DNA of 64,000 bases, taken from contig BTVI01000004.1 of assembly GCA_045862955.1 (NCBI GenBank), positions 32,001 to 96,000 on the forward strand, read 5' to 3'. Source of the stretch: Fimbriimonadales bacterium. GTDB taxonomy: Bacteria > Armatimonadota > Fimbriimonadia > Fimbriimonadales > JABRVX01. Position numbers and translations under genes: made by a program. The notes under the pieces were generated by a model. That model saw only the letters and a list, made by a program, of their open reading frames with translations. It made no database searches and was not told the origin of the DNA. Positions 1 to 64,000 of this stretch are shown here, piece by piece; within the stretch, counting starts at the first letter, position 1, and every line of letters starts with the position of its first letter.

Positions 1-2583
1 GGCCCGGTACGCGAGGCGCCACCACTCATGTTCGCTCGAATCGACGTCCCGCTTGTGCCCTATGCTCCACTGCCAGTTAGCTTCCGCGGCGAACGGCACG
101 GCCGACCCCTCGGGTCCCGTCCCTGCAAGGACATAGATGTCGAAGGTGCTCCAGAAATCACCTTGGCGCCCGTAGGCATGGAGCGTCACCTCACCTACGT
201 CATACTCGCCACCCAGGTCTATTGTCACCGAGGCATTCGCGGTCGCAGGAATCGGGTAGGTGGTCTTCGGATCTCCATCCGTCAGAACGCGTGGGGCTTC
301 CGTACTAGCCCATGACACGCTGACTGGTCGGCCCTCTGCCACGTTTTTCGTCTCGAGGGGGCGCGGGCAGAGGGCGAAGTGCACATCTTTGATGAGCACG
401 TTCTCGGCACCGCGATAGTGAGCCGTGACCAGCTCCCACAGTTTCAGGAGCTGCCATTCGACCTGCCCGGCATATTCGATACGTATCAGGAACACCCCAT
501 TGCCACCTACCACGTCGATACGGCCGAACGGGTTGGCTCGCAGCACGTGACCGGTCAGCGTCTTGAACTCCCGCTGCTCACCGGTTGGCCTGTTCGGCAG
601 GCGGAACACACCCGTCTCGTCGGTCTCACCCTCGAACGCTGGGGGCTCGTCCTTGAACTGCCCGCCGTTGAGCTGGTAGAAGGTGAGCTTGGCGTTCGGC
701 ACGGGCTTGCCCCCACCATCCAGAGCGCGCAGAAAGATGAGCGGAGGCAGGTCGTACAGGAATTCGCCGTAGAAGCCGCGGCGGTAGCCGAGATTCGAGT
801 TCAGGCCACCAACGTCCAGCCCTGCGTACAATCCGGTCGGCTCGAACAGGCGAAACTCTAGCCGGCTGTCTCGAACAGGTTCGTTGCGGATCGCGAGGAA
901 GCCCGGAACTACCGTGTCGTTCCGCGTGTCGCCCCCGCCCATCAGCCCTCCGTAGGGGTCTATGTTGCCCCTCGTTACGACATGCTCGCCGCCTGCTTTT
1001 AGCCGCACCTTGCCCCGTTCGCCATTCGGCAAGCTCGCGTCGACGTTCATCACGTAGATGTCCATCAGGCCGATCTGGTGGCTGCACTCGTGGATGAGCG
1101 CCCCGTCGAGGTTGGTTCGGATATAGTCACAGTAGCGACGCACGTTGTCGGGGTCCTCCTCGGACCACTCGAAGCCCCACTCGCCGTCGTAGTTGAAGTC
1201 GGTCTTGCCGCCCGGGATATGGTTGCCGCCAGACAGCGTGCCATCGGGTACCACGGTGATGCGCTGAATACGGACTCGCTCCAAGCAGCCATCGGGGGCG
1301 AAGGAGAACTTCGAGTTGGCCATGTACACCTCGTTCCAGAGTGAGAACTGCCACTGAATCCAGTCCTCGAAGCTGTAGCTGCCCAATCCGTTCAGTTTGG
1401 ATGCCAGGTAGTCGGCCACCGACTTCTCGCACCAGATGCCTAAGTTGAGGCCGTGCGAATAGATGCTGAGGCGGTTGTTGTTACGTGTGACCTCCGGCGT
1501 CGTGGTCTCGACTTCCAGTGCGACCGTGCGAATGCGATGATCCGAGTGGTCGTTCACCCAGATGGCTGGGATCTCCAACACCACCGTCTCGCCGGGCTGC
1601 ACTGCTCCCGTGTGCTCCCCGGATCGCACCTCCTTGCCGTTGATGGACCAAGTGTATCGGAAACCGTTCACGGCCCCCTGCAACGCCTGGTTGCGCACGT
1701 GACCACGATACGTCACCAACGATCCGTCTGCCGGCCACTTCGGATCGGAGGCGAAGCCAGGCTTGTCCATAATGCCTACCGGGGTGCCCCGGTCGTCCTT
1801 TTGCGTGTAGGCGTTCGTCGGGTCATAGCGCTTGAACTCCGGCAGGCGTTCGATGTACGCCACTGTCAGGTCCGGGCCGCGGGGCGGCTCCTCGGCATCC
1901 GTGAAGCTGATCTCCAGTGCCGGTCTGCCAGCCACTGCTTCCGAGGACGCAAACTGGACCCCGGCTTGTTGCACCACGACCACCCAGCCGAAGTTGGTGT
2001 ACTCGCGGTCGTACCAGCCCTGAACGTCCGCCTCCAACCCCGCGAGTTCGAAAGTGGACGCGCCGGTCGAGGGTCGCAGCGCCGCGGATGCCTTCTCGAC
2101 GAAGTCTTTGCCCCCCGCGCTACAGCCAGCGGTTGCCCAGCGCTCGCCCGAGAGCGCGCTCGGCGAAAACCGAAAGTCCCAGGTTGCCGACCATGGAGAC
2201 TTCGTGCCCGTCTTGCTCCGCCGTCGTCCGTACCCCTCATGCCAATCGGCAAGCACCCGATGCAAGCGTATCTCTCGCGGAGTCGCCCCGCCAGCTGACG
2301 TCAGGATCAGCTTCGCTCCGGTTATCCGCTTGCCGGGACCAATGGCTCGGCGAAGATCGGTGAATCGGATCAGCGCACGGCTTTCGGGCCCGACCTCGAG
2401 GACCGGCTCGGCCCCGTAGTTGCCTTCCTTGTCGCCCTTCACCAAGTAGGTGTCGCTGCAGTTCCAGTACTTGTAGGGCTGCGCATCCCGCACCCGCAGT
2501 TCGGCCCCGTCCTGCAAGAGGACGCTGCTCGTGGCGGGGCCTTGTGCTGCGATCAGCGAACAAGCTAGAGCGAATAACAGCAT
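1..2583 (-). CDS. Large secreted multidomain protein (3' end outside window): signal peptide, DNRLRE-like N-terminal domain, CARDB/Ig-like domain, zinc metallopeptidase motif, discoidin/F5-8-like domain
   Basis: ATG at 2583 after GAGAGGTG. Manual translation starts MLLFALACSLIAAQG and I saw no stop before the edge. IHECSHQIGLMD (HExxHxxGxxD) at 1060-1092; NVAEGRPVSVS...LTDGDPKT...VTIDLG near the left end. Absent from the ORF track because there is no stop in the window. Confidence 0.8.
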   Translation of the reverse strand, partial: MLLFALACSLIAAQGPATSSVLLQDGAELRVRDAQPYKYWNCSDTYLVKGDKEGNYGAEPVLEVGPESRALIRFTDLRRAIGPGKRITGAKLILTSAGGATPREIRLHRVLADWHEGYGRRRSKTGTKSPWSATWDFRFSPSALSGERWATAGCSAGGKDFVEKASAALRPSTGASTFELAGLEADVQGWYDREYTNFGWVVVVQQAGVQFASSEAVAGRPALEISFTDAEEPPRGPDLTVAYIERLPEFKRYDPTNAYTQKDDRGTPVGIMDKPGFASDPKWPADGSLVTYRGHVRNQALQGAVNGFRYTWSINGKEVRSGEHTGAVQPGETVVLEIPAIWVNDHSDHRIRTVALEVETTTPEVTRNNNRLSIYSHGLNLGIWCEKSVADYLASKLNGLGSYSFEDWIQWQFSLWNEVYMANSKFSFAPDGCLERVRIQRITVVPDGTLSGGNHIPGGKTDFNYDGEWGFEWSEEDPDNVRRYCDYIRTNLDGALIHECSHQIGLMDIYVMNVDASLPNGERGKVRLKAGGEHVVTRGNIDPYGGLMGGGDTRNDTVVPGFLAIRNEPVRDSRLEFRLFEPTGLYAGLDVGGLNSNLGYRRGFYGEFLYDLPPLIFLRALDGGGKPVPNAKLTFYQLNGGQFKDEPPAFEGETDETGVFRLPNRPTGEQREFKTLTGHVLRANPFGRIDVVGGNGVFLIRIEYAGQVEWQLLKLWELVTAHYRGAENVLIKDVHFALCPRPLETKNVAEGRPVSVSWASTEAPRVLTDGDPKTTYPIPATANASVTIDLGGEYDVGEVTLHAYGRQGDFWSTFDIYVLAGTGPEGSAVPFAAEANWQWSIGHKRDVDSSEHEWWRLAYRA

Positions 2584-2706
2584 CGAGTCACCTCTCGTCC
2601 CTTCCTCGTCAGCAGGGATTCAAGCCGCCCGGACCACGCTCCTGCCGTATCGCTGCAAGAGCAGCCTGCTGAGATGCAGCATCCCGGCACCGAGATACCT
2701 GCTTAC

Positions 2707-3693
2707 CTATCCAATAACCTCACGGAGAAGCCACGCCGCATACGTGCAGTAGACCAACACGAGGATGGCACCCTCGTACCGGTTGATTACACCGCGACGG
2801 CCGAACCCATATCCGATGGCAAACAGAAACAGCGTCAACCCGCCCATCACCATTCCATCGCGAAGCAGCACATCTCGATGCATCTCCTGGGGGTGGATCA
2901 CCGAGGCCACCCCGACAACGGCTAAGGTGTTGAAGATGTTGGACCCGATCACGTTGCCCAGTGCGAGATTGAGTTCCCCTTTTCGAGCGGCGACGACGGA
3001 GGAAGCCAACTCCGGCAGGGACGTACCAGCGGCCACGATCGTCAGACCAACGATCAGCTCGCTGACCCCCAAGCCGCGTGCGAGGCTCTCCGCTCCCCAC
3101 ACCAAGACTCGTGAGCTGACAACCAGCGTAACGAGTCCGACGAGGGTCCAGACCAAAGCAATCAGTGGTCGCGCTGGGCTGGGGGCGTATTCCGTCTCAG
3201 TCTCCGCGGCTACGGGATCGGTTCCCTCTTTGCGCCCCAGTCGCCAGAGCCACACCATCACCACCCCGAACACGCTGAGGAGAACCAACCCTTCTGCTCT
3301 GCTGAGCTCGCCGTCCGCTAGCTGGCCGAGCGCGAGCAGCGTGACCAGAGCTAGGACGGGCAGTTCCCTGAGCAGAAGCCGCGACGTCACTGCGATTGGG
3401 TGTATGAGGGAGGTGATGCCCAAAACCAAGGCGATGTTGAAGATGTTCGAACCGTAGGCATTCCCGACTGCCAGAGAGGTCTGACGGTCCGCCGCAGCGA
3501 TCGCGGAGACCAGTAGCTCCGGGGCGGAGGTGCCGAAGCCGACCACCAGCATCCCGATGGCTAGTGGAGAAGCATTCAGCGAACGTGCGAGCGCCGCCGC
3601 ACCGTGGACGAAGCGCTCTGCACTCCAAGCCAGCAACAGGAGTCCAACGATGATACAGAGGATGGCTGCGGACACCCACCCATGATAGACCAC
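2707..3693 (-). CDS. yrbG: Calcium/sodium antiporter (YrbG/CaCA family)
   Basis: Two alpha repeats GTSAPEL and GTSLPEL with GNxxGSNIFN; many TM helices. True start may be GTG 3675. Confidence 0.93.
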   Translation of the reverse strand: MVYHGWVSAAILCIIVGLLLLAWSAERFVHGAAALARSLNASPLAIGMLVVGFGTSAPELLVSAIAAADRQTSLAVGNAYGSNIFNIALVLGITSLIHPIAVTSRLLLRELPVLALVTLLALGQLADGELSRAEGLVLLSVFGVVMVWLWRLGRKEGTDPVAAETETEYAPSPARPLIALVWTLVGLVTLVVSSRVLVWGAESLARGLGVSELIVGLTIVAAGTSLPELASSVVAARKGELNLALGNVIGSNIFNTLAVVGVASVIHPQEMHRDVLLRDGMVMGGLTLFLFAIGYGFGRRGVINRYEGAILVLVYCTYAAWLLREVIG

Positions 3694-3897
3694 GAGAGGC
3701 CGTCAGCCGAGGAGTCAGGGGGCCTCGGTCCCAGGCTGGCAGCCGTACCAGGGACCGGCCGGCCGGGCTTGTCGAAGAGGTGATGAGCTGCATCGAGCGG
3801 GACATGCGCGTGGTGCCCCGCGCGGTGTTCGGCTGCAGGTGATTCGCTTGGAGATGGCGCCTTGCGGACTCGGGCCAGGGCTCACAACAGGTTACCG

Positions 3898-4287
3898 TTA
3901 CCGGTTGATCGGGAGCATAACGGCTACCACGAAGGCGAAACACGCGGCTAGTAAGCCCACGAAAAGCACCGTCAGAGGCCTCGCGCTCACTGCGAGTACC
4001 AACCTGCCGTAACCGGCCGGCCACAAGAGAGCTATCACGCCCTTGGCCACCGCCACTGTACCGAGGATCCCCGCGAAAGCGTTGTAAAGCGCCGAGTCGG
4101 TCGGCTCCGCTGTTAGCAGCAGCGCTCCCACGGCTGCGGCTACAATGCCTCCGATGCGAAGGGCGGGTGTGAATGCGGAGTACGACTGCAGTAGCCTCAC
4201 TGAGAGCCTGGGAGCTAACAGCAGAGGAAGTGCCGCGATGCCGACGATGAACGCCAGGGCCCGCACCGCGTCGTAGGTACTCAGCAT
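3898..4287 (-). CDS. Small hypothetical membrane protein (about 4 TM)
   Basis: ATG 4287 after GGGGAGG; hydrophobic. The ORF-track extension overlaps the tRNA. Confidence 0.7.
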   Translation of the reverse strand: MLSTYDAVRALAFIVGIAALPLLLAPRLSVRLLQSYSAFTPALRIGGIVAAAVGALLLTAEPTDSALYNAFAGILGTVAVAKGVIALLWPAGYGRLVLAVSARPLTVLFVGLLAACFAFVVAVMLPINR

Positions 4288-4315
4288 GCCGTCCTCCCCG
4301 TGCCCGTGGGTCAGG

Positions 4316-4403
4316 TGGCGGAGCGAGAGGGATTCGAACCCCCGTCCCGTTGCCGGGATACGGTTTTCAAGACCGTCGCCATCGACCACTCGGCCATCGC
4401 TCC
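4316..4403 (-). tRNA. tRNA-Ser (anticodon TGA)
   Basis: GGAGCGATGGCCGAGTGG...ACGGT-CTTGAAA-ACCGT, long variable arm, GGTTCGAATCC, encoded CCA; 88 nt. Confidence 0.97.
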
Positions 4404-4425
4404 GCTTCTCTCAGCATCCGGCAGG

Positions 4426-5550
4426 TCACTTCTTCGCGTACGGAGCGCAGAGTGGGTCGCCGATCACCACGTCCTTCCACTTCAGGAGCGGTGTCGCCAT
4501 GTAGAAGCTTTCGGCCAGATTGTACCCATCGGTATAACGGTCGAAAAGGATGTCCGCAGGGCACAAGCCGATGGTATAGGGCTCGGAGACGTATCCCTTG
4601 ATTCCCGTGACACCGGCCGCGATCAAGTCGGCAATCAGGCTCTGACCGCCGCTCGTCGGCCAGAAGGTTCGCCCGCTGGTGCTGACCGCCGTCTCGCAGA
4701 TCGCCCCCGGCAGGAACTGCATGCTCTTGTATCCCTGGCTGTCGAATGCGTAGTCGTTACTTCCCCAGGAGTAGTAGCCCGCCAAGCCGCTCTTTCGGCC
4801 CATGAAGGTCTCCGTCTCATCGAGGTAGACGTCGAAGCCCCGCGCTTTGAGGATGGCAGCCGCGTTCCGCATGGACTTATTCACTTCGTCGTATCCGCCA
4901 CCCTTACGCTTGGGGTCGATGTCCAACAAGAAGAGCCCTCGATTCGGCTTTGCCGCCAGCGAGTTGTCCACTAGCCTCTTCGCGTCCTCCACCGAGTAGC
5001 CGTCCAGCCGAGTGACCAGGTAGAAGCCGTACTTCTTGTGGCTGAAAGACTCTCGCTTGGCGAAGTACGGGTTCTGAGACCTCTGGAAGCTCTCGACCTT
5101 GGTATCCGCGATGGGAGCGAACTTTAGGTCCATGGCGCCTAGGAATGCGTCCACCGAGTACCCGCCTTCCTTGATCCGGATGGGAGTGCCCTTGGCCAAT
5201 ACGATGAAGTCGATCTTGCCCTTGAGCGCGGCCGATTCGAGCGCGCGCCTAACCGGTGCCTCGATATGCATCTGGTATCCGGCCAGGCCGATCTCTTCCG
5301 CTGGGCTGACGTCTATCTCCACCACGTTCGACGCGGGAATGCCGCGCTTCGCGACGTAGTAGTCGGAGATCTGCTTCCCCATCGTGCTTCCTACGTTCCG
5401 CACGACGAGAACACGGTCCGTCGGACCCGCGACTACCGGCGAGAGAGGGACGGGCTGCACCTGCTGCTGTGGCTCGCTCGTACAGCCCCCGAGCAACAAC
5501 AGGCCCGATAACACGAGGAGATGGGCGAACGCGGCGCGAGATCGACTCAT
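4426..5550 (-). CDS. TIGR03790 family lipoprotein
   Basis: Lipobox LLGGC; motifs YLVTRLDG, WGSND, GxxGYVSEPY, GYNLAESFY, IGDPL. Confidence 0.85.
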   Translation of the reverse strand: MSRSRAAFAHLLVLSGLLLLGGCTSEPQQQVQPVPLSPVVAGPTDRVLVVRNVGSTMGKQISDYYVAKRGIPASNVVEIDVSPAEEIGLAGYQMHIEAPVRRALESAALKGKIDFIVLAKGTPIRIKEGGYSVDAFLGAMDLKFAPIADTKVESFQRSQNPYFAKRESFSHKKYGFYLVTRLDGYSVEDAKRLVDNSLAAKPNRGLFLLDIDPKRKGGGYDEVNKSMRNAAAILKARGFDVYLDETETFMGRKSGLAGYYSWGSNDYAFDSQGYKSMQFLPGAICETAVSTSGRTFWPTSGGQSLIADLIAAGVTGIKGYVSEPYTIGLCPADILFDRYTDGYNLAESFYMATPLLKWKDVVIGDPLCAPYAKK

Positions 5551-5615
5551 GCTAACCTATACGTCGCTTTCGCGCGACACCGCGCCAGGCTCGGCAAGTT
5601 GGCTTGTCAACACGA

Positions 5616-6713
5616 CTAGGCACGGCGCAGCATCTGCCGGAGCTCGGTCGCGATGCCGGCGTAATCCAGGGCGGTTTCCTCCGTGATTACGCCCTCCTTC
5701 ACGTACTTCAGCAGGCACTGGTTCATCGTCTGCATTCCCCAGAAGCCGCCTTCCGCGATGGCGTGGTAGATCTCCCCGAAGTGCCCGTCTTCGATGAGCT
5801 TCGCGATGGTGGGCGTGCACACCATGATCTCGACGGCTGCCACACGGTTGTTGCCGTCTGCCGTCGGAACCAGTTTCTGCGCGACGATGGCCCGCAGCGA
5901 GTTCGCGAGCCGCTGGCTCAAGAACTGCTTCTCGTGCGGCGGGAACATGTTGATGATACGGTCGAGGGTCTCCTGAGCGCTGGGAGTGTGGACCGTGGAG
6001 AAGACCAAGTGCCCCGTCTCCGATGCCTGCATAGCCACCACCATCGTTTCGGGGTCGCGCATCTCGCCGATTAGAATGACGTCCGGACTCTCGCGCACCA
6101 CGGCTCGCAGCGCAACCTGAAAGTTCTCCGTGTCGATCCCGACTTCGCGCTGGCTGACGATGGCCTGCTGGTCGGCGTGCACGAATTCGATGGGGTCCTC
6201 GATGGTAACGATGTGGCAGCGCCGCACGCGATTGATGATGTCAATCATCGCGGCCAGCGTGGTGGACTTACCACACCCGGTGGGACCGGTGATTAGGATT
6301 AGGCCCTGGCGGCTCTTGCACATCTCGGCGAGGATGGGTGGCATGCCGAGTTGTTCTAGCGTGTAGATATTGAGCGGGATGATGCGGAACACGCCCGCTA
6401 CCCGCTGCCGCTCCATGTAGATGTTGGCGCGGACGCGCGCGACGGGCTCCACAGTAAACGCCAGGTCGAGCTCGGGGTGGTGCTCGAAGCGGCTAATCTG
6501 CTCGTGGCTCAAGCAGTTGTAGCAGAGGCGCTTCGTGTCGGCGGGGGTCAGCTCCGGCAATCCCTCGATTGCCCGGATCTTGCCTGCCACACGCATCGAG
6601 GGCGGCGAGCCGACTTTGATAAACACGTCTGAAGCGCGCGCATCGAATCCTATGCGGATGAAGTCGGGAATCTCCATCTGGGTGATGTCTTTTTGGGCTA
6701 CATCAACGGACAT
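5616..6713 (-). CDS. pilT: PilT/PilU family type IV pilus ATPase
   Basis: Walker A GPTGCGKST, TIEDPIE, PDVILIGEMRD, ETGHLVFSTVH, GMQTM. Confidence 0.9.
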   Translation of the reverse strand: MSVDVAQKDITQMEIPDFIRIGFDARASDVFIKVGSPPSMRVAGKIRAIEGLPELTPADTKRLCYNCLSHEQISRFEHHPELDLAFTVEPVARVRANIYMERQRVAGVFRIIPLNIYTLEQLGMPPILAEMCKSRQGLILITGPTGCGKSTTLAAMIDIINRVRRCHIVTIEDPIEFVHADQQAIVSQREVGIDTENFQVALRAVVRESPDVILIGEMRDPETMVVAMQASETGHLVFSTVHTPSAQETLDRIINMFPPHEKQFLSQRLANSLRAIVAQKLVPTADGNNRVAAVEIMVCTPTIAKLIEDGHFGEIYHAIAEGGFWGMQTMNQCLLKYVKEGVITEETALDYAGIATELRQMLRRA

Positions 6714-6741
6714 GCTCACCAAACCTCCGGCCTCGGTAACG

Positions 6742-7449
6742 TTACCTGCCCTCACCACCGGCCGATAGCCGTAGCACGTAGTATACCAACACGCCTACGA
6801 GCACCGAACCTCCAATCGCGATGAGGATGTACATCCCGAGCGGGCGCGGCCTCCGAGCGGGTTGCTCCTGCTCCGGCGGCGGGGCCGTGAAGATGGAGGG
6901 AATGACGACCTCCTTCGGGTCGGTCGCCGAGACGTGAACGAACATGTGCACGTTGTCTGGCCCCGCCACCGCACTCATGGTTGCCGCCTCGCTCTTGAAC
7001 GTCCCGAAGCCACGATACGGGAACGACGGCACCAGCCAAAGCACGTCCATGTCCTTCAGCTCGTACAGCGCTCGGGCCACCGCCTGTACGTCCAGAGCTC
7101 CCGTTTTGCGGTCCACGATGCCGTGCGTGGTTAGGACCCACCGAGTAATGACCATCGCTTTCCCGTCCGGCATGGGCACCTTTCGCTCGGACACTGTGGA
7201 AGAGAGAAGTGGACGTCCCGAGTACGTCCGCCAGGCCTCTGCGTGTCTGTCGATCGCTGCCCGGTTATAGTTGGGCTCTACGAACGAAACAGTGAGTTCT
7301 GCGGTGCCGGACTGCTGCTCCCTGATCTCGACAATGGCACGAGCACGTTGGAAGCCCTCCGGAATGGGAACCAGGCCATCGCCCGTCTGGGTGAAGGCGG
7401 GGGCGTAGATGCAGATTACGAGAGTTAAGGCAGCAATAATGCGCATCAT
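6742..7449 (-). CDS. Hypothetical secreted protein with C-terminal TM anchor
   Basis: Signal peptide, Pro-rich linker, C-terminal hydrophobic helix. Confidence 0.7.
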   Translation of the reverse strand: MMRIIAALTLVICIYAPAFTQTGDGLVPIPEGFQRARAIVEIREQQSGTAELTVSFVEPNYNRAAIDRHAEAWRTYSGRPLLSSTVSERKVPMPDGKAMVITRWVLTTHGIVDRKTGALDVQAVARALYELKDMDVLWLVPSFPYRGFGTFKSEAATMSAVAGPDNVHMFVHVSATDPKEVVIPSIFTAPPPEQEQPARRPRPLGMYILIAIGGSVLVGVLVYYVLRLSAGGEGR

Positions 7450-7499
7450 GCGTCCTAGCTGCGGCTCTAGGCTCAGTGGGCAGGCGGGGCCGCGCAGGA

Positions 7500-8426
7500 A
7501 TGATACCGTGCCAGATCGAATCGAGCCTCGTGGCCGTTCCTTCCCCTCCCCGAATTCTCGTTCATGGCACCTTCTGCCTGGACCGCGTTCTCCGAGTTCC
7601 TCGCCTGCCTGTCGGGGGCTATGTCGAGATAACCGAGGAGACCTGGGGACTCGGGGGGGAGGCAGCGAACACGGTCGCTAGCTTGGTGAAGTGGGGGGCT
7701 CCCGTCCGCTTCGTGCCCAACCCGATTGGCACCGACCCAGACAGCGAACGGCTGCTGCAGCTGGCCGAGCAAGCGGGACTTCCTCTCGATTACGCCACCA
7801 GGGAGCCGGACGCCACGGTTCCAGTCTGCCAGATATACGTGACTCCCGACGGCGAGCGCACGATGTTCGGGCAGGGGTTCTCGAATTTGGCCGAAGGAGA
7901 GTTGCAGCCCTTCGACTGCAGCGGCTGCGGGTGGTTCACGACGGACTCCAACTTCGGTGCACTAGGAGCCAAGGCGCTGGCTCACGCAAGGAAGTGCGGG
8001 CTCTACACGGTGGCGATGGACTACACCCACAAGGACGACCCGCCGCTCGCAGATCTCCATCTGACTTCTCGGGACTGGCTCCAGGAGCCGCCGAGCGAGT
8101 GGGCGAGGCGGACAAGTCAGACCGTCCTGCTCACGAAGGGCATGGAAGGCTGCGAGCTGCACGGCCCCGAGGGGTGTCGCGTCTTCCCCGCTTATCCGGC
8201 TCGACGGGTGATTGACACCACGGGTGCCGGTGACTGCTTCCGGGCGGGACTGCTCTACGGCCTTCAGCAGGGCCAGTCCCTTTGCGCCGCCATTCGATTT
8301 GCCTCGGCGGCAGCCTCCCTGAGCGTGGCAGAACTAGGCGCCTGCGGAGGAATCCCGACGTTGGACCAGGTTCTGCGTGTGATCGAGGAATACGAGGAGG
8401 TTTCAGCGAGATTTGATCAAGCCTAG
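7500..8426 (+). CDS. PfkB family carbohydrate kinase
   Basis: GGEAANT N-terminal motif and DTTGAGDCF signature; start uncertain. Confidence 0.92.
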   Translation: MIPCQIESSLVAVPSPPRILVHGTFCLDRVLRVPRLPVGGYVEITEETWGLGGEAANTVASLVKWGAPVRFVPNPIGTDPDSERLLQLAEQAGLPLDYATREPDATVPVCQIYVTPDGERTMFGQGFSNLAEGELQPFDCSGCGWFTTDSNFGALGAKALAHARKCGLYTVAMDYTHKDDPPLADLHLTSRDWLQEPPSEWARRTSQTVLLTKGMEGCELHGPEGCRVFPAYPARRVIDTTGAGDCFRAGLLYGLQQGQSLCAAIRFASAAASLSVAELGACGGIPTLDQVLRVIEEYEEVSARFDQA

Positions 8427-9339
8427 GCACATCCAACCGGGCGACCGCGTGGGCATCATCGCTCCCGCAAGCCCCGTCACAAGGGAGCAGATCGAGGACG
8501 GACTGCAACTCCTCGAGCAGAGGGGTTACGTCCCGGTGCTGGGGGAGCACCTCTGGGAGCAGGACGGCTTCTTGGCAGGTCCGGACGAACACCGTGCTGC
8601 AGACATCGAGCGTATGTTTGCGGACGACAGCATCCGCGCCGTCATCTGCGCGCGCGGTGGATACGGTGTGGCGCGAGCGTTGGATCACCTCGACACTTCG
8701 GTCATTGCCGAGAACCCGAAGCTGCTGGTCGGATTCAGTGACGTGACCATGCTGCACCTCGCTTGCCAGGCGGAAGCCGACCTCGTTACCCTGTATGGCC
8801 CCATGCTGATCACCTTCTCCGTCCAACGCCCGGCATGGGTAGCCGAGATGTGGTTCCGCGCCATGGAAGTGCCCGAACCGTTGCCTACCCTTCCTGTCGA
8901 AGGCCGGGCTGACTGCCTTACCTCCGGTACCGCGGAGGGCATCGTACTCGGCGGATGCCTGTGCCTGCTCACCGACAGCATCGGCACTCCGTACGAACCA
9001 GACACAGCCGAAAGCATCCTGCTGCTAGAGGACGTGGACGAGCAGCCGCACCGGGTGGACGCGATGCTCCAGCATTTGAAGCAGGGCGGTCTTCTCGCAG
9101 CCGCCGAAGGCATTGTTGTCGGCGAGATGACCCGCACAGACGAAAAGCCGGACCCCGGAATCGGAGTGCGTTCCGCCGAGAGCATCGTCGCCGACCACCT
9201 GAGCGGGCGAGGCGTGCCCGCGGTGACCGGCTTCCCTTTCGGGCACATGACGGCCCCGCTGACACTTCCTCTCGGGATCCGCGCTCGATTGGACGCAGAC
9301 GCCGGCACTCTTACGTATCTGGAATCCGCAACTTCTTGA
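8413..9339 (+). CDS. LD-carboxypeptidase (peptidase S66)
   Basis: IIAPAS, RGGYG, GFSDVT, LEDVDE, FGH. Confidence 0.93.
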   Translation: MIKPRHIQPGDRVGIIAPASPVTREQIEDGLQLLEQRGYVPVLGEHLWEQDGFLAGPDEHRAADIERMFADDSIRAVICARGGYGVARALDHLDTSVIAENPKLLVGFSDVTMLHLACQAEADLVTLYGPMLITFSVQRPAWVAEMWFRAMEVPEPLPTLPVEGRADCLTSGTAEGIVLGGCLCLLTDSIGTPYEPDTAESILLLEDVDEQPHRVDAMLQHLKQGGLLAAAEGIVVGEMTRTDEKPDPGIGVRSAESIVADHLSGRGVPAVTGFPFGHMTAPLTLPLGIRARLDADAGTLTYLESATS

Positions 9340-9352
9340 GCCGGAGGATCCT

Positions 9353-10783
9353 GTGCTGAATCATCTCGTCGTCCCGCTATCACTGCTGCTTGCCCAGAGC
9401 ATCACCAAGACCGTTGCGCCCGGCGTCACATACACGCAAGAGATTCGCACCTCGCCGCCGATGGTTATCCACGCGGTGCGAGCGAGCGTCGGCAAGGAGG
9501 GTGTATCGGCGCGTGTTGCGCTGGCCGGCGAGGGGATTACGACAGGCAGCGTGGAGGATGGGCGCGAGCCACTAAGTCGCATCTCTGCCCGCTACCGGGC
9601 GGTGGTCGCGGTCAACGGCGACTACTTCCCTTTCACCGGTGACCCTCTAGGCCTATGCGTTCTTAGCGGAGACCTCGTCAGTGAAGCCGCACGGAACCGA
9701 GGAGCCATCGGCTGGACCCGCGATGCGGCGTGGCTCGTGGGCAATCCGACCTTCGTGGGGGAGGCCATCGGTCCGACGGGCACGAAGGTGACCATCTCGG
9801 GGGTCAATCGCGATTGCGGGCCGGGTGAGAACGTTCTCTGGCTCCCATCCGGGGGCAATCGCGCCAAATGCTCGAAGCCGGGCCCAGCGGTCATCTTCCG
9901 TGCGCTCAGCCGGCCATTCGACGAAGCGACCCCGTCGGACGCGGTGTTCGCAGAGATAATGCGGGACGTCACGGAAGCTGCCATCCCGCCGGATGGTGCG
10001 GTGCTGTTCGTCAAGGACAACCGCGCCGAAGCGCTGTTGACCGACATCGCGTCGGGAGGCATCTGGAAGTTCACTGTGCAGACGGTGGACGCCGCGAACT
10101 GGCGCGAAGCTCAGTTCGCGATCGGCGGTGGACCGTGGTTGGTTCGTGACGGCAAGAAGTTCGTTGACTGGCAAGCACAGGGATTCACCGCCACACACGC
10201 CACTGCGCGCCACCCTCGGACCGCTATCGGTCACACGGCTGCCGGCGACCTGCTGCTCGTCGTAGTGGAGGGGCGATCGGCGACGAGTTCAGGGATGACC
10301 TTGGACGAGCTCGCGGATTTGATGCTGTCGCTCGGTGCCTACAACGCACTCAACTTAGACGGAGGGGGTTCCACCCAGATGATGGTGCGGGGCCTAGCAG
10401 TGAGCGCGCCCTCGGATGGGGTCGAACGTCCTATTGCGAACGCGATTGTGCTGCTGGCACCAGAGGCCACTGTGAGCCAACTCGCGCTAAGCATGGAGCC
10501 CAAAGTGGCCAGGGCAACCGTCGGCCAGACCCTGTCTTGGCAGGTGAAGGTCGCCTCGACCGGCGAGGCTCTGGCACATTCCGAGATCGTTTGGGGCTGC
10601 ACTCCCGGCGTCGGGTGGATCGACCAGTTCGGCACCTTTCGCGCCAACAAGGCTGGGATGGCTGTCGTGTCCGCTTTTGCACGAGGAAGAACTCTGAGGT
10701 CCGTCATCCTAATCGCACCAAAATCCGCAACTTCTGGGAACTTCGAGGACCGGCTGCTTGTATCTATAGGTGCACTACCATAA
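9353..10783 (+). CDS. Phosphodiester glycosidase (NAGPA-like) secreted protein
   Basis: AVNGDYF, HPRTAIG, ALNLDGGGST, ERPIANAI. Confidence 0.88.
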   Translation: MLNHLVVPLSLLLAQSITKTVAPGVTYTQEIRTSPPMVIHAVRASVGKEGVSARVALAGEGITTGSVEDGREPLSRISARYRAVVAVNGDYFPFTGDPLGLCVLSGDLVSEAARNRGAIGWTRDAAWLVGNPTFVGEAIGPTGTKVTISGVNRDCGPGENVLWLPSGGNRAKCSKPGPAVIFRALSRPFDEATPSDAVFAEIMRDVTEAAIPPDGAVLFVKDNRAEALLTDIASGGIWKFTVQTVDAANWREAQFAIGGGPWLVRDGKKFVDWQAQGFTATHATARHPRTAIGHTAAGDLLLVVVEGRSATSSGMTLDELADLMLSLGAYNALNLDGGGSTQMMVRGLAVSAPSDGVERPIANAIVLLAPEATVSQLALSMEPKVARATVGQTLSWQVKVASTGEALAHSEIVWGCTPGVGWIDQFGTFRANKAGMAVVSAFARGRTLRSVILIAPKSATSGNFEDRLLVSIGALP

Positions 10784-10800
10784 AGTGCCTGCCTACACCC

Positions 10801-10832
10801 GAGACGGCCCCGGCGCCCGTCGGGGTCGTCTC
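10801..10832 (+). terminator. GC-rich hairpin after the pfkB-S66-NAGPA operon
   Basis: GAGACGGCCCCGGC-gccc-GTCGGGGTCGTCTC 14-bp stem; weak U tract. Confidence 0.55.
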
Positions 10833-10961
10833 TCCGATTTCTGCACCGTCAGCTCCTAGCCATCGGCCTCATTAGAGGGCCGTCGGCTGCGCGATTCCTG
10901 AACGTCGCTGCCCCTTGCGTTTTGGGGTTACCGTATAACCGCCAGTTATCAACTTACTGAG

Positions 10962-10990
10962 TTGCACTTCAGGACAGGCTGGGATACAAT
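10962..10990 (+). promoter_or_regulatory. sigma70-type promoter for the first PEP-CTERM gene
   Basis: TTGCAC-N17-TACAAT. Confidence 0.6.
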
Positions 10991-11120
10991 AGCCATGGTG
11001 AGATAGCGCCGGACATCCTTACATGCCTTACTTCGAGACCGGAAGCCCGGTAACAATATCTAGCTGCGCTTATTTGATTCGCACCATCCCTGGATAGTCA
11101 GAAAAAGGGGAGAGCACATC

Positions 11121-11774
11121 GTGCGAATCACTGCATTAACTTCAGGACTCACCTTGTCCGTGCTCGCCCTCGGGCTGCCCGCGTTCGGCACAAACACGTA
11201 CGCCGGCAGCGACTGGATCCTCGAGACCGATATGAACGGTCAGATCGAGCTCTCCGGAAGCTTCATCGACTTCGCGAGCGGCCAGGTCACGACCGGCGTG
11301 ACGGCGCTCGACATCACGGGTGGCGCCTTCTTCTCCATGCTGATGCCGCTTCCGCTGGGCCTCGACCTTTACGAGGTGGACTGGAACGGCAACTCGACGC
11401 TCGGGGACATCGGCGACCGTCTCCTCCGCGTGTACGGCGACGACCCGGGCGAGACGCCCATCTTCATAGATGGCCTTGCCCTCGCGTGGATGAACCCAGA
11501 CCTCGCCGATTACGACTTGGAGATCCGGTTACTGCGCGTGAGCACGACGATCAAGGCAAAGTCCGGCAATCGTGTCTACGAGCTGCGCGACGGTAAGGGC
11601 TTTATCTTGGAGGGTCTGGCCTGGGCCAAGCCTGGAACAGGTCGAGAGAACGGCTACCTCGCCGCCTCTTCGAAGTTCTTCCTGACCCGGCCGGTGCCTG
11701 AGCCGCACGCCATTGTCGGGGTCTTCCTCGGCTTTGCAGCCTTGCTCGGCACTCGCGCACGCCGCCGAACTTAA
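11121..11774 (+). CDS. PEP-CTERM sorting domain protein (paralog 1)
   Basis: Signal peptide; C-terminal VPEP + hydrophobic helix + RARRR. Confidence 0.88.
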   Translation: MRITALTSGLTLSVLALGLPAFGTNTYAGSDWILETDMNGQIELSGSFIDFASGQVTTGVTALDITGGAFFSMLMPLPLGLDLYEVDWNGNSTLGDIGDRLLRVYGDDPGETPIFIDGLALAWMNPDLADYDLEIRLLRVSTTIKAKSGNRVYELRDGKGFILEGLAWAKPGTGRENGYLAASSKFFLTRPVPEPHAIVGVFLGFAALLGTRARRRT

Positions 11775-11792
11775 CAGGAACTCAACCTAACC

Positions 11793-11832
11793 GGCTTCCT
11801 CATCGAACGCGAGAGCGTTCGGCGGGGAAGCC
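11793..11832 (+). terminator. Hairpin after PEP-CTERM paralog 1
   Basis: GGCTTCCTCATCGAACGC-GAGA-GCGTTCGGCGGGGAAGCC. Confidence 0.6.
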
Positions 11833-11955
11833 ATTCTCATTGCGCCTATCCTACACCGCTGCGGTCTCTGCGCCTGCTTTGCGCAGCTCTGCGTGAGCAC
11901 CCGAGCCCCATCCTACACCCGCATTAGTTCCTGCTTTGCCGGAGATCGGCGCGCT

Positions 11956-11971
11956 CGGCACGGCACTTGCA
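11956..11971 (+). promoter_or_regulatory. Candidate sigma54 (-24/-12) promoter for PEP-CTERM paralog 2
   Basis: CGGCACGGCACTTGCA = GG-N10-GC, one mismatch to TGGCACGRNNNTTGCW. Confidence 0.6.
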
Positions 11972-12020
11972 CTCCCCCTAGGCGAACCACGCTTTAGGAC
12001 CTTGCCGAGGAGAGCACAGC

Positions 12021-12671
12021 ATGAGAACAGCAACATTAGCCGCAACGTTCGCCGCAGGGGCCCTGTGTTTGGCCCTGCCCGCTGCAGCGAACACCTACGC
12101 AGGCAGCGACTGGACACTGGAGTACAACCTCAACGGGCAGATCGAGCTATCGGCCTCGCTCATCGACTTCGCCAGCGGGAACCAGACGACACCCGTGACC
12201 GCCCTTGACATCGCAGGTGGCGCCAATTTCGGGATCACCGTTCCGCTGCCCCTCGACATAGACATGTACGAGGTGGACTGGAACGGCAACTCGACCCTCG
12301 GGGACATCGGTGACCGCCTCCTCCGAGTGTACGGGGATGACCCGGGCGAGACGCCGGTCGTGATTGACGGCTCATACCTGGCCTGGATGAACCCGGTGCT
12401 GGCCGACTACGATCTGGAGATCACGCTCGCACGCATCTCCACCACCATCATGGCCAAGAACGGCGCGCGAGTGTATGATCTGCGTGACGGTAAGGGCTTC
12501 GTTCTCGAGGGCTACGCCTGGGCCAAGCCCGGCACGGGGCGCGAGGACGGCACCCTGGCCGCATCGTCCAAGTTCTTCCTGACCCGGCCAGTGCCCGAAC
12601 CGAGCACCCTGGCAGGCCTTGCCATCGGACTTACTACCCTCCTGAGTCTGCGAGCACGCCGCAGGGCGTGA
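12021..12671 (+). CDS. PEP-CTERM sorting domain protein (paralog 2)
   Basis: Signal peptide; VPEPSTL..TM..RARRR; long peptide blocks identical to 11121-11774. Confidence 0.9.
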   Translation: MRTATLAATFAAGALCLALPAAANTYAGSDWTLEYNLNGQIELSASLIDFASGNQTTPVTALDIAGGANFGITVPLPLDIDMYEVDWNGNSTLGDIGDRLLRVYGDDPGETPVVIDGSYLAWMNPVLADYDLEITLARISTTIMAKNGARVYDLRDGKGFVLEGYAWAKPGTGREDGTLAASSKFFLTRPVPEPSTLAGLAIGLTTLLSLRARRRA

Positions 12672-12688
12672 GAGTGACTGGGCCTAAC

Positions 12689-12729
12689 CGCCTCCCCCAC
12701 CGGTGTCCCCGCAGCCGGTGGGGGAGCGT
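12689..12729. terminator. Hairpin between convergent genes
   Basis: CTCCCCCACCGG...CCGGTGGGGGAG inverted repeat. Confidence 0.55.
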
Positions 12730-12746
12730 TCATTTGGAAAGGGAGT

Positions 12747-15700
12747 CTATTGGATGGGCCAAGCGCCGTGCGCTTCGATCACTTCGTCTATCTGCTTCAT
12801 GATCTGCTGCGTCTCGCGCAGATTGGCGACGATGGCGGTGTAGTGCTGTAGGTCGTCGTACGAGAGCGTGCGGCCCTTGCGGTCCCTCAGCCACTTCTCG
12901 CAGGGCTGGTACCCACCGATGCGGTGCTCCCACACAGCTTGCGGCACCGGCGCGAAGTACTGAGACTTGTTGATGTACACGCGGCCATTCGGGACTCGGT
13001 TTGGGAGTGCGCGAGCCTGCTCGCGCTCTGCGCTTTCTGCCGGGGCCTGCACGGCGTCCGAAAGCGCGAGCGAGCTCGCGCACTCCCAAAGCTTCCCTGC
13101 CTCGGCTCCGCGCACGTACTGCACCTTCTCCACCTTGTTGTCGCCCTTCACGGGGAATAGGGGTGGGTCCGCGGCGGTCTGCTTCATCGTATGAAGGCCA
13201 ACGAGCCGCTCGCCGAGCGGAACCAGCGCGCGCCATAGGTCGGGGTTGGACGTAAGTGGGATGCGCGGGAAGTCGAGCTTCAGGAACTCGGCGTAGCGGC
13301 TGCGGTACGTCGGCGAGTGTAGGATGGCGTAAATGTAGTGGAAGATGTCCTCGGGCGGCACGTGCTGCCCACCGAGCGCTCCATAAACCGACTGCAGGAA
13401 GTCGTGCGAGAGATTCGGCTCGCGCAACAGACCTCTCGCGCCCTCGTGGTCGAGCCAGAGCGGCACAAGATAGCCGATTTCGGCTGTGCGGTTTGATACG
13501 TAGCACGACTCCACTACGTGGTCGGCTGCTAGTACATGCACCCAATCCCCCACGGACGTCTGGCGGGTAGCTACCAGCCCCAGGTTCTCCCCCGCCAGCA
13601 TGTATCGCATGACGTCACCGCGCGGCATGCAGTGGAAGCCGCGGGATCGGCCGGTGTAGTACGTCCACCGCACGTCAAACGGGCGGTACAACACGGGCAC
13701 GATCCTATCCTCGCTCGGTCCGCTGTCACGCAAGTCCTTCTGCGCGATGTGCACCTTCCAATCCCGGGCGTCCGGCCCTAGCCGGTACTTGGCGCGAGCC
13801 TCCTCGGCAGGTAGCCCGACGAAGTCGAGAACCGTGTTCCACAGGTCGGCCTTTGCGAAATGGATCGTAAGACTATCACGCGCGGTTACGATGCCCACGC
13901 TGTTCACCGGGAAGATGTCAGGTAGCTTCCAGCCCTGCTCATACTCTTGGCGCAGTGCGTCGTCCCGCGGCACGAACAGATAGAAGGTACTACCTGGCGA
14001 CAGCGTGGTCCAGTCGGTGGTAGTGACGTCTTCGGCTGCCAGGTATTCGTACTTCGCCTCGCGCCTCCCGTACAGGTCGGCGTGGAACACCCTCTTCTCG
14101 CCCGAGCCACGTTTCACGAAGATGCCGATGGCTACCCCCTGCTGGATCTCGAACACGTTCTCGTCCGGCCCGCCGTCCGGCGCCTTCTCCTTCTTCTTCG
14201 TGTTGCCGTGCAGGTCAAGCAGGTAGATGTCGTCGAAGGCGCGCATCAGGCTCTGCCTCATGCCACGGAAGGTGGGGTTGTCCAGGTATCCGTGGTTGCT
14301 GACGAACGCCAGGATGCCGTAGCCGGTGCGCTCGATTCGCCACTGGGCGAAGCGGATGAACTTCACATAGTCGTCGTTCAGCCACTTCGGGTTCCTCTCG
14401 CCGAGCGGCTTGCCATCGCAGAGGAAGTAGCTGCTCTGCCCCAGGTGCTCCCCCTGCCCTCGCATCAGGTCGTGAATCCACTTCCCCTTGTTCGCACTGT
14501 GGCCGGAGTAGGGTGGATTCCCGAGGATCACCATCACCGGCACATCCTTCTTCACTCGTCCCGCCGCCGCCGCTTCTGCCACCAGCCAGTAGGTGTGCGG
14601 TAGGCCCGGCTGCGCCGTGAACGCCTGCTCCAACGTGTTGGTCAGATATACGTTCAGGCGTTCGTCCGAGTGGAAGGTATATCCGCTGTCCAGAAGTTGC
14701 AGGCCCAGCTTCATGTGCGCGACGGTGTACGGGGCGACGAGCAGCTCGAAGCCGTACAGCCGGGGGAGCAGGTGCTCCGCCACGTATCTCGGCCACATCC
14801 CCTCGTTCCCGACGAAGGTTTCGCGGATCAGATCAATCACCTTGAATAGGAAGGTGCCCGTGCCCGCGGCGGGGTCCAAGATCTGCACCTTGTGCACTTC
14901 CGGCTCTTCCAGCGTGGCGCCCGGCACCTTGGTAGCATCCGCCAGGCCGTCCTTCAGCCCGAAGTCCCGCTTCAGGATGGCGTCCACGCTGCGCACGATG
15001 TAAGACACCACCGGCTCCGGAGTGTAGTACACGCCGCGCGTCTCCCGCATCTTGGGGTCGTATTCGCCGAGGAAGGTCTCGTAGAAGTGCACCACGGGGT
15101 CGTCCTGCTTGGTGCGCTTGCCGAACTCCGCCAGGATGGCGCCGGTGTCCGTGCGGTTCAGCATCTCCGCGAGGTCGTCCACGGCCCAGCAGAATGGCTG
15201 GTCCTCGATTTCCGTTCCCGCGATGGTTTCGAAGAACTTGCGTAGGAAGGGGTTGGTCTTCGGGAGATCGTATGGCGCGTCGCGGCGAGTGAAGCGCCCC
15301 TTGCCCAGATCGTGGTAGCAGCGGGCGGTAAACAGGCCGTAGCAGAGGGTCTGCGCGTACATGTCGGCGAACTGCGCTTCATCCAGGTCGCCCACGAGCA
15401 CGTACCGGAAGGATGCAATCTGCTGGTGCAGGTGGCTTGTCTTGCTGTCGGTCTCTAGCGCCCTCCTTACTCCCTCCCGAATGAGGCGCGAGTAGCCCGC
15501 CATGCGCCCGGCCAACTCCCTGGGGTTCGCGGGGCAGGGGCCCTGGAAGGCCATGAACTGCGTGGTCAGCTCCTCGAGCAGGTCGGCCCCGTGCTTGCTA
15601 GGCTTCAGCTTGCCGTCTTTGTCGAGGGTGGCGACGCGGGCCTTCATCCGCACCTCGCCGCCCGCGATCCAGCGGAACTCCAGGTAGTCGGTGAGGATGA

Positions 15701-15989
15701 GGCTGGAAAGGCCCTCCACGTAGCGCGCGACTTGCTCGGACTTCGTGACTTTGTCGAGGTCCGTGCCGACGTCCTTGGCTTCCACGTAGCCGATGGGGAC
15801 GTTGCCCTGCGTGATGACGAAATCGGGCGCGCCGCACTCCACGTGCCTGGGCTCATTGGTGGCGGTGCAGCCGGGCATCAGCGCCTCGAGAAGCGTCTTT
15901 AGCGCGGGGCGGTGGGTGTGCTCCGTGGCGTGGCCGACATCGAGTTCCTTGCCGATGCTTTTCAGGTAGTCGGCAATGACGTTCATCAC
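12747..15989 (-). CDS. Single-chain restriction-modification enzyme (PD-(D/E)xK nuclease + N6-adenine MTase + type ISP-like specificity domain)
   Basis: N-terminal PD..EAK; GVYYTP; LDPAAGTGTF (SAM binding); GNPPY; YRPFD and DFPRIP in the C-terminal domain. Confidence 0.9.
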   Translation of the reverse strand: MMNVIADYLKSIGKELDVGHATEHTHRPALKTLLEALMPGCTATNEPRHVECGAPDFVITQGNVPIGYVEAKDVGTDLDKVTKSEQVARYVEGLSSLILTDYLEFRWIAGGEVRMKARVATLDKDGKLKPSKHGADLLEELTTQFMAFQGPCPANPRELAGRMAGYSRLIREGVRRALETDSKTSHLHQQIASFRYVLVGDLDEAQFADMYAQTLCYGLFTARCYHDLGKGRFTRRDAPYDLPKTNPFLRKFFETIAGTEIEDQPFCWAVDDLAEMLNRTDTGAILAEFGKRTKQDDPVVHFYETFLGEYDPKMRETRGVYYTPEPVVSYIVRSVDAILKRDFGLKDGLADATKVPGATLEEPEVHKVQILDPAAGTGTFLFKVIDLIRETFVGNEGMWPRYVAEHLLPRLYGFELLVAPYTVAHMKLGLQLLDSGYTFHSDERLNVYLTNTLEQAFTAQPGLPHTYWLVAEAAAAGRVKKDVPVMVILGNPPYSGHSANKGKWIHDLMRGQGEHLGQSSYFLCDGKPLGERNPKWLNDDYVKFIRFAQWRIERTGYGILAFVSNHGYLDNPTFRGMRQSLMRAFDDIYLLDLHGNTKKKEKAPDGGPDENVFEIQQGVAIGIFVKRGSGEKRVFHADLYGRREAKYEYLAAEDVTTTDWTTLSPGSTFYLFVPRDDALRQEYEQGWKLPDIFPVNSVGIVTARDSLTIHFAKADLWNTVLDFVGLPAEEARAKYRLGPDARDWKVHIAQKDLRDSGPSEDRIVPVLYRPFDVRWTYYTGRSRGFHCMPRGDVMRYMLAGENLGLVATRQTSVGDWVHVLAADHVVESCYVSNRTAEIGYLVPLWLDHEGARGLLREPNLSHDFLQSVYGALGGQHVPPEDIFHYIYAILHSPTYRSRYAEFLKLDFPRIPLTSNPDLWRALVPLGERLVGLHTMKQTAADPPLFPVKGDNKVEKVQYVRGAEAGKLWECASSLALSDAVQAPAESAEREQARALPNRVPNGRVYINKSQYFAPVPQAVWEHRIGGYQPCEKWLRDRKGRTLSYDDLQHYTAIVANLRETQQIMKQIDEVIEAHGAWPIQ
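13000..13090. repeat. Palindromic REP-like element inserted in frame in the R-M gene
   Basis: TTTGGGAGTGCGCGAGCctGCTCGCGCT...AGCGCGAGCgaGCTCGCGCACTCCCAAA; 17-bp perfect outer arms, each arm itself hairpin-forming. Confidence 0.8.
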
Positions 15990-16076
15990 CGCAAGAGGTT
16001 AGCGAATCCGGGCAGTTGTCCTGCCACTCCGTTCCGGTAGACTCCATCCACTTCAGCCGAATAGGGGGATGGAGGG

Positions 16077-16556
16077 ATGGCATTATCGCCCACGACCAAG
16101 CAGCGACTCGAGATGCAAGGGTTTACGGGGTTAGACGAGGCAACTTTGTGCAGCGTCGAGCCGGCAGCTAGGCTGACGCCGCTGCTCTGTTCACTCTCAG
16201 CCCTGATCACCGGTCTGAGCGCCTCGGCATACGTCGCATGGGTGTTTGCCGCGCTCGGAATCTTGGGAGCCGTCTTCCCCCGTCACGCTTTCGACTCGCT
16301 GTACAACTTCGTGCTTCGCCCTCTCTTCCGAGGGCCCGCGTTGCCGCCCAACGGCGGCGGCAGGCGGTTAGCCTGCGGCATGGGCGGGTTGATGCTGGCA
16401 GGCGCCGGATGGGCGTTTTGGGCCGGTGCGACCACGTTGGGCTACGTGCTGTGCGGGATCATGACCGTGATGGCAGCGACCGCCGGACTTACCCACTTCT
16501 GCCTAGCGGCGTTGATCTACCGTGCGGTTTTCGGGCGGCGCGGCCCGGCAACCTAG
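16077..16556 (+). CDS. DUF4395-like membrane protein
   Basis: TM helices, RRLACGMG, C-terminal FCLAALIY. Confidence 0.75.
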   Translation: MALSPTTKQRLEMQGFTGLDEATLCSVEPAARLTPLLCSLSALITGLSASAYVAWVFAALGILGAVFPRHAFDSLYNFVLRPLFRGPALPPNGGGRRLACGMGGLMLAGAGWAFWAGATTLGYVLCGIMTVMAATAGLTHFCLAALIYRAVFGRRGPAT

Positions 16557-16560
16557 TTGA

Positions 16561-17019
16561 TTAGAACTCGAAATTGGGCTCTTCCCTTTCCGGCACCGGC
16601 CTACCCATCTGCTTGTAGATCGCCTCGCTCTGCTGAATCAGTGCCGCCGCACGCTCGTTTTTCGGGTCCACTTCCACCGCCTTGCGGAACATCTGCAGCG
16701 CCTGTCGGAATTTGGTGCTACGGGACAGTTCCGGCGCATTCTGGATTGCATCCCCCAGTTCCGTGAGCGCCTTGGAGTACGCCTGCGAAACGGCCACGTC
16801 CTTAGGGGCCTTCTCGTATTTGGCCTTGGCCTCCAGCGTGGAATCACGCAGACGGATGAGCGCTTCCGGCACCGTGGCACCTGGCTGTCCGTGCGGGTTC
16901 TGGATCGGTGGGTGCTGAGGCGGGGGCTCGCTGGTCTTCTCGGGCAGTGGGCCGTTGCACCCCAATAGGAGCGAAGCCGCCACCAAGGTCAGGATGGTAC
17001 TAACGCGCTTGATTACCAC
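16561..17019 (-). CDS. TPR-containing lipoprotein
   Basis: GTG 17019 after AGGAGG; lipobox LLGC; ALQMFRKAVEVDPKN TPR. Confidence 0.75.
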   Translation of the reverse strand: MVIKRVSTILTLVAASLLLGCNGPLPEKTSEPPPQHPPIQNPHGQPGATVPEALIRLRDSTLEAKAKYEKAPKDVAVSQAYSKALTELGDAIQNAPELSRSTKFRQALQMFRKAVEVDPKNERAAALIQQSEAIYKQMGRPVPEREEPNFEF

Positions 17020-17554
17020 TAATCGCCTCCTGGCGCAGAACCTTCGGGTCCAGCGCAGTGTCTTCCAGGTTCTCATTGAACGTCACGAAACCGTTCTCGT
17101 CGTTCGCCCTCAGCGTTAGCTTCGCACCGCCGCGGACGTACACGACTTCTATCCAGCCCTCTCCCTTTTTGCGCGTCCCTTTGCCGAGCCGCTTCTCGTA
17201 CTCGGCGAAGGCGTCCTCTGCCTCGGCAAGGCTCTCCATCACGACGCGGTGGATCATCTTCACCGCACCCTTGCCAGGAACGAAGGCGGCAGCGAAGCTC
17301 TCTTGGCTCGGCAGCTCCCACGCCATGTACTCCAGACCGGGCTCGGCACCCACCTGTTCGGCGATGTCCTTGGCATCGGGCGGCGCGGGCACCGCCTCTT
17401 GGACCTCCTCCGGTGTCGCACCTAAGAAAACTGGCTTCACACCGATCAGTTGCAGCTTCGGTGGTGCCTCCCGACTAGTCTCGGGCTTCGGCTTAGCGCC
17501 CGAGCAGCCGCCCAGCAGCACTCCTAGAACCGCGATCATCAGCAGTCTGCTCAC
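17000..17554 (-). CDS. Hypothetical lipoprotein
   Basis: Lipobox LGGC; paralogous to 17551-18162. Confidence 0.75.
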   Translation of the reverse strand: MSRLLMIAVLGVLLGGCSGAKPKPETSREAPPKLQLIGVKPVFLGATPEEVQEAVPAPPDAKDIAEQVGAEPGLEYMAWELPSQESFAAAFVPGKGAVKMIHRVVMESLAEAEDAFAEYEKRLGKGTRKKGEGWIEVVYVRGGAKLTLRANDENGFVTFNENLEDTALDPKVLRQEAISGNQAR

Positions 17555-18162
17555 TGCTTCTTTCGCTCTCTCATTGCACGGAGCGCCTCTTGCATGGCCT
17601 TCACGTGCTCGGAATCGATCAAGGTCGCTGTAAAGCGGTGGTCAGAACCCGACTGGATGGTCTCCAGCTTCAGACGGCAAACATCCTGTTCGCGTCCATA
17701 GTTACGGATGGTTCTTCCAGGCTGCCGTTCTACGACCGGCTCGCCGAAGCTCTTCTCATACCTCTGAGCCCATAGCGTCGCGTCAGCGCTCGCCACCGGT
17801 GCGATGCTGTGGCTAATTTCTACGAGGCGTCCGTCTCGGAAGTAGGCAATCAGCGTCTGCGCCGGGCTCTGCCTGGTGCCATCGGGCTGCACCCACGCTA
17901 GCATGTCGAAGCCCGAGGGTAGTTCAGCGTCCGGCAGTTCCTTTGCACCGTGCGGCATGGGGTAGGCATTCTGGACTTCAGTGCGAGTCGCCCCCAGCCG
18001 CACTGCCACCGATCCGTTCGCGTCGAGCAGTGCGAACCGAGCACGGTCGGTATTCGGGGAAGGCGCCGCGCTGGAAGGAGCTACCTCCGGGGGGCCGCTT
18101 CTGCACCCGGCCAGCAGCGCCGCACAACAGCAGACGAGGAGAAGGGGGATTCCGTGTCTCAT
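17551..18162 (-). CDS. Hypothetical lipoprotein
   Basis: Lipobox LAGC; VxLGATxxEVQxAxPxP shared with its neighbour. Confidence 0.75.
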   Translation of the reverse strand: MRHGIPLLLVCCCAALLAGCRSGPPEVAPSSAAPSPNTDRARFALLDANGSVAVRLGATRTEVQNAYPMPHGAKELPDAELPSGFDMLAWVQPDGTRQSPAQTLIAYFRDGRLVEISHSIAPVASADATLWAQRYEKSFGEPVVERQPGRTIRNYGREQDVCRLKLETIQSGSDHRFTATLIDSEHVKAMQEALRAMRERKKQ

Positions 18163-18228
18163 AAGCTAGCTGCCGCACGGCGAAGTGCCGTGCGGCAATC
18201 GTCGTTGCTAACGTCCGATGACGTCTGC

Positions 18229-18504
18229 CTAGTTGCCGCCCCCCGTTCCCGTTGCAGGAGGCGTCCCACCCTCGGTAGGAGTCTTGGCGCCCTCGTCGCC
18301 GGCTGGCGGCGTGGTGGACGTACCGGTGTCGCCCGTCCCAGTTTCGGTCGGGGGAGTCGTAGTGGCGTCTCCGCCGCTCGGCGTCTCAGGCTTCTGCATC
18401 TCGTTCTGGTCACCGCCGCCATTCGTCGTCTCGGCGCCCTTGCAGCCGCCCACGATTCCGATGGCGATGCAGGCGAGCATCAGCCATGCGATCTTTCTCA
18501 ACAT
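18229..18504 (-). CDS. Small low-complexity (G/T/P) lipoprotein
   Basis: ATG 18504 after CGGAGG; VGGC lipobox then a disordered tail. Confidence 0.7.
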   Translation of the reverse strand: MLRKIAWLMLACIAIGIVGGCKGAETTNGGGDQNEMQKPETPSGGDATTTPPTETGTGDTGTSTTPPAGDEGAKTPTEGGTPPATGTGGGN

Positions 18505-18624
18505 CTGCTTGATCCTCCGTTCATTCTGCTGGTCGGCGGCGCGGGCCTTGCGGCCCAGCACTTCCGTGCCGCCGACAATGGCATTCTACCCACAAAACGA
18601 CTAGGTTCTGCGCAAGTGGTGGTC

Positions 18625-19767
18625 CTAGGACGTTCCGGGAGCACGGAGCGAGTTCACCGCAGCGTCCATCTCCCGGCAACGTCTGACGGCCTCGGTAACC
18701 GAGAGCCTCTCGTATGGCGACGCAGAGTGTGCTTGGAAGACTCGCCTAGCCTTCTCCGGCATGGCCTGGAGGATGGCCTCCTCCGAAGCGGACGGGGGCA
18801 ACCCCAGGAGACGGCCAGCCCGACGCAGGGCATCCTGTCGAACCGACTGCAACGCGGGGCCCGCAAGGCCGGCCTCTCCATAGAGGCGGGCCAAGGCTGC
18901 GACATAGTCTCCGAGAGGTGGCGGCTGCTTCGGCCGATGGGCTGGGTATCCCAAGCGTGAGCCTTGGGAGATCGCCAGAACCCCGAATAGCAGCAGAGCG
19001 TGGTACACGAGGGCGCGCCCCGGCCGCCCGATGCGTCCCCACAGGCTCGCCGACTCGTCCTCCACAACGCCGTGGATCGTCTCGTCGAAAGCGACCGAGT
19101 GAGCCCCGCGGGCTGCCAGTCCGATCAGCCGGATCGCGGCCTCGGCGTGGTCCGCTTTGCCGAGGTGTTCGTTCGTGAACGGAGCGGCGTCTGCGACTGC
19201 CACCAGCCATCCCTCGCCGTACGCCCGAGCTACGGCTACCGGCTCGGCGCCTCTCGCCATAAGAACGATCCAGCCATGGTCATACTGACGGAGAGCGCGG
19301 CGGGTAACCACTTGGACGCCGCCCATTGCGGGATGAACCGAGCAAGCAGGTCCCCGTGCAAAGACCGGGGACAGTCCGATCTTCTCTCTGACCCTGGGAA
19401 GTTCTGCCGCCCCGAACAGGACGACGGTGGACCCGGATCGCGCCAGCGCTAGCACGGACTCCCAGCCCGGCGGGCGGTCGTCTTCTTGCACGCGAAGTTG
19501 CCTGCCCGGGGCAAGCCCGCCCGCCGCGAGCACCAGAACCGGCGGCGCCTCTCGGATGCGGTCCAGCGGTGTGCGCGAACGCCACACCTCGTAGCCCATC
19601 GCTGCCGCCAAGCGGTACAAGGCCGCCAATCCGCCTGGTCCGGTGGAGTACGTCGAGCGGGAATCCGGATCGCGCTGCCGCCTAGACAGGATGGATGCGC
19701 CCCCGAAGATGGTGAGGAGAATTCCAGCAATCAGGATGCCCGCAATGATTCTTCCGCCGAGCCTCAT
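18625..19767 (-). CDS. DUF4350 domain membrane protein
   Basis: STYSTGPGGLAAL, FTNEHL, VAFDETIHG, YVAALARLY. Confidence 0.8.
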   Translation of the reverse strand: MRLGGRIIAGILIAGILLTIFGGASILSRRQRDPDSRSTYSTGPGGLAALYRLAAAMGYEVWRSRTPLDRIREAPPVLVLAAGGLAPGRQLRVQEDDRPPGWESVLALARSGSTVVLFGAAELPRVREKIGLSPVFARGPACSVHPAMGGVQVVTRRALRQYDHGWIVLMARGAEPVAVARAYGEGWLVAVADAAPFTNEHLGKADHAEAAIRLIGLAARGAHSVAFDETIHGVVEDESASLWGRIGRPGRALVYHALLLFGVLAISQGSRLGYPAHRPKQPPPLGDYVAALARLYGEAGLAGPALQSVRQDALRRAGRLLGLPPSASEEAILQAMPEKARRVFQAHSASPYERLSVTEAVRRCREMDAAVNSLRAPGTS

Positions 19768-20690
19768 CGGGCAATCTCCTGGCAGGCGGCGTCGACACGC
19801 TCGAAGTGCTCTCTCGCCTCATGCACCTGTTCTGCCGTGACATGGCCCGATCCGTACCAAGCCCCGTCGTAGGCCAATACCAGCGGCTGCAGGTGCGCAA
19901 AGCGCGCTGCGTCGTGCCGACGCGCACGGCGAACGTACTCTCCGTTTGTTAGGCCCGGCTCATGGCGAATGATGCCTGCTTCGTCTAGTCTTGCCAAAGC
20001 GGCAAGCAACAGGTAGCGCAGTGCAGCCCTGAGGTCGCCGAGAGCCGCCGATTCGTCTGCGAGCCGAAGCCACTCGCGGGAGCTCGCCTGCGTGTACGGG
20101 TGGTTGCCGCCTGCCCTGTGTCCCTTCGCCGAGGCTTCGACGGCTGCCAGACGCCGCAGCACCACCACCGTCACCCCCACAGCGACTGCCACCGCCGCGG
20201 CGACAAACCCCACCCACGTCAGGAAGCTGTCCAGAGCCGCCGCACTCGGGGCGAGTCGAGAGGTGAGGCTTGCGAGCCACTGCAGGAAGCGCTGAATCCG
20301 TTCGGCAAGCCACTCACCGAGGGTTCGGCGATCGGAAGGCGGCGCGAACACAGGGTCTTGCAGGATGCGGCGGGTCTGCTCCGACACGCCGGCAGGGATG
20401 GGTGGCATCTCCAGCCTGTCGAGTCGACGAAGGTTCATCAGCGTTCGGAGAGCTTCATCGCGCTTCGCCGAGTCGCCCGAAAGCGCAGCCTGCAGGTCGG
20501 GATCCCGAAATCCTGCTTCGATCAGTTCCGTAGCCACCTTAACCCGCTCGGACTGGCTGCCGTGTGTTAGTGCACGCTCCGCTCGCTGCAGCAGCTCGCC
20601 GTGGTCCGCGAGGAGGCTACAGCAAGTACTCAGAAGCAGCAGGCTCGCGACGAAGGTTCTTCGCCAGCAGCTCCACATCGAAGGCCTCAT
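19764..20690 (-). CDS. DUF4129 domain protein
   Basis: GDLRAALRYLLLAAL...TNGEY...YDGAWYG. Confidence 0.8.
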   Translation of the reverse strand: MRPSMWSCWRRTFVASLLLLSTCCSLLADHGELLQRAERALTHGSQSERVKVATELIEAGFRDPDLQAALSGDSAKRDEALRTLMNLRRLDRLEMPPIPAGVSEQTRRILQDPVFAPPSDRRTLGEWLAERIQRFLQWLASLTSRLAPSAAALDSFLTWVGFVAAAVAVAVGVTVVVLRRLAAVEASAKGHRAGGNHPYTQASSREWLRLADESAALGDLRAALRYLLLAALARLDEAGIIRHEPGLTNGEYVRRARRHDAARFAHLQPLVLAYDGAWYGSGHVTAEQVHEAREHFERVDAACQEIAR

Positions 20691-21597
20691 TCCTAATGCG
20701 AATGTCGAAGTATGTTAGCACGATGGCGGCGGACATGAAGGGGACTACCAGGATGCTGAGCGCACCCGACAGCACCAGCTTAACCCCTTCTTGAAGTGCA
20801 TTCACCCCACTCAGGCTGATGATCGGCTCGTCCGAGAAGAGCTGACCTCCGCCGAAGGGTAGAAACGTCACGGACACGGCCAGCTCCGCGACGAGAGACA
20901 GCACCAGGCTCACGAGGCCCAGGAGGATGAGGATGCCGAGCGTGCGGAAAAACCGCGAGATGCCGAGTCGCACGCTGCGCGCGACCGCTCCGAGCACGCC
21001 GGCTTGCTCCACTACGATCACGGGCGCGACGAAGGCAAGTAGCACCGCAAGGAACAACGCCACGATCGAGAAACCACACATGCCGAGCAACACTATCACG
21101 GCTGCTGCATAGGGCGACATGTCACCCAAGGCCCCCACCACTCCGAGCGCCATCCCGAACACGCAGATGGAGGCGAATAGCGCCGTCCCTACCAGAAGGA
21201 AGCTACCGATTATCCGCCACATGTTGCCTGCGATACCACGTCGCACATCCTGTGCAGTGACCGGATTCCCGAGGTACCGTTCTGCGATCGCGTACGTGAT
21301 CGCGGCCTGCTGATAGGCCCATGCGATGAGCGCCACCGGTGTTAGCAGCAGCCATGTCAGCGCGATGCCAAAGCCGACATCGGTCGGCTCTACCAAGTAC
21401 AAGGGCGCAATCGCCGCAATAGAAGTCCAAGCAGTGATGATTAGCGCGGGGAGCCAGATCACCGAGAGGAAGAGCTTGGCATTTTCGCGATAGAGGCCGA
21501 GTGCCTCGTCGAAGATCTCGCCGACCCCCATGGGACGCAAACGGAATTCGCTGCGGCGCCTCGCCTTTCGCGTGAGCGGGGGCGGTTCAGTGCTCAC
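20617..21597 (-). CDS. Multi-pass membrane protein typical of DUF4129/DUF4350 clusters
   Basis: LRPMGVGEIFDEA, GAVARSVRL, YFDIRIRNEAFD. Confidence 0.8.
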   Translation of the reverse strand: MSTEPPPLTRKARRRSEFRLRPMGVGEIFDEALGLYRENAKLFLSVIWLPALIITAWTSIAAIAPLYLVEPTDVGFGIALTWLLLTPVALIAWAYQQAAITYAIAERYLGNPVTAQDVRRGIAGNMWRIIGSFLLVGTALFASICVFGMALGVVGALGDMSPYAAAVIVLLGMCGFSIVALFLAVLLAFVAPVIVVEQAGVLGAVARSVRLGISRFFRTLGILILLGLVSLVLSLVAELAVSVTFLPFGGGQLFSDEPIISLSGVNALQEGVKLVLSGALSILVVPFMSAAIVLTYFDIRIRNEAFDVELLAKNLRREPAASEYLL

Positions 21598-21612
21598 CAG
21601 ACCCGGCCTGGC

Positions 21613-22740
21613 TTAGCGCAAGAGCTCGCGCGAGATGATGATCCGCTGAACTTCGGACGAGCCCTCGCCGATCTCGCAGAGCCTTGCGTCTCGCCAGTAC
21701 TTTTCGACATCGTACTCGGTAGTGTATCCACGCCCACCGAAGATCTGCAACATTCGATGCGTAATGCGCGACGCTGCTTCGGTGGCAAAGAGTTTGGCCT
21801 GCGATGCGGCCAGATGCACCTCTCCGCCCTCGTCGTAGATGCGCGCTGCTTTGTGAATCAGCAGCCGTGCGGCTTCGATCTCCGTGGCCGAGTCGGCTAG
21901 CATCCACTGGATCGCTTGGTTCTGTGCGAGAGGACGGCCAAACTGCTCACGCTCCTTCGAATACGGAATCGCGGCCTCCAGTGCCGCCTCGGCGAGGCCT
22001 AACGCCATCGCTGCGATCCCGATCCGGCCTCTTTGCAACAGCCCGATGGATTCCGAGAAAGTGCCGGGAGTGCGCCACCCGATGGCCTTGTCCAGACGGA
22101 AGCGAGTCGTATAACTAGCCTTCACTCCCGTGGTCTCGATTCGCGGCTCGTTCTGGTAGCCGGGCTGGCCGGTCTCCACGAGGAACGCACCCATCTCCTG
22201 CTCAGAGATGCGTGCGATGACTACCACTAACTGCGCCCGCGCTGCGTTGGTGATAAACATCTTCTCGCCGGTGAGGTACCAGCGGTCCGGGCCGTAGACG
22301 TCTTCTGGTGCAGGCACCGCAGTAGTTCGCACGCCGCGTGCGTCGCTTCCGGCAGTGGGTTCGGTCAGTGCCCAGCCCATTCGCCATTCGCCACTGACGA
22401 TCTTGGGCAGATAGAGCGCCTGCTGCTCTGGAGTGGTGAACCGCACGAGATGACCGGCACAGAGGGCGTTGAGAGCAGCAACGTTCATGGCCAATGCGCC
22501 ATCGCCTTTGGCCACCTCTCGTACCGCCTCCGCATAGCACCCGCAGCTAACGCCACTCCCTCCGAGCTCTTGCGGGACCACCATGGTGAGAAGGCCGAGC
22601 TCCGTAAGGATTGGCCACAGGCTGTCCGGCCAGCCACCATTAGCCTCCCAGGCACGGTGATTGGGCCGCACCTCCCTCTCGACGAACTCCCTCACGCGTG
22701 CCAAGAATTCCAGCTCACGCTCGCTCAGTTGCAGCAACAT
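21613..22740 (-). CDS. Acyl-CoA dehydrogenase
   Basis: ALTEPTAGSD, GEKMFITN, REQFGRPL, QIFGGRGY, IGEGSSEVQR. Confidence 0.95.
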   Translation of the reverse strand: MLLQLSERELEFLARVREFVEREVRPNHRAWEANGGWPDSLWPILTELGLLTMVVPQELGGSGVSCGCYAEAVREVAKGDGALAMNVAALNALCAGHLVRFTTPEQQALYLPKIVSGEWRMGWALTEPTAGSDARGVRTTAVPAPEDVYGPDRWYLTGEKMFITNAARAQLVVVIARISEQEMGAFLVETGQPGYQNEPRIETTGVKASYTTRFRLDKAIGWRTPGTFSESIGLLQRGRIGIAAMALGLAEAALEAAIPYSKEREQFGRPLAQNQAIQWMLADSATEIEAARLLIHKAARIYDEGGEVHLAASQAKLFATEAASRITHRMLQIFGGRGYTTEYDVEKYWRDARLCEIGEGSSEVQRIIISRELLR

Positions 22741-22828
22741 ACCGATCTCCCCCTCGAGACGCAATCGTGGCAGCCATTGCCCGACCCGTACAGAGGCTCA
22801 GGATACCCGCCGGCCCGCATCCCAGTGC

Positions 22829-23500
22829 TTATTGCTCGACGGCAGAAGGACGAGCAATCGCCCACGGGATGTGCAGCACCAGCCCACGCTCTGCGGCCAG
22901 GTCTCGGATGCGCTCCATCAAGGTGAGCGCGAACCGTCGCCGCGCCTCCTTCTCCTCGAGTCCCTCCGCCACCGAGGCGTAGGTGAACGGCTCTCCCCAA
23001 ACGACGCTGATTTTGGCCCGCCGGGGCAGCTTCGCACCCCTAGGCAGGAACCGATCGGATCCCACCACCGCCACTGGAATCACGGGTGCGGAGGTGAGCT
23101 TGGCGAGTAGCGCGACGCCCTGGTTCGGCTCTCCTAACGACTTGCCGTCCCCACGGGTGCCTTCGGGGAACACGAGCACGGCCTCGCCAGCGCGTAGCAG
23201 TGACTGAGCCTTACGAATCGCAGCCAGGTCCGCCGAGCCTCGGTCAACTGGAAATGCTCCCACCATCCGCAAGACCCGGCCAACTACGGGCACGAACAGC
23301 TGCTTCTTGGCCATGAAGCAGAGGGGGCGGTGCGTCGCGCTTCCAACGGCAGGCGGATCGGCAAAGCTCAGGTGATTCGGTGCGACAATCAGCGGGCCAC
23401 TCTCTGGCACGCGCTCCTCGTGTACCCACTCCAACCCCCCCGCCGCAGCAAAAAGCCCTCGGAAGGCGGCGCGTCCGACACAGTAGAGCAGTCGTCCCAC
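22829..23500 (-). CDS. plsC: 1-acyl-sn-glycerol-3-phosphate acyltransferase
   Basis: NHLSFAD, FPEGTR. Confidence 0.92.
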   Translation of the reverse strand: MGRLLYCVGRAAFRGLFAAAGGLEWVHEERVPESGPLIVAPNHLSFADPPAVGSATHRPLCFMAKKQLFVPVVGRVLRMVGAFPVDRGSADLAAIRKAQSLLRAGEAVLVFPEGTRGDGKSLGEPNQGVALLAKLTSAPVIPVAVVGSDRFLPRGAKLPRRAKISVVWGEPFTYASVAEGLEEKEARRRFALTLMERIRDLAAERGLVLHIPWAIARPSAVEQ

Positions 23501-23501
23501 C

Positions 23502-24170
23502 CTACTCCTCCAGCAGCGCGATGATACGATCCACGACCTGCTCGACGCTTAGGTCGCTGGAATCTATCAGGACAGCATCCTGCGCGCGTCGCAGAGGCGA
23601 GTCTTCCCTCGTGCTATCACGGTGGTCGCGCTCCATCTGTTGCTCCAGGACCTCCGCAAGAGTGGTCTCGATACCCCTAGCGGCTAGCTCCTCGTAGCGG
23701 CGACGGGCGCGAACCTCGGGCGAGGCGTCGAGGTAGACCTTGAGGTCTGCATCCGGCGCGACGACGGTCGTGGTGTCGCGGCCTTCCAACGTCCATCCGC
23801 CGGAAGCGATGATACGGCGTTGCGCCGCGACCATCGCTCGCCGAACAGCTGAATGCACAGAAAGGGCGGAAGCCAGGTCGCCGATTTCGGGAGTCCGTAT
23901 CTCCTCGGTGACGTCGCGACCATTGCAGATGACCCGCTGTGCTGCAGGCGGACCTTCGAAACATACCTGCAGACTGGCTGCCAAGTCGCCCAGTTGCTCA
24001 GGCGGCGCGTCGGCGATCTTCGCCTTCACGGCTTCCAACGCTAGCGCACGGTACATGGCGCCGGTGTCTAGATAACGAAGGCCGATACGTTCGGCGAGGG
24101 CCTTTGCAACGGTGCTCTTGCCTGCGCCCGAGGGTCCGTCAATCGCAATGACCAGGCCGTCACGTTTCAC
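23502..24170 (-). CDS. cmk: Cytidylate kinase
   Basis: IAIDGPSGAGKST, YLDTGAMYRA, EGRD. Confidence 0.96.
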   Translation of the reverse strand: MKRDGLVIAIDGPSGAGKSTVAKALAERIGLRYLDTGAMYRALALEAVKAKIADAPPEQLGDLAASLQVCFEGPPAAQRVICNGRDVTEEIRTPEIGDLASALSVHSAVRRAMVAAQRRIIASGGWTLEGRDTTTVVAPDADLKVYLDASPEVRARRRYEELAARGIETTLAEVLEQQMERDHRDSTREDSPLRRAQDAVLIDSSDLSVEQVVDRIIALLEE

Positions 24171-25458
24171 GAATGTCCGCTCCGAGGGAACGCATCATCT
24201 CGACGAAACCGGGGAAGCTAGTGTCTACGCACTCGACATCCTCGACGACCGTCTCGCCCTCGGCCGCGAGCCCTGCTACCGCAAGGCTCATCGCGATCCG
24301 GTGATCACCGTGGCTGCACACGACGGCTCCCCGTAGTCGAGTCGGTCCACGCGCTAACAGACCGTCGTGGGTGTCGCGGATGTCTGCCCCCATCTTTCGC
24401 AACTCCCCGGTGATGGTGGCCAATCGGTCGCTCTCCTTATGCCGTAGCTCGGAGGCGCTCGATAGCTCGGTGAATCCATCGGATTGCGTTGCAGCGACGG
24501 CGAAGACTGGGACCTCGTCCACCATGCGCACCACCAAGTCGCCTGCAGCGCTGAGGCCCGAGAGGGTGCAGTGCCGAGCCGTCATGTTGGCGACCGGCTC
24601 TCCGGCTTCCTCTCTTCGCTCGGTTACGGCCAAGTCGGCACCTGCCCCGATCAAGACCTCTAGCAGACCGGTTCGCGTGGGGTTGTCGCCAACGCCGAAG
24701 ACTTCCACCGAGGAGCCTGGCACGATCAGGCCCGCAACCAGGGGGAAGGCTGCCGAGGACACGTCCCCGGGCACCTCGACATCGGCAGCCCGCAGCGTAG
24801 CGCCACCGCGGACCGCTACGCTCAGGTCAGAGCGCTCTACCTCCGCGCCGAACGCAGTGAGCATTCGTTCTGTGTGGTCCCTGCTGAGCGACGGCTCGGT
24901 AACGACGGTCTCGCCCTCTGCCCGCAGGCCCGCCAGCAGCACGCAGCTTTTCACCTGAGCGCTTGCGACAGGGCTCTCGTACCGGATGCCGCGTAGCTTC
25001 CCACCTCGAATCGTCAGCGGGGCAAGACGTCCACCCTCCCGCCCATCCACCATGGCCCCCATCCTGCGGAGCGGCTCGACGATCCGTGCCATCGGACGAC
25101 GCCGCAGCGAATCGTCCCCCGTGATCACCGAGAGGAACGGGCACCCCGCCAGCACCCCTGCCATGAGTCGGATCGTCGTCCCGGAGTTGCCGGCGTTCAG
25201 CACATCCTGTGGCTCGCTGAGTGGACCGCCGGTGACCGACCACTCCCCAGGGCCGAGCCGCTCCACCGGCACGCCCAGATGGCGCAGGATGCGAGCAGTC
25301 GCTAGGCAGTCCTCCCCTTCCAGCAAATTGCGAATGTTCGTGGTCCCTTCCGCCAGTGCGCCCAGGATAAGCGCGCGGTGCGAGATGCTTTTGTCCGGAG
25401 GGCAGTTAACTCTCCCGACCAGAGGGTGCCCCCCCTTCACACGCCAGGACCGAGTCAT
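24160..25458 (-). CDS. aroA: EPSP synthase
   Basis: DKSISHRA, GNSGTT, SAQVKS, KESDR, DHRIAM. Confidence 0.97.
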   Translation of the reverse strand: MTRSWRVKGGHPLVGRVNCPPDKSISHRALILGALAEGTTNIRNLLEGEDCLATARILRHLGVPVERLGPGEWSVTGGPLSEPQDVLNAGNSGTTIRLMAGVLAGCPFLSVITGDDSLRRRPMARIVEPLRRMGAMVDGREGGRLAPLTIRGGKLRGIRYESPVASAQVKSCVLLAGLRAEGETVVTEPSLSRDHTERMLTAFGAEVERSDLSVAVRGGATLRAADVEVPGDVSSAAFPLVAGLIVPGSSVEVFGVGDNPTRTGLLEVLIGAGADLAVTERREEAGEPVANMTARHCTLSGLSAAGDLVVRMVDEVPVFAVAATQSDGFTELSSASELRHKESDRLATITGELRKMGADIRDTHDGLLARGPTRLRGAVVCSHGDHRIAMSLAVAGLAAEGETVVEDVECVDTSFPGFVEMMRSLGADIRET

Positions 25459-26309
25459 CGGTTGGTCTCGTCCTTTAGCCGCTTCGCCTCGCTTAGGAGT
25501 TCGAGCACCTTTTGGTCGTCGTGAGCCTGAATGAAATCGCGCATCTCCTTTAGATGGTATTCGAGGTCGTGCAGAGCGGAGACTACTTCGTCGCGGTTGT
25601 TAGCAATGATGCTCTGCCACAACTCTGGGGAGCTTGCGGCTACGCGGGTCAGGTCGGCCCAGCTAGGGCCGGCCATCTGCGGATGGGTCAGCATCGCGCT
25701 CATACGCATCAGCGTGGCGGCAAGCACGTGGGGCAGATGCGAGAGCACGGCGGCGTGACGGTCGTGCTCCTCCGGACTGAGCAGCAGCGGCTTGCTACCG
25801 ATCGACTCCACCAGGCCCTGTATGGTCCTGAGCGCAGCCTTGTCGGTATCCGCAGTAGGGGTCAGTACCCACGTCGCCCCCTCGAAGAGGTCCGCGGTCG
25901 CATGCGCTGGCCCAGAGTTGGCCCGCCCGGCCATCGGATGCCCCCCGACGAATCGGGGTCGAAATCGCAGGGGGTAGGTCTTGGTCCACGAGACGATCCC
26001 GGCCTTGACGCTCACGGTGTCCGTCACGATGCACCCGTCCCGAGCGAACACGTCCGCCTCCACGAGGCACGGGACGACGGCGGGCGGTGGAACGGCTAGC
26101 ACGAGGATGTCCGCTGCAGCCAGGTGGTTCAAGGTTTCGTAGGTCTGCTCGACCGCGCCGACCTGCAGTGCAGTGTCGCGCGCTTCGGGGTCGGTATCGA
26201 AGCCGAACACCTCCTTGCACACACCGTGTTTTCTAAGGGCGAGGCCCAAGCTCGAACCAACGAGGCCGAGCCCGACGATGCCAACCCGACCGAAACTCCT
26301 ACGCCGCAT
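25455..26309 (-). CDS. tyrA: Prephenate/arogenate dehydrogenase
   Basis: GLGLVGSS, GGHPMAG, HDRHAAVLSHLPH; ATG 26309 after GGAGG. Confidence 0.92.
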   Translation of the reverse strand: MRRRSFGRVGIVGLGLVGSSLGLALRKHGVCKEVFGFDTDPEARDTALQVGAVEQTYETLNHLAAADILVLAVPPPAVVPCLVEADVFARDGCIVTDTVSVKAGIVSWTKTYPLRFRPRFVGGHPMAGRANSGPAHATADLFEGATWVLTPTADTDKAALRTIQGLVESIGSKPLLLSPEEHDRHAAVLSHLPHVLAATLMRMSAMLTHPQMAGPSWADLTRVAASSPELWQSIIANNRDEVVSALHDLEYHLKEMRDFIQAHDDQKVLELLSEAKRLKDETNR

Positions 26310-27327
26310 GGCCTCCGAGCTTGCGCCCGACAGCAGCAGCCACCTTCTCGGCGGCCGCCATGAGCGCCTCGAATGCCTCGAATGTGAGGCTCTGCGCTCC
26401 ATCCTTCAGAGCCTTGGTCGGCTCGGGGTGCACCTCGATCATCAGCCCGTCTGCTCCAGCGGCAATGGCTGCGAGTGCGACGGCAGGCACCAGCCCAGAG
26501 CGCCCGGTACCATGGCTCGGGTCGGCGACGACGGGAAGGTGGGACAGGTCCTTCACGAGCGGGATGGCATTGATGTCGAAGGTGTTGCGAGTTGCTTGCT
26601 CGAACGTGCGGATTCCACGTTCGCACAGGATGATGTGCTCGTCGCCCCCGCTCGCCAGGTACTCGGCGGCCTGCAACCACTCCTCGATGTTGGAAGCCCA
26701 GCCGCGCTTCAACATCACCGGCAGCCGAGAGCGACCGATCTCTCGAAGCAGACTGAAGTTCGCCATGTTGCGCGTACCCACCTGAAGGATGTCCGCGTAT
26801 TTGGCTACCAGCTCGACGTCCCGCGTATCCATCACTTCGGTGATCACGGGCAGGCCTGTCTCATCGCGCGCCGCAGCGAGTATCCGGAGGCCGTCTTCAC
26901 CCATGCCGTGGAAGCTGTACGGCGAGGTGCTCGGCTTGTACGCGCCACCACGAAGTATAGTAGCGCCTGCGGCTTTCACCTGGCGCGCCGTCTCGAGAAG
27001 CATCTGCTCGTTCTCCACCGTGCAGGGGCCGGCCATCACGGTGATCGTCGAACCGCCGATGGTCACTCCGCGAACGTCGAATACCGTGCCTTCCGGCTTC
27101 GCGGCACGAGCTACCAGCTTGTAGGGCTTCAGGATCGGAACGACTTCGTCTACGCAGGGCAGGCCATAGAGACGGTCCCGAAGCGTGAGAGGCTCGTCAC
27201 CGATGATGCCTACGATGGTGCGCTCGACACCGCGCGAGAGGTGTGTCCTGTAACCCTGGTTCTGGATGAACTCGATAAGCCCGTCCAGCTCCTCATCTGG
27301 CGTGCCCGGCTTGACTACGACGATCAT
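26299..27327 (-). CDS. aroF: DAHP synthase (type I-beta)
   Basis: AGPCTVE, RGGAYKP, LCERGIRTF, DPSHGTG, EVHP. Confidence 0.96.
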   Translation of the reverse strand: MIVVVKPGTPDEELDGLIEFIQNQGYRTHLSRGVERTIVGIIGDEPLTLRDRLYGLPCVDEVVPILKPYKLVARAAKPEGTVFDVRGVTIGGSTITVMAGPCTVENEQMLLETARQVKAAGATILRGGAYKPSTSPYSFHGMGEDGLRILAAARDETGLPVITEVMDTRDVELVAKYADILQVGTRNMANFSLLREIGRSRLPVMLKRGWASNIEEWLQAAEYLASGGDEHIILCERGIRTFEQATRNTFDINAIPLVKDLSHLPVVADPSHGTGRSGLVPAVALAAIAAGADGLMIEVHPEPTKALKDGAQSLTFEAFEALMAAAEKVAAAVGRKLGGHAA

Positions 27328-27368
27328 TCAGCATCTCCCAGTCTGAACCCGGCGAGTATACCCACGGG

Positions 27369-28127
27369 CTAGTAGCGGGCTGGGTTCGGTCTTTCGGTAG
27401 GTTTCCCCTCGGTCTTGGAAAACACTACGTCGGTGCGGACCGCTCGGGAGACGAAGGAGAGCTTAGCCTCGCGCCAATCCGCCGGAGCCGAGCGAACGTC
27501 GAAGCGCAGGAGCCACGCGGCAGCGAAATAGGGGCCCCGCGGCACGTAGGCCTGGTGGAACCCAGGACGGTCGGGCTCATCGAAGTACAAGCTTGCAGCC
27601 AGCCCGAAGGGATAGTCGGAGGCCACCCGCTCGTTGTCGCCCGAGAGCCTCTCCACGAGGCGGGCCTCCTTCAGCGGGCAGGTGGAGCCGTCCAGGGCCA
27701 GCGATGCCGTCAGCTTCTCCAATCCCCACCTATCTGCCCTGGTTTCGGCCTCGCGCGTCACGGGTGTCAATTTGGGGAATGCGGTCAGGAGCAGCACGAC
27801 TACGAGTTCGCCTTCGTGAGCTCTCGACCACTCGGTCCAAAGCCGAAGCGCCTCTTCTGCAGTGCGCAGCTCTCGACCGGTCTGATATCCTAGCCACTCC
27901 GAGGCGCACTCGGGGGTCAACAGCCAAGCCCACTGGCTGTGCCGCTTCGCGATGCCGTCGAACCACAGGCCCGCAGGCTGGCGCCAGCCCTTCCCGACCT
28001 CGGCGATCCCGTTCCGCGAGGCAGCGAGACGCTGCCCATGTTCGAACGCATCTTGGATGGGGGCGCCGGGCCACACAGGCCCGCCGGCCTGGGCCAGGAC
28101 GAGGGCGGCGAAGAGAGGAACGAGCAT
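27369..28127 (-). CDS. Hypothetical secreted protein
   Basis: Signal peptide; fills the gap upstream of aroF. Confidence 0.6.
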   Translation of the reverse strand: MLVPLFAALVLAQAGGPVWPGAPIQDAFEHGQRLAASRNGIAEVGKGWRQPAGLWFDGIAKRHSQWAWLLTPECASEWLGYQTGRELRTAEEALRLWTEWSRAHEGELVVVLLLTAFPKLTPVTREAETRADRWGLEKLTASLALDGSTCPLKEARLVERLSGDNERVASDYPFGLAASLYFDEPDRPGFHQAYVPRGPYFAAAWLLRFDVRSAPADWREAKLSFVSRAVRTDVVFSKTEGKPTERPNPARY

Positions 28128-28227
28128 ACATTGTTCATTGTCGCCCTCAGGGGGTGCGACCCCCAGTGTGTCGTCGCACGTCTAAATACAATGAGCCATG
28201 AGTAGGAGGGGAGGTTGGGTCACTGGC

Positions 28228-28510
28228 GACGTCACTCGCAGCCTGACGTCATGCTTGGCCAGACGTCACGCTGAGACTGAGCTCATGCTGAGCCCGACCT
28301 CATGCTGAGAGGGGCGGCATCCTGAGTCCGACGTCGCGCTGAGCTAGACGTCATGCTGAGCCGGACCTCATCCTGAGAGGGGCGGCATCCTGACTCCGAC
28401 GTCGCGCTGAGCTAGACGTCATGCTGAGCCGGACCGCATGCTGAGAGGCACGTCATCCTGAGCCAGACGCCGCGCTGAGCTAGACGTCATGCTGAGCCTG
28501 TCGAAGCATG
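28228..28510 (+). repeat. 16 x 17-bp minisatellite (consensus GACGTCATGCTGAGCYN) with 68-bp higher-order period, ending in a full REP copy
   Basis: Units in exact 17-bp phase from 28228 to 28499; the last unit continues GTCGAAGCATG. Confidence 0.9.
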
Positions 28511-28564
28511 GGACCGTTTGCCGCACGTTTTCGGATTTACTAGGCGGCTCCGGCACTCACAGAA

Positions 28565-28704
28565 GCATGCTTCGACAGGCTCAGCATGACGGATGAGCAG
28601 GACACGTTGCTCGTGCGGCCGCATGCTTCGACAGGCTCAGCATGACGGATGAGCAGGACACGTTCCTCGTACAGCCGCATGCTTCGACAGGCTGAGCGTG
28701 ACGG
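28565..28704 (-). repeat. Three inverted REP copies at 56-bp period
   Basis: GCATGCTTCGACAGGCTCAGCATGACGG at 28565, 28621 and 28677 (third degenerate). Confidence 0.9.
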
Positions 28705-28804
28705 TCCCAGACGGCCGCAGGCGCTCACTGACCCACTTTTTGCGAGTGGTGAGGGATAGAATCGGTGTCGGCGCTGCGCCATATTCACGCGAGGGGTGTT
28801 AGCC

Positions 28805-29725
28805 ATGAACTGCCCGAAGTGCGGACAAGACAATCAGCCCGGTTCGAGATATTGCATTCACTGCGGTGCGGCACTAAGCGCTCAGGCCGCGGCACCGGCC
28901 CAGCAGCCGGAGGTGCGAGAGCGTCCCGCTGCGGCCAAGGCCTCGGGGATGCCCATGGGTACGAAGGTGGCGCTCGCTATCGGGGCCCTTGCCGTCATCC
29001 TCGTAGCGGGCATCCTTATCGGCAAGTACGGCCCATGGCAGGCGAAGGCCAAGACGCAGGCAAGCGGCGTACTCCAGGCCGAGGGCAGCCAACCCCCTAC
29101 CGGCATGCTGCAGGCACAAGGCTCTAAGCCTCCCACCGGCATCGCCCAGGCCGAGGGATCCCCTCCACCGCAGCGGAAAGTGATGCCAGACGACATTCGC
29201 AAGTGGCTCGAGCACCTCGAGCGCATCGAGAAGCAGCGGGTGGACATGTCGAAAGACCAAGTGTCCTCGCTGATGGTAGTGATGACCAAGCTGTCGGTCT
29301 CGGGCGGTGCAGAGAACTTGGAGCGGATCATGGCCGGCGAGGATCCTAAGGCCCCGCACGAGGACCTGTCGGCCCAGGCCAACTCGATGCGTTCGGAGTG
29401 GAACGGACTAATCCAGCGATTCCGGTCGTTCCCACCACCGCAACGGTGTCGGCAGCTGGCTAACACGTACGACCGCGTGCTGGTAGGAACGTCGCTGTCT
29501 CTGCTCTCCGTTGCTGACGCCCTCGGAAAGGCATCCAGCGATCCCCAGGGTGCGATCTCGTCTCTGCAGCGAATGAAGGGGGAGTCGTATCAGTCGGTGG
29601 ATGTGCCTGCAGCTTCGTCTGACAACCAGCTGGCCGAGATATGCCGCGAGTACGATACGGACAAGTGGTTCGTGATCCACGCCGACATCGCCGGGCAGAT
29701 TGGGAGCATCGGTCGCGGCTTCTGA
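28805..29725 (+). CDS. Zinc-ribbon + TM + extracytoplasmic helical domain protein
   Basis: CPKCG...CIHCG; single TM; three 12-aa repeats. Confidence 0.8.
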   Translation: MNCPKCGQDNQPGSRYCIHCGAALSAQAAAPAQQPEVRERPAAAKASGMPMGTKVALAIGALAVILVAGILIGKYGPWQAKAKTQASGVLQAEGSQPPTGMLQAQGSKPPTGIAQAEGSPPPQRKVMPDDIRKWLEHLERIEKQRVDMSKDQVSSLMVVMTKLSVSGGAENLERIMAGEDPKAPHEDLSAQANSMRSEWNGLIQRFRSFPPPQRCRQLANTYDRVLVGTSLSLLSVADALGKASSDPQGAISSLQRMKGESYQSVDVPAASSDNQLAEICREYDTDKWFVIHADIAGQIGSIGRGF

Positions 29726-29775
29726 ACCGTCGGTAGCGGCAGGCAGAACCCGGTTCAGCGGCGAAATGCGAACCT

Positions 29776-31524
29776 ATGCATCATCCTAGCCTCGGAGCTG
29801 CCCTGCTCGCCTCTGCCGAGAGGTACGGCGACAAGCCCGCGCTCATGCAGCGCGACGGCTCACGCTTCCTAACCCTCACCTATAGCAAGTTGCTCTCCCG
29901 TGCCCGCCAGGTCGCTTCTGCACTGGCTGCCTCGGGCATCGCGCCTGGCGATCGGATCGCACTGATGTCGGAGAACCGGCCGGAGTGGGCGATCCTGGAC
30001 TGGGGAGCTCAGCTCGCCGGCGTTGTGCTAGTGCCGCTCTTCCCCACCCTCGCTGCGCCTCAGGTCCGATACATCCTGAAAGACAGCGGGGCCAAACTGT
30101 TGTTCTGCGAGGACGCGGGGATCGTTGCCCGATGCGTGGCTGCGATCGAAGAGATGGACCCGAGGCCGGGGCTGGTGTCGATCGAACCAGCTCCCCCCGC
30201 GCAGTCGTTTGCAGACTTCCTTCGGGCAGGCGACGGACAGGACTTCCAGGTCGCCGATGCGCAGCCCGACGACCTGTGCACGCTCATCTACACGTCGGGG
30301 ACCACGGGTGACCCCAAGGGTGTCATGCTCACTCACCGCAACCTGCTGTCCAACATCGAGTCGTGCTTGGAGGCCCTCGACGTGGGGCCGGATGACGTCT
30401 TCCTCTGGACCCTGCCACTGAGCCACGTGTTCTCACGCATGGCGGCCCATTTCCTCCCTGTATTTTGCGGGGCGACCATCGTGTGCGGCAAGTCGCTGCG
30501 CACGCTCGCCGACGACATGCGGCTGGGACGCCCTACCGTGATGTTGATGGTCCCACGCTTCCTGGAACAGCTCAAAGCGAGGATCGAGGATGGCGCCGAG
30601 CGACTACCTCTGCTTCGAAGGGCGCTCTTCCGGTGGGCGCTATCCGTTGGGCTGCGCATGCCGCCTAAGGGCTCGAAACTGGAGCGCGCATCCCAGTGGC
30701 TGAGGTGGCAGAGCGCGGTAGCGGACATCCTAGTCGGTCGCAAAGTCCGATCTCGGTTCGGCGGGAGATTGCGCTTCGCGGTGTCGGGAGCGGCTGCGTT
30801 GCCGGTCGACGTATCCGCCTTCTTCAACGCGTTCGGCATCGTAATCTTGCAGGGATACGGCCTGACGGAGACATCGCCCGTGATCTCCGTGAACCGGCCG
30901 GATGCGAACCGTTTCGGCACCGTCGGCCCCCCGATTCCGGGCGTGGAGGTCCGGATTGCCGAGGACGGCGAGATACTCACTCGCGGTCCTCACGTGATGA
31001 AGGGCTACTATGGTCTGCCCGACGCTACTCGCGAGGTTCTGTCGCCGGACGGCTGGTTCGCGACGGGGGACGTAGGCGAGATTGACGAGATGGGCTACCT
31101 GCGCATTACGGACCGCAAGAAGGACCTGTTGGTGCTGGCGAACGGGAAGAACGTCGCGCCACAGCCCATCGAAGCACTGCTGAAGTCCTCACCGCTTATC
31201 GAGGAGGCGGTGGTGATGGGTGACGGGCAGCCGGTGGTCACGGCGCTCATCGTGCCCGACTTCGAGGCACTTCGGCGGGCAGCGGGCATCTCTGTATCCG
31301 ACCCCGCGGAAATGGTGTTGCTACCCGAAGTACAGACTTGCATGCGCGAGGAGGTCGACAACCTTTGCCGAGCGGTGGCAGATTTCGAGCGAGTGAGGCG
31401 ATTTGCCCTGCTGCCAGAGCGCTTTACGGTGGAAGGTGGCGAGCTCACGCCCACCCTCAAAGTGCGGCGTCGCGTTATCTACGAGAAGTACGGGAGCATC
31501 ATCGGGTCGCTACGAGGGGAGTGA
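29776..31524 (+). CDS. fadD: Long-chain fatty acid-CoA ligase
   Basis: YTSGTTGDPKG, GYGLTE, TGD, RITDRKK, ELTPTLK. Confidence 0.93.
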   Translation: MHHPSLGAALLASAERYGDKPALMQRDGSRFLTLTYSKLLSRARQVASALAASGIAPGDRIALMSENRPEWAILDWGAQLAGVVLVPLFPTLAAPQVRYILKDSGAKLLFCEDAGIVARCVAAIEEMDPRPGLVSIEPAPPAQSFADFLRAGDGQDFQVADAQPDDLCTLIYTSGTTGDPKGVMLTHRNLLSNIESCLEALDVGPDDVFLWTLPLSHVFSRMAAHFLPVFCGATIVCGKSLRTLADDMRLGRPTVMLMVPRFLEQLKARIEDGAERLPLLRRALFRWALSVGLRMPPKGSKLERASQWLRWQSAVADILVGRKVRSRFGGRLRFAVSGAAALPVDVSAFFNAFGIVILQGYGLTETSPVISVNRPDANRFGTVGPPIPGVEVRIAEDGEILTRGPHVMKGYYGLPDATREVLSPDGWFATGDVGEIDEMGYLRITDRKKDLLVLANGKNVAPQPIEALLKSSPLIEEAVVMGDGQPVVTALIVPDFEALRRAAGISVSDPAEMVLLPEVQTCMREEVDNLCRAVADFERVRRFALLPERFTVEGGELTPTLKVRRRVIYEKYGSIIGSLRGE

Positions 31525-31573
31525 GGCCCACAGCCGGCGGCCCCGGATCCCCCGGGGTATAATCGGTCAAGAC

Positions 31574-32395
31574 ATGAATCGTCCCCCGCTGAGTGCGATT
31601 GACCACACTGTCGTATTTGGGATCCTGAACGTCACCCCGGATAGCTTTAGCGATGGAGGACTATTCGACGATCCCAAGCATGCCCTGGAGCAAGCGCTGC
31701 GAATGGAGGAAGAGGGCGCCGACGTCATAGACGTAGGAGGAGAGAGCACCCGCCCAGGCTCCGAGCCCATAGCCATCGAGGAAGAGATCCGACGCGTGGT
31801 CCCGGTCATCGAGTCCCTCTGTCAGACTCTTCGGATCCCGGTCTCCATAGATACTTACAAGCCCGAAGTTGCTAAAGAAGCAATCGCCGCAGGGGCCACG
31901 GTGATCAACGATATCACCGCACTACAGAAGCCCGCAATGGCCGAGCTGGCCGCTGCCTCGGGGTGCGACATCGTGCTGATGCACATGCAGGGCACCCCGA
32001 AGACCATGCAGGTCGCTCCCACCTACAGCGACGTGGTGCAGGACGTTAGCGCCTACCTGGAAGCGCGCATCCACACGGCCGAGAAGTACGGCATCGCACA
32101 CGACCGCATCTGGGTAGACCCAGGATTCGGCTTCGGGAAGAGTTACAAGCACAACATCGAGATGCTCGCCCGCATGAACGAGTTTCAGGCGCTCGGCAAG
32201 CCCGTGTTGGTGGGTCCATCGCGGAAGTCGTTCCTCAGTCGCCTCGCCGACGCCCCGGCAACAGACCGTCCCGGCCTGACGGGAGGCGCTGTGGCCGCCG
32301 CGGTGCTGGCCGGTGCGAGGGGAGTGCGGGTGCATGACGTGCGCTTCATACGCGACATTCTGCTCGTGCTGGACGCCATCTCCGGCGTGAAATAG
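31574..32395 (+). CDS. folP: Dihydropteroate synthase
   Basis: GILNVTPDSFSDGG, GGESTRPG, DPGFGFGK, SRKS, VRVHDV. Confidence 0.96.
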   Translation: MNRPPLSAIDHTVVFGILNVTPDSFSDGGLFDDPKHALEQALRMEEEGADVIDVGGESTRPGSEPIAIEEEIRRVVPVIESLCQTLRIPVSIDTYKPEVAKEAIAAGATVINDITALQKPAMAELAAASGCDIVLMHMQGTPKTMQVAPTYSDVVQDVSAYLEARIHTAEKYGIAHDRIWVDPGFGFGKSYKHNIEMLARMNEFQALGKPVLVGPSRKSFLSRLADAPATDRPGLTGGAVAAAVLAGARGVRVHDVRFIRDILLVLDAISGVK

Positions 32396-32430
32396 GAACC
32401 TGGTTGCAGGCCGCTGCGTCTCACTCCCGG

Positions 32431-33186
32431 ATGAACTACGCCGTCCGAGCTATCGTTGCGATCGTCGCTCTGATCGTTTTGCCCACCAGCTCTGCCTTCT
32501 CGCAAGACACTGGGGAACATGCTCGCGCGCTGGTGGAGCAGGCGCTGTCCGCTTGGACCGCTCAAGAGTCGCTCTGCTTCCACGCGACCGGGACTACTAG
32601 CACAGGTGACAGCACGGTTCGTTTCTCGGTCACGGTCTGGAAGTCCGGCTCCGACAAGGTGCGACTTCAGTACCTGGAAGGTAATGACGCATCCTCGCTG
32701 ATTCTTCTCGTTGCCGATGGCAAGAACGTGTGGCGCTGGAACCAGGCCCGGAAGGAGTATCAGCAGCTCCGCGCGCCGGGCGGTGGCGCGAACCTGTTGG
32801 CGCTGATGAGCAGTCTTGCGCCGGCCAACGCCACAGGAGCGCTGCGACTCGTGATGGGCGACTCGGAGCTCGTCCCGGCGGGTCAGTATCTCGTGACCGG
32901 GTCCCCACCCGGCACCTCGGGAGGAACGCGGGTCGTCCAGTGCTCTGCCACCAGGGGAGTCGGCAAGGCTGAGACGGGTTCGCGCGTCAGCTTTCACATC
33001 GTGGAAGGGGAGACCGGGCCGTGGTTACAAGAGGTGCGGATGAGCCAGACGCGTGTTACCGCACGAAGCCTCGCGCGCGTGTCGTGGACAGGGGCTTTCG
33101 TCCAGGGCAAGGACCTCGGTCCGGAGGGCTTTGCCTTTGTCCCTCCACCAGGCTCACGCTGTGTCGGCGTGTACGATTCGCCCTAG
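32431..33186 (+). CDS. LolA-like / DUF2092-type periplasmic protein
   Basis: Signal peptide; LVADGKNVWRW; FAFVPPPG. Confidence 0.6.
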   Translation: MNYAVRAIVAIVALIVLPTSSAFSQDTGEHARALVEQALSAWTAQESLCFHATGTTSTGDSTVRFSVTVWKSGSDKVRLQYLEGNDASSLILLVADGKNVWRWNQARKEYQQLRAPGGGANLLALMSSLAPANATGALRLVMGDSELVPAGQYLVTGSPPGTSGGTRVVQCSATRGVGKAETGSRVSFHIVEGETGPWLQEVRMSQTRVTARSLARVSWTGAFVQGKDLGPEGFAFVPPPGSRCVGVYDSP

Positions 33187-33285
33187 CGGCTCCGCCGGCC
33201 ACCACCTAGCCTTCGGGGTAAAATCCAACTCACACGCCGGCAGGGCTCACCGTGCTGGGCCCTGCCTTATTCTGGAGGGCCCTCA

Positions 33286-35631
33286 ATGGCGAACGGTTCC
33301 CCAGCGTTCGAGCGCGTTGTCGTGATTGGCGCAGGCGTCATGGGATCGGGCATCGCGGCACACCTAGCGAACTTGGGTCGGCAAGTTTCTCTCCTCGACG
33401 TTCCCCCGTCCAGCTTAACAGACGAAGAGCAGGCGCGCGGCGCGACACTGTCGGATGCGGAAGTCCGTCTGCGAGTCGTACACAGTCTTTGGGACCGAGC
33501 GAGGAATGCGCGGCCCCCGCACTTCTATCTCCCCGATACCGCAGACAACGTCCGGCTCGGGAATGTGGAGGACCACCTCGATTGGGTGCGGGATGCCGAC
33601 TGGGTGGTCGAGGCCGTGGTAGAGAAGATGGATGTGAAGCGGGACCTTTACGCCAAGCTGGACCCGCTGCTCGGGCCCGACACGCTAATCACCACCAACA
33701 CATCTGGGCTCCGCATCTCCGAGCTGGCCGAGGGGCGGAGCGAGCCCTTCCGCAAACGGTTCGTGGGCACTCACTTCTTTAACCCCCCTCGGTACCTCAA
33801 GCTGCTGGAGATCATCCCCACCCCCGAGTCGGACCCGGACGTGGTATCGCAGGTGGTAGCTGCATCCGAGGACGAATGGGCGAAACGCGTGGTAGTAGCC
33901 CGAGATACGCCGGGCTTCATCGCGAACCGTATCGGAATGTTCTGCATCGTGCAAGCCGTTCACGCTGCGTTGGAAACCGGGCTGAGCATCGAAGAAGTGG
34001 ACGCGCTGACGGGCCCTCTGCTCGGGCGACCCCGGACCGGCACATTCCGCCTGCACGACCTTATCGGGCTCGATATCGTGGAAGACGTTGCGGGTAATCA
34101 GTATCGGCGCCTGACGCACGATCGGTATCGAGACCTCCTTCAGTTGCCTGAGCCGATGAAGAAGATGCTGGCCGATGGGCGTCTCGGCAACAAGAGCGGC
34201 CAGGGATTTTACAAGCGCGAAGGCAAGGCATTCCTTACACTAGACCTCGCGACGATGGAATACCGCGAGGCGGTAGAGCCACAGATCGAAGGGATTGCGG
34301 AGCTGTCCAAGGCGCCATGGGGCGAGCGTCTGAACCGGCTACTACTTCGCGACGACCGTGCTGGAGAGTTCCTTCGCAAGCACCTCGTCACGTCGCTCAC
34401 CTATGCCATTTACTGCACACCGGAGATCTCGGACACCCTGCTCGGTGTGGACCGCGTGATGCGCTGGGGATTCGGGTGGGAGCTCGGACCCTTCGAGATG
34501 GTGGACGCCATCGGTATCAAGCCATTCGTGGACTTCGTTGGTGCCCAAGGGCTTACCGTGCCGCCACTGCTGGCCGAGGTCCACGACGCTGGGCTGAGCG
34601 GCTTCTACCGCAAGGAAGGCGGCGAGATGGCCTACTATGATATGCCGAGCAAGGAACTGACTACCCTGCCCCACGACCCACGCTACATCGTGCTCGCAGA
34701 CCTGAAGGCGAAGACCAGCCCGGTGTTCGAGACGAAAGAGGCGAGCCTCCTGGATCTCGGCGACAACGTGCTGTGTCTCGAGTTCCACACCAAGATGAAC
34801 GCGCTCACCCCGGAGATGCCGCACGCGGTGATCGAGGCCGTGCGCCGCGCGGAAGCAGACCGGAAGGCACTGGTACTGGGGAACGAAGGGCGGGGATTTA
34901 GTTGCGGCTTCGACCTGCGGACGTTCCTCGACCTGATGGAGGCGAGGGACTGGACCCGGATGGAGCAGATACTGCGTGACCTACAGGCGGCTTCCAAGGC
35001 CTTGCGGTACTCCTCGGCTCCCGTAGTCGCAGCCGTCCACGGCTTTGCGCTGGGTGGTGGGCTGGAGCTGCCCATGCACTGCGCGCGGATCGTCGCGGCG
35101 CCGGAGACCAGCATCGGCCTACCCGAAGTGACGGTCGGCGTCATCCCCGGCGCCGGCGGGACCACGACGATGGCCCTGCGCAATCCAGGGCTGGAGCAGC
35201 GGCTGGAGGCGTTCAAGCTGGTGGCGAAGGGAGAGAAGTCGGCCAACGCCGATCAGGCCCGACGAATGGGCTACCTGGAGACGCGGGACGTGACGTGCTA
35301 CAACGCCGACCAACTGCTGTACGTCGCCAAGCAACTGGCTCGGCAGACGTGCGAGCCGCGCAGATACGAAGCGATCCCGGGACTCGGCTCACGGTTCGGT
35401 GATGCTGTGAAGCGGTGGTTGGATTCGGAGTCTGCAGCAGGCAATCTGCTGGAGTACGACCTCGTGATGGCGCGAGCCGTAGCCGCGGTAATGGCATCGG
35501 ATCGTGACGTTCTGACCGAGGACGAGATGCTGGAGCGAGAGCGAGAGCAGTTCCTTTCCGTCGTCCAGAACAAGGGCAGCAGTGATCGTATCCGGCACAT
35601 GCTGGAGACGGGCAAGCCGTTGAGAAACTGA
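33286..35631 (+). CDS. fadN: 3-hydroxyacyl-CoA dehydrogenase / enoyl-CoA hydratase fusion
   Basis: GAGVMGSGIA, EAVVE, HFFNPPRY, PGFIANRIG, ALGGGLE, TGKPLRN. Confidence 0.93.
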   Translation: MANGSPAFERVVVIGAGVMGSGIAAHLANLGRQVSLLDVPPSSLTDEEQARGATLSDAEVRLRVVHSLWDRARNARPPHFYLPDTADNVRLGNVEDHLDWVRDADWVVEAVVEKMDVKRDLYAKLDPLLGPDTLITTNTSGLRISELAEGRSEPFRKRFVGTHFFNPPRYLKLLEIIPTPESDPDVVSQVVAASEDEWAKRVVVARDTPGFIANRIGMFCIVQAVHAALETGLSIEEVDALTGPLLGRPRTGTFRLHDLIGLDIVEDVAGNQYRRLTHDRYRDLLQLPEPMKKMLADGRLGNKSGQGFYKREGKAFLTLDLATMEYREAVEPQIEGIAELSKAPWGERLNRLLLRDDRAGEFLRKHLVTSLTYAIYCTPEISDTLLGVDRVMRWGFGWELGPFEMVDAIGIKPFVDFVGAQGLTVPPLLAEVHDAGLSGFYRKEGGEMAYYDMPSKELTTLPHDPRYIVLADLKAKTSPVFETKEASLLDLGDNVLCLEFHTKMNALTPEMPHAVIEAVRRAEADRKALVLGNEGRGFSCGFDLRTFLDLMEARDWTRMEQILRDLQAASKALRYSSAPVVAAVHGFALGGGLELPMHCARIVAAPETSIGLPEVTVGVIPGAGGTTTMALRNPGLEQRLEAFKLVAKGEKSANADQARRMGYLETRDVTCYNADQLLYVAKQLARQTCEPRRYEAIPGLGSRFGDAVKRWLDSESAAGNLLEYDLVMARAVAAVMASDRDVLTEDEMLEREREQFLSVVQNKGSSDRIRHMLETGKPLRN

Positions 35632-35662
35632 CACAGGCTGAGCCGAGAAGGGGGCACCGAGG

Positions 35663-36412
35663 TTGAAGATACTGGTACCGATCAAGCGCGTCCCGGACCC
35701 ATACGCCAAGATACGCATTCGTCCGGACGGCACCGGGATCGATGAGACAGGGCTGAAATGGGAAATCAACCCGTTCGACGAGATCGCCGTCGAGGAAGCC
35801 GTGCGAACGCGAGAGGCGGGCAAGTGCGAGGACGTGCTGGTGGTCAGCACTGGCGGTGCCGAGTGTCAGGAGCAGCTTCGAAAGGCGTTGGCCATCGGTG
35901 CGGACCGGGCGCTGCTGGTCGAGCATTCGGGCACGTTGGAGCCTCTGGACACCGCGCGCGTGCTGAAAGCCGTTTTCGAGCGGGAACAGCCGACCGTGGT
36001 ACTGATGGGGAAGCAGGCGATAGACGACGACTTCAACCAAACGGGCCAGATGCTTGCCGGGATGCTCGGCCTGCCCCAAGCCACCTTTGCCTCGAAGATC
36101 GAATGGCTGGACGGCGAGGCCCGCGTGTCACGAGAGGTGGACACGGGTATCGAGACCATTCGGGTGAAGTTGCCAGCCGTGATCACTACGGACCTTCGAC
36201 TGAACGAGCCCCGCTACGTGCCTCTGCCGGGCATCATCCGCGCCCGCACGAAGCCTCTAGAGACCGTGTCGCTGAAGGACCTGGGCGTTAGCCCCACTCG
36301 CTGCATCGAGATCACCGGAATGGCCGAGCCTCCCGCCCGGCCGCCGGGAAGGAAGGTCGGTTCGGTGGATGAGTTGCTCACAGCGCTGAAGGAGGAGGCC
36401 AAGGTTCTATGA
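35663..36412 (+). CDS. etfB: Electron transfer flavoprotein beta subunit
   Basis: NPFDEIAVEEA, GKQAIDDD, NEPRY. Confidence 0.96.
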   Translation: MKILVPIKRVPDPYAKIRIRPDGTGIDETGLKWEINPFDEIAVEEAVRTREAGKCEDVLVVSTGGAECQEQLRKALAIGADRALLVEHSGTLEPLDTARVLKAVFEREQPTVVLMGKQAIDDDFNQTGQMLAGMLGLPQATFASKIEWLDGEARVSREVDTGIETIRVKLPAVITTDLRLNEPRYVPLPGIIRARTKPLETVSLKDLGVSPTRCIEITGMAEPPARPPGRKVGSVDELLTALKEEAKVL

Positions 36413-37350
36413 GTCGGCTGCTGGTGATCGCCGAGACCAACGGTTCCGCGCTGCTTCCGGCGACCGGCGCCGCATGCTCCTTTGCCCAGCTTTCCGGCTT
36501 GCCCTTCGACTTGCTGGCCATCGGCAGCGGGGTGGCCGCCGGCGAGTACGGTGAGATGGGTGCCGAACGGGTGCTGATTGCGAACGACTCTCGGTTGGGC
36601 AGGCCGCTTGCGGACCGCTATGCCGCCGTGGTTGCGGAGGTGTTCCGGGCCGGAGGGTACAGCCACGCTTGTTTGTCCTCGACAACCTTCGGTCGTGACC
36701 TTCTGCCGAGGGTGGGGGCGCTCGTCGGTGCGCCGATGCTGAGCGACGTCTTGGAGATCGTGGACATGCAGGGCGGCGTGTTCCGACGGCCCATGTACGC
36801 GGGAGCTGTCATCGCAACGGTTAAGGTTTCGACCGTGCCGTTGCTGCTCTCCGTTCGACACACGGCGTTTTCGAAGCCCGAGACCCGCGCGTCTTCAGTA
36901 GCGGAGACGGTGAGTGTGGGCGAGCTGCCCTCCGGCATGGAGTGGGAGTCGGAGCAGACCAGCTCGACCGGGCGGCCCGACCTTACCCAAGCGCGCGTCG
37001 TGGTAAGTGGTGGGCGACCGCTGAAGGACGCTGCTACTTTCGAAGAGCACATCGGCGAGCTGGCGGACCTGTTGGGTGGCGCCGTGGGCGCCACGCGTGC
37101 GGCGGTGGACGCGGGGATCGTCGGCAACGACCTACAGGTCGGACAGACGGGAAAGATGGTCGCTCCTGACCTTTACTTCGCCATCGGCATATCTGGTTCG
37201 ACGCAGCACCTGGCTGGGATGAGCAGCTCGAAGGTGATCGTGGCAATCAACAAGGACCCGGAAGCGCCCGTGTTCGAGGTCGCCGATTACGGCCTGGTCG
37301 CGGACCTCTTCGTCGCCGTCCCAGAGCTGAAAGCGAAGCTGCGGGGGTAG
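36409..37350 (+). CDS. etfA: Electron transfer flavoprotein alpha subunit
   Basis: VVSGGR, QVGQTGK, GISGSTQH, AINKDPEAP. Confidence 0.96.
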   Translation: MSRLLVIAETNGSALLPATGAACSFAQLSGLPFDLLAIGSGVAAGEYGEMGAERVLIANDSRLGRPLADRYAAVVAEVFRAGGYSHACLSSTTFGRDLLPRVGALVGAPMLSDVLEIVDMQGGVFRRPMYAGAVIATVKVSTVPLLLSVRHTAFSKPETRASSVAETVSVGELPSGMEWESEQTSSTGRPDLTQARVVVSGGRPLKDAATFEEHIGELADLLGGAVGATRAAVDAGIVGNDLQVGQTGKMVAPDLYFAIGISGSTQHLAGMSSSKVIVAINKDPEAPVFEVADYGLVADLFVAVPELKAKLRG

Positions 37351-37516
37351 GCGCTAAGCAGATGCCACGCCTGCCCCGCTGCCACGATGGAGGCGGTACG
37401 GTAGGCTACTGTGCGTTGACGGTCAGCGGCCCGATTAGGTATAAGACCGGCGGCTGCGGCCGCGTCGTCAGAACGCAAGGAAGCGCTCTTGCCAAAGAAT
37501 GGGAGTCATTGACGTC

Positions 37517-40312
37517 ATGCCAAGCTCACTTATCCGATCCGCTTTGTGTAAGAGGGCCACGCGCAGTGTGCGCCCTCTCTTTCTGTTCCTAGCCACGATC
37601 TGCCCGCTCGGGGCATTCGCCTCCACCGAGGCCAGCATCCGGCTGCAATTCTCACAGAACGACCTCACCTTCCTGTACGTCTCTCTCGGGTTTGCCATCT
37701 TATCGATCGCTTTCGGGGCGTTTCTCCGTTTCTCCGTACTCAAGCAAAGCCCCGGCAACGAGAAGATGCAAGAGGTGTCCCGTGCGATTCGGGAGGGCGC
37801 TTTGGCCTATCTGCGCAAGCAGGTCGCGACCATGTCCATCATGGTCATTCTGCTGGCGGTGGGGCTTTACTTCCTCTATGTCGGCAATCCCTTGTACGGT
37901 CCTGTGATGGCCTTGTGGCTAGCTGTGTGCTTCGTGGCCGGTGTCGCCGCGTCTTACATCGCGGGATACGTGGGCATGGGCATGGCGGTCATGGCAAACA
38001 CTCGGACCGCGAACGCGGCCCTGACCACCAGCAAGGGGTCCATAGAGACGGCATTCCGGGCGGGTGGTGTCTCCGGAATGTTCACGGTCGGTATGGGTCT
38101 GCTCGGGGCCACGCTCATCTTCTTGTTCGCCCGTGAGCAGGCGATGCGGCTGCTGATCGGCTTCGGCTTCGGCGGCTCGCTGGCGGCGCTCTTCATGCGT
38201 GTCGGCGGCGGTATCTACACCAAGGCAGCCGACGTCGGGGCGGACTTGGTGGGCAAAGTGGAAGCGGGCATTCCGGAAGACGATCCGCGCAACCCCGCCA
38301 CGATCGCGGACAACGTCGGTGACAACGTCGGCGATTGTGCAGGTATGGCAGCCGACGTCTTCGAGAGCTACGAGGTCACGCTGGTAGCAGCGATCATTCT
38401 GGGAGCAGCTACGGCAGCCATCTTCCCCGCTGGTTCCACCGCGTGGATGAAGCTGATCATCTTCGCTCTCATCGCCCGTGGCCTAGGGGTACTGGCGTCC
38501 GGGATCGGCATACTCGGAATGCGAGGGTCGGAGAACGTCGATTCGAATCCTCTGACGTTCATCTCGAGAGGCTTCTGGATCTCGGCAGTAGTTGCAGCGG
38601 GCCTCACCTGGGCCTTTGCCTACTACTACATGCAGGACATAAAGATCATCGGCGACGTTACTGTCGAGTGGTGGCGGTTCGCGCTTGCACTCACGTTCGG
38701 CATCGTGATGGCCTACGCTATCGAGCGCCTGACCGACTACTACGTGTCTACGCACAAAAGGCCGGTCACGGAAGTGGCTATGATCTCTCGTACCGGCCCG
38801 GCGCCGATGGTAATCCAGGGTTTCTCCTACGGGATGGAATCCAGCGTCTGGTCTCTGTTCGCGATCGTGGTCGCCCTGCTGACGCCGCTGTTCATCTTCC
38901 CGCCCAGCACGTTCGCCGGCACCCTGCTCAGCTTCTACGGCATCGCCTTGACAGGTCTGGGCCTCTTGACTACTACCGGCTACATCCTGGCGATGGACAC
39001 CTTCGGCCCCATCTCGGACAACGCTCAGGGTGTGTTCGAGATGTCCGGCGCAATGAAGGAACTGGACGAAGCGGACGCCGGGGGAGAGCGGTCGGTGCGT
39101 GCGCACAAAATCGTCCAGCGGCTGGACGCCGCCGGCAACACCACCAAGGCTCTGACGAAGGGCTTCGCGATCGCGACCGCCGTAGTTGCGGCGACCGCAT
39201 TGTTCCACTCGTTCGTGGAAGACGCAAACCTCGCTGGCCACGTCTCGAAGGAGGTTCCGCAGGCGGTAAAGGATCGGCAACTCTCGCCCGGCGAAGCGGA
39301 TATGGCTCAGGCGATCACGCAGCTGTCTCCGGGCGCCGATGGCAAGGAGGTCATCGATCGGGCTCGGACGGCACTGATGGGCACGGGTAAGTCGGACCCG
39401 ACGGACGCCGAGGTGGGTCGCGTCCTACAGCTTGCCATCGTCCCGCTGATCCCGGCGGACATGGTGATGGGTACCAGGCCGTCTGTCTCCCCGGAAGACA
39501 TCTACAAGAACCTGCCGGATGCGGCGCTTTTGGCGACTGGCACCAAGCGCCCGCCCACGGGCTTGCCGGTGGACATACCGCAGATCTTCCTCGGCCTGCT
39601 GATTGGCGGCGCCGCCCCGTTCCTGTTCGGCGCGTACTCCATCAACGCCGTCGGCCGCGCAGCGTTCAAGCTGATCGAAGAGGTTCGGAGACAGTTCCGA
39701 GCCGATCCGGGCATCATGGAGGGCACCAGCAAGCCGGACTACGGACGCTGCGTGTCCATCGTGACCGCGGCCGCGCAGCAGGAGCTGTTGAGCCCCGGCA
39801 TCATCGCCATCGCACTTCCCTGCCTGGTCGGCTTCGGCATGGGATTCGGCGCGCAAGAGGTGACCATCGGCGGCAAGCAGTTCGTGTTGACGGGCGCGCA
39901 GGCACTCGGCGGCTATCTCGCAGGCGCGATCCTCTCCGGCCAGCTACTCGCGGTGCTGCTCGCGAATAGTGGCGGCATTTGGGACAACGCCAAGAAGAAG
40001 ATCGAGGACGGCATGTACGGCGGGAAGGGTACTGACGAGCACAAAGCAGGCGTCGTCGTGGACACGGTCGGCGATCCGTTCAAGGATACGGCCGGCCCTG
40101 CCATGAACCCGTTGATCAAGGTCATGAACCTCGTCAGCCTGCTGCTCGCGCCCGTGATGATCCAGCCGATGTCCAACACGGTGCGAGCAATCGTAGTGGT
40201 GGCTTGCATCGCAGCACTCGGCGTGGCGGTGTTCCTGAGCAAGCGGGGTTCACTCGCCAGCGAGTTGGCTCAGGTCGGCCCGGGTGAGGAGCGACCTGCT
40301 CTGGAGGCCTAG
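37517..40312 (+). CDS. hppA: Membrane-integral pyrophosphatase, K+-independent type (GNTTKA)
   Basis: DVGADLVGKVE, DNVGDNVGD, GNTTKA, WDNAKK, DTVGDPFKDT. Confidence 0.95.
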   Translation: MPSSLIRSALCKRATRSVRPLFLFLATICPLGAFASTEASIRLQFSQNDLTFLYVSLGFAILSIAFGAFLRFSVLKQSPGNEKMQEVSRAIREGALAYLRKQVATMSIMVILLAVGLYFLYVGNPLYGPVMALWLAVCFVAGVAASYIAGYVGMGMAVMANTRTANAALTTSKGSIETAFRAGGVSGMFTVGMGLLGATLIFLFAREQAMRLLIGFGFGGSLAALFMRVGGGIYTKAADVGADLVGKVEAGIPEDDPRNPATIADNVGDNVGDCAGMAADVFESYEVTLVAAIILGAATAAIFPAGSTAWMKLIIFALIARGLGVLASGIGILGMRGSENVDSNPLTFISRGFWISAVVAAGLTWAFAYYYMQDIKIIGDVTVEWWRFALALTFGIVMAYAIERLTDYYVSTHKRPVTEVAMISRTGPAPMVIQGFSYGMESSVWSLFAIVVALLTPLFIFPPSTFAGTLLSFYGIALTGLGLLTTTGYILAMDTFGPISDNAQGVFEMSGAMKELDEADAGGERSVRAHKIVQRLDAAGNTTKALTKGFAIATAVVAATALFHSFVEDANLAGHVSKEVPQAVKDRQLSPGEADMAQAITQLSPGADGKEVIDRARTALMGTGKSDPTDAEVGRVLQLAIVPLIPADMVMGTRPSVSPEDIYKNLPDAALLATGTKRPPTGLPVDIPQIFLGLLIGGAAPFLFGAYSINAVGRAAFKLIEEVRRQFRADPGIMEGTSKPDYGRCVSIVTAAAQQELLSPGIIAIALPCLVGFGMGFGAQEVTIGGKQFVLTGAQALGGYLAGAILSGQLLAVLLANSGGIWDNAKKKIEDGMYGGKGTDEHKAGVVVDTVGDPFKDTAGPAMNPLIKVMNLVSLLLAPVMIQPMSNTVRAIVVVACIAALGVAVFLSKRGSLASELAQVGPGEERPALEA

Positions 40313-40375
40313 CGACGTTGGCCGGAGCCGCCTGGTGGCGGCTCCGGCTCCCAGATCTCAATCCCCGGGGGACCC

Positions 40376-41245
40376 ATGTCAATTCTAGTCAACTCGGACA
40401 CCAAAGTTCTCGTTCAGGGCATCACAGGGCGCGAAGGCGAGTTCCACACGCGTCAGATGCTCGCTTATGGGACCAAGGTGGTCGGGGGGGTCACTCCCGG
40501 GAAGGGCGGGCAGACGTTCCTGGATCTGCCGGTGTTCGACAGCGTGGCCGAGGCAGTGCGCGAGACCGGAGCCAACGCGACTGCCATCTTCGTGCCCGCA
40601 CCGTTCGCCCCGGATGCGGTTCTCGAGGCCGCGGACGCAGGCATCGAGGTGATCGTGTGTATCACCGAGGGCATCCCTACCCACGACATGGTGCGCGTGT
40701 GCAGCAAGCTGCGGGAGCGCAGTCGAGCGCGCCTCATTGGGCCGAATTGCCCAGGCGTAATCACGCCAGCTCAGTGCAAGATCGGAATCATGCCCGGGCA
40801 CATTTTTGCTCCTGGCCCGGTCGGGCTGGTCTCGCGAAGCGGGACCCTGACCTACGAGATCGTGTGGGAGCTGACGCGAGCCGGGTTCGGGCAGACAACC
40901 GCGATCGGGATAGGGGGCGACCCCGTGCTCGGCACCCGCTTTATTGACGTGTTGCCCCTCTTCGAGCAGGACCCTGAGACCCGGATCGTAGTTCTCGTGG
41001 GCGAGATCGGCGGTACGGACGAAGAGGTTGCGGCGGAGTACATAAAGACGATGTCGAAGCCTGTCGTCGGCTTCGTGTCCGGTCGGACGGCGCCGCCAGG
41101 AAAGCGGATGGGCCATGCCGGGGCGATTATCAGCGGCGGGCAGGGCGGAGCCGATTCGAAGCTCGCGGCGTTGGCTGCGGCAGGCGTCGCGATCGCCGAC
41201 ACGACCTCGGAAATCGCAAATCTTGTGAAAACCCTCGCAAGGTAA
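40376..41245 (+). CDS. sucD: Succinyl-CoA ligase alpha subunit
   Basis: [28 protein letters not shown]. Confidence 0.96.
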
Positions 41246-41248
41246 CCG

Positions 41249-41288
41249 ATTGCTAGCAATGGATAGCCTCACGAAATTCTGGTAGAAT
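41249..41288 (+). promoter_or_regulatory. 12-bp palindrome plus extended -10 upstream of the MarR gene
   Basis: ATTGCTAGCAAT (41249-41260); TGnTAGAAT (41280-41288). Confidence 0.5.
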
Positions 41289-41317
41289 AGAGGCACCACC
41301 GGCGAACTGAGGTCGCA

Positions 41318-41863
41318 ATGGCAATCTCCGATGACACCATAGTTCTTGCGGAACGCCTCTCGGACCAGTTCGCTCGCATAATGTTCCGCAGCATGAGTGA
41401 GCGGCTGGTAGAGGAGTTGACTGCCGCTGAGGTGACCTATCCCCAGTTAGAAGTTCTCCATTACGTCTCGCGCCACTCGCACGTGAGCGTTGGAGACGTG
41501 GCTGCCGGGCTGGAAATCAGTTATCCGAGCGCCACGAACATGATTCAGCGGCTGAACAAGAAGGGCTTGATTTCCAAGACCGAGGACCCCCGTGACCGCA
41601 GGGCCGTCAACATCACTCTCTCCGAAAAGGGTGCCCGGGTCGTGAACTGGCTAGACCGTGAGCGGAGCACCCGCTTTGCCCTAATCCTCGACAAGATGGA
41701 CCCAGCCGACCGGCAGGCCTTTTTCTGCGCACTCGGACGGTTCGTGTGCTCCGCCATCGAGGCCGACGTCGCCAGTCCCGACGAGCTGTGCCTCCGATGC
41801 GGGCGCGACCAAGTGGATGGGTGCGTGGTGAGGCAGCATGAAGGCAGCGACTTCTGCAAATAG
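41318..41863 (+). CDS. MarR family regulator with Cys-rich C-terminal tail
   Basis: wHTH with DPRDRR; tail CLRC-x7-C-x10-C. Confidence 0.88.
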   Translation: MAISDDTIVLAERLSDQFARIMFRSMSERLVEELTAAEVTYPQLEVLHYVSRHSHVSVGDVAAGLEISYPSATNMIQRLNKKGLISKTEDPRDRRAVNITLSEKGARVVNWLDRERSTRFALILDKMDPADRQAFFCALGRFVCSAIEADVASPDELCLRCGRDQVDGCVVRQHEGSDFCK

Positions 41864-43031
41864 CCCCATCCCGCCAGGCATTCTGTACCTAGACTATGCG
41901 GCCACCACGCCGCTAGCTCCCGAGGTGCTAGAAGCGATGATGCCATTCTTGACATCGTCGTTCGGGAACGCCAACACCCTCTACTCCCTCGGGGCGGAGT
42001 GCAGGGAGGCCATCCATGCGGCCCGTGAGACGATGGCACGGTTCATCGGCGCGGAGGATCCAAGCGAAGTCGTGTTCACTTCCGGGGGCACTGAGTCGGA
42101 TAACGCCGCCATTCGGGGAGTGTGGGAGGCCAACCCGGGGAAGTATGTCGTTTGCTCCTCGATCGAACATCACGCTGTACTGGATACGTGCATGGCAGTG
42201 GCGGGAGACCGCTGCGTTGTCGTGGATGTCGGGCCGGACGGCATTCTGAGCCCAGACGCGCTGCGGGCCGCCATGCCGCCTGATCCCTGCTTGGTCAGCG
42301 TGATGCACGCAAACAACGAGATCGGCGTCATCCAGCCGATTCGCGAGCTCGCCGCCGTGGCGCACGCGGCGGGTGCCGTCTTCCACACCGACGCGGTCCA
42401 GTCGGCAGGCAAGATCCCGATTGACGTCGTAGAGATGGGGATTGACCTTCTCTCCATCTCTGCGCACAAGCTCTACGGACCTAAGGGCGTCGGCGTCCTG
42501 TACGTGAAAAAGGGTACCAAGCTGAGGACGCAGCAGACGGGCGGAGAGCAAGAACATGGCAAGCGGGGCGGGACGAGCAACACCCCGGGCATCGTCGGCC
42601 TGGCGAAAGCTGCCGAACTCGCGATGGGCGAGATGGCAGATGAGACCGTGCGGCTTCGTGCATTGCGCGACCGCCTGATAGACGGCGTGCTGTCGGCGGT
42701 TCCCGATTGCAGGCTGACCGGCGCACGCGAGCCGAGGCTACCGCACAACGCACACTTTCTGTTCCGAGGCTGCGAGGGCGAGTCCATTCTGCTGAACCTC
42801 GACCACGTCGGGATCTGCTGCAGCGCAGGTGCGGCGTGCGCGAGTGGTTCCGTAGAGATGTCGCACGTGCTCCGCGCCCTGCGGATCGAGCCGGAGTGGG
42901 GTCAGGGGGCGGTCCGCGTCTCGCTGGGTCGGTACACGACCGAGTCAGACATCGAGCGGGCAATCTCTGCCCTGGCATCAGCCGTGGAGCAGGTGCGCCG
43001 GCTGACCACCGCGCCGCCTCTCATTTCCTGA
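41838..43031 (+). CDS. iscS: Cysteine desulfurase (IscS/NifS class)
   Basis: YLDYAATTP, FTSGGTESDN, HTDAVQ, SAHKLYGPKGVG, AGAACASG. Confidence 0.93.
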   Translation: MKAATSANSPIPPGILYLDYAATTPLAPEVLEAMMPFLTSSFGNANTLYSLGAECREAIHAARETMARFIGAEDPSEVVFTSGGTESDNAAIRGVWEANPGKYVVCSSIEHHAVLDTCMAVAGDRCVVVDVGPDGILSPDALRAAMPPDPCLVSVMHANNEIGVIQPIRELAAVAHAAGAVFHTDAVQSAGKIPIDVVEMGIDLLSISAHKLYGPKGVGVLYVKKGTKLRTQQTGGEQEHGKRGGTSNTPGIVGLAKAAELAMGEMADETVRLRALRDRLIDGVLSAVPDCRLTGAREPRLPHNAHFLFRGCEGESILLNLDHVGICCSAGAACASGSVEMSHVLRALRIEPEWGQGAVRVSLGRYTTESDIERAISALASAVEQVRRLTTAPPLIS

Positions 43032-43280
43032 CCCCGTCCGCCGTACCCGCCGGCCGGATAGCAGCGAGGGGACGGCTAGACTGTGGCCCCGAAGGCGGGC
43101 CATGGGCCTGGCAAGATTACCTGGCCTGAAGTCCCCCGCGAACGGACGGGGCTTTGGATACGTAATCTATGTTGCGCGCGATCGCAGGAACCCGCGCGAA
43201 GAGGGTGGAGTGCGCGACACGTTTGAACCCATCTCGTGAAATCATCTTCAGATTCGTGAACATTGCGTGGGCCAGTAGGG

Positions 43281-43309
43281 TTGACAGGAGCGGCTCGCTG
43301 TGTTATCTT
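43281..43309 (+). promoter_or_regulatory. sigma70-type promoter for the sigma factor gene
   Basis: TTGACA-N17-TATCTT with extended TG. Confidence 0.7.
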
Positions 43310-43524
43310 GTTGTGTGAAGTGTAGATTCGCTAGGGAACGAAAGTCCCGACAACGGGCCGAAAAGCTCAGCGGGGCGAGTGCCGTTCGTCCTACGAATTA
43401 GAAGAATTGCTGCCTTCACCGAATGCCGGCGCTCCCGATGGCAGGGATTGCGTAGTCGGGTGCGAGCCGTAGCAGGGTTCCTTTTTGCGAGCGTGCATCG
43501 GTTGCGCGTGAGGAGGTTAGGAAA

Positions 43525-44607
43525 GTGCCAATAGACGACACGCTGGACCAAGTGCGGGAGGCACTTCGGTCGCAGCTACCCCAAGACTTCGGTCGTCGGG
43601 ATGCAGTCGTCGAGTTCCTTGTTGTGGATCCCGACGACGACAGCCCCGAGGACGCGACGGACGACGAGCTTGCGCTGATCGAGGAGGCTGAAGAGGAGCC
43701 GGACCCGATCACCCAAGGCAAGCTCGATGCCCGCGCTGCCGCCAAGCTGAAGCTGCAAGGCGGCTCCGACGACACCGAAGAGCTCGAGATGTGGATGCGG
43801 CAGACCCGCCGCGCACAGTTGCTTACGCCGGAACAGGAGGTGGACCTGGCGCGGCGCGTCCAGCAGAACGAGCAATGGGCTAAGAACATGCTGATCGAGT
43901 CCAACCTGAGGCTCGTGGTCAGCATCGCGAAGAAGTACAACGCCAGGGGCATCCCGCTGGCGGACCTGATCCAGGAGGGCAACCTGGGCCTGATCCGTGC
44001 GGTGGAAAAGTTCGACTGGCGGAAGGGCTTCCGCTTCAGTACGTACGCGACCTGGTGGATCCGACGCGCGATCGCTCGCGCGATCATCAACCAAGGGCGG
44101 ACCATTCGCATCCCGGTATACGTAGCGGAGCTCATCAACAAGGTGGTGAAGACTGCCAATCGGCTGCAGCAGGAGCTACACCGCGAGCCGACGGAGGAGG
44201 AGATCTCTCGTGAAGTGGGGCTCTCGACCGAGCGTGTACGTGAGATGCTGCGCGTGGCCATCGAGCCCTTGAGCCTCGAGACGCCCGTGGGTGAGAAGGA
44301 CAACTCCTCGCTGGGAGACTTCATCCAATCGACGAACATGCCCACACCGACGGACGTGACGCAGAAGCTGATTCGGCGCGAAGAGATTGACGCCGTGCTG
44401 AAGCGACTTACGCCGCGGGAGCGCGACGTCGTTCGGCTGCGATTCGGGCTCGACGACGGCCGATCGCGGACGCTGGAGGAGGTCGGGGTGGCGCTCAAGG
44501 TCACTCGCGAACGCGTGCGGCAGATCGAGCTTCGGGCGATGAAGAAGCTGCGGAGCCTGGGTCAGGAGTACGCCCACATCGCGGCCCTTCTGGTGAGCAA
44601 CAACTAA
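43525..44607 (+). CDS. RpoD/SigA-family sigma factor (divergent, group 2-like)
   Basis: [47 protein letters not shown]. Confidence 0.93.
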
Positions 44608-44668
44608 CGGGCCGGAGGACGTCTGTTCTCAGGGCCGGTGGCTTTCCAGCCACCGGCCCATATCTTTG

Positions 44669-46537
44669 CTAAGGCCCGCCGCTGGCTCTCAACACGATCA
44701 GCAGGGCGGCGATGTCGGTGGGGCGGACACCGGGCACGCGGGATGCTTGGCCGATGCTGCGGGGACGGATGCGGCTCAGTTTGTCTCGGCATTCCAGAGA
44801 GAGTGCCGGGTGTCCGTGATAGTCGAAGTCCTCTGGGATCGGCAGCGCTTCGAGCTCTCGCTGGCGCGCAGCCTGCCTATCCTGAATCTCTAGATACCCT
44901 TCGTACTTGGCCTGCAGCTGCACCTGTTCGGCAACCGCTGGCGACACACCGTTCGTCCTCTTTGCGAGTGCCGCCGCCTTGTGGAAGTCCATCTCCGGGC
45001 GCTTCAGTAGTTCATATACGCTGGTCCGGTCGGACACGGGGGTCGTTCCGAGCATCAGCAGCCTGTCGGAGTCCTTGCTCGTCACATAGGTTTCGCGCAA
45101 AGCGCTGGCCTCGCGCTCAATCGCTTCCCTCTTCTCGCAGAAGATCCGCCATCTGCTGTCATCTACCAGCCCGATCTCTCGGCCGAGGGGTGTTAGCCGC
45201 ATGTCCGCATTGTCATGGCGTAGGCGCAATCGGTACTCGGAGCGCACTGTTAGCATCCGGTACGGGTCCTCCACTCCCTTCGTCACCAGATCATCCACTA
45301 ACGCGCCGATGAAGCTGTCGGTTCGGGAGAATACCACGGCAGGCTCGCCGCGCGAGTACCTTGCTGCGTTGATGCCCGCCACGATTCCCTGTGCCGCCGC
45401 CTCCTCATACCCCGAGGTGCCGTTCACCTGACCGGCGAGGAACAACCCCTCACACAGCTTGCTCATCAGCGTGGGATGGAGCTGCGTGGGATCCGCCATG
45501 TCGTACTCCACTGCGTACCCCGGGCGTAACATGTCGACCTGCTCCAAGCCGGGCAGCGTGCGCAGAAACGCTAACTGTACGTCGGCTGGCAGGCTGGTGG
45601 ACATACCTTGCACGTAGAGCGAGGGCGAGTCCCACTCTTCTTGCTCCAGGAAAACGGGGTGCGATGACTTGTTAGGAAAGCGAACCAGCTTGTCCTCGAT
45701 GCTGGGGCAGTAGCGGGGTCCCACCCCCTCGATCCTACCACCGTACATCGCACTGCGCTCTAGGTTCTGCAGTATCACCTCGTGTGTCGCGGCGTTCGTT
45801 TGCAACGTCCAGCAGGGGAGCATGGAGCGGGCGGGCCGAGGCCGTTCGTGGAGGAAGCTGAATGCCGGACACGAGTCGTCCGCGGGCAGCACGCCCAGGC
45901 GCGAGAAGTCCACGGTACGTGCGTCCACCCGAGGCGTGGTACCTGTTTTGAACCGCCGCATCCGGACGCCCAGTTCGAGTAGAGATTGCGAGACACTCGT
46001 CGAGGGTGGGTCACCGAATCTGGCAGCAGGTCGTGCCTCCTCGCCTATGTGGCACAATCCGTTGAGGAACGTGCCAGTTGTTAGTACGACGGCCCGTGCG
46101 CGGATTTCGAGGTCAGCATCGAACCGCACTCCTACTATCTTGCTATGATGAGTGATTAGGGACGAGACGGTGCCACGTATCAGGTGCAGGTTCGGCTCGC
46201 TCCGCAGAGCCTCGAGCATCTTCAGCGGGTAGAGCCGCTTGCAGGCGTGGGCGCGGAGGGTTCGGACGGAGGGCCCCTTCCCTTCTCCGCAGAATCGAAT
46301 GTGCGTAAGCGCATGGTCCGTCGTGATGCCCATCTGGCCGCCCAGGGCGTCCACCTCGCGCACCAAGTGCCCTTTTGCCGGTCCGCCGATGCTGCAGTTG
46401 CAGGGCATGTGTGCAGTGCGCTCGGGAGAGATGGTCACGCACGCGGTCCGGCAGCCGAGGCGCGCAGACGCCAACGCGGCCTCGCACCCCGCGTGACCAC
46501 TCCCAACGACGATGACATCGAACTCCCCGCTCGGCAT
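44669..46537 (-). CDS. mnmG: tRNA uridine-5-carboxymethylaminomethyl modification enzyme
   Basis: [57 protein letters not shown]. Confidence 0.96.
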
Positions 46538-46753
46538 GCGTCGGATTCTACCGCCGGCCCCCCGAGTCAATGGAGCATCCATAAGGCGATCCGTCTGGTG
46601 TGGAGGTGTCAGCCAGACCCTGAGATTGGCGTGAGGCCGACGGATGCGACGCCGGCGGCCCCATCACACGCCTCGCACGCGGTGTTGCTCGACGAGGTAG
46701 CAGAGCCGTGATAGAACACTCGGGAGAGCCGCACCTCCCTACCCGGTGCGGAT

Positions 46754-47062
46754 GTGTGCGGTCTCTCAGGAAGGAGCGAATGCCATGTTTGGTTGCCCGG
46801 ATGTTCGCAGCTATTCGAGCTGTCGGCTAGCGGCCAGCCTCGATGGATACCGCCCAACTATTCCAGGAATACGGACATTGAGGCTTACTATCACTGGCCC
46901 ATCTGGTGTGAGCCGGTAGTGGCCGATAGCAGCACGGTCTTCCTGAGCACGTTTCGCATTAGCACCGGCGGCAACCAACTGCACGCGGTGACAGAAGAGG
47001 AGATTCCGCCGCAATCAGGCAACCGGTACCCCGTATCCAGGTGGTATCACCCCGATCATCTC
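46754..47062 (+). pseudogene. Possible Rhs-family fragment
   Basis: Ends in RWYHPDHL, resembling the Rhs YHxDHLG motif, then runs into the repeat array. Confidence 0.4.
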
Positions 47063-47115
47063 GTGCAGCGGTGCGTAAGAAGCGTGCATACGGCTCTGAG
47101 TGAAGCTCCGCAGGC

Positions 47116-47447
47116 CCGTCATGCTGAGCTCGTCGAAGCATGACACCCCAGAACCGTCATGCTGAGCCTGTCGAAGCATGACACCCCAGAACCGTCATGC
47201 TGAGCCTGTCGAAGCATGACACCCCGAACCGTCATGCTGAGCTCGTCGAAGCATGACACCCCAGAACCGTCATGCTGAGCCTGTCGAAGCATGACACCCC
47301 AGACCCGTCATGCTGAGCCTGTCGAAGCATGACACCCCAGAACCGTCATGCTGAGCCTGTCGAAGCATGACGCCCCAGACCCGTCATGCTGAGCCTGTCG
47401 AACCATGACACCCCAGACCCGTCATGCTGAGCTCGTCGAAGCATGAC
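47116..47447 (+). repeat. Tandem array of 9 x 38-bp REP units
   Basis: CCGTCATGCTGAGC(CT/TC)GTCGAAGCATGACACCCCAGA(A/C) at 47116, 47154, 47192, 47229, 47267, 47305, 47343, 47381, 47419. Confidence 0.95.
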
Positions 47448-47498
47448 GTCGCACATCGGACGCCAACGGCTTCCGAGGCCACGCTTGCGGCTCCCGTT

Positions 47499-47887
47499 GT
47501 CATGCTTCGACAAGCTCAGCATGACGGGCTTCGCGAAGCCCCGATGGCGCGGGTAGTCACAGCGTCGCTGGATACATCGGCAGGGTCTGACCTCTCACCT
47601 CCGCTGCCGCACCCGCATGCTTCGACAGGCTCAGCATGACGGGTCAAGAAACCTTCTCAGTCCATGACATGACCCTGCCAGCAGGCCACCGCATGCTTCG
47701 ACAGGCTCAGCATGACGGTGGCGCTGGTTGTCGAGGTATGAAGTACATGCTTCGACGGCCTCAACACCACGGGTTTCGCGCACCTCTGATGGCGCGGGTA
47801 GTCACGGCGTCGTTGGATACATCGGCAGGGTCTGACCTCTCACCTCCGCTGCCGCACCCGCATGCTTCGACAGGCTCAGCATGCCGG
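47499..47887 (-). repeat. Five inverted REP copies within a duplicated ~142-bp block
   Basis: Copies near 47499, 47615, 47691, 47746 (degenerate) and 47860; 47501-47642 is repeated at 47746-47887. Confidence 0.9.
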
Positions 47888-47970
47888 GTCTTCGTACTCG
47901 TGCTACTCCTTCGTGCTCCCGTTGTTCGTACTCCGGTTCTTGGTACCCCCTGTTACTCTCGTTTGTCAGT

Positions 47971-48657
47971 CTACTCCCTCCGCGGGTCGAAGAGGTCTGT
48001 CTTGCCATCTCCGCTCCAGACCTGCGAGAAGCGGTACCACTTGGCATGTCCATCCACGAAGGTGTAGTTCGTGCCACCGGTATGCCATGTCATCGCTAGC
48101 TCTTTCTCCGGTTCGATGTAGGTGCCGCTGTCGTTCGGCCAGTACCACCAGGCGGGGTGTACGTGGTCGGAGGTTCCGTTCTCCTTCGTCTCCACGATGT
48201 AGATGGTTCCGGCAGGCATGCGGACGGAGCGCAGGGTGCTATGGCCACAGACGGTCGGCAGCTCGTCGCAGAACTGCAGGGGTAGCATCCAGAAGTTCGT
48301 GCCGTACGAGGTCTTGCGTGTCAACAGGAAGCCTTCGAGCGGCTTGAGCCAGTTGGTACTGGGGTCGCTGGGGCAGCGATACAGAAGGCGCTTGGATTTC
48401 ACGTAAGGCTCCAAGCTTGCTACCCACACCCAAGAGGCATTGGCTCCGGTGTGGCTGTCTAGCGGGAACCGATCGTTCCAGTCGTTGGCATACATCCCGA
48501 CGGCTAGGCCCATCTGACGCATGTTGCTAGAGCAGGTAGTCTTGTTGGCCTGCTGACGCACGCGTGTGAAGACCGGAAACAGAATCGCAGCCAGAATGGC
48601 GATGATAGCAATCACCACCAGGAGCTCGATCAGTGTGAATCCCTTCTTGCCCAACAT
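47971..48657 (-). CDS. Prepilin-type N-terminal cleavage / DUF1559 / H-X9-DG domain protein
   Basis: KKGFTLIELLVVIAIIAILAAILFPVF, CSSNMRQ, CPSD, HTGGTNYTFVDGH. Confidence 0.92.
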   Translation of the reverse strand: MLGKKGFTLIELLVVIAIIAILAAILFPVFTRVRQQANKTTCSSNMRQMGLAVGMYANDWNDRFPLDSHTGANASWVWVASLEPYVKSKRLLYRCPSDPSTNWLKPLEGFLLTRKTSYGTNFWMLPLQFCDELPTVCGHSTLRSVRMPAGTIYIVETKENGTSDHVHPAWWYWPNDSGTYIEPEKELAMTWHTGGTNYTFVDGHAKWYRFSQVWSGDGKTDLFDPRRE

Positions 48658-48744
48658 TATGTCTTCCCCCATGCTGGTCGTATCGGCAAGTCCGCAGGAC
48701 GTCTCGGCCCTGCAGGTTGCCAGGTCCGTGCGCAGAGCCGCAGC

Positions 48745-49332
48745 TTACGCCTTGGCCCGACGCCTCGACGCAAGGAAGCCGACACCCGCCACAAGGGCTA
48801 GCCAAGTTGCGGGCTCGGGTACGAACTGAAGCTCGTACGTGATCAGCGAGTCGTTCAGCGGACGTCCGTCATCGAACGCCACGCCATTCACCAGGCCGAA
48901 TCGAAGGTAGCGGAAGCTACTGTCCGGCGCGGTGAAGGTAACATGGGAATGCCCATTATCGGGCGCAGAGAGGGAGAGGAGTCCCGGGGTCCCAAGCCCG
49001 AAGATCGGGTCCACCTCTCCCTCGATCACTCCGAAGAGACCGGGCGACACGTCCGTCTGGAGGAAGCTGACGTGGCGGAGCATCGGTTCCTCGCCCTCGC
49101 GGTGCAAGACGAAGCCCACGTCGGCAATAAAGACGCCGGGCACGACCTCTTCCCACATGACCTGCAGAACATAGGGCGGATCGACGATCTCTTCCGGCTC
49201 GATCAGCACGAGGTAGTCCTGGTCGTCATAGCCGGGAACGAGGTCTTCGTCATGGTGATGCTGTGCCCAGCCGATGCTACCGAGGGCGATAGCGCTGGCG
49301 AGCGTGCTAGCAAGAAGCTTGTTCACGTTCAT
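48745..49332 (-). CDS. His-motif PEP-CTERM surface protein
   Basis: Signal peptide then QHHHDED; GHSHVTF; VPEPATW..TM..RRR. Confidence 0.88.
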   Translation of the reverse strand: MNVNKLLASTLASAIALGSIGWAQHHHDEDLVPGYDDQDYLVLIEPEEIVDPPYVLQVMWEEVVPGVFIADVGFVLHREGEEPMLRHVSFLQTDVSPGLFGVIEGEVDPIFGLGTPGLLSLSAPDNGHSHVTFTAPDSSFRYLRFGLVNGVAFDDGRPLNDSLITYELQFVPEPATWLALVAGVGFLASRRRAKA

Positions 49333-49354
49333 CTCCCTTTTCTTAGTGTTTGCG

Positions 49355-50305
49355 TTAGAGGCCTTGGCCAGAGCGACCGAAGTTCAGCAGCACTGTGTTC
49401 AGGTCGTCCAGAGCAACCGTCCCATCTCCGTTCACATCTCCCGCATCGTTCGATGTGCCGAAGTTAACCAGCACTCGGTTTAGGTCTCCCAGGCCAATGG
49501 AGTCGTCCCCATCCAAGTCTCCGACGTATGGAAAAGCCCAATCCAGATGGGTGTCCTCGATGAGCGTTACACCGTTGAGGCGCACGGAGAGGTGCTTGCT
49601 CAACTTAGCCACCACATCGAAAGTCCCTGACTGCGTAAAGCCCACCATATATGGGTACACGGCAATCCCCGAGCAGACAGGCAGTTCCTGCGATGCCATG
49701 GTGCTGCCACCGGACCGAAGCTCGAGGCGAAGCGTCAACTTCCCGAGGTCTCCGACGTACTGCGGGGCCGGGCTAACGCTACCGCGAATCTTGTTCGGGG
49801 TCCCCGCTACCATGTAGTAGCGGTAGACGTTAGGCATGTCGTTCAGCGGATTCCCGAGGTAGTCCACTGCGTTTACCACCTTGATGTCCCAAACGTAGAC
49901 GGCCGCAACGTCGGGAGCGGTGAACTTCAGGTGGTGGTGAGGCGTGCCTGCGTACGGCAGGTCGAAGAAGTTGTCGCACCCGCCCGCGCAGAAGATGTTG
50001 CCTACACCAGTCTTGCTGCCGATAAGGTTCGGTGAGATGTATGTCCCTAGGACGCGACACTCTTGGAGCATCGGCTGCGACCATCCGTCGGGCGTGAAGA
50101 AGTCGAGGCCTACGTCCGCAAGGTAAAGGCCCGGTGGGTGCGACATCTGTCGAATCGGCTGCACGGCGGGCTGCATCACCTTGGCGGTGCCGGCCTGATA
50201 GCCGAAGAGAGCGTCGAGATCGTGTTGTGCGGGGACGAGCGCTACTAGGAGCATGAATCCCCCGCAAGCCAATAGCTTGCTCGCTTTGCGTTGCAATGAG
50301 TTCAT
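49355..50305 (-). CDS. His-motif secreted protein with C-terminal dockerin-like Ca-binding repeats
   Basis: Signal peptide, QHDLD, PHHHLKF; GDLDGDDSIGLGDL..NFG and GDVNGDGTVALDDL..NFG. Confidence 0.85.
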   Translation of the reverse strand: MNSLQRKASKLLACGGFMLLVALVPAQHDLDALFGYQAGTAKVMQPAVQPIRQMSHPPGLYLADVGLDFFTPDGWSQPMLQECRVLGTYISPNLIGSKTGVGNIFCAGGCDNFFDLPYAGTPHHHLKFTAPDVAAVYVWDIKVVNAVDYLGNPLNDMPNVYRYYMVAGTPNKIRGSVSPAPQYVGDLGKLTLRLELRSGGSTMASQELPVCSGIAVYPYMVGFTQSGTFDVVAKLSKHLSVRLNGVTLIEDTHLDWAFPYVGDLDGDDSIGLGDLNRVLVNFGTSNDAGDVNGDGTVALDDLNTVLLNFGRSGQGL

Positions 50306-50431
50306 TGGTTTCCTCCCATTTGTCCAAGCAGGAAGTCGCGAAGTCGCTCTCTCTTAGCGATGCTGCTAGAGCATGCATCGGGTGCAGACACTCACGGATC
50401 GCGTGAGCCTAGCGACGGAGAGTTAGTTGGA

Positions 50432-50842
50432 CTAGAGGACGGGCGGGCCGCGAGTGAGGTGGGTAGTTGCGCGCGTCGAGGTGACGCGAGCAGTCGTCAG
50501 CGCCGCAACGGAGGGCGGGGCGTCAGTTAGTTGAAGGGTGACTGGCTCTATCCCCAAGCCCGACGCCGAAACGAGAGCTTTGCAGTGGTCGCACTGCGCG
50601 GCATCGTGGCAGGGAGCCGAATCGGACGCGGTATCGGACAGGACGGTCTGAGCAAGGTCCCCCGCTACCAGGCAGTCCCCAGGAACAGAGAACCCGGCTA
50701 TGAGGTGGAAGACGTGCGACCAGGCGCCAAGCAGCAGAATCGCGGCCAGAACCAAGGTCCCGACCCGCCGCTTTCCGTATGTGAGCAGTGGCTTCAGGCC
50801 ATCCATCTTGGCGTTCGGCTGGCGTCCTTCCGACGACCGCAT
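50432..50842 (-). CDS. DUF2946-like upstream regulatory protein (CxxC + C-terminal RGPP)
   Basis: Hydrophobic N-region, HVFH, CH..CDHC, ends TRGPPVL*. Confidence 0.75.
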   Translation of the reverse strand: MRSSEGRQPNAKMDGLKPLLTYGKRRVGTLVLAAILLLGAWSHVFHLIAGFSVPGDCLVAGDLAQTVLSDTASDSAPCHDAAQCDHCKALVSASGLGIEPVTLQLTDAPPSVAALTTARVTSTRATTHLTRGPPVL

Positions 50843-50848
50843 GACATC

Positions 50849-50877
50849 AGTCTATCATACAGCAGTACCAATGTCAA
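50849..50877 (-). promoter_or_regulatory. sigma70-type promoter of the DUF2946 operon
   Basis: TTGACA-N17-TAGACT with extended TG; ATG 6 nt downstream. Confidence 0.7.
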
Positions 50878-50925
50878 CGTTTTCGGGGATTGTGCCCTTA
50901 GCGCCGTGAACGCTTGGCCGCTAGC

Positions 50926-51135
50926 CTAGGCCGTCGCCGGACTCGGCTGCGCATCGTCCCGCAGCATCTGCTCCAGCTCGTCCGCCTTAGACGTGCAGAA
51001 GTCCAGCATGCGGTCGAGCCGCTTCCCAGGATCCAGCTTGCGTCGGCTGCGAACGATGAAGAACGTTGCGGTGCTTATCCCGACGAGCGCCGCGATGAGG
51101 AAGACGATGTTCGATCGGTTGTTCTCGGATGCCAT
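50926..51135 (-). CDS. Small single-TM hypothetical protein
   Basis: ATG 51135 after GGTGGAG; N-terminal TM. Confidence 0.6.
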   Translation of the reverse strand: MASENNRSNIVFLIAALVGISTATFFIVRSRRKLDPGKRLDRMLDFCTSKADELEQMLRDDAQPSPATA

Positions 51136-51161
51136 CAACTCCACCGAATGTCTGAGCGGCT

Positions 51162-51566
51162 CTAGTCGAGGTCGTACCTCTTGGGTCCCCCGCTAGCGTC
51201 GCCGCCGATGATGCGTTTCACGAACGTGACCAGTTCCATCGGGTTGAACGGCTTCGTCAGGTACATGTCCGCACCGTAGTGGTAGCCCTCGAACACGTCC
51301 TTGTCCTGCGCCTTCGCCGTGAGCATGATCACCGGGAGCTCCTGGAACTCAGGCTCGCGACGCAAGGTCTTCAGGACCTCGAAACCGTCCATATACGGCA
51401 TCATGACGTCCAGCACGACGAGGTCCGGATGGACCGACTTGATCTTCTCCAGACCTTCCTTGCCGTCGTATGCGGTGACGACCTCCCACCCTTGGCGCTC
51501 CAGATTCACCTGGATGAGACGCACAATGTGCCGCTCATCGTCACAAACCAGAATCTTTAGCGCCAT
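51162..51566 (-). CDS. Single-domain response regulator
   Basis: LVCDDE, LDVMMP, MLTA, KPF. Confidence 0.93.
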   Translation of the reverse strand: MALKILVCDDERHIVRLIQVNLERQGWEVVTAYDGKEGLEKIKSVHPDLVVLDVMMPYMDGFEVLKTLRREPEFQELPVIMLTAKAQDKDVFEGYHYGADMYLTKPFNPMELVTFVKRIIGGDASGGPKRYDLD

Positions 51567-51718
51567 ACGGACGACCTCCGAGGGGGATACACGATGCCCG
51601 AATCCTACCCGTAGGGCTCAGACGCTGTCAACGAAGCCCAGGTTCCCGCGAACCGGCTCAGGTCACGCGCCGAACCGCCCGTAGTATTGTCGGGTCTATC
51701 GGGCCCCTCATGAAGGCA

Positions 51719-52801
51719 TCACCAGCACTCGGCGAGCGAGGCCGCGAGCTTGGAGACGGCTTCGGCAGCGTCATGCGCCTGCCTAGTTTCCAGTGGATCG
51801 GCGGCGAGCAAGTCCCGGAGAGGTTCCCAACCAGAACCGAGCAGGCCGCAAACTGCGTAGGACCGCACGCCCGCTCGATTGGCTCGGCCCAACACCTCGC
51901 CGACGATCTTGCCTTGCAGCGTTTGTCCGTCTAGCTTCCCTTCTCCCGTGACGAGCACGTCACACTCGGCGAGCCTCTCGTCGAACCGGAGCCGGTCCAG
52001 CACGAGACGCGACCCCGCCACTAGCTTGGCACCGGCGAATGCAGCCAGCCCGAACGCCAGACCGCCGGCAGCACCGGCCTTCGGCGTATCCGGCGGGAAG
52101 GTGGTCAGCGAAGCCAGACGTGACAGCCCAGCTTCCAGTGCCGCACGTTGCACCTGGGTGCGCACACCTTTCTGTGGCCCGTACACGGCAGTGCAGCCGT
52201 TGGGGCCGAGCAGAGGGTTCTCCACGTCACAGGCACAGAAGATTTCCGGCCAGTCCGCACGCTGCGGCGGCAGTACCCGAGCAAGCCGCTGCAAAGGACC
52301 GCCGCCGGGTTCGAGCTCGGCACCCGAGTCGTTGAGAAGCCGGAATCCGAGCCCCTGTAGGGCCCCTGCTCCGCCGTCGTTGGTTGCCGAACCCCCGAGG
52401 CCGACCAGCGCCCTCGCGGCACCGGCTGCCCTGGCTTGGTGCAGCAGCTCTCCGACGCCACGAGAGGTGGCCCGCATGGGGTCCAGCGCGTCCGGGGTCA
52501 GCAGCGTGATCCCGCAGCAAAGGGCACTCTCGATGATGGCGGTGCCGTCGCCGTGAAGGGCGAAGGGGGCGGGGATCTGTTCACCGAGAGGCCCGGTCAC
52601 ATCCCGCCAGTGCACAGTAGCCCCCGGCGATAGGCACTCGAGGAACCCGTCGCCCCCATCGGCAACCGGCAGAACCGTGATCTCGACCTCGGGCCGAGCG
52701 AGGTGGATGCCAGAAGCCATGGCCTCGGCCGCCTGACGAGCGGAGAGAGTGCCCTTAAACGCGGTGGGGGCTACGAGGATTCGCAAGGCCTGCGGAGGCA
52801 A
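51719..52801 (-). CDS. glxK: Glycerate kinase (GlxK family)
   Basis: AFKGTL, ADGGDG, GGSATNDGG, YGPQKG, GAAGG, TGEG. Confidence 0.93.
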   Translation of the reverse strand: MPPQALRILVAPTAFKGTLSARQAAEAMASGIHLARPEVEITVLPVADGGDGFLECLSPGATVHWRDVTGPLGEQIPAPFALHGDGTAIIESALCCGITLLTPDALDPMRATSRGVGELLHQARAAGAARALVGLGGSATNDGGAGALQGLGFRLLNDSGAELEPGGGPLQRLARVLPPQRADWPEIFCACDVENPLLGPNGCTAVYGPQKGVRTQVQRAALEAGLSRLASLTTFPPDTPKAGAAGGLAFGLAAFAGAKLVAGSRLVLDRLRFDERLAECDVLVTGEGKLDGQTLQGKIVGEVLGRANRAGVRSYAVCGLLGSGWEPLRDLLAADPLETRQAHDAAEAVSKLAASLAECW

Positions 52802-52811
52802 CGTGCAGGGC

Positions 52812-53330
52812 CTAGGCGTCGTCTTCTAAGTCGGACCGGTCGGTCATCTCCAGCACCGACTCGGCCATGTACATCGCCGCGTTGTATCGAACGGCCACGG
52901 CTATGGCGTCGCTCGGACGCGAATCGATCTCTACGATCTCGTCTCCCTTGCGCAGGTAGATCTTCGCGTAGAAAACCTCCTGCCACAGGTCGTCTATGAC
53001 GATCTTGTCCACGGTGTAGCCGAGCCGGTCGATGATGTTTCGGATGAGATCGTGCGTGAAGGGTCGGTCCGGGTAGTCGTTCTCCTTGGCCATCTGGATG
53101 GAGAGCCACTCGAAGGCGCCGATGATCATGCGGACGGTGCGACCCCTGTCGTCTGAGAGCACGATCACCCGCTGGGGCGTCTGAGCGGGGTTCTCGAAAT
53201 CGTAGAAACCCTCGATCTCCACGCGAACTTCCCTATCGCTCTCCCTTCCCAGGCGTTCGTGCCCCGTGGGGAAGAACGGCGGGGGCTTGCTCATATCGTC
53301 TTCGTGCATCGGATCGATGTCGTCTGGCAT
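52812..53330 (-). CDS. Bifunctional nuclease (DUF151) family protein
   Basis: IGAFE, RPFTHDL, DSRPSDAIAVA. Confidence 0.9.
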   Translation of the reverse strand: MPDDIDPMHEDDMSKPPPFFPTGHERLGRESDREVRVEIEGFYDFENPAQTPQRVIVLSDDRGRTVRMIIGAFEWLSIQMAKENDYPDRPFTHDLIRNIIDRLGYTVDKIVIDDLWQEVFYAKIYLRKGDEIVEIDSRPSDAIAVAVRYNAAMYMAESVLEMTDRSDLEDDA

Positions 53331-53347
53331 GGTGTGGACTACCGGGC

Positions 53348-54700
53348 CTATTGCAGCTTGCTCGTCTTTTCTACCACATCGGCGAGGAATTCGTCGTTGG
53401 ACTTGGTCCGCGCCAACAACTTGATGAACATCTGGGTCGCCTCGATGGAGTCCTGCTGATTGGCCAAGAGCTTCCGCAGCTGCCACACGCTCTTCAGCTT
53501 TTCGGGCTTGATTAGCAGCTCCTCGTGGCGGGTGGAAGACCGCCGCACGTCGATGGCCGGCCAGATTCGGCGCTCCGCGAGCTCGCGGTCCAGCACCAAC
53601 TCCATGTTGCCCGTTCCCTTGAACTCCTCGAAGATGGCATCGTCCATGCGGCTGCCCGTGTCCACCAAGACCGTGGCGATGACCGTCATGCTGCCGCCCT
53701 CTTCGATGTTGCGTGCCGCACCGAAGAATCGGCGGGGTCGGTACAGTGCGCTGGGGTCGAGGCCGCCCGACAGCGTTCGCCCACTCGCCGTGATCGTCAG
53801 GTTGCTCGCCCGGCTCAGACGGGTGAGGCTGTCCAGTAAGACCACGACATCCCGGCCGGCCTCCACGAGTCGCTTCGCTTGCTCCAGGGTGAGGTCGGCC
53901 ACGCGCATGTGGTTCTCAGCCGGCTCGTCGAAGGTGGACGAGATGACCTGACCGCGAACCGAACGTCGCATGTCGGTGACCTCTTCCGGACGCTCGTCTA
54001 CCAGCAACACCATCAGATACACCTCGGGGTTATTGATGGCGATACTGTTGGCGATGGCCTTCAGAAGCATGGTCTTGCCCGCCTTCGGTGGAGCGACGAT
54101 GAGGCCGCGCTGGCCCTTGCCGATGGGCGAGATCAGGTCGATGATTCGCGCAGACATCTGGTCGGGCCCGATCTCCATCACCATCTGCTCGTTCGGGTAG
54201 ACCGGCGTCAAGTCTTCGAAGTCGCGTCGCGAGCGCTGCGACTCGACGTCCAGGCCGTTGACAGACTCCACCCTTAGCAAGCCGAAATACTTCTCGCCAT
54301 CCTTTGGCGGCCGAACCTGCCCGAACACGGTGTCGCCCGTGCGCAACCCGAATCGCTTGATCTGGGACTGCGACACGTAGACGTCGTTCGGCGAGTTGGC
54401 AAAGTTGCTGCGGCGCAAGAAGCCGAAGCCATCTGGGAGAAGCTCAAGGATGCCCTCGGCGTAGGCAGTGCCGTGCTCGCGGTTTAGCTCGATGAGCAGC
54501 TTGTGAATGAGGTCCGCACGGCCGCGGAAGTCGAGGTCCAGCTCCAGCGACCGAGCCTGCTCCAGCAGCTCTTCGTCGCTCTTCTCGCTTAGGGTTCGGA
54601 AGTTGATGCTGGGCGCATTCTCTAGGTCAGAGGACATCTGCAGATGCGGGTCCTGCATTCGCGGTCGCCGACCGCCCGATCCATCACGTCGTCGATTCAT
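53348..54700 (-). CDS. rho: Transcription termination factor Rho
   Basis: DGFGFLR, GKGQRGLIVAPPKAGKT, DERPEEVT, FEEFKGTGNME. Confidence 0.97.
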   Translation of the reverse strand: MNRRRDGSGGRRPRMQDPHLQMSSDLENAPSINFRTLSEKSDEELLEQARSLELDLDFRGRADLIHKLLIELNREHGTAYAEGILELLPDGFGFLRRSNFANSPNDVYVSQSQIKRFGLRTGDTVFGQVRPPKDGEKYFGLLRVESVNGLDVESQRSRRDFEDLTPVYPNEQMVMEIGPDQMSARIIDLISPIGKGQRGLIVAPPKAGKTMLLKAIANSIAINNPEVYLMVLLVDERPEEVTDMRRSVRGQVISSTFDEPAENHMRVADLTLEQAKRLVEAGRDVVVLLDSLTRLSRASNLTITASGRTLSGGLDPSALYRPRRFFGAARNIEEGGSMTVIATVLVDTGSRMDDAIFEEFKGTGNMELVLDRELAERRIWPAIDVRRSSTRHEELLIKPEKLKSVWQLRKLLANQQDSIEATQMFIKLLARTKSNDEFLADVVEKTSKLQ

Positions 54701-54851
54701 GTTGGGGATAGTTTTTACTCCTGACGTGCCGCCTAGGCGGCATCGAAATAGAGACTGGGCTGTGCCCGCCAAAGCCACCGAAACCCGATCGAGCGGGTGG
54801 GCAAGAACGAATCTGGAGAGCGACAGCCGAAGGAGATTTGCTTCCTTGGCT

Positions 54852-54880
54852 ACTATAGCACAATATTCGGCCGTTGTCTA
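54852..54880 (-). promoter_or_regulatory. rho promoter
   Basis: TAGACA-N17-TATAGT with extended TG. Confidence 0.55.
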
Positions 54881-55053
54881 CACCCCACTGCAGGTTCGCG
54901 CGGCCCTGGCTACTCCCTAAGAAATTTGGTGTCGTCCAGGATCGGCGGGCTCTCTACGAGTAGCACTGACAGCCCAGTACCTTGGCGAGGCTCGCAGGGA
55001 TTTACGTTGCCCAGACGCCGCGACATTCGTTGCGCGATTCTTTAGCGAGTATC

Positions 55054-55082
55054 TCGACAACGCGGATTACCTGTGATACAAT
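55054..55082 (+). promoter_or_regulatory. Rhs gene promoter
   Basis: TCGACA-N17-TACAAT with extended TG. Confidence 0.6.
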
Positions 55083-55143
55083 GCTCGAGAGGGCCCCCGG
55101 TAAAGGTGCTGGAGCCCGTGCCGGGAGCACCAGGAGGTACGGC

Positions 55144-58100
55144 ATGCGATCCACATTGAGCTCCGTCGTCCACACCGCTCAAGCCCTGCGCTGGGTGGGA
55201 TCCCTGTTCACCCTCGGGCTCTGTATCCTTGCCGCTCGAGCCGGCGAGTGGAAGATTTCAAGAACGGTCGAGATCACCGTCGCTGGCGGAGTTACGGAGA
55301 CAATCACCAACTGCCCCGAACCCAACGAGCCCAGCTATGAGATAGGGGGATCAGAAACCGGCACATTTCCGCAACCTGACCCAGAAGGGCTCAAGTACTT
55401 CGACCAGAGAGACTGGATGGCCGGCTGGCTAGCTGGCGTCTCAGACCCGGCGCTCGAGGGCACAGCGCGCATAACCTATACGGTGACCTACGAACCGGAC
55501 TCCGAGGAGGACGAGCCGCCCTCCCGCATAGTCCTGATCCTTGGCGGCTGGCTCTCCTTGGATGGCATCGGACCGGTAGTCGTCGGCGACTGCTGCCCAG
55601 GGGAAGGCCCAGAGGTAGGCGGCGTACATGCAGAGGCGCTGGCCCGGGTCTTGGGTGAAGCTCGTGATGGACAGGGCTCCGTATCCGCCGGCTGTGACAC
55701 GTCGGAGGAGTTCAGCCACGCACGGCTGCGTGTCCTGGTGCGGGTGGTCTCCATGGTAAAGGACCAGCAGTCGGGCAACTGGAGCGGTAGCACCGAAGTC
55801 GAGGCGGAGATCGGGATAAAAGAGGAGCTTGTCGGCGAAGGAGCCGTGCGAGCATCCGGCTTCTGGTGGTCAACCGCCGAAGTGCACATCTATCCCGCCG
55901 AGCCGGGCTTCCTGTTTCCAGCGTTCTCACTCCCTTCGGGCCCCGGCGGCGGTTGCGAGTGCGGTATCCTCACCATCGAACCGCTCAGCGGGACGGTTAC
56001 CGCCGGCGGCGAGTTCGTCGTCTTCTCGGGGACGATCCCCCTTCGTTCGCAGCGCCAGGACGACGACCGGGAAGCCGGTGACCCTGGCACAATGTACTCT
56101 CTGTTCCCTCCGCCATTCGGGAACATGTCGCACTGGCTATCCATGCGGGTGGAGCCAGGCCGGGCCCTGCTCGACTACTGGACACCGAACACCTTCACCA
56201 ACGATGTAGACCCCGCGGGCCGACTGGGCTTCGCCATCGTGCCCGCACGCACCTCAGAGGCAGGCGTGGGGTCTCCAAGTGCCTCCGCAAGGGCCGGCGT
56301 CCTTGCAAGCACAACGCAGGGCCTAACAAGCCTGACCGACCCCGACATTGGCGACTTCGCAGTTGATGCCACGGGAGCACGCATCCGATTCGGTTCCTAC
56401 AACGGCGCAGAGCGGGTGGAGTCGAACCTCAGCTTCGTGACGGGAGGCTCGACCATCACGAATGCCGGCCCGCCCGGCAGAATCGCTTCTAGAGGCGGGT
56501 GGACCTACACGTTCGGCCTATACACGGATCTCACGGACAACGTCCCGATTCACCTCCTGACGGGCATTACCGACCCGTTCGGCAACGTGGTCTCGATCAA
56601 CCACGAACAGCGGACCGCCACCTTCAGTTGGAGCGGGGAGACTTGGACCTGGGACCTGTACACGAACGAGCCAGGCGGGCCGTCAGGGTACCTACGGATG
56701 CTCGAAAGGCCAGGTGAGCGGTTTACGTTCACGTGGACCGCAGACGGTCGGATGGCCGGCTACGGACGCTACGTTTTCGACCCAGGGCTTCAGGATTGGC
56801 AGCTGGTCGAGCACTATAGCTTCGGCTGGAACTCCGCGCCGGGTGGGCTGTTACGCGCCGAGCATCAGGTTACGGGCGACTGCCAGGCTGGTTGCAACAC
56901 GACGCAGATCGTGGGCCAGGAGTGGCACTCTGCCACACCTTTCGCCAGCCAGAACGAGCCCCACCTGGTTGCCTTCACCGACCGTTTCGGTCACCCCAAG
57001 ATGCAGGCAACGGCGGTGGGATTCGAAGGTGCAACGGTCGCAACGAATCTGACAAGGTACCAGTCCGGGCGCGACTACATGGTGACAGCGACCGACCAGA
57101 CCGGAAAGACATCCACCACCCGTCTCAGAACAGAAACCGATGTCACGGGCATCCCCCGGGTCAGCGAGATACACTCAGAAGGAGCAGTGCTCGTCGGCGC
57201 CGGTACACCTTCTCGTACCGTCGTCACTCTGGACCAGTACGATCGCGCGATAGCGGTGGAATGGGATACGGAAGCTGGCCCGCTCGCCAACGGCTACGAA
57301 CTCACCTACGACGGCTACTCGCAGCGCATCGCGTCGGTTCGCAACCGCGACACACACGACACCTGGACCGTCAGTTGGGCCACCGCGGGTGGTGAGCCTG
57401 TTGTCGGCGCAGTCACCGACCCGACGAGCATCTCGTGGCAGTTCTCCTACGGCCAACGCGGGAATCCCGCCGCCGCGCTCACGACGATGACCTCCCCTTG
57501 GGGCGCACACTGGCTGTTCGACTACAACGGCATCGGACAGCTGAAGCAGACGGCAGCGCCCGGTCGAGCGAGCGACGTTATACAGTACTATGGAGAGGAG
57601 CAACAGGACCCACAGGAGTACCTCTCGCTTCCCAAGAGGTACACCGACCCGACGGGCCGCAGCGTGTATTTCGAGGCGTACGACCTAAGAAAGAACCTCA
57701 CCAAATACTCCTTCGAGGACGACGCCCTCAACAAGATCGGCACGCTCTTCGAATACGACGCATTCGGCAACCTGAGCACGATCACCCACACTGATCAGTC
57801 CCAAGCGTCGTTCACCTACGGCGGTGGGCTGCTCACGAAGGTGACGGACGAGGTAGATCGTAAGGTGTACTTCGACCGCTATCCCGGTGGGGATAACCCT
57901 GGCAAACTCCGCTCCGTCGCCTTCGACCAGAGCCACGACGACTTGTTCGCCTACCTGGCTTACGATGCCGCCGGCAGGCTCACACACGTCTGGGATGGGC
58001 TCCACGCGACCAATCCCTACGAAGACCCCCCGCCAGCCCAAGAGGTGGCCATACTCTCCTATGACTACGGCCAGGCCGGAGAGCTCGTATCCATCACCCA

Positions 58101-60180
58101 TCACAATGCCGATGAGCAGTCCTACTCTACCGAGCGCTTTTACTACAACGCCGAAGGGACCCTGCGCGAGCGCGAGACGACCGACGGGCGAACCATCGGC
58201 TATCTCTACGACCCGAATCGCGAGTGGCTCACGGGGATTGACTACCCCAACGATCCGGACGTCACCTTCACCTACGATGCCGCAGGGAGGCTCGAGTACG
58301 TGGACGACGGCCCGGGGGCGATTGACTACGTGTACGACGCGTACAAGCGCCTGTGGAAGGTCATCCGAACCTTCGACGCCCTGGCGAACAAGCAGTACGT
58401 CATCGAGTACTTCTACAACCCCGACGGCACCGTGCAGAAGACCAAGTCGGGGCTGGTGGCAGGCGGCACCGACAGTCGGCTCGAAACGCACTACACCCTG
58501 GACGATGCGGGCAGAATGACTGCTCTTCAGGTGCTCTTCCCTGCCTCGCCACCGCCCGGAGGACGCTCGATGTCGGGTGGCATCCCCGTCGCAAACACCT
58601 GGACGTGGACCTATGACCGTGCTGGCAGGCTAAAGACGGAGACGGACCCTACCGGCGTCGTGACCACCTACACCTACAAACCGAATGACGACAAGTCGTT
58701 CCTCCAGCGTGTCGAGACGAAGAACGGCGCCGTGACCCTGATGCGCTTCGACTACACGGATTACCCGGACGCGTCGGTGGCGAGTGTTACGGAGACCATC
58801 GGCGGCGGGGCGAACGGGACAGTAAGCTATGAGTATGACCACCGGGCCCAGTTGCAGAGCGACGCGAGGAGCGGCGGCTATGCCTTCTACAGAGGCTACC
58901 AGTATGACCGAGCGGGAAACCTCGTGCGGCTGGACTTCGACGAACAGGGTCGGGTAAGCAGCGCCTGGACGAGCTCGTACAACCAGCTTCAGTCCGTGAG
59001 CGGGGCGCTGAGTTATGGGTTGGCGTACGGAGCGGACGGAGCCGTGGCTGGGCTGGATGACGGGTCGAACCAGTGGACGTACGCCTACGATGACGAGAAC
59101 CGGCTGAAGGAGGTGCGGCGGGGCGCGAACCTGGTGTACACTTGCGTGTACGATGCGTTCGGGCGGCCGGCAGTGGAGACGCTGAACGGCGCGACGAGGT
59201 ATCTAGTCTGGGAAGGGGATGAGCTGTTGTTGGAGGTGGCTCCGGGGACCGGAGCGGTGGTGACCAGGCACGTCTGGGGTGCGGGAGGGTACCAGGGGTA
59301 CTTCCGGAACGAGGGCAGCACCCCTACCCGGTTGGCTCTCCGCGATGGCTTGGGGCACGTGCGCGGACTGATGAACACGTCGAAGGCGATCACCGACCGG
59401 TACCTATTCGACGCGTACGGAAACGACGTCGCGGCGAACCTGCACAACACCACCGAGGGCAACAGCCTCCGCTTTCGCTGGAACGGGTCGTATGGCTACC
59501 GGACACTGTACCTACTATCCGGTCAGCAGAGTACTAACACGGCCACGGTGATGCACGTCGGTGCCCGCCACTACTCCCCCTCCCTCCACCGCTGGCTGCA
59601 GAGGGATCCGATTCGGCTGCGCGGAGGCAGCCCAAACCTATACACATACTGCGCCAGCAACCCTGTAAGCTTCGTGGATCCGTCGGGCCTCTGCCAACTC
59701 ATTCTCTACGTCAACCCTGGCGGCGCCGGCATGGGCAGTCACCTACTGGTTGGTCTTGTGGACAATAGCGGCAATGTAACCTGGGTCAGCTTCTATCCTG
59801 AGGATCCCGCCAGAATGAAGAAGAAGCAATCAGAGGGGCCCGGCCATGTGAGTATCACGCAGACTCCCACGCGAGGAGGGCGCGGAGTCGTCTTCGACAT
59901 CACCGATGATCAGTACGGGAAGCTCCTTGCAGCGGTTATAGCGGAGGTGCAGCAGCGGGTTGAAGGCCGGGGGAAGAAGTATGACCTGTCAGGCTACAAC
60001 TGTGTGGATTGGGCGGACGAGTTGTTCTCCATGGCACTCGGCACAGAGCCTTATCCTGAAAGGCAACCTGGAAGGGTGACCAAGCCGAGTCGATACCTTG
60101 ACTGGTTTCCTGGCAGCAGGCCCATTCCGAAGCTCGGCGAGTGGCGACCAGGTGACGTGTTGCCGGTGCAAATGCGATGA
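55144..60180 (+). CDS. Secreted Rhs/YD-repeat polymorphic toxin with a permuted papain-like tip
   Basis: ATG 55144 after AGGAGG; signal peptide; YDxxGRL repeats; core GARHYSPSLHRWLQRDP..NLYTYC..NP...DPSG; tip with SHLLVG and YDLSGYNCVDWA. Confidence 0.92.
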   Translation: MRSTLSSVVHTAQALRWVGSLFTLGLCILAARAGEWKISRTVEITVAGGVTETITNCPEPNEPSYEIGGSETGTFPQPDPEGLKYFDQRDWMAGWLAGVSDPALEGTARITYTVTYEPDSEEDEPPSRIVLILGGWLSLDGIGPVVVGDCCPGEGPEVGGVHAEALARVLGEARDGQGSVSAGCDTSEEFSHARLRVLVRVVSMVKDQQSGNWSGSTEVEAEIGIKEELVGEGAVRASGFWWSTAEVHIYPAEPGFLFPAFSLPSGPGGGCECGILTIEPLSGTVTAGGEFVVFSGTIPLRSQRQDDDREAGDPGTMYSLFPPPFGNMSHWLSMRVEPGRALLDYWTPNTFTNDVDPAGRLGFAIVPARTSEAGVGSPSASARAGVLASTTQGLTSLTDPDIGDFAVDATGARIRFGSYNGAERVESNLSFVTGGSTITNAGPPGRIASRGGWTYTFGLYTDLTDNVPIHLLTGITDPFGNVVSINHEQRTATFSWSGETWTWDLYTNEPGGPSGYLRMLERPGERFTFTWTADGRMAGYGRYVFDPGLQDWQLVEHYSFGWNSAPGGLLRAEHQVTGDCQAGCNTTQIVGQEWHSATPFASQNEPHLVAFTDRFGHPKMQATAVGFEGATVATNLTRYQSGRDYMVTATDQTGKTSTTRLRTETDVTGIPRVSEIHSEGAVLVGAGTPSRTVVTLDQYDRAIAVEWDTEAGPLANGYELTYDGYSQRIASVRNRDTHDTWTVSWATAGGEPVVGAVTDPTSISWQFSYGQRGNPAAALTTMTSPWGAHWLFDYNGIGQLKQTAAPGRASDVIQYYGEEQQDPQEYLSLPKRYTDPTGRSVYFEAYDLRKNLTKYSFEDDALNKIGTLFEYDAFGNLSTITHTDQSQASFTYGGGLLTKVTDEVDRKVYFDRYPGGDNPGKLRSVAFDQSHDDLFAYLAYDAAGRLTHVWDGLHATNPYEDPPPAQEVAILSYDYGQAGELVSITHHNADEQSYSTERFYYNAEGTLRERETTDGRTIGYLYDPNREWLTGIDYPNDPDVTFTYDAAGRLEYVDDGPGAIDYVYDAYKRLWKVIRTFDALANKQYVIEYFYNPDGTVQKTKSGLVAGGTDSRLETHYTLDDAGRMTALQVLFPASPPPGGRSMSGGIPVANTWTWTYDRAGRLKTETDPTGVVTTYTYKPNDDKSFLQRVETKNGAVTLMRFDYTDYPDASVASVTETIGGGANGTVSYEYDHRAQLQSDARSGGYAFYRGYQYDRAGNLVRLDFDEQGRVSSAWTSSYNQLQSVSGALSYGLAYGADGAVAGLDDGSNQWTYAYDDENRLKEVRRGANLVYTCVYDAFGRPAVETLNGATRYLVWEGDELLLEVAPGTGAVVTRHVWGAGGYQGYFRNEGSTPTRLALRDGLGHVRGLMNTSKAITDRYLFDAYGNDVAANLHNTTEGNSLRFRWNGSYGYRTLYLLSGQQSTNTATVMHVGARHYSPSLHRWLQRDPIRLRGGSPNLYTYCASNPVSFVDPSGLCQLILYVNPGGAGMGSHLLVGLVDNSGNVTWVSFYPEDPARMKKKQSEGPGHVSITQTPTRGGRGVVFDITDDQYGKLLAAVIAEVQQRVEGRGKKYDLSGYNCVDWADELFSMALGTEPYPERQPGRVTKPSRYLDWFPGSRPIPKLGEWRPGDVLPVQMR

Positions 60181-60917
60181 GACCGGGGCGCAGATGGCTG
60201 GTGCTAGTGTTAGTGTCTGCCGTAGTCGTCACATCGCTCGGCCTGTTCTTCTGGCCTAGGTTCATAAGTCCTTCGAGGTACTACTATTTGGTGGACTCGC
60301 GGGTTCTGCCGGCTCGGCTAGCCGAGGCTGAGCGGCTGGCTCGGTCGGCGAATCCCGAGTGGAGGGAGGTAGCTTGCAGCATAGTGGAGGTCAGCAAAGA
60401 TAACCGGGCGGTGCCGCTGATGCTGAAGCTGTTGCTTGAGGACCGTGACGAAGGTGTAAGGCGGTCGGCAGCCGCGGCTCTAAGCGAGGTTGACGATCCT
60501 AGGATTGCTGGGGCACTTACGCGGCCGATACGTAGGATGGACCCGTGTGCCCGGCGCGTTGCTGCAATTGCTCTCTGGCGTAAGTCCGACCCGGACGCTG
60601 CGGCGATCTTCTGCTGGATGCTGCGAAGTACGGAGGAGATGGATCGACTGACAGCCATCGACGGCCTAGGCCGCCTCAAGGGTGAGCAGAACCGGCAAAC
60701 GGCTGTTCGCGTACTCATGGAGTCGCTAAGCCATGCGCCCCGCCGCGAGCTACTACGCATCTGCGGCACGTTAGTCTATCTGGGTGCAGAGGAAGCGGTG
60801 TCCGAATTGCGCCAAGTACGTCAACGACGCGACATCGAGCCTACTGATCGTGAATGGATCGACTACTGGATCGGTCTCCTTCAGGGTCGGCGAGTGGACC
60901 CTCCGGAGCACCCCTAG
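60177..60917 (+). CDS. Membrane-anchored HEAT-repeat protein, putative immunity
   Basis: ATGA overlap with the Rhs stop; N-terminal TM; DEGVRRSAAAAL-type repeats. Confidence 0.8.
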   Translation: MRPGRRWLVLVLVSAVVVTSLGLFFWPRFISPSRYYYLVDSRVLPARLAEAERLARSANPEWREVACSIVEVSKDNRAVPLMLKLLLEDRDEGVRRSAAAALSEVDDPRIAGALTRPIRRMDPCARRVAAIALWRKSDPDAAAIFCWMLRSTEEMDRLTAIDGLGRLKGEQNRQTAVRVLMESLSHAPRRELLRICGTLVYLGAEEAVSELRQVRQRRDIEPTDREWIDYWIGLLQGRRVDPPEHP

Positions 60918-60959
60918 CTCCGGGAGCCGCTCGTTAGGCCTGAAGCCCGCATTGCCTCC

Positions 60960-61463
60960 ACTTACGTGGAGTCTGACGACAAGTGGTTCTTGCAGACGAC
61001 AGTGATGAAGAACCCGGCCAACATGCTGATGAAGTTCGAGAGCGCGCCCGAACCGGATCCGTAGGACGCGAAACACTCATTACTGCGGCTTACTGCCGGA
61101 ACCAGCCAAGCGATCGCCGCCGCGAGGGCTGCACGGACGGCGCGAGCTACGGTGGCGACAGCAAGTGCAAGTACGAGCCGTGCCGCACCCATTTTTCGAG
61201 CCGGGATAGAGGTGACGAAGCATGCCGCGGAGCAGATGGCACTGCACAAGGTCACCGCCAGGATGATCGAGGTAGCATTGGCCAAGGGCGAGCGGTTCTG
61301 GGATCCGCTCGGCAAGACATACATCTACATTCTGAGGAGAGCTTACCAGACGAAGGGCGGAGCGCAAGATCTGCTGATCGCCAAGAGCCCAACGTGCAAG
61401 CGTATCGTGACCGTCATCGTAGGAAACAGGGTGGAGAGACCGAGGTTCGTACCCGTCAAGTGA
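60960..61463 (+). pseudogene. Orphan Rhs toxin tip (DUF4258/RelE-like RNase) with an Rhs scar and an in-frame stop
   Basis: 60960-61040 TYVESDDKWFLQTTVMKNPANMLMKFE aligns to main Rhs TYKPNDDKSFLQRVETKNGAVTLMRFD; TAG at 61062; tip VTKHAAEQM...IVTV. Confidence 0.7.
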
Positions 61464-61678
61464 TTGTGGATCTGGTATCGTTGGTCAAAGAGCTTGCCGC
61501 TCACCCGGACTTCGAACCGGGGACGCCGGTGTGCTTCGAGACTCGGTCGCAACGGTTTGACCAACCATCAGACGTTGCTGATAGCGTGCCGTACGACTGC
61601 GCCAACGGCGTAGACCTATGGGTCTACATAGACCACCAAGGGCTTGTGCTTGGGCTCGAGTTCTGGGGCGACTGGTGA
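61460..61678 (+). CDS. DUF2283-like small protein, putative immunity
   Basis: GTGA overlap with the toxin stop; VYIDHQGLVLGLEFW. Confidence 0.7.
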   Translation: MIVDLVSLVKELAAHPDFEPGTPVCFETRSQRFDQPSDVADSVPYDCANGVDLWVYIDHQGLVLGLEFWGDW

Positions 61679-61808
61679 GCGAAGGGGCCTCGGGCGTCAA
61701 CGACTGCACCCGGCGTGGCGGTTGGTGTCATAGTTCCGCTCGCCCGACTCTGGCTCCGACTACCATCGTGCGAAGCGTCGTGTGGACAAGTAAGCATGGG
61801 GTGGGAAC

Positions 61809-62030
61809 ATGTTCATTGACCTCATCAACGTCCTCAAGCAGATTTCAGCCCGGTCGGACTACGACCCAGGGACGCCCGTGTATCTAGACACGCGACCACA
61901 GGGTCTAGAGCCACGGCCCGAGGTCGCCAAGAGAGACGAGTGGCTTTGCGAGAACGGGATGAAGTTGGTCGTTGAGTTCGATGGCCAAGGACGTGTGCTC
62001 GGCATACAAGTGTGGCCGATCCCCGACTGA
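61809..62030 (+). CDS. DUF2283-like paralog, putative orphan immunity
   Basis: Same size and pattern as 61460-61678 (DYDPGTPV, CENG, VEFDGQGRVLGIQVW). Confidence 0.7.
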   Translation: MFIDLINVLKQISARSDYDPGTPVYLDTRPQGLEPRPEVAKRDEWLCENGMKLVVEFDGQGRVLGIQVWPIPD

Positions 62031-62087
62031 AATCCATCGCCTATCGGTTAGCTCCTTTTCTGCCCATGCCGGGAAGTCTGCGATGAG

Positions 62088-62612
62088 CCGGCCATCGAGA
62101 CGGTGAACGGGTTGACGAGGTATCTGGTCTGGGAAGGGGATGAGCTGTTGTTGGAGGTAGCTCCGGGGACCGGAGCAGTGATGACCAGGCACGTCTGGGG
62201 TGCGGGAGGGTACCAGGGGTACTTCCGGAACGAGGGCAGCACCCCTACCCGGTTGGCTCTCCGCGATGGCTTGGGGCATGTGAGAGGGTTGATGAATACG
62301 TCGAAGGTGATCACTGATAGGTACGTGTACGACGCGTACGGCAACGACGTCGCCCCTAACCTGCACAACACCACCGAGGGCAACAGCCTCCGCTTTCGCT
62401 GGAACGGCTCCTACGGCTACCGGACGCTGTACCTGCTATCCGGTCAGCAGAGTACTAACACCGCCACGGTGATGCACGTCGGTGCCCGCCACTACTCCCC
62501 ATCGCTGAGAAGATGGCTGCAGCGGGATCCTGTTGGTCTGGGTGGTGGCAGTCCCAATCTGTATCAGTACTGCTGTAACTCTCCCATCGGAGCGGTCGAT
62601 CCGATGGGACTC
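62088..62612 (+). repeat. ~525-bp near-identical duplicate of the Rhs core (59167-59691)
   Basis: Colinear at constant offset 2921 up to the DPxG motif. Confidence 0.93.
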
Positions 62613-63176
62613 CAGATGCGGCCCCCAGTAGGACACGAAGAGCGGATCATCTCACTGGCTCTGGGTCTGATTCGGCAGGTTGCCCCGGAGATCGCAGACG
62701 ACTTGCGATCGATTCTGGTGCTTGTCGATGATGACCTGGAACTCGGTGCTCGCGGCACCATCAGAGATGGCTGCATCGTGCTCAAACCTCACTGGACGGA
62801 TCCTACAGGGCTGAAGACGTATTGGCACGAGATGAGATCGCGCGCAGTAGAGGCTGCATCGACCATCGTGCATGAGTACTACCACCTGCGAAAGCAGGCG
62901 GAGGGATGGGCGAAGCTGATTTCCTCTTTGGCTTATCACGGGGCCCTGTTGTGGGCTACCCTCGGGGTTATGTTCAGCCCCCTCAACGATGTCGAGCAAG
63001 TTCCGAAAGACCCACTAGCAGCGTATGAGAAACCGGCGTACTCCTTCTCCGTGCGCTTCCTTGATATCCTCGCGATAGCGAGGCCAGACCTCATTGCGTA
63101 CATTCGAGCGACACGTGCGGAAATCTGTGCGGCTTTTGAGCAGCACTATGGTTTGCCACTAACAGGGGGAGGTTGA
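62103..63176 (+). CDS. Orphan Rhs cassette: core fragment plus HExxH metallopeptidase-like tip
   Basis: Core ends DPMGL; tip has IVHEYYH (62871-62885) and a later ExxAY. Confidence 0.85.
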   Translation: MNGLTRYLVWEGDELLLEVAPGTGAVMTRHVWGAGGYQGYFRNEGSTPTRLALRDGLGHVRGLMNTSKVITDRYVYDAYGNDVAPNLHNTTEGNSLRFRWNGSYGYRTLYLLSGQQSTNTATVMHVGARHYSPSLRRWLQRDPVGLGGGSPNLYQYCCNSPIGAVDPMGLQMRPPVGHEERIISLALGLIRQVAPEIADDLRSILVLVDDDLELGARGTIRDGCIVLKPHWTDPTGLKTYWHEMRSRAVEAASTIVHEYYHLRKQAEGWAKLISSLAYHGALLWATLGVMFSPLNDVEQVPKDPLAAYEKPAYSFSVRFLDILAIARPDLIAYIRATRAEICAAFEQHYGLPLTGGG

Positions 63177-63628
63177 TGCCGACACTGCAAGTAGTCTCTC
63201 GCTGCTCACTTGCACTGCTTGTTGCGGTATCAGCCGCAGGGTTTGTTGTACTTTCGGGTTGCAGGCCCTATGTGGAGAAGGTGCCGCTCTCCGTCTGCAT
63301 GTTCAACCTGAGGCAGATGCGGGGTGGATTGCTCGAGGTCGCCAAGGCCTTGGGGCCCGAGGGACTGCGTCGGCTGGACTTCTCACCTGAGGGTAGCGGC
63401 TGGCGGAGGTTCGGGGTCATACCTAGCAGCGACCGACCTTGCGAGTGTCCGTCGGCCAAGCCGGACGAAGGATACGGCTATGTTCTGAACCCGCGGCTGT
63501 TCTATCACCCTATTTCCGAGATCGCCGACCAGGATTGGCTGATTGCGGATTCTGCGCCCCGCCATGATGGTTACTACTGGGCGATTACGAGGTCCGGGAA
63601 GGTCTTCAAGACGAGGTTACTCCTGTGA
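63176..63628 (+). CDS. Exported putative immunity protein resembling the DUF1559/H-X9-DG domain
   Basis: TGATG coupling; hydrophobic N-terminus with LSGC; CMFNLRQM, CPSA, GYVLN, RHDGYYWAITRSG. Confidence 0.75.
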   Translation: MPTLQVVSRCSLALLVAVSAAGFVVLSGCRPYVEKVPLSVCMFNLRQMRGGLLEVAKALGPEGLRRLDFSPEGSGWRRFGVIPSSDRPCECPSAKPDEGYGYVLNPRLFYHPISEIADQDWLIADSAPRHDGYYWAITRSGKVFKTRLLL

Positions 63629-63783
63629 CGAGGGGTTCGGCTTGTTGTGCCTGTTGGTCCACAGAGTCTTCCGGAGCGCGCCTTCGTCGTGGACACGGCT
63701 GCCTGGGCACAGCTAAGACCTCAAGGCTATGGTGCGGCAAGAATTCCTTACCTCACAGTTCTCTAGCACCTGTCAGGACAAGT

Positions 63784-64000
63784 TGCAACTATGAGGCTCC
63801 GAACGTGCACGACACCGCCGAGGGCGACCCATTGACTCTAGCATCTCGTGTACCAGGCGTTCAGCACTACGCGCCGCTCAGGGCTGGCGCCCACCCTACG
63901 CTATGCCTTCTAGCCGGCCGACAGTGCAATAGCTCCACCACCATGCCCGGGTTCTCGGAATCAGGCGGCCGCCGCACCCTCTACTTGCTAACCGGCCAGC
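63784..64000 (+). pseudogene. Degenerate Rhs core remnants; a further copy begins at the window edge
   Basis: APNVHDTAEGD ~ APNLHNTTEGN; PTLCLLAGRQCNSSTTM ~ RTLYLLSGQQSTNTATVM; RTLYLLTGQ from 63973. Confidence 0.7.

Follow-up and report, generated by a model that had tools for sequence, protein, structure and literature searches.

A putative metal-sensing arrest leader heads a conserved operon of surface proteins in Armatimonadota

In the stretch of DNA analysed here, a window of 64,000 nucleotides from the genome of a Fimbriimonadales bacterium, a short ORF ending in an RGPP motif precedes the genes for two exported His-motif proteins and an H-X9-DG prepilin. Our findings support the assignment of this ORF as a leader of the CruR/CutF type that heads a conserved surface-protein operon. 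We propose, with a probability of roughly 55%, that the leader stalls at RGPP when zinc is scarce and thereby switches on the three downstream genes for zinc capture at the cell surface. A zinc-sensing switch appears likely because relatives place the zinc scavenger ZepA behind the same leader. The proposal starts from the anatomy of the locus, the paralogy of the two His-motif proteins, the occurrence of ZepA in the cassette of relatives and the conservation of leader and cargo across much of the phylum Armatimonadota.

Architecture of the locus and of the leader

An ORF check of the window placed four co-oriented genes on the minus strand (136, 316, 195 and 233 amino acids, Table 1) and thus bore out what a preliminary description had claimed about gene orientation and the motifs listed with it. 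The leader gene is the first of the operon and has a promoter-like site just upstream. Its first ATG lies only 6 nt past the -10 box, so that the transcript in the window probably has no 5' leader or hardly any. The promoter had been called strong; the site is present but by itself not beyond chance, as the scan returned 2 sites per 6 kb compared with 1.1 ± 0.9 in shuffles. The call is supported by relatives: each of 11 genomes from a sister family has a -10 box at the matching position, 7 to 9 nt ahead of the leader ATG, while the 5' leader is longer in a genome of the same genus and in other classes. A scan of positions 46500-52500 revealed no intrinsic terminator. Seven RNA runs, available as contigs only, contained near-exact pieces on the leader in four cases and on the cargo genes in four, one run containing both, and two leader-matching pieces end 10 nt away from the predicted start, at 50832; such contigs cannot rank genes, may stem from DNA carry-over and neither show nor deny attenuation.

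Table 1. Features of the leader-headed operon in the window
Feature	Coordinates	Strand	Characteristics
Promoter-like site, sigma-70-type	50849..50877	-	TTGACA, 17 nt, TAGACT, extended TG, 10/12
Leader ORF, 136 aa, DUF2946/CruR-like putative arrest peptide	50432..50842	-	export/TM segment, His cluster, CxxC, RGPP
CxxC (C84-D-H-C87), putative metal-sensing motif	50582..50593	-	CxxC in 26/26 tabulated leaders
RGPP, putative ribosome-arrest motif, two codons before stop	50441..50452	-	R[AGS]PP in tabulated leaders
Intergenic region, 126 nt, putative switch region	50306..50431	-	C- and pyrimidine-rich 5' end, without intrinsic terminator
Exported protein, 316 aa, dockerin-like tail	49355..50305	-	signal peptide, HxxD/HxH beta-sandwich domain, C-terminal module
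Exported paralogue, 195 aa, PEP-CTERM	48745..49332	-	signal peptide, His-rich N-terminus, HxxD/HxH domain
DUF1559/H-X9-DG prepilin, 233 aa	47971..48672	-	discrete subfamily, D-S-H and D-H-x-H

The leader, the conserved start of which is possibly Met13, possesses a hydrophobic stretch (about residues 29-50), the motifs H43-V-F-H46 and C-H-x5-C84-D-H-C87 and, 43 residues after CxxC, R131-G-P-P followed by two residues and the stop. Both RGPP and RAPP are arrest cores (PMC12992588). R[AGS]PP lies one to three residues from the end in all 26 tabulated leaders, which were picked by this motif; two to eight His residues precede CxxC, and the spacing between CxxC and RxPP amounts to 43-49 in 25 of them. 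For CruR this distance is 45 and is conserved within one to two residues (PMC9426467). Basic residues followed by a hydrophobic stretch can be read from the sequence of all 14 aligned leaders. Since the leader is the sole match to CxxC-(38-52)-R[AGS]PP at an ORF end among 37,778 six-frame ORFs of at least 30 amino acids in the genome, the pattern is not due to chance. The earlier label of a DUF2946-like upstream ORF holds with regard to the CruR-like build and spacing but not with regard to family membership, the score against PF11162 (14.9 bits) lying below the gathering cut-off of 23.7; the DUF2946 model matches eight of 14 leader homologues with a best E value of 0.0035.

The leader precedes the same cargo in 27 of the 31 Armatimonadota genomes with visible upstream DNA, which represent six families with shuffled gene order, so that the synteny proposed earlier as a check is confirmed. 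In the relatives carrying the tandem it stands directly upstream of the cargo (12/12). Exceptions are a cassette without leader (G314), a leader with a stop four codons before RAPP (G074) and two leaders that end in PPP instead (G350, G407). None of the claims made here depends on the unpublished genome G036.

Cargo proteins and prepilin

The two His-motif proteins noted earlier are indeed present and can now be described as one duplicated domain on two different anchors. This domain spans 50227-49805 in the 316-aa protein (H28, D31, H123, H125) and 49263-48823 in the 195-aa protein (H27, D30, H128, H130). The latter passes the PEP-CTERM model TIGR02595 (24.6 bits, cut-off 16) and an exosortase gene is present in the genome (PF09721, 169.5 bits), in agreement with the proposed PEP-CTERM display. 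With regard to dockerin-like display, two Asp-rich repeats are visible in the tail of the 316-aa protein, but it passes no dockerin model (no match to PF00404; NF041540 11.2, cut-off 29); in two relatives, cargo genes score above the PF00404 cut-off. Across 25 cargo domains, the only metal-type residues that never vary are three His and one Asp, spaced HxxD; no Met or Cys is invariant. Further genes for HxH-domain proteins without visible leader exist in two genomes (G180, G306).

In profile searches the cargo domains of the window match no family model, including TIGR03769, a domain that ZnuE, ZnuF and ZnuG presumably carry. Among 32 distant homologues, eight have matches to the TIGR03769 or choice-of-anchor M models, at best with an E value of 2.5e-5, and five match the C-terminal part of the ZepA model NF040463 (best E 1.9e-6), all below cut-off, and the link to TIGR03769/choice-of-anchor M consists of sub-threshold, transitive HMM matches only. 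A sequence search of solved structures yielded no match, and Foldseek retrieved only generic beta-sandwiches, with TM values of 0.40 or less among the matches listed.

The third downstream gene encodes an H-X9-DG prepilin as had been claimed, with a likely start at Met6 (position 48657) and scores above cut-off for TIGR02532 (36.7/16.3), PF07596, i.e. DUF1559 (32.8/23.3), and TIGR04294 (24.3/19). It is one of 41 prepilin paralogues in the genome and belongs to a subfamily of its own, the profile of which gives 302 bits for the window prepilin and 72 bits for the next paralogue. This subfamily is single-copy and moves with the cassette despite changes in gene order, often as the first gene after the leader; a close homologue in one genome (G360) stands alone, without leader or cargo. 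As to the extra His motifs ascribed to this pilin, the D-S-H and D-H-x-H positions are conserved in the subfamily, and this across classes, but the protein is not His-rich by count, with six His compared with five to seven in most of its 40 paralogues. As only one of the 41 prepilin genes has a leader, the locus may offer the announced functional handle for one pilin subfamily, not for the H-X9-DG family as a whole. The structure prediction for the pilin was unusable (pLDDT 44).

Putative switch, choice of metal and alternative readings

The gap between leader and next gene ends with the GGGAGG ribosome-binding site of the latter and ranges from 79 to 280 nt across 23 loci (126 nt in the window). 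In its first 70 nt, C/(C+G) is 0.587 in the 23 loci compared with 0.494 ± 0.075 in 220 control gaps of the genome, and a rho gene is present. At 17 of 21 loci, pairing of this ribosome-binding site with the leader tail or with the first 30 intergenic bases is predicted, and tail pairing averages 0.46 as against 0.25 in synonymous shuffles that use uniform codon choice, the related loci not being independent; a conserved pairing between leader tail and ribosome-binding site is suggestive only. For the window itself, no pairing between this site and the leader tail is predicted (0.29; control 0.32), nor does masking of the stalled footprint free it (0.18 to 0.16). A single conserved anti-SD hairpin was rejected, as footprint masking raised accessibility at 16 of 23 loci and lowered it at six including the window.

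In the mechanism that we propose, the leader would enter the Sec channel during its synthesis, such that the His cluster and CxxC emerge as the ribosome reaches RGPP. In the absence of metal, the arrested ribosome would cover the C-rich leader end and the start of the intergenic region, and this covering would keep Rho off and/or free the next ribosome-binding site. Binding of zinc would fold the sensor, pull the chain and release the arrest, whereupon the cargo genes would be off. Both cargo proteins would bind zinc via three His and one Asp and would be presented on a PEP-CTERM anchor and a dockerin-like tail. The pilin, regulated together with the cargo, may be a minor subunit or a tip subunit and bind the metal or carry it inward. 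This is the weakest step of the mechanism, because no ZnuA, ZIP or TonB-receptor gene was found in the window's genome.

ZepA binds zinc and mediates its uptake, with a specificity for this metal over Cu, Ni, Co and Cd; starvation for zinc induces it, and Zur acts as its repressor (PMC10957091). The ZepA model NF040463 is passed in 11 of 401 genomes, and in nine of these, from three families, the gene resides inside the cassette. In six genomes of a single genus, which are not independent loci, it is the first gene after the leader. One further genome (G008) has a stand-alone ZepA without leader. No characterised gene other than ZepA was found in the cassettes, and because true ZepA lies inside the cassette in nine relatives, the metal is most likely zinc rather than copper. 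The metal-sensing capture system envisaged earlier retains its outline, with ZepA in nine genomes and the motif of three His and one Asp leaning towards zinc and not the copper of the model systems. NF040463 has no match in the window's genome, and the ZepA triad H-X2-9-H-F/Y-H, present in the ZepA of relatives, is absent from the window proteins, which have HxxD and HxH instead; hhalign of the cargo domain against ZepA gave a probability of 6.6% (E 0.0055, 77 columns).

The genome of the window (97.6% complete) has no match to the FUR family, nor have G001, G002, G014, G314 and G359, and a DtxR/MntR-type regulator is present. A phylum-wide replacement of Zur by the leader was rejected, a FUR gene occurring in 48 of 56 relatives searched, including all six genomes with ZepA as first gene. 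Genes for zinc transporters or COG0523 proteins were not recognised next to any cassette, the neighbours having been read by eye and only in part scanned. In one genome the cassette has beside it a FUR-family gene whose score reaches none of the Fur, Zur and PerR cut-offs, together with a perfect 7-1-7 palindrome. Such a palindrome is the pattern of a Zur-type box; it does not name the metal, because it also fits a Fur box. As a candidate Zur-type box it was discarded, since it occurs at one locus among 42 records scanned and is absent from the window promoter.

That the same switch serves surface capture of copper under a CruR-like leader is unlikely in our estimation, even though both DUF2946 leaders studied so far sense copper through CxxC. 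The nearest solved folds of the cargo domain are cupredoxin and multicopper-oxidase domains (Z 6.5-7.0, none at 8; best cupredoxin-type match Z 7.0, rmsd 3.9 over 116 residues), and values below 8 are common among unrelated beta-sandwiches. The nearest ESM Atlas cluster of both domains bears a metallo-mystery/MbnP-type name (0.77 and 0.84, below the lead level of 0.9), a family enriched behind RAPP leaders. Together, the fold match and this neighbour would lean weakly to copper. Against this stand a cargo domain in which neither Met nor Cys is invariant, the zinc specificity of ZepA as sole characterised cassette gene (PMC10957091), and the finding that the cassettes read contain no recognisable PCuAC, SCO, CopC or oxidase gene. 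Reversal of the sign, with excess metal stalling the leader and inducing sequestering surface proteins, is how CutF works; it would also suit a genome in which bound metal has no obvious entry for want of a TonB receptor, ZnuA or ZIP, and ZnuF/G can hinder zinc import in some backgrounds (PMC12445094). We nevertheless regard it as improbable, given that ZepA is induced by zinc starvation and that the long C-rich intergenic region is closer to that of CruR (162 nt) than to the short stem-loop type.

The zinc-scarcity reading also has to be weighed against explanations that loosen the tie to metal. The leader might be a SecM/Apd-like force sensor of export or disulfide formation that matches synthesis to secretion, metal being incidental: RAPP/RGPP peptides are found ahead of sec and thioredoxin/Dsb genes as well (PMC12992588), all cargo is exported, and conserved Cys pairs are present in one His-motif paralogue and in the pilin. 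However, leaders retain two to eight His before CxxC and a fixed distance from CxxC to the arrest site, and the leader precedes just one of the 41 prepilin genes in a genome that by pattern counts encodes 45 PEP-CTERM-like and 41 dockerin-like exported proteins, which makes this explanation highly improbable. It is distinctly unlikely, too, that leader and His-motif proteins form a metal module in which the pilin travels as a structural or adhesion passenger without metal role. Its ordinary His count, the solitary homologue in G360 and the unpredictable fold would fit a passenger, whereas the single-copy subfamily that accompanies the cassette, often directly behind the leader, the extra His positions conserved across classes and the enrichment of RAPP leaders before DUF1559 genes across bacteria speak against one.

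Significance and relation to known systems

Copper is the metal to which both experimentally studied metal-sensing arrest leaders respond. With a leader of this build coupled to ZepA, it can be tested concretely and cheaply whether such a switch also reads zinc. The cassette gives an unnamed surface domain a likely job. Among the roughly 40 similar-looking DUF1559/H-X9-DG pilins of a genome, it marks one as a candidate for metal handling, by which a family of long-unknown function becomes testable. As FUR, ZnuA, ZIP and TonB-receptor genes are apparently absent from the genome, one may ask how such bacteria perceive zinc and take it up at all. A wider reading, fairly unlikely on present grounds, would make the zinc-sensing arrest leader ancestral in Armatimonadota, acting in Zur's role for ZepA and coupled to pilus-based uptake, in which HxxD/HxH and ZepA proteins at the surface would gather the zinc that a dedicated H-X9-DG pilin brings into cells without ZnuA, ZIP and TonB receptors; if true, it would provide the first arrest peptide that senses zinc as well as the first substrate of a DUF1559 pilin.

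Our literature search returned no description of the cassette or of a zinc-sensing RAPP leader. The main text of PMC10957091 does not mention Armatimonadota, pilins or DUF2946, and the supplement text of PMC9426467 and of PMC9973294, the large neighbour table of the latter set aside, holds no rows on Armatimonadota or PEP-CTERM. The link between leader and DUF1559 is already contained in an enrichment table of 2025 and is undiscussed there: small ORFs before DUF1559 genes comprise 112 with RAPP versus 68 with AAPP, a 6.5-fold enrichment (PMC12992588, Fig. 4B source data). These leaders, often His-rich with CxxC and located directly before the DUF1559 gene, resemble that of the window; the link is a table row absent from the main text, and no metal, cargo or subfamily is assigned.

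The closest relative in design is CruR (Bp2923, DUF2946/PF11162) from Bordetella pertussis (PMC9426467), for which arrest has been demonstrated in vitro (PMC12992588). Both leaders are the first gene of their operon and share an export segment, a CxxC motif about 45 residues before a RAPP-type end, a long intergenic region and Rho. Unlike CruR, the window leader stays below the Pfam cut-off, has RGPP and an extra His cluster and belongs to another phylum, and its cargo consists of anchored His-motif proteins, a pilin and, in relatives, ZepA instead of a TonB-dependent copper importer, the metal probably being zinc. With CutF from Rhodobacter capsulatus (PMC9973294; bioRxiv 10.1101/2025.02.05.636593) it shares an exported Cys-motif leader, a Pro-rich stall and possibly control at the next gene's ribosome-binding site. 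CutF, in contrast, combines CxxxC with a proline run, stalls in response to copper and switches on an oxidase for detoxification, while the cargo described here is of the uptake type and we infer the opposite sign.

Among surface proteins, ZepA (All3515, NF040463; PMC10957091) has in common with the cargo a signal peptide, a His/acidic N-terminus, PEP-CTERM and perhaps a beta-sandwich, whereas the window proteins lack a match to its model, its His triad and its inserted second domain. ZepA is normally under the control of Zur; regulation of the cassette is apparently exerted by the leader. The zinc-regulated and zinc-binding proteins ZnuE/F/G of Corynebacterium carry an HxD/HxH motif (PMC12445094). 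Much as in ZnuE, ZnuF, ZnuG and CmrA, an N-terminal His/Asp pair and a C-terminal HxH, together three His and one Asp, appear to bracket a beta domain that is combined with various anchors. The cargo domains differ from these proteins in having mostly HxxD in place of HxD and in a distance of about 100 residues between the motifs, as against about 150.

Leader, cargo and surroundings in the window

The operon put forward in the preliminary description, four co-oriented genes with a first gene ending near RGPP, was recovered on the minus strand with all four genes and their motifs (see table). In the leader, the first gene and putative arrest peptide, H43-x-x-H46 is followed by a C-H pair, C84-D-H-C87 and, 43 residues on, RGPP with two further residues, a pattern unique in the genome (one of 37,778 ORFs). 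The leader's proposed likeness to DUF2946 holds as a weak model match, but its 14.9 bits stay below the cut-off of 23.7. The closest named relatives of the cargo, that is the genes behind the leader, stem from Fimbriimonadales/Armatimonadota.

Features of the four-gene set in the window
Feature	Position	Strand	Characteristics
Promoter-like site	50877-50849	-	upstream of the four-gene set
Leader, first gene	50432-50842	-	basic-then-hydrophobic N-terminal segment, His/Cys motifs, RGPP
Second gene	49355-50305	-	exported; dockerin-like double repeat at end
Third gene	48745-49332	-	exported; PEP-CTERM anchor at end
Fourth gene, pilin	47971-48672	-	passes prepilin, DUF1559 and H-X9-DG models

Among the genome's 41 prepilin-like ORFs, the pilin is the sole one with a leader; on a subfamily profile built with its inclusion it scores 302 bits versus 72 for the next paralogue. 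Extra His motifs had been claimed for it: positions of the DSH/DHVH type (D-[ST]-H and [DE]-H-x-H) are indeed conserved across classes in the subfamily, but the His count is ordinary. The pilin's predicted structure was of low confidence (pLDDT 44).

A REP-like palindromic array with a 38-nt tandem period and inverted copies (47070-47890) lies between the pilin gene end and the convergent region upstream of an MnmG-like gene; its core occurs in 787 copies over 71 of 94 contigs. The rho gene (53348-54778, minus strand), 2.5 kb upstream of the operon and followed by genes for a bifunctional-nuclease-domain protein and glycerate kinase, forms a neighborhood not conserved at other cassettes. At 54982-60180 (plus strand) lies the gene for a 1732-residue RHS-repeat protein; its C-terminal tip carries no annotation, and it may be a polymorphic interbacterial toxin.

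Distribution of the cassette in Armatimonadota

With the PEP-CTERM protein as query against 41 genomes, strong orthologues were obtained from the one same-genus genome and 11 of 12 sister-family genomes, and the second and third genes turned out to share a domain. In each of the twelve genomes with orthologues, a short ORF containing a TM segment, a His cluster, CxxC and R[AG]PP lies ahead of this tandem; outside the genus it is only 17-24% identical to the window's leader. An orthologous pilin follows the tandem in ten, the other two contigs ending before that point. When the shared domain (matched in 21 genomes) and the pilin head were run as profiles against 401 genomes, the range of the cassette (leader plus cargo) widened to other classes. 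The synteny suggested earlier as a check was thereby borne out, with an R[AGS]PP leader in 27 of the 31 genomes having cargo genes and readable upstream DNA (G000, the window's genome; G001; eleven of the sister family f4; six of family f18; G180, G306, G359, G256, G416, G173, G334 and G348). The cassette is real and phylum-wide.

Outside this count stand G376 and G415, with upstream DNA cut off, and G360, with the pilin alone; in G023 and G306 the cassette is spread across more than one contig. One of the four misses, G314, has a cassette without a leader. In G074 the leader (L085:9214-9594) retains CxxC and stops four codons before an in-frame, intact RAPP, so that either arrest has been lost naturally here or the assembly is wrong; the leader of G334, from the same genus, is unbroken. 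G350 and G407 possess Cys-rich exported leaders ending in PPP instead of RAPP (L130:8560-8930, L131:4390-4835), ahead of related cargo, an HGD...HxH dockerin protein and the pilin. The order of the genes is not fixed: depending on the genome, the cargo begins with the pilin, with ZepA or with the dockerin-like protein. Five f18 cassettes also encode, after the pilin, another exported protein that is dockerin-like and matches no known family (L068:5032-6186 and orthologues). Since the leader ATG lies only 7-9 nt past an extended -10 box in 11 of 11 f4 genomes (L022-L033), these mRNAs appear nearly leaderless.

Cargo domain and candidate metal

The zinc scavenger exoprotein ZepA (NF040463) scored above cut-off in 11 of 401 genomes. 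Nine of these genes reside inside a cassette, in three families (G079, G091, G115, G145, G193, G202, G180, G256, G376); of the remaining two, one sits on a 1.3-kb contig and the other is solitary and has no leader. In six f18 genomes, all of one genus, ZepA comes first after the leader, then orthologues of the window's second and third genes and, in five, the pilin, the sixth contig ending before it. ZepA is a Zur-repressed zinc-binding protein that supports uptake of the metal, and its homologues proved specific for zinc when assayed in E. coli; the main text of that study mentions neither Armatimonadota nor pilins nor DUF2946 (PMC10957091). ZepA within the cassette is the strongest clue to the metal, which is probably zinc.

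Alignment of 25 copies of the shared cargo domain (~145 residues) revealed four invariant metal-type residues, namely the His and Asp of an N-terminal HxxD and both His of an HxH on a late strand, and AlphaFold predicts a confident all-beta domain (pLDDT mostly >90 across residues 31-170). Searches of Pfam, NCBIfam and PDB sequences returned no entry naming it; 1.84 billion scanned representatives yielded 73 matches, many via the anchor only. Among the best five families per protein for 32 selected full-domain homologues, TIGR03769 or choice-of-anchor M appeared in eight and ZepA in five, all weak and sub-cut-off. In Corynebacterium, surface proteins that carry an HxD/HxH bracket are zinc-regulated and zinc-binding, and their function depends on these His residues, which are not proven as the zinc site (PMC12445094). 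Structure searches of the cargo domain gave generic sandwiches, headed by cupredoxin and multicopper-oxidase domains (Z 6.5-7.0), and the ESM Atlas an MbnP-type name at low score; both would lean to copper, at background level.

In G348 the stretch between the cassette's leader and a second, divergent RAPP-type leader (L081:8913-10407, G348:C128) contains a perfect 7-1-7 palindrome and a FUR-family gene that scores below every Fur, Zur and PerR cut-off, the second leader heading genes for a LolD-like ATPase, an FtsX-type permease and a peptidyl-prolyl isomerase. A search of G000 (97.6% complete) gave no FUR, ZnuA, ZIP or TonB-receptor match and did reveal exosortase, Rho and a DtxR-type gene; nor was FUR found in two other genomes searched from its family. 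The idea of the leader as a general Zur substitute is rejected because 48 of 56 relatives searched keep a FUR gene.

Proposed mechanism and known leaders

In CruR, metal at CxxC relieves RAPP arrest and Rho then terminates (PMC9426467); both RAPP and RGPP have been demonstrated to arrest ribosomes strongly, CruR stalling at its Pro codons (PMC12992588). On the strength of this analogy and the arrest demonstrated for both cores, low zinc would leave the ribosome arrested on the leader and the cargo on, while zinc binding would release it and turn the cargo off. Leader and next gene are separated by a long, C-rich gap (C/(C+G) 0.587 vs 0.494 in 220 control gaps), which would suit Rho termination. 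Pairing of the ribosome-binding site with the leader tail or first 30 gap bases is predicted at 17 of 21 loci, as would suit translational masking; no such pairing is predicted for the window's own site. Both outputs may contribute. Contigs from RNA runs, which cannot rank genes, contain leader and cargo-gene pieces. The leader is very probably an arrest-type regulator of the cassette. To the whole reading, a zinc-sensing arrest leader controlling surface zinc capture, we assign a probability of about 0.55, the pilin's role being its least supported part.

Leaders of this type are already known from copper-sensing CruR and CutF (PMC9973294; bioRxiv 10.1101/2025.02.05.636593), and some may sense other metals, nickel and cobalt being named (PMC9973294). 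The cargo of CruR is confirmed as a copper importer (PMC12914433), and in Caulobacter an operon for zinc efflux, activated by Zur, begins with a DUF2946 gene (PMC4176598). RAPP ORFs ahead of DUF1559 genes form an enriched class (112 RAPP vs 68 AAPP) in the data tables behind PMC12992588, whose main text does not mention them. Our literature search found no paper describing the cassette, ZepA under a leader or a zinc-sensing RAPP leader, although such loci may be listed in supplements. The CxxC-to-RxPP spacing, 43-49 in 25 of 26 leaders, is close to the 45 of CruR (PMC9426467), and the PPP end in G350 and G407 represents a CutF-like tail on the same cassette.
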